The position numbers were made by a program, and so were the translations under genes. DNA of 13,971 nt from Octopus sinensis (lineage: Eukaryota), in assembly GCF_006345805.1 (NCBI RefSeq), contig NW_021825956.1, positions 1 through 13,971 on the forward strand, in the 5' to 3' direction. Below, piece after piece: positions 1 through 13,971 of this stretch (positions are counted from its first letter, which is position 1; the number at the start of each line of letters is the position of its first letter). The notes under the pieces were generated by a model. It was given only the letters and a program-made list of their open reading frames with translations, made no database searches and was not told the DNA's origin.

Positions 1-365
1 AGCACATACACATACACACACACAACCACCTTACAGACCACGTACACACACATACACGCACACATACACGCACACATGTACATACACACATTCGCACACA
101 TACACGCTGCGTGCATGCAGACACACACACGCTCTCCCACGCGCACATACACGCATACACAGATATGTATGCACACATTCGCACTCACACATACCCACAT
201 ACATTTACACACATGCACATACAGACACACACATACAGACACACACACATACATGCACACGCATACAGACACACACACATACATGCACACGCATACGCAT
301 ATACATTTATACACACACACACACACACGCATGCGCTTCCATAAGAACACGCATACACATACGCA
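1..365. repeat. Compound (CA)n/(CATA)n microsatellite, including a 30-bp higher-order duplication at about 233-296
   Basis: Continuous CA/TA/CG dinucleotide variants. 241-270 'acacacacatacatgcacacgcatacagac' is repeated almost in full from 271. Confidence 0.95.
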
Positions 366-383
366 CAGAGTATGTCTTAATAC

Positions 384-732
384 TGAGCGTTTGCGTGGTC
401 GAACAGTTAAGGAGTTCGCTAAGGAATCAAGAGGGCTTGGTTTCGATTCCACTGCCTGACAACTCCGATATGTAGTTTTTTTTACTACAGCTTCGGGCCG
501 ACTTATGTCTTGTGAGTGAAATTGGGTTAACGGAAACTAGAAGGCCTTAAAATGGGTTGTACAAAGGGCCAGTCCCGTAACAACCTGTGTCACGCTGATT
601 CCTCAACAAAATGACCTTGAGGGAACACGTGTCTGTGGAATACTCTGCCAGCAACTTACACGCTAATTCAATGACTAAGTAGTTCAATTGATGGGACAAC
701 TAAATACTCATGGTCGAAACTGACGGAGTCCC
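384..732 (+). mobile_element. Degenerate tRNA-derived SINE: family-A head/core joined to a family-B tail
   Basis: A-box-like tggtcgaacagtt (396-408) and B-box ggtttcgattcc (439-450). 484-543 matches the core at 11693-11755 (tacta(c/t)agcttcgggccgac...ttgtgagtg). 620-731 matches the reverse complement of 4507-4618 (aggg(a/t)acacgtgtctgtgga...acttacacgctaatt...gacggagt). Confidence 0.8.
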
Positions 733-745
733 ATTTATTATGCAA

Positions 746-887
746 TATCTATCTATCTATCTATCTATCTGTCTGTCTGTCTGTTAGTCTGTCTGTTCTG
801 TCTGTCTATCTATCTGTCAGTCAGTCAGTCTGTCTGCATGTCTATCTATCTATCTAGCTATCTGTCTGTCTGTCTGTCTGCCTATTA

Positions 888-931
<44 letters not shown>

Positions 932-953
932 GTCTGTTTGTCTGTCTGCCTGT

Positions 954-987
<34 letters not shown>

Positions 988-1000
988 GCCTGTCTATCTC

Positions 1001-1070
<70 letters not shown>
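746..1070. repeat. Compound (TATC)n/(TGTC)n tetranucleotide microsatellite
   Basis: Read directly from the sequence. Confidence 0.97.
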
Positions 1071-1072
<2 letters not shown>

Positions 1073-1464
1073 AATAGGCGTGTGCGTGCACACACACACA
1101 CACACACACATACAAACGCAAAATTTAATTGTCACTTAAGTTCGTAGGCGAGGTTTCAGGATCTGGACTTCGGATGCTGAATTCAGTGTGCCAGACTAGT
1201 CGTCAGTTGCTCGTACTATAGACCATTGCATGATTAAATGTTATGTATAAACTGTTAAACTGTTTCTTTTGAATATATTTCTGGAAGATCTTTTTGAAAC
1301 AAACGACATGGTGGCTAATGGACAGACAGGCGGAAAGAACAAAGTCCGGAGATGTGCATGGGCGACTTCTGGTCTTCCATAAAACAACCTTACCCGGACT
1401 TGTGCCTGGGAGGGCAACTTTCTAGGTGCAACCCCATGGTCATTCATGGCCTAAAAGGGTCTCA

Positions 1465-1555
1465 GCACGTGTGTGTATGCCTCTCCCCACACATACACAC
1501 ACCTGTGCACAGACGTACACAAATGCGCAAGCATGCACATACCAACAATAAGGGT

Positions 1556-1586
<31 letters not shown>

Positions 1587-1913
1587 TGGTAGGCAGACGC
1601 TCATGTGTGTGTATTTGTATAAATCAATGCATACGTGCATATGCACATGTGTGCGCATGTTTGGCCTATCGTTGTTGCTTAGACCTCAAGACAACCCCCA
1701 ACGTGAAGATCTATAGTCAGAGACGTTTCCAGCTGAGAACATCGCGACGATTTTTTCGAAACTATATTTATTGGGTACTGCTCTTTTTTAAAAATTGAGT
1801 GTGTTGGTGTACTACTTATAACAGGTTGAGTGTCCACATAGAGGGTGTCATGTTAACACAAATTTGCATGCAGATTTCTGTTCATGCATGTATGAATGTC
1901 TATGCACATGGAG

Positions 1914-1950
<37 letters not shown>

Positions 1951-2075
1951 TACGTAGAAATATATGCACGTGAACAAAAACACACGCGTCTATTGTCTGT
2001 CTGTAAATGTGTATGTATATAAGTATGACAGCGCCATTGTCCACCATACACACACACATACCCACACACACACCC
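1465..2075. repeat. Patchy (GT)n/(CA)n microsatellites with short unique spacers
   Basis: Pure GT runs at about 1555-1582 and 1915-1946 with degenerate CA/GT flanks. Confidence 0.85.
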
Positions 2076-2380
2076 TTGTCATCTCACACACCTTTTTTAC
2101 CATTCCTTCTTTGATTCAGCTCTCCTGTTTTTAAAAACATTTTCCTCCTTTTTTACCACTTCCGTCTTTTTTAGTATGTGACCTCGTGAAGACTACCTGC
2201 AATTTTTTTCCTCTGTCCTCCCGTCTCGGGATCTTTCTTTCTCCTATGTTTCCCGACGAAGAGCTCCGCTCGAAACGCCATACCCTCCTTCCTTCCCTTC
2301 TTTCCTGAGCGTCCAATAATCTTTATTTGTTCCACATCCTCGCGTTGTTGTCCCTTTTTGTTTTCTTGTTTTGGTTAACT
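2070..2380 (+). mobile_element. Pyrimidine-rich retroelement remnant (PLE-like terminal region) carrying a degenerate hammerhead
   Basis: T/C-rich segment containing ccgacga-a-gagc-tcc-gctc-gaaac and ending at a (TA)n tract. The PLE assignment and the boundaries are inferred from the HHR motif only. Confidence 0.5.
2248..2284 (+). ncRNA. Degenerate minimal hammerhead ribozyme, probably inactive
   Basis: CCGACGA (2253-2259), stem II GAGC/GCTC with loop tcc, GAAAC (2272-2276). It is followed by GCC instead of GUH, and stem I pairs poorly. Confidence 0.5.
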
Positions 2381-2426
2381 TTATATATATATATATATAT
2401 ATAATATATATATATTATATCATTAT

Positions 2427-3089
2427 TAATAGGGTTCAGCAAAGATTTGCTTTACCCCATACCGAAGTTTAGAAATAGCAGCCAAAGAACCTTAGCTATT
2501 TCCTCTACTTTAAAAAGAGACTCCCGGAAAAAACAAATTACTCGAAAACAATCCACGAAGGTAGAAAAATAACGAAAATCAATCGATATTAGATTACCCA
2601 TGTACGCGTTTCGGAATTAGATCGGTATAAAGAATGTTTAATTTATACTTTACCCGAGCATTTTCTTCGTCAGCATGGGACTTCACAATATTAAATTCGA
2701 AGGCACTGGAAGAACTGAACATATCTCTCCAACTAACGGTACCAGACAGATCATATTAAACGCCAGTACCGCCGAATTTAAAATATACGAATGAGGTTCA
2801 TCATCTTCCCCTGCCCATTCGCGTATGTCGTCAAGTAAAATACTACAGAAAAAAATCTGTAGTTTATTATCAGGGAGAAAATTATATTATCAATAATAAC
2901 AAAAGGTAAAATGAATTAATTGACAAGTAATCAATAATTTCACCAAGTAGCATTCGGCATGAAAAAGGACCATTTCACAGTAAACTGAAGTAATACTTTA
3001 TAATAGGGTTCAGCAAAGATTTGCTTTACCACATACGGAAGTTTAGAAAGAGCAGACAAAGAACCTTAGCTATTTCCTCTACTTTAAAA
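2427..3089 (-). mobile_element. Retrozyme-like / non-autonomous PLE-like element: 574-bp unit with 89-bp terminal direct repeats, set in (TA)n
   Basis: 2427-2515 and 3001-3089 are direct repeats with 4 mismatches in 89 bp (offset 574). There is an internal intact HHR at 2597-2679 (-), (TA)n on both flanks, and no ORF. Confidence 0.75.
2597..2679 (-). ncRNA. Type-I hammerhead ribozyme, minimal palindromic stem III; predicted cut GUA between 2603 and 2602
   Basis: Minus strand reads CCCATG-CTGACGA-a-GAA...TCGG...TAAAG/CTTTA...CCGA...TTC-c-GAAAC-GC-GT-A-CATGGG. Stem I is a perfect 6 bp (CCCATG/CATGGG), the core is canonical, and stem III is the palindrome ACGCGT. Confidence 0.88.
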
Positions 3090-3125
3090 TTATATATATA
3101 TATTATATATATATATATATATATA

Positions 3126-3556
3126 AATAATGAGGGTGAATAAAATTACTAGATATTAATTCAATAATCCCTTATTTTAAACACCAAGCGACCTAGCACA
3201 AAAAAACCGGGGACACAAATCAAGTACGATATATTATATCCGTAAAGTTAGAGAGTCAACTTTTTGAATATGTTAACTCTAGTGCTAGAAATAGGTCCTC
3301 GATCGGTAAAAGTCGCCGACGAAAATCCACATAGAAATAGCACCACAATCAACGCTATGAAATTAAATTACTACTAAATAATGGATTAATGTTGTACAAT
3401 TGTTTCTTCATTACCAAAATGCAGATTATACCTTACATAATTGTCTATGATTCATCAGCAACATTTGTCAATATAATTGATCAGACCCTTACAAGCGACG
3501 ATTCTCATATGGTCCGATCAATTACATTCTGTTGTAGTTACAAATTTCCCGCCGAA
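3126..3556 (-). mobile_element. Second HHR-bearing AT-rich element (PLE-like terminal region, different family)
   Basis: Unique AT-rich segment bounded by microsatellites, with an HHR at 3388-3465 and an 18-bp hairpin at 3470-3528. It shows no similarity to 2427-3089 outside the HHR core. Boundaries are approximate. Confidence 0.55.
3388..3465 (-). ncRNA. Type-I hammerhead ribozyme, palindromic stem III; predicted cut GUA between 3395 and 3394
   Basis: Minus strand reads AATGTTG-CTGATGA-a-TCAT...ATTAT/ATAAT...ATGA-a-GAAAC-AATT-GT-A-CAACATT. Stem I is a perfect 7 bp, the core is canonical, and the palindrome is ACAATTGT (3396-3403). Confidence 0.87.
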
Positions 3557-3935
3557 ATATATATATACACGCACAAACACACACATACATACACTCACAC
3601 ACACACATATATATATACATGCGTGTGTGTATATATATGTCTATATACATGTATATATACGTGCGTGTGTGTGAGTGTATGTATGTGTGTGTTTGTGCGT
3701 GTGTGTGTGCGTGATCACTTTATACATATATAAACGCGTTTCGTTTGAGATTTTGTGTATGTGTTTGTGTTCGCAAACGCATGCATATGTGTGTGTGTGT
3801 ATCTCTGTGTGTATGTGTGCATTTGCATGTGTGTGTATGCGTGTGTATGTGTGTCTGTGTTTGTGTGTGTGTGTTTGTGTTTGTGTGTTTATACGTGCAA
3901 ATGCGCGTGAGTGCTTGCAAGTGTATATGCGTTGA
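3557..3935. repeat. Compound (TA)/(CA)/(GT) microsatellite
   Basis: Read directly from the sequence. Confidence 0.93.
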
Positions 3936-4294
3936 AACTTAGCTTATTGTCTGAAGAAGCTTAAATTTATTTTGTTCAAGTGTTTTTTTTTTTTTTTTAA
4001 ATCGTAATAAAGGGAGACAACTCAGCTCATCGTCAACTGAATTATGTAATTAAAATTTTTTTAGTTATTTTATTCATTCATTTTCGTAAATCTATTTCTT
4101 TAACTAGTTTCATTCATTAGACTGCGGCCATGCTGGGGCATCGCCTTGAAGAATTCCGATCGAATGAATTGACCTCAGTACTTTTAGTTTTTAAAATCTG
4201 ATTCTTCTTCTATCGGCTGGTTGTCAAGCGGTGGCTAAAGACAAGGACACGCATGCGCGCACACACACGTACACACACATACACATCTTTATAT

Positions 4295-4897
4295 GGCGGC
4301 TGTGTTGTAAGAACTTCCCAACCACATGGTTCTAGGTTCAGACCTATTGTGTGGCACCTTAGGCAACTGTCGTCTAGCACTGAGCCGACGGAAGCCTTGT
4401 GAGTGGATTTGGTAGATGGAAACTGAAAGAAGCCCACCGTGTATATGCACACACACACACACACACACACACACGCGCACACACACACATATCCTCTGCT
4501 CTGGAAGCACTCCGTCGGTTACGACGACGAGTGTTCCGGTTGATCCGATCAACGGAACAGCCTGCTCGTGAAATTAGCGTGTAAGTGGCTGAGCACTCCA
4601 CAGACACGTGTACCCTTAACGTAGTTCTAACCACTGGGCCATTGCGCCTCCACACACAGACACATATATGTATGTGTGTCTTTGTCTCTGTGTTTGTCCC
4701 ATTCCCACCGCTCGTTAACCGGTGTTGGTGTGTTTGCGTCCCCGTAACTTAGTGATTCAGGAAAACAGACCGATAGAATAAATACCAGGCTTTAGAAAAT
4801 ATGTTCTGGGGGTTGATTCGCTGGTTGACTAAAACCCTTCAAGGTGGTGTCCCAGCATGGCCGCAGTTAAATGTCCGAAACAAGAAGCGGATAAAAG
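4295..4897 (+). mobile_element. Family-A SINE (middle element): head/core 4295-4446, microsatellite linker, tail about 4675-4897
   Basis: ggcggctgtgttgtaag A-box-like, ggttcagacc B-box-like, core gccttgtgagtggatttggtagatggaaactgaaagaagccc. The tail gtccccgtaacttag...agaccgatag...cagcatggccgcagt...gaaacaag matches 11935-12085. ATAT occurs at both flanks (4291-4294 and 4898-4901). Confidence 0.88.
4504..4653 (-). mobile_element. Internally deleted family-B SINE (innermost element)
   Basis: The minus strand starts gtggaggcgcaatggcccagtggttag (a good A box) and jumps at about 4628 straight to aactacgttaagggtacacgtgtctgtgg..., a tail homologous to 620-731. No B box is present. Confidence 0.75.
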
Positions 4898-5164
4898 ATA
4901 TGATGCGCCTCTTTCATTTCCCCTCCACCAAATTCACTCACAAGGCTTTGGTCGATCCGGAACCATTGTAGAGGACACTTGTCCAGGGTCTTGCACAATG
5001 GGACTGAACCCAGGACTATGTCGTTGGGAATCAAACTTCTTACCACACAGCCATACCTCCCGAACATTTTTGACCTTATACTTCAATTAATTAAGTAATT
5101 AATTAATCGTCATTTGAGGAATATATTAAAACTTTTATTCCAAGAAAGGTCTTCGAAAGCATCT

Positions 5165-5375
5165 TGTTATCTGTCTGTTTTAGTCACTGAACTGCAGCCA
5201 TGCTGGAGCACCACCATGAACGGTTTTAGTCTAAAAAGGCGACCCCTGTACTTATATTCAAGTCTGGCATTTATTCTAGCGGTTGTCTTTTGCCGAACTA
5301 CTAAATTACAGGGATGTAAACAAACCAAGACCGAGTGTCAAGTCGTGTAGGTGGACAAAGTCGGACATAAAGATT

Positions 5376-5410
<35 letters not shown>

Positions 5411-5501
5411 GCACACACACACACGCACGCACGCACACACTCACTCACACAGACATGCGTATTCTACGAGCTTCTGTACATTTTCCGCCAATCAAATTCA
5501 C
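5165..5501 (-). mobile_element. 5'-truncated family-A SINE (core fragment 5458-5501, CA linker, tail 5165-5375)
   Basis: ctgcagccatgctggagcaccacc and ttttgccgaactactaaattacagggatgtaaac are reverse complements of the family-A tail. tacgagcttctgtacattttccgcc...aaattcac is the reverse complement of the core end. Confidence 0.78.
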
Positions 5502-6200
5502 ATATTTTGACTTCTAAAGGCAGCTTCACTACAATTATTGTGGAGGGAAAAAAATTCTCTCTTATGGCAATAAGATGTAAAAAAATACCCTACCTCCCTA
5601 GTGCTTTCTCCAACCAGATTCCCAGATGTGTCTGGCTCTTTAGCTTTCCTTGATGGGAAATACCGGAGAGAGATATACTCTGGACAGATTCAAAGCCGTA
5701 GCTTCAGCTAAAAGCACTCAACATCAGCGACTGAATTGCGCTCATCGACCGCCCGGTAGGAATAAAAACAGCTGCACCAGAATCAAGAATTAATGGAGAA
5801 TAAACGAACTTTAGGTGAGTTAAAATATATTTGTGACACATTTCAGCTTCCAAAGGCAAATTTGTTGCAGTTACCATGGAGAAAAAAAATGTTCTCTTTT
5901 ATGGTTATTAAGGTGTAAAAATACCCCACCTCCGCAGTGCTCTTCCCGTACCGGATTCCCAGAGGCATTTCTGGCTCTTTAACCTTCTTCAATGGAAAAT
6001 AGCAAATAGAGATAACCGAAGGCAAAAACAAAATCGTAGCTTTATCTAAAAACAATCGGCGACTAAGTTGCACTCGTACACTGCTTTGTCGGAATAAAAA
6101 CAGCAAGCAGCATCAACGTGAAGCAGTGATTAATTAGGAATAAACAAATTTTTTGATTAATTAAAGTATGTTTGTGACATATTTTAACTCTTAAAAATAA
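5499..6200. repeat. Diverged tandem repeat, unit about 332-341 bp, about 2.1 copies
   Basis: Collinear anchors: aaaggca (5516/5852), tctggctcttta (5631/5970), ggaataaaaacagc (5759/6091), gaataaac (5798/6138), ttgtgaca (5831/6172). Confidence 0.85.
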
Positions 6201-6278
6201 ACTCACCGAAGACAATCCACTAGGGTATTGCTACTCAAAGTGGTGGTGTGCGGCCAGTTTCCAGAAAAGAAAGAAACA

Positions 6279-6314
6279 TTATAAAATGCTTACAAAATGC
6301 TTATAAAATGCTTA
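6279..6314. repeat. 11-bp tandem repeat TTA(T/C)AAAATGC x3
   Basis: ttataaaatgc ttacaaaatgc ttataaaatgc tta. Confidence 0.9.
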
Positions 6315-6553
6315 TGTAATATTGTATTACTTGTTTACAAAATAAATATAAGATTTAAAAAATTGTCAACTTTTATTATATTCATTATATACATCGGTGG
6401 TTTGTTGCCAACTTAATGTGGCATTCCCAGCAAAGGGAAGAATTCCACTGCTATTTAGCCCCAAGAAACACCGTTTCTAGTTGGCTACGTTACACAAGCG
6501 TTCTGCGTCCTTAAGTTTTCAGACTGGGGAGACGAAACATTTATAAATAGAAG

Positions 6554-6601
6554 ATCTTACAGCTGTTTCTGTGATAATTTATACATCCCTTCGTCGGAGA
6601 C
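6554..6601 (-). ncRNA. Minimal type-I hammerhead (U4C core variant), left arm
   Basis: Minus strand reads GTCT-CCGACGA-a-GGGAT...ATCAC-a-GAAAC-AGCT-GT-A-AGAT. The palindrome is ACAGCTGT, and stems I and II are imperfect. Confidence 0.68.
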
Positions 6602-6766
6602 GGTGTGAGAAAATAGTTAAGCAATAGTTAATTTAGATAAGATATGAAATAGAGAGTGAAGTGGAGGAATGAAAATAGATGTGAGATGTGCATATCTTAC
6701 ATCTATCTTCACTCTCTATTTCATTTTTTATCTAGAATAACTATTGCTTAACCATTCTCTCACACC

Positions 6767-6814
6767 GTCTCCGATGAAGAGATATAAAAAATATCCCGGA
6801 AACAGCTGTAAGAC
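6767..6814 (+). ncRNA. Minimal type-I hammerhead (U4C core variant), right arm; predicted cut GUA between 6810 and 6811
   Basis: GTCT-CCGATGA-a-GAGATAT-aaaaa-ATATCCC-g-GAAAC-AGCT-GT-A-AGAC. Stem I is 4 bp and the palindrome is ACAGCTGT (6802-6809). Confidence 0.78.
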
Positions 6815-7037
6815 CTTCTATTTATAAATGTTCTGAAATCATCACAGCCTTGGGTCTTTTTTTATCTCATTCTGAAAAAAAAATTTTGTATATACACTTG
6901 CTGATATATGACCTACATCGGACTCCTTGCTCGCATAATCACCAAACTTGGACCTTAACTATGATCTGTCCTTAGTACTTAATCAGCATTACCTGACACC
7001 TTTGGGTCTTATTGACACAATTACCTGTCATAACCTT

Positions 7038-7038
7038 A

Positions 7039-7099
<61 letters not shown>

Positions 7100-7208
7100 T
7101 ATAATATATATATACATATGTAATATATATATATATACATAGTATATATATATATATATAATATATATATATATATACATATGTATATATATATATATAT
7201 ATACATAG

Positions 7209-7242
<34 letters not shown>

Positions 7243-7272
7243 CATAGTATATATATATATATATAATATATA

Positions 7273-7317
<45 letters not shown>

Positions 7318-7515
7318 ATATACATATGTAAATATAATATATATATATATATTATATATATAATATATATACACACACAAGCATACATGTGAGTGTGCTT
7401 TGTGTGTGTGTGTGTGTGTATATATATGTGTGTATATATATATAGTGTCTGTATGTCTATTTATGTAAGTGCTTGTATGAATGTATGTTTGTGTGTGTGT
7501 GTGTGTGTGTGTTTA
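7038..7515. repeat. Long interrupted (TA)n followed by (TG)n microsatellite
   Basis: Read directly from the sequence. Confidence 0.97.
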
Positions 7516-7839
7516 TGTCCCCATATAATTACCAGTGTATGTACAACAAACACTAAGGTCACATAATCAGACGCATTCGTCAACCAAACAATGCTCCCAC
7601 CAACACCACAGAAACCCAAACCACCGTGAACATATTATAGACAACATCATCCCCGTCCCCACACTTTCTTCGACCTCATGCTTTCAGACCCCCCCCCCCC
7701 CACCCGCCCCCTCCAACGACACCCTCGGCAACACCTCCCCAACCCCTCCACAGTCTTAATTAACGATGCGGTCGTCCTGTCCTGTGGTTAGACATTCTGT
7801 CTATTGTCCCGAAGAAAGAGAGGATACTTTATTTGTACA

Positions 7840-9520
7840 CAAACACGCACGCACACACACACACACATACACGTACACACACACACACACACACACACGT
7901 GCACACACGCAGCAATGTGCATGCACGTATACACACACACGCGCACACAGATCAGCGCGTACATACTCATGCGCACACACCAATTTGCAGTCGCCAGCAA
8001 CACCACCACGACCATGAGCAGTATCAACACTATTGCCTATACTACAACGACTGTTACTATCCCTACCAACACCACCACAGCTACCACCACCAATACTAAC
8101 ACCTCATCATCATCATCATCATCATCATCACATCATCATCATCATCATCGTCGTCGTCGTCATCATCATCATCATCATCATTATCCCTACCACCATGATC
8201 ACCATCACCACAGCCATCATCACCATCATCACCACCACCATCACTACCACCATACCACGACCAACACTAGCATCTCCACCATTATCATCACCACCACTAT
8301 CCCCACCACCAGGACAATCACGACCACGCCCTTCCCCTCATCAAAACTAACGTGACTCTAAAATATCCACCACAACTACCACTACAGCCTTCAGCACCAC
8401 CACCGCCGGCCGCCGCTGCCGCCAACACCCACAACAACAACAGCAACAACAACATACCGCTATGCTTTACCGTTGCCATGACCATCACTCTCCACAATTA
8501 CCAATTACCTTTATCTTCATCATCTTCATCATCATCATCATCATCTTCTTCATGATCATCATCATGATCATCATCATGATCATCATCATCACCACCATCA
8601 CCATCATCATCATCATCATCATCATCTTCAATATTATCGTAATCCCCACTATGTCCACCACCACTATAACCACCAAAACCACCACCACCACCACGACCAT
8701 CACCACCATCACTACTACTACTACCACCAAATCACCTCTGTGCTGTATGATCACCGTAAACATCACTCTCCACTTAATTATCACCTACCACCAACACCAT
8801 CACCAGCACCACCACCACAATCGACATCATCTTCGACATCACCATCACCATAACCACCACCATCCTCACCACCAGCGCTACCATTTCCAGTATCCACCAC
8901 CACCAGGACCCACGACTATGCCATCCAACAACAAACCATTGTATGCAGGAAACACCCCGCCATCAAACGGCATTACCGTTTCTATGGCAACATACTATCA
9001 CCGAGACAACAACCAGTTAACGCTATCACTGCTAATTCAGCGTTATCATATCGCATCATCACCACCATCCTACATCACCGCAACCACTACCACCACTACT
9101 ACCACCGCCATCACAACCACCACCACCACCACCACCACCACCACAACAACCACCACCACAAACACTACCACCACCACAACTATGGCCAGCAGCAAAAGCA
9201 GCAGCAGCAGCACCACCACCACCACCACCATCAACGCCACCGTCACCACCACCGCCACACCCTAAGCAGGCACCACCACATCTACTACCGCTACCACTGT
9301 CGCCGCCACCATCACCACCACAATCACCACTACTATTACAACCATCGCAACCACTGCAGCCACAGCTACCAGTACCACCATCACCACTACAACACGACCA
9401 AACGTACTAACACCACCAGCACTACAACCCCTACAACACAATCACTACCATCACTAGTACCTCGACCATCACTATCATCATCATCGCCATCACAGAACAC
9501 CAGTCTCAGCAGCGAATCAC
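7840..9520. repeat. (CA)n followed by degenerate trinucleotide low-complexity tract (CAT/CAC/ACT/AAC)
   Basis: Continuous imperfect triplet repeats. The poly-H, poly-T and poly-I ORFs here are translations of these repeats. Confidence 0.92.
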
Positions 9521-9534
9521 CAAGGAAGACTATA

Positions 9535-9755
9535 TACTATCGCTCGCCGGGTTAGAAATAGCAGTCAAACCTCCCTCGGATCACACCCTACGTTAAAACA
9601 CGGACACGTTGGATTGATTGGTCAAGGATTCGTGACATATAGAGAAAATGGAGAGTGTTAGTCATGGCTGGACTGCTTTTAATAATAAAGTTGCTCACTT
9701 GGAGCTGACTTTGGTGCTAAACAATAAAAGCAGGGTCTTCAACAACAACTACAAC
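9535..9755 (+). mobile_element. Short interspersed repeat (family E) ending in an (AAC)n-like tail
   Basis: ccctc...accctac...ttggat (9568-9612) is similar to 11513-11555, and ctga...ggtgctaaacaa (9705-9725) is similar to 12156-12175. Identity is low and judged by eye. Confidence 0.5.
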
Positions 9756-9756
9756 A

Positions 9757-9943
9757 TCGGTTTCAAATTTTGGCACAAGGCCAGCAGTTTCAGGAGCGGG
9801 GGTAAATCGATTATATTGACCCCCCCCCCCCAGTGTTCAACTGGTATTTATTTCAGCCGACCCGAAAGGATGAAAATCAATGTTGATCCCCAGCGGGATT
9901 TGAACTCAGAATGTTTAAGATGCGCGAAATGCCGCTAAGCATT
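9757..9943 (-). mobile_element. 5'-truncated tRNA-derived SINE (family D)
   Basis: Minus-strand B box GAGTTCAAATCCC (9895-9907), followed by tttcatcctttcgggtcgg...aaataaataccag. This resembles the conserved central domain of widespread animal SINEs (MetaSINE-like; from memory, unverified). The gaccccag...ctggta(t/c)ttatt module is shared with the family-A tail. Confidence 0.7.
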
Positions 9944-9944
9944 T

Positions 9945-10082
9945 TCGCGGTTTCGATTCCCAGATCGGGCATTGTGAGTGTTTATTGAGCAAAAACACCT
10001 AAAGCTCCACGAGACTCCGGAGGGGTGGTGGTGGTGAGCCCCGCTGTACTCTTTCACCACAACTTTCTCTCACTCTTTCTTC
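9945..10082 (+). mobile_element. SINE fragment (B box plus central region, A box missing)
   Basis: B box ggtttcgattccc (9949-9961), followed by a SINE-like core gtgagtgtttattgagcaaaaacacctaaagctccac. Assignment to family B is inferred. Confidence 0.6.
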
Positions 10083-10084
10083 AT

Positions 10085-10501
10085 ACTTCTGCCACAAAGC
10101 AGAGGAACCATGGTGTAACCCACTAATGTGTGGTAAAACTTTCAGACCCTAGTCTAGATTGCGAATCCTCTGTACCCCAGGATGGTTCAGCTCTCCACCC
10201 GTTAAAAGCCACCGTGTGGTGGGTGGATCTTCAAGTTGCCACACGCATTCTTAGTATCTTAGAGTAGTCTCGAATTAGAGATTATTCTTTGTGGCTAATG
10301 CCGTGAGCCCTGATTGGAAGAAGAAGAAGAAGAAGAAGACGAAGTAGAAAAGAAGAAGCGAAAAAAAGAAGAAGAAGAAAGAAGAAGAAGAAGAAGAAGA
10401 AGAAGAAGAAGAAGAGAAGAAGAAGAAAGAAGAAGAAGAGAAGAAGAAGAAGAAGAAGTAGAGGTAGAAGAAGTAGAAGAGAAGAAGACGAAGAAGAAGA
10501 A

Positions 10502-10532
<31 letters not shown>

Positions 10533-10543
10533 TAGAAGAAGAA

Positions 10544-10578
<35 letters not shown>

Positions 10579-10640
10579 AGAAGAAGAAGAAGAAGAAGAA
10601 AAGAAGAAGAAGAAGAAGAAGAAGAAGAAGAAGAAGAAGA
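10085..10640 (+). mobile_element. Probable non-LTR retroelement 3' end: stem-loop plus about 320-bp (GAA)n tail
   Basis: 11-bp stem-loop at 10261-10288, a small ggc-taat-gcc hairpin, then (GAA)n from 10317. The repeat itself is certain; the retroelement origin is inferred. Confidence 0.55.
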
Positions 10641-11450
10641 CAACAACAGCTTCAAGAGCGACAGCAATGTCGACAATAACAAGAACAAGAACAGCAACAA
10701 TATCTGCAACATGACCACCACCACCACTATCCCTACTTCAACATTCCACTACCACTACAACCACAACCATTTCACGTTCACCATCCTCATTTCAACATTG
10801 CACGACGACGACGACGATCACCATCACCACCACTACCACCGCCGCTGCCGCTGCCAACACCACCACCTTCTCACTCTCACCATCCCCAATTCAACATTCC
10901 ACCACCACCACCACCACTATTTCCCCAGCACTATCACTACAACATTACAACCACTACCACCACACCACCACCACCACCACCACCAGCACCACACCACCAC
11001 CACCAGCACCACACCACAATCAAAACCACCACCGCCACCACCACTACAACCACCACCACCATCACCACCACCGCTACCGCCATCACCGTCGTCACTAGCG
11101 CTACACCATTACCACCACCCTGTCCACCATTTTTAATTTAGCGTACAATGGTTACATTGAACATACTTCAGATTAATTAGACAATTACCACCGTCACTAA
11201 TAACGCCTACTGGCCCCCACCACAAAGAGCCTTCACCACTGACCTCCGCCGCCAGTGGACACCGCCGTCATTGCTCTTCCCTTACGCATCTCTGTTACTG
11301 TGGAATCACCACTCGCCACCACCACCACCACCACATTGCGCCTGTGACGCCACCAACACCTTCACCATCTATGGGCATGATCAGCACTAACCCCGCCGCC
11401 GCTGCCACTACCACTACCATCACCACCTCCAGCATTGCAACCAGTGACAG
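10640..11450. repeat. Degenerate (CAC)n/(AAC)n low-complexity tract
   Basis: Read directly from the sequence. Confidence 0.9.
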
Positions 11451-11477
11451 CAAACAGGAAAAGTGGGAGCTTCTACG

Positions 11478-11763
11478 TCATTGCATGACCTGCAAAGAGT
11501 AACAACGAAATGACCCTCAAATTGTACCCTGCCGTCTTGAAAAAAGATTGGATAACGTAGTCCAGGTTATTTTGTCTCAAAAAAATAAAGAAAAGAAAAA
11601 GAAAGTAGTGGCTGTGTGGTAAACAGCTTGCTTACCAGCCACATGGTTCCGGGTACAGTCCCACTGCGTGGCACCTTGGACAAGTGTCTTCTACTATAGC
11701 TTCGGGCCGACCAATGCCTTGTGAGTGGATTTGGTGGACGGAAAATGAAAGAAGCTCGTCGTA

Positions 11764-11849
<86 letters not shown>

Positions 11850-12190
11850 TGTGTGTGTGTGTGGTGTGTGTGTGTGTGTATGTTTGTGCATTTGTGTCTG
11901 TCCCCCCAACATCGCTTGACAACCGATGCTGGTGTGTTTTACGTCCCCGTAACTTAGCGATTCGGCAAAACAGACCGATAGTATAATAAGTACTAGGCTT
12001 ACAAAGAATAAGTCCTGGGGTCTATTTGCTCGACTAAAGGCGGTGCTCCAGCATGAGCACAGTCAAATGACTGAAACAAGTAAAAGAATAAAAGAGTAAA
12101 AGAACAGAGAAAGGCAAGTTGGTCACGTGTCTAATATATCAGGACTGAATTAGGGATAAACAACAGCAACAACAACAACAACCATAATAA
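11478..12190 (+). mobile_element. Family-E repeat interrupted by a family-A SINE
   Basis: The 5' part (11478-11600) and the tail with (AAC)n (12105-12190) each resemble consecutive parts of 9535-9755. A-rich sequence lies at both junctions. Confidence 0.45.
11605..12103 (+). mobile_element. Full-length family-A tRNA-derived SINE with internal (TA)n(TG)n linker
   Basis: A box tggctgtgtggt (11609-11620) and B-box-like gggtacagtcc (11651-11661). gtggcaccttggacaagtgtctt resembles the CORE-SINE motif. The microsatellite spans 11762-11885, and the tail ends in (TAAAAGA[A/G])n. Homologous pieces occur at 384, 4088-5061 and 5165. Confidence 0.92.
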
Positions 12191-12975
12191 CAAAAATAAT
12201 CTTTCTAAAAATTTTGATGCCCACAGAGACGAATCATAGAAGGGTTTTTACATGGGTTGGCAGATCATGCTTGCCATTAGGTCTCTATAAAATACAAAGC
12301 TTGATGTTTCATCTGGTGGAAGGCTGTAAGAATCTGGGACCATTTTAGGTGACTGAGGAGACAAGATTTAGGAAATGGGTCTAACAAATGACGATAATGG
12401 CAGCCCTTCGACAAGGGTTCTGTGCAAACAGCGCTTGCTTTGGGACTAAACACTTCATTTCACGTTGACCCGCAATCACTTCGACATCTGACGTGTTGTA
12501 CACCGTGTACCTGTTTAGGCAACGTCGAATTGCTGGAGACAGTGAACTAGTGTACGGCACTCACCATAAACAAATCATTTGCGCATGCTCAGCAAGAAAT
12601 TGCAGAACCATCTTTCTCGGACGACAAGAGACAACCATCATCATACTTGGGGAATGCTGTAAGCATGGAGCTTATAACAAATGAAACACAAGTCTTTATA
12701 TATTATTTATATTAAATTCAAAATCCCTGTCCCACAAAAATGAGATGTTAGATGTTAATGGGTTAAATGTAAATTTATTACAAAATTGTAAAGGAATTTC
12801 TCTTAGGAAAACTTACAAATAAATATTGGCTTTTCTCTATTAAATTTTAATAAGTTGTTAGTATGTCTGCCCCTATGTCTGTGTCTGTCTGTCTGTCTGT
12901 CTGTCTGTAAGTATGTATGTATGTATGCATGAAATAATAAATCTCTGAGCAAAGTATAAATAGTAGCTGCATGAC

Positions 12976-13367
12976 ATCGTGAAGTATATTTGCTATTTAA
13001 ATGTGGCTAACCCTTAAGGATGGATGCTACTGTAGCGTGTAGCTCCAGGAGGACATCTCCTCCTGCTGGTTATTGACACACTTTCTGTGCCCTATCAGTA
13101 TTTGCAAAGGGAAGCCATCCTTCCCATTCTAACCTGACGTGATACACATAGTCTCGAGTTTCTGATGACGGGTCAATACCCAGAAACTCGAGTCCGTGTG
13201 TATCACGTCAGGCTGGAGATGTGAAAGATAACTTCCCTTTGCAAATACTGATAGGGCACAGAAAGTGTGTCAATAGCCAGCTGAAGATGTCCTCCTGGGG
13301 CTACAAGCTACAGTAGCATCCACTCTTAAGGGTTAGCCACATTTAAGCGGCAAATATACTTCACGAT
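12976..13367. mobile_element. 392-bp foldback element with a hammerhead core forming the apex
   Basis: 12976-13164 is the reverse complement of 13181-13367 (about 85-90% identity by eye). The 16-nt loop is atgacgggtcaatacc. Confidence 0.95.
13162..13194 (+). ncRNA. Hammerhead core lacking the 5' strand of stem I; GUC site between 13194 and 13195
   Basis: CTGATGA-c-GGG-tcaata-CCC-a-GAAAC-TCGA-GT-C, with palindrome ACTCGAGT. The upstream gagttt cannot pair with the downstream cgtgtg. Confidence 0.8.
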
Positions 13368-13399
13368 ATGTATGCATGCTTGTATGCATGTATGAGTGT

Positions 13400-13777
13400 A
13401 CGTATGTTCTCTTTCTCTTTTTAAATTTAAAGTAAATTTTGACCGGCCTCCGATTTGCTAGCAAGGTCATGAGGGAAAGTATTTTGTTTTGACCATTACC
13501 CTTTAAAATCTTAAGAAGGTTTTGCAGATTTTTGTAGGTCCCAGATATCGTGATTATTTGTACGGTAGGAATTAAGGATTTGCATTCTCTCCCCAAAATA
13601 TTTTTTTTCCTTTTCCTTTTATTTTCTATCCCACCCCCTTTTTTTGTCCTCTTTCTTTCCTTTTACGATCCCTTTTGATCGAAAACCAAACTCCCATTTT
13701 TACCCCCAAAAGAAAATCTCTACCTTGTAATTTGGCCTGTCTGTGTGCAGCCCTGTGTGGCTAATAAAGAAACATAT
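13400..13777 (+). mobile_element. Possible retroelement 3' UTR remnant
   Basis: Pyrimidine-rich tract, AATAAA at 13763-13768, then immediately a (TATC)n tail. No ORF support. Confidence 0.35.
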
Positions 13778-13792
13778 CTATCTACCTATTTG

Positions 13793-13864
<72 letters not shown>

Positions 13865-13971
13865 CTACCTACCTACCTACCTACCTACCTACCTACCTAC
13901 CTACCTACCTACCTACTTACCTACCTACGTATGTATGTATGTATGTATGTATGTATGTATGTATGTATGTT
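13775..13971. repeat. Compound (TATC)n-(TACC)n-(TATG)n microsatellite
   Basis: Read directly from the sequence. Confidence 0.98.

What the first reader, a model, noticed from the sequence alone, without database searches (positions are those of the whole stretch)
2248..13194. Six minimal hammerhead ribozymes from about five families in 11 kb, each with its own palindromic stem-III 'key'
Seen: type-I HHR topology at 2597(-), 3388(-), 6554(-) and 6767(+), a core lacking half of stem I at 13162(+), and a decayed copy at 2248(+). Stem III is a different palindrome in each family: ACGCGT, ACAATTGT, ACAGCTGT, ACTCGAGT, and possibly an ancestral ACGT at 2248. Stems I and II and the flanks are unrelated between families. 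Established: minimal type-I HHRs with palindromic stem III occur in Penelope-like elements and animal retrozymes and cleave efficiently as dimers. Inference: the distinct palindromes could act as family-specific dimerisation codes in a diverse population of non-coding ribozyme mobile elements that use PLE machinery. No RT or GIY-YIG ORF is present in the window.
Basis: partly seen in the sequence, partly recalled or inferred. Interest (0 to 1): 0.82.

Follow-up and report, generated by a model that had tools for sequence, protein, structure and literature searches.

The report
Hammerhead ribozymes in Penelope-type retroelement copies
The window holds four separate non-coding retroelement insertions carrying hammerhead self-cleaving RNA motifs of the kind already known from Penelope-like elements and animal retrozymes. 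Two motifs are intact and the others are altered or truncated, so this is a new example of a known thing.

Summary
The motifs are at the stated coordinates, but they are not six equivalent ribozymes.

- **Intact:** 2679→2597(-) and 3465→3388(-) are complete type-I hammerheads. They have a perfect CUGANGA…GAAA core, a 6-7 bp stem I, a palindromic helix III and H17=A. No such match appeared in 300 dinucleotide shuffles.
- **Core variant:** 6601→6554(-) and 6767-6814(+) are the two arms of one foldback. Both carry CCGANGA (U4→C), which published mutagenesis predicts to be poorly active.
- **Truncated:** 13162(+) has a perfect core, helix II and helix III. It has no stem I because two 5'-truncated copies are joined head-to-head there.
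- **Unsupported:** 2253-2279(+) has two core changes and no stem I. Its helix III reads ACGC, not ACGT. It cannot be told from chance.

No Rfam hammerhead model matches any of them.

The surrounding anatomy fits Penelope-type integration. One element is a partial tandem (89-bp direct repeats, 96% identical). Two are inverted pairs with 3' ends pointing outward. Three of the four elements are flanked by microsatellite-type sequence. None has an ORF.

The "family-specific dimerisation key" idea is untested. Homoduplexes are predicted to be far more stable than heteroduplexes, but that holds for almost any set of different palindromes. No motif here has a same-strand partner.

Verdict: new members of a known kind, of modest interest.

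The parts
2597..2679 (-). Hammerhead A, type I, intact core. Stem I CCCAUG/CAUGGG, CUGACGA, 54-nt helix II, GAA, helix III ACGCGU, H17=A at 2603. Predicted cleavage between 2603 and 2602.
   Evidence: Descriptor hit; 0 of 300 shuffles. The hammerhead-compatible fold lies 2 kcal/mol above the MFE, and helix II folds as one long imperfect hairpin. The homodimer MFE uses the intermolecular ACGCGU duplex.
2427..3089 (-). Element A: partial tandem made of an 89-bp repeat R, 485 bp of internal sequence holding hammerhead A, and R again. Unit length 574 bp. No ORF.
   Evidence: R copies 2427-2515 and 3001-3089 are 96% identical with 574 bp spacing. (TA)n lies directly outside both ends.
2384..2426 (.). 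(TA)n microsatellite flanking element A on the left.
   Evidence: Sequence; TA-rich repeat families.
3090..3127 (.). (TA)n microsatellite between element A and element B.
   Evidence: Sequence.
3128..3555 (-). Element B: a single non-coding copy of about 428 bp between (TA)n 3090-3127 and (TA)n(CA)n from 3556. Same orientation as A.
   Evidence: Sequence. No significant internal direct or inverted repeat and no significant similarity to A.
3388..3465 (-). Hammerhead B, type I, intact core. Stem I AAUGUUG/CAACAUU, CUGAUGA, 45-nt helix II, GAA, helix III ACAAUUGU, H17=A at 3395.
   Evidence: The hammerhead-compatible fold lies 2.2 kcal/mol above the MFE.
6536..6832 (.). Foldback element C/D: two copies of about 150 nt joined head-to-head at 6690|6691 with no spacer. 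The 3' ends point outward.
   Evidence: Arm alignment: 16 substitutions in 142 aligned positions plus one 13-nt indel. Self-BLAST.
6554..6601 (-). Hammerhead-like C. GUCU, CCGACGA (U4->C), 21-nt helix II, GAA, ACAGCUGU, A (6558), AGAU.
   Evidence: Relaxed descriptor. Homodimer helix III predicted.
6767..6814 (+). Hammerhead-like D. GUCU, CCGAUGA (U4->C), 21-nt helix II, GAA, ACAGCUGU, A (6810), AGAC.
   Evidence: The 8 differences from C all lie in N7, the helix II region or the stem-I wobble, and 0 of 22 constrained positions differ (Fisher p=0.005).
12965..13380 (.). Foldback element E: two 5'-truncated copies of about 200 nt joined head-to-head, with 3' ends outward. The junction lies inside the hammerhead, with CUG/CAG microhomology at 13162-13164 and 13181-13183. 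Degenerate (TCTG/TATG)n-type sequence lies on both sides.
   Evidence: Arm alignment 12965-13164 | 13181-13380. 85.5% identity by self-BLAST. Flanks read.
13162..13194 (+). Hammerhead E. Perfect core CUGAUGA, C.A mismatch, helix II GGGU/ACCC with loop CAAU, GAA, helix III ACUCGAGU, C17 at 13194. The 5' strand of stem I is missing, and the MFE is a long hairpin instead.
   Evidence: 0.01 expected. The fold is a perfect hairpin, z=-6.
2253..2279 (+). Doubtful motif F. CCGACGA-A-GAGC-UCC-GCUC-GAA-ACGC-C, with U4->C, U16.1->C and no stem I.
   Evidence: One-mismatch minimal cores are expected 0.475 times per window. Fold unremarkable.

Best explanation
The window is repeat-rich intergenic DNA of an animal; the organism was not identified. 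It has received at least four independent insertions of short, non-coding retroelements that carry type-I hammerhead ribozymes. These are the class known from the pseudo-LTRs of Penelope-like elements (PLEs) and from metazoan non-LTR retrozymes.

In an active source locus the elements would sit in tandem. Two hammerheads in one transcript would pair through their palindromic helix III to form the active dimer, and cleavage after H17 would release unit-length RNA. For retrozymes this RNA is ligated into a circle. A PLE reverse transcriptase/GIY-YIG endonuclease supplied in trans would then copy the RNA into nicked target DNA.

The copies seen here are products of that process, not sources.
- Element A is a 1.15-unit partial tandem, as expected from copying a circular or multimeric template.
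- C/D and E are pairs of 5'-truncated cDNAs primed from both target strands and joined head-to-head.
- A, B and E lie in microsatellite-type sequence.

Only A and B still have complete, canonical hammerheads. C/D carry a family-wide U4C change. E lost the 5' strand of stem I through truncation. F is probably not a hammerhead.

Shown: the motifs, their statistics, the repeat architecture and the flanks. Inferred: transcription, cleavage, dimerisation, circularisation and the identity of the mobilising enzyme.
For: - **Motif statistics.** A and B: 2 observed, 0 in 300 shuffles. E core plus helix II: 1 observed against 0.01 expected; with helix III added, 0 of 100 shuffles.
- **Features not in my descriptors.** All of A-E have a 1x1 non-Watson-Crick pair at the base of helix II, followed by G-C (U-A in B). 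All have H17 = A or C. C/D also show the PLE-type short helix I (4 bp) and long helix II (7 positions, one of them mismatched).
- **Constraint between C and D.** Their 8 differences avoid all 22 constrained hammerhead positions (p=0.005), and the 18-nt 3' tail is identical.
- **Architecture.** The 89-bp direct repeats are 96% identical, spaced 574 bp apart, and bounded by (TA)n. The foldbacks have their 3' ends outward.
- **Literature.** PLEs form partial tandems (pLTRs), adjacent inverted 5'-truncated copies and microsatellite insertions, (TA)n among them (PMC8557442). A PLE protein cleaves and extends both target strands (PMC11167929). Metazoan type-I hammerheads have a 1-2 bp helix III capped by a palindromic loop and act as dimers (PMC4209133). 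Retrozyme consensus lengths run from 51 to 972 bp, many families occur per genome, dispersed monomers are common, and the elements are related to PLE pLTRs (bioRxiv 10.64898/2026.07.22.740005).
- **Dimer folding.** Homodimer folds use the intermolecular helix III for A, C and D.
- **Coding capacity.** No ORFs.
Against: - No Rfam hammerhead model matches any motif, even at E<=10 on short sub-regions.
- Helix II of A and B is 54 and 45 nt, far longer than described PLE or retrozyme hammerheads, and its folding energy is only marginally better than shuffles.
- A-E all have an unpaired nucleotide on the 3' side of helix II as well as the 5' side. This is not part of the published PLE minimal motif, and the canonical G10.1-C11.1 pair is displaced by one position.
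- No further copies could be retrieved, so there is no covariation test within a family.
- No RT/GIY-YIG remnant is present, so the link to PLE machinery rests on architecture alone.
- C/D have no microsatellite flank and no clear target-site duplication.
- No cleavage, expression or circular-RNA data exist.
Confidence: 0.75

Rival explanations
1. The elements are not dedicated non-autonomous families. They are ordinary dead-on-arrival 5'-truncated copies or solo pLTR fragments of several autonomous PLE families, and each 'family key' is simply that PLE family's own hammerhead.
For: PLE hammerheads lie in the pLTR, and inverted 5'-truncated copies are typical (PMC8557442). C/D arms are only about 150 nt, with the hammerhead 21 nt from the 3' end. 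E is visibly truncated inside the hammerhead. Octopus vulgaris, if the host is a cephalopod, has 30 recently active Penelope families (PMC13282606).
Against: Element A is a complete 574-bp unit repeated 1.15 times with no room for an ORF. That fits a short non-autonomous unit better than a truncated 3-kb PLE. No RT or EN remnant adjoins any copy.
Confidence: 0.35
2. The helix III palindromes are a selected recognition code. Each family's hammerhead can only dimerise, and so cleave, with its own kind, which keeps co-resident ribozyme elements from interfering with one another.
For: Predicted homoduplex energies are -6.4 to -11.1 kcal/mol and every cross-family duplex is -2.2 or weaker. Four different palindromes occur within 11 kb.
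Against: Any set of different palindromes gives this result. The palindrome constraint plus drift explains the diversity, because a change in one half must be matched in the other half. Published dimerisation is between tandem copies of one transcript, where no discrimination is needed (PMC4209133, PMC6765202). ACAAUUGU and ACAGCUGU differ only in the central two bases. No same-strand partner exists for any motif here.
Confidence: 0.1
3. The foldbacks C/D and E are DNA-level palindromes (foldback or MITE-type DNA transposons, or replication-generated inverted duplications) that only happen to contain hammerhead-like strings.
For: Both are near-complete palindromes with little or no spacer. In E the GUUUC/GAAAC pairing is simply part of the palindrome, and the MFE is a plain hairpin. 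C/D have a non-canonical core, and the motif alone is expected 0.125 times per window.
Against: E carries the asymmetric UGAUGAC insertion that completes a perfect CUGAUGA, a 4-bp helix II and GAAA (0.01 expected). C and D differ only at hammerhead-permitted positions (p=0.005). No terminal-inverted-repeat plus target-site-duplication signature was seen at the ends.
Confidence: 0.1
4. All the motifs are chance matches in AT-rich, repeat-rich sequence.
For: No Rfam hammerhead hit. F and a further one-mismatch core at 5992->5968(-) are at chance level.
Against: For A and B, 0 of 300 shuffles matched, and a rough analytic expectation is about 0.002 per window. E is expected 0.01 times. A shared helix II base mismatch was not part of the descriptor.
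Confidence: 0.03

Closest known systems
Hammerhead ribozymes of Penelope-like elements (minimal or small type-I HHRs in pLTRs; Cervera & de la Pena 2014, PMC4209133; Lunse et al. 2017, which was not readable here)
   Same: Type-I topology. Palindromic, very short helix III implying a dimeric active form. Short helix I (4 bp in C/D). Longer helix II and an extra nucleotide after A9. Several divergent variants within one genome. Host elements show partial tandems, inverted truncated copies and microsatellite targets.
   Different: No RT/GIY-YIG ORF adjoins any copy. There is an extra unpaired nucleotide on the 3' side of helix II as well, so G10.1-C11.1 is displaced by one position. Helix II is 45-54 nt in A and B. 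C/D have C at position 4.
Metazoan non-LTR retrozymes (Cervera & de la Pena 2020, PMC7229834; Li, Clavereau & Pollet 2026, bioRxiv 10.64898/2026.07.22.740005)
   Same: Non-coding, low-GC units within the reported 51-972 bp range that carry one type-I hammerhead. Many families per genome. Dispersed monomers. Thought to be mobilised by PLEs. Element A (574-bp unit, 1.15 copies) fits rolling-circle or multimer copying.
   Different: Retrozymes are defined by tandem arrays in which every unit has a hammerhead. Here no array has two hammerheads of one family. Canonical retrozyme hammerheads have a 4-bp helix II with loop-loop contacts, which A and B lack. No circular RNA evidence.
'HHR_core' / 'HHR_half_core' motifs in the 3' UTRs of Naiad PLEs (Craig et al. 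2021, PMC8557442)
   Same: The two core halves are 35-50 nt apart, compared with 45-54 nt in A and B. Naiads prefer (TA)n targets, as A and B show. Naiad remnants are reported in cephalopods.
   Different: Those motifs were reported as not fitting hammerhead stem descriptors. A and B have complete stems I and III. Neither the clade nor the host could be tested here.
Newt/salamander satellite 2 and Schistosoma Sm-alpha hammerheads
   Same: Type-I hammerheads on short non-coding repeats. Weak helix III with a palindromic loop. Dimer-dependent cleavage.
   Different: Those are high-copy satellite or SINE-like repeats with canonical short helix II. No tRNA-like promoter was found here, and no satellite array.

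Membership tests
Hammerhead ribozyme, type I | Conserved core C3 U4 G5 A6 N7 G8 A9 ... G12 A13 A14 | tested here: met
   Met by A, B and E. NOT met by C, D and F, which have C at position 4. Single mutants of the CUGA turn have low activity (PMC9901934).
Hammerhead ribozyme, type I | A15.1-U16.1 pair and a non-G nucleotide (H17) at the cleavage site | tested here: met
   A, B, C and D have A...U then A. E has A...U then C. F has C at 16.1, so it does not meet this.
Hammerhead ribozyme, type I | Three helices around the core, with stem I open and abutting C3 and H17 | tested here: met
   Stem I is 6 bp in A, 7 bp in B and 4 bp in C/D, abutting directly. Helix II closes as one hairpin. E and F have no stem I, so they do not meet this.
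Hammerhead ribozyme, type I | Match to a curated covariance model (Rfam hammerhead families) | tested here: not met
   No hammerhead family appears among hits at E<=10, on the whole window or on the sub-regions. Plausible reasons are the long helix II (A, B), the missing stem I (E) and the core change with short stems (C/D).
Hammerhead ribozyme, type I | Compensatory changes in the stems among homologous copies | tested here: inconclusive
   Only C versus D are homologous. There is 1 pair-preserving change in stem I, 1 in helix II, and 1 doubly hit mismatched pair. No further copies were obtainable.
Hammerhead ribozyme, type I | Site-specific self-cleavage | not testable with these tools
   Needs in vitro transcription of monomer and dimer constructs.
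PLE-associated minimal/dimeric hammerhead | Very short helix III with palindromic 15.2-16.2 and loop 3 | tested here: met
   ACGCGU, ACAAUUGU, ACAGCUGU and ACUCGAGU. Intermolecular helix III appears in the homodimer MFE of A, C and D.
PLE-associated minimal/dimeric hammerhead | Unpaired nucleotide between A9 and 10.1, followed by a G10.1-C11.1 pair adjacent to G12 | tested here: inconclusive
   The extra 5' nucleotide is present in A-F. In A-E there is also an extra 3' nucleotide, giving a 1x1 internal loop (A.C, A.A, A.A, A.G, C.A). The next pair is G-C in A, C, D and E, and U-A in B.
PLE-associated minimal/dimeric hammerhead | Location in the pseudo-LTR of an element encoding RT and a GIY-YIG endonuclease | tested here: not met
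   No ORF of 90 aa or more other than low-complexity translation. Degraded remnants were not excluded, because the Pfam six-frame scan could not be run.
PLE-type insertion architecture | Partial tandem (pLTR-like direct repeat), adjacent inverted 5'-truncated copy, microsatellite target | tested here: met
   R-body-R, 96% identical repeats, in (TA)n. Foldbacks with 3' ends outward. E is flanked by degenerate (TCTG/TATG)n-type sequence. Defining features taken from PMC8557442. C/D have no microsatellite flank.
Metazoan non-LTR retrozyme | Tandem array of two or more units, each with a type-I hammerhead | tested here: not met
   Element A is 1.15 units with one hammerhead. B is a single copy. 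C/D and E are inverted, not tandem.
Metazoan non-LTR retrozyme | Short non-coding low-GC unit | tested here: met
   Units of about 150-574 bp. GC is 0.32-0.36 over 2001-3500 and 0.34 over 6001-7000. No ORFs.
Metazoan non-LTR retrozyme | Expression as self-cleaved linear and circular RNA | not testable with these tools
   Needs RNA-seq, northern blots or divergent-primer RT-PCR from the source organism.

The most novel reading that the evidence does not exclude
These motifs may represent an undescribed hammerhead sub-lineage, possibly cephalopod-specific. Its marks would be a 1x1 non-canonical pair at the base of helix II, tolerance of a very long helix II (45-54 nt) and, in one family, a conserved C at core position 4. 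In this reading the helix III palindrome has diversified under selection so that co-resident families process only their own transcripts.
Probability: 0.1. Interest if true: 0.6.

Novelty: new member of a known kind. Interest (0 to 1): 0.33.

Why it matters
If confirmed genome-wide, this would add several hammerhead-bearing, PLE-type non-coding retroelement families in a host that appears not to have been surveyed for them. My literature searches found no paper describing retrozymes or hammerheads in cephalopods. The host itself is unverified.

Two details could be useful to ribozyme specialists.
- The extra non-canonical pair at the base of helix II is shared by four otherwise unrelated families.
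- The C/D family has a U4C core, yet its two diverged copies differ only at positions a hammerhead tolerates. That makes it a natural test of whether position 4 is as immutable as mutagenesis suggests.

Otherwise the finding illustrates known biology: palindromic helix III, dimeric hammerheads, and PLE partial tandems and inverted copies in microsatellites.

Tried and rejected
- **Rfam scans.** Gathering thresholds and E<=10, on the whole window and on three sub-regions. No hammerhead family appeared. The many 'miRNA' hits are microsatellite or foldback hairpins.
- **Retrieving other copies.** Two exact-pattern scans of metagenome contigs, one with the R repeat and one with the C/D hammerhead, found 0 hits. 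An exact look-up of 10 window ORFs in the protein collection found none. Homologue searches with the ORF over hammerhead B and with a SINE-derived ORF found none. So there is no within-family covariation test and no host identification.
- **Homology between A and B.** Global and local alignments were not significant. The region downstream of the cleavage site gave p about 0.04, the helix II inserts shared a 10/11 match at p about 0.15, and the upstream region showed nothing. I rejected the idea that A and B are two units of one decayed tandem, because R is 96% identical while the rest is unalignable.
- **Homology between the F region and 13430-13760.** None.
- **Lunse et al. 2017 (PMC5785218).** Not held.
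- **tRNA-like promoter search.** None found.
- **Type-III reading of E.** I considered upstream CUCGAG acting as the 16.x strand. I rejected it because it leaves no stem I at all.

Full report
**What is in the sequence.** The window is AT-rich and dominated by microsatellites of (CA)n, (TA)n, (TCTA)n and (GAA)n and by long CAC/CAT-rich tracts. It also holds several SINE-like repeats. It has no tRNA gene. It has no ORF of 90 aa or more other than translated low-complexity DNA. It looks like intergenic DNA of an invertebrate. From memory the SINE-like repeats resemble those of octopus genomes, but I could not verify the host.

**Checking the six motifs.** I wrote a type-I hammerhead descriptor and compared counts with dinucleotide-preserving shuffles. 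The descriptor requires stem I, CUGANGA, a helix II region, GAAA, a helix III that pairs from its ends, U16.1, a non-G H17, and stem I again.
- The strict form (stem I of 6 bp or more) finds exactly two sites and none in 300 shuffles.
  - A, 2679→2597(-): CCCAUG-CUGACGA-[54 nt]-GAA-ACGCGU-A-CAUGGG.
  - B, 3465→3388(-): AAUGUUG-CUGAUGA-[45 nt]-GAA-ACAAUUGU-A-CAACAUU.
- Allowing C at position 4 adds two more.
  - C, 6601→6554(-), and D, 6767-6814(+): GUCU-CCGAYGA-[21 nt]-GAA-ACAGCUGU-A-AGAY.
  - With any single core mismatch allowed, 0.125 such hits are expected per window. C and D are the two arms of one inverted repeat, so they are a single event. The motif alone is therefore only moderately significant.
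- E, 13162-13194(+): CUGAUGA-C-GGGU-CAAU-ACCC-A-GAA-ACUCGAGU-C, with no stem I. Core plus helix II is expected 0.01 times per window. With the palindrome added it was never seen in 100 shuffles.
- F, 2253-2279(+): CCGACGA-A-GAGC-UCC-GCUC-GAA-ACGC. It has two core changes (U4C, U16.1C) and no stem I. Minimal cores with one mismatch are expected 0.475 times per window, and another such chance hit lies at 5992→5968(-). F cannot be told from chance. The suggested ACGT is not present; the sequence reads ACGC.

No Rfam hammerhead family matches any site, even at E<=10 on short sub-regions. The failure is explicable by the long helix II inserts, the missing stem I, and the core change with short stems.

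**Fold.**
- The helix II regions of A and B each fold on their own into one long, imperfect hairpin that closes at the expected place.
- The hammerhead-compatible fold is within about 2 kcal/mol of the unconstrained minimum. Overall energies are not better than shuffles.
- As monomers none can make a stable helix III.
- In homodimer folding, A, C and D use the intermolecular palindrome duplex.
- E folds as a plain long hairpin (z = -6).
- One feature I did not search for is common to A-E. Helix II starts with a non-Watson-Crick 1x1 pair (A·C, A·A, A·A, A·G, C·A) and then G-C (U-A in B).
- The published PLE minimal hammerhead has the extra nucleotide only on the 5' side, with G10.1-C11.1 next to G12 (PMC4209133). 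The axolotl HHR_Amex2 has a U·U mismatch at the base of helix II (PMC7229834).

**Surroundings.**
- *Element A.* Hammerhead A lies inside a 663-bp unit. The unit is an 89-bp repeat R (2427-2515), 485 bp, then R again (3001-3089, 96% identical, 574 bp spacing). (TA)n lies directly outside both ends. This is a 1.15-unit partial tandem inserted into a (TA)n tract.
- *Element B.* It spans about 3128-3555 and sits next to A in the same orientation, between (TA)n and (TA)n(CA)n. It has no internal repeat and no significant similarity to A.
- *C/D.* They form a spacer-less foldback, 6536-6690 | 6691-6832. Each arm is about 150 nt, and the hammerhead lies 21 nt from the outer, 3' end.
- *E.* It lies at the centre of a foldback, 12965-13164 | 13181-13380. 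The only unique sequence is AUGACGGGUCAAUACC. The right copy begins at about C3 of the core. The left, inverted copy begins at CAGAAAC. They meet at a CUG/CAG microhomology. That explains why the 5' strand of stem I is absent: both copies are 5'-truncated.
- *Orientation.* In both foldbacks the 3' ends point outward.
- *E flanks.* E is flanked by degenerate (TCTG/TATG)n-type sequence on both sides.

**Comparison with the literature.**
- Metazoan type-I hammerheads typically have a 1-2 bp helix III capped by a 2-4 nt palindromic loop and are thought to act as dimers.
- PLE variants have a short helix I, a longer helix II, an extra nucleotide after A9, great sequence diversity within a genome, and poor in vitro cleavage even as dimers (PMC4209133; PMC6765202).
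- PLE insertions form partial tandems (pLTRs), often with an adjacent inverted 5'-truncated copy, and are biased to microsatellites, (TA)n among them (PMC8557442).
- A purified PLE protein cleaves and extends both target strands (PMC11167929). That would give exactly the '3' ends out, 5' ends meeting' inverted pairs seen here; this link is my inference.
- Animal non-LTR retrozymes have consensus lengths of 51-972 bp, occur in many families per genome with variable fractions of dispersed monomers, and are related to PLE pLTRs (bioRxiv 10.64898/2026.07.22.740005).
- Every structural feature of the four elements is therefore already described for this class.

**Are the altered motifs functional?**
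- Comprehensive mutagenesis found low activity for all single mutants of the CUGA turn except the C3/G8 swap (PMC9901934). The CCGA cores of C/D and F are therefore predicted to be weak.
- Against simple decay, C and D differ at 8 of 48 hammerhead positions. All 8 are at N7, in the helix II region, or at a wobble-preserving stem I position.
- None of the 22 constrained positions differs (core, GAA, helix III, H17, 5' strand of stem I). This gives Fisher p=0.005. The 18-nt 3' tail is also identical.
- This suggests the two arms came from related templates that had diverged under constraint, with C4 being a family trait. It is a post-hoc test on one pair, and I treat it as a lead.

**The 'dimerisation key' idea.** Predicted homoduplexes are -6.4 to -11.1 kcal/mol, and every heteroduplex is -2.2 or weaker. 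The palindromes are therefore mutually poor partners. The same would hold for almost any set of different palindromes. It follows from drift under the constraint that both halves must change together. Dimerisation is normally between tandem copies in one transcript, where no discrimination is needed. In this window no motif has a same-strand partner of its own family; A, B and E are single, and C and D lie on opposite strands. These copies cannot dimerise in cis and are best seen as dead products. I give the 'code' reading about 10%.

**Verdict.**
- *Observation:* partly confirmed. Two motifs are intact, one pair is a core variant, one is truncated, and one is unsupported.
- *Interpretation:* partly supported. 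PLE-type non-coding hammerhead elements, yes; a dimerisation code is untested and unnecessary.
- *Unresolved:* whether these are dedicated non-autonomous families or truncated copies of autonomous PLEs. Element A favours the former. C/D and E are compatible with either.
- *Novelty:* new members of a known kind.
- *Limits:* all attempts to obtain further copies or identify the host failed. Within-family covariation, the decisive computational test, remains to be done on the source genome.

Noticed in passing
5500-6184: Two tandem units of about 345 bp (5500-5843 and 5836-6184), about 70% identical. They are non-coding, and my descriptors found no hammerhead core apart from one chance-level one-mismatch core at 5992->5968(-). 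The repeat family is unknown and could be another partial-tandem retroelement.
   Followed up: partly
9552-9569 (compare 2469-2486 and 3043-3060): The 18-mer TTAGAAATAGCAG(C/T)CAAA from the R repeat of element A recurs at 9552-9569 (17/18 identical; 0 of 500 shuffles reach the score). The surrounding sequence is otherwise unrelated. Its meaning is unknown.
   Followed up: partly
449-536, 4298-4447, 4898-5053(-), 11609-11769; 4669-4898, 5176-5408(-), 11851-12095: Several copies (68-79% identical) of a two-module SINE-like repeat. In the 11609-12095 copy the modules are separated by an internal (TA)n(TG)n microsatellite. ARAGORN detected no tRNA-like head. From memory they resemble octopus SINEs; this is unverified.
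   Followed up: partly
2597-2679, 3388-3465, 6554-6601, 6767-6814, 13162-13194: All five hammerhead motifs begin helix II with a non-Watson-Crick 1x1 pair (A.C, A.A, A.A, A.G, C.A) before the first G-C pair (U-A in B). This shared feature was not part of the search descriptor and is not in the published PLE minimal-hammerhead description.
   Followed up: partly
2427-2436 and 3128-3139 (minus strand 3' ends of elements A and B): Both elements end with ACCCU(C)AUUA exactly at the junction with (TA)n. This could be a shared 3'-end signal or microhomology with the target. It is not significant as a free alignment (81 of 500 shuffles).
   Followed up: partly
3563-3706, 6530-6840, 13124-13224: Sub-threshold Rfam 'microRNA precursor' hits (mir-5014, MIR821, mir-196 and others) on both strands. 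They reflect (CA/TG)n-(TA)n palindromic microsatellite and the two long foldbacks, not miRNA genes. Long perfect hairpins of this kind could nevertheless give rise to small RNAs if transcribed.
   Followed up: no
7980-9500 and 10650-11450; 10320-10640: About 2.3 kb of strand-asymmetric CAC/CAT/ACC-rich low-complexity sequence (GC skew down to -0.7), in two blocks that are about 66-70% similar to each other. They flank a 320-bp (GAA)n tract. It yields long spurious His/Thr/Pro-rich ORFs.
   Followed up: no
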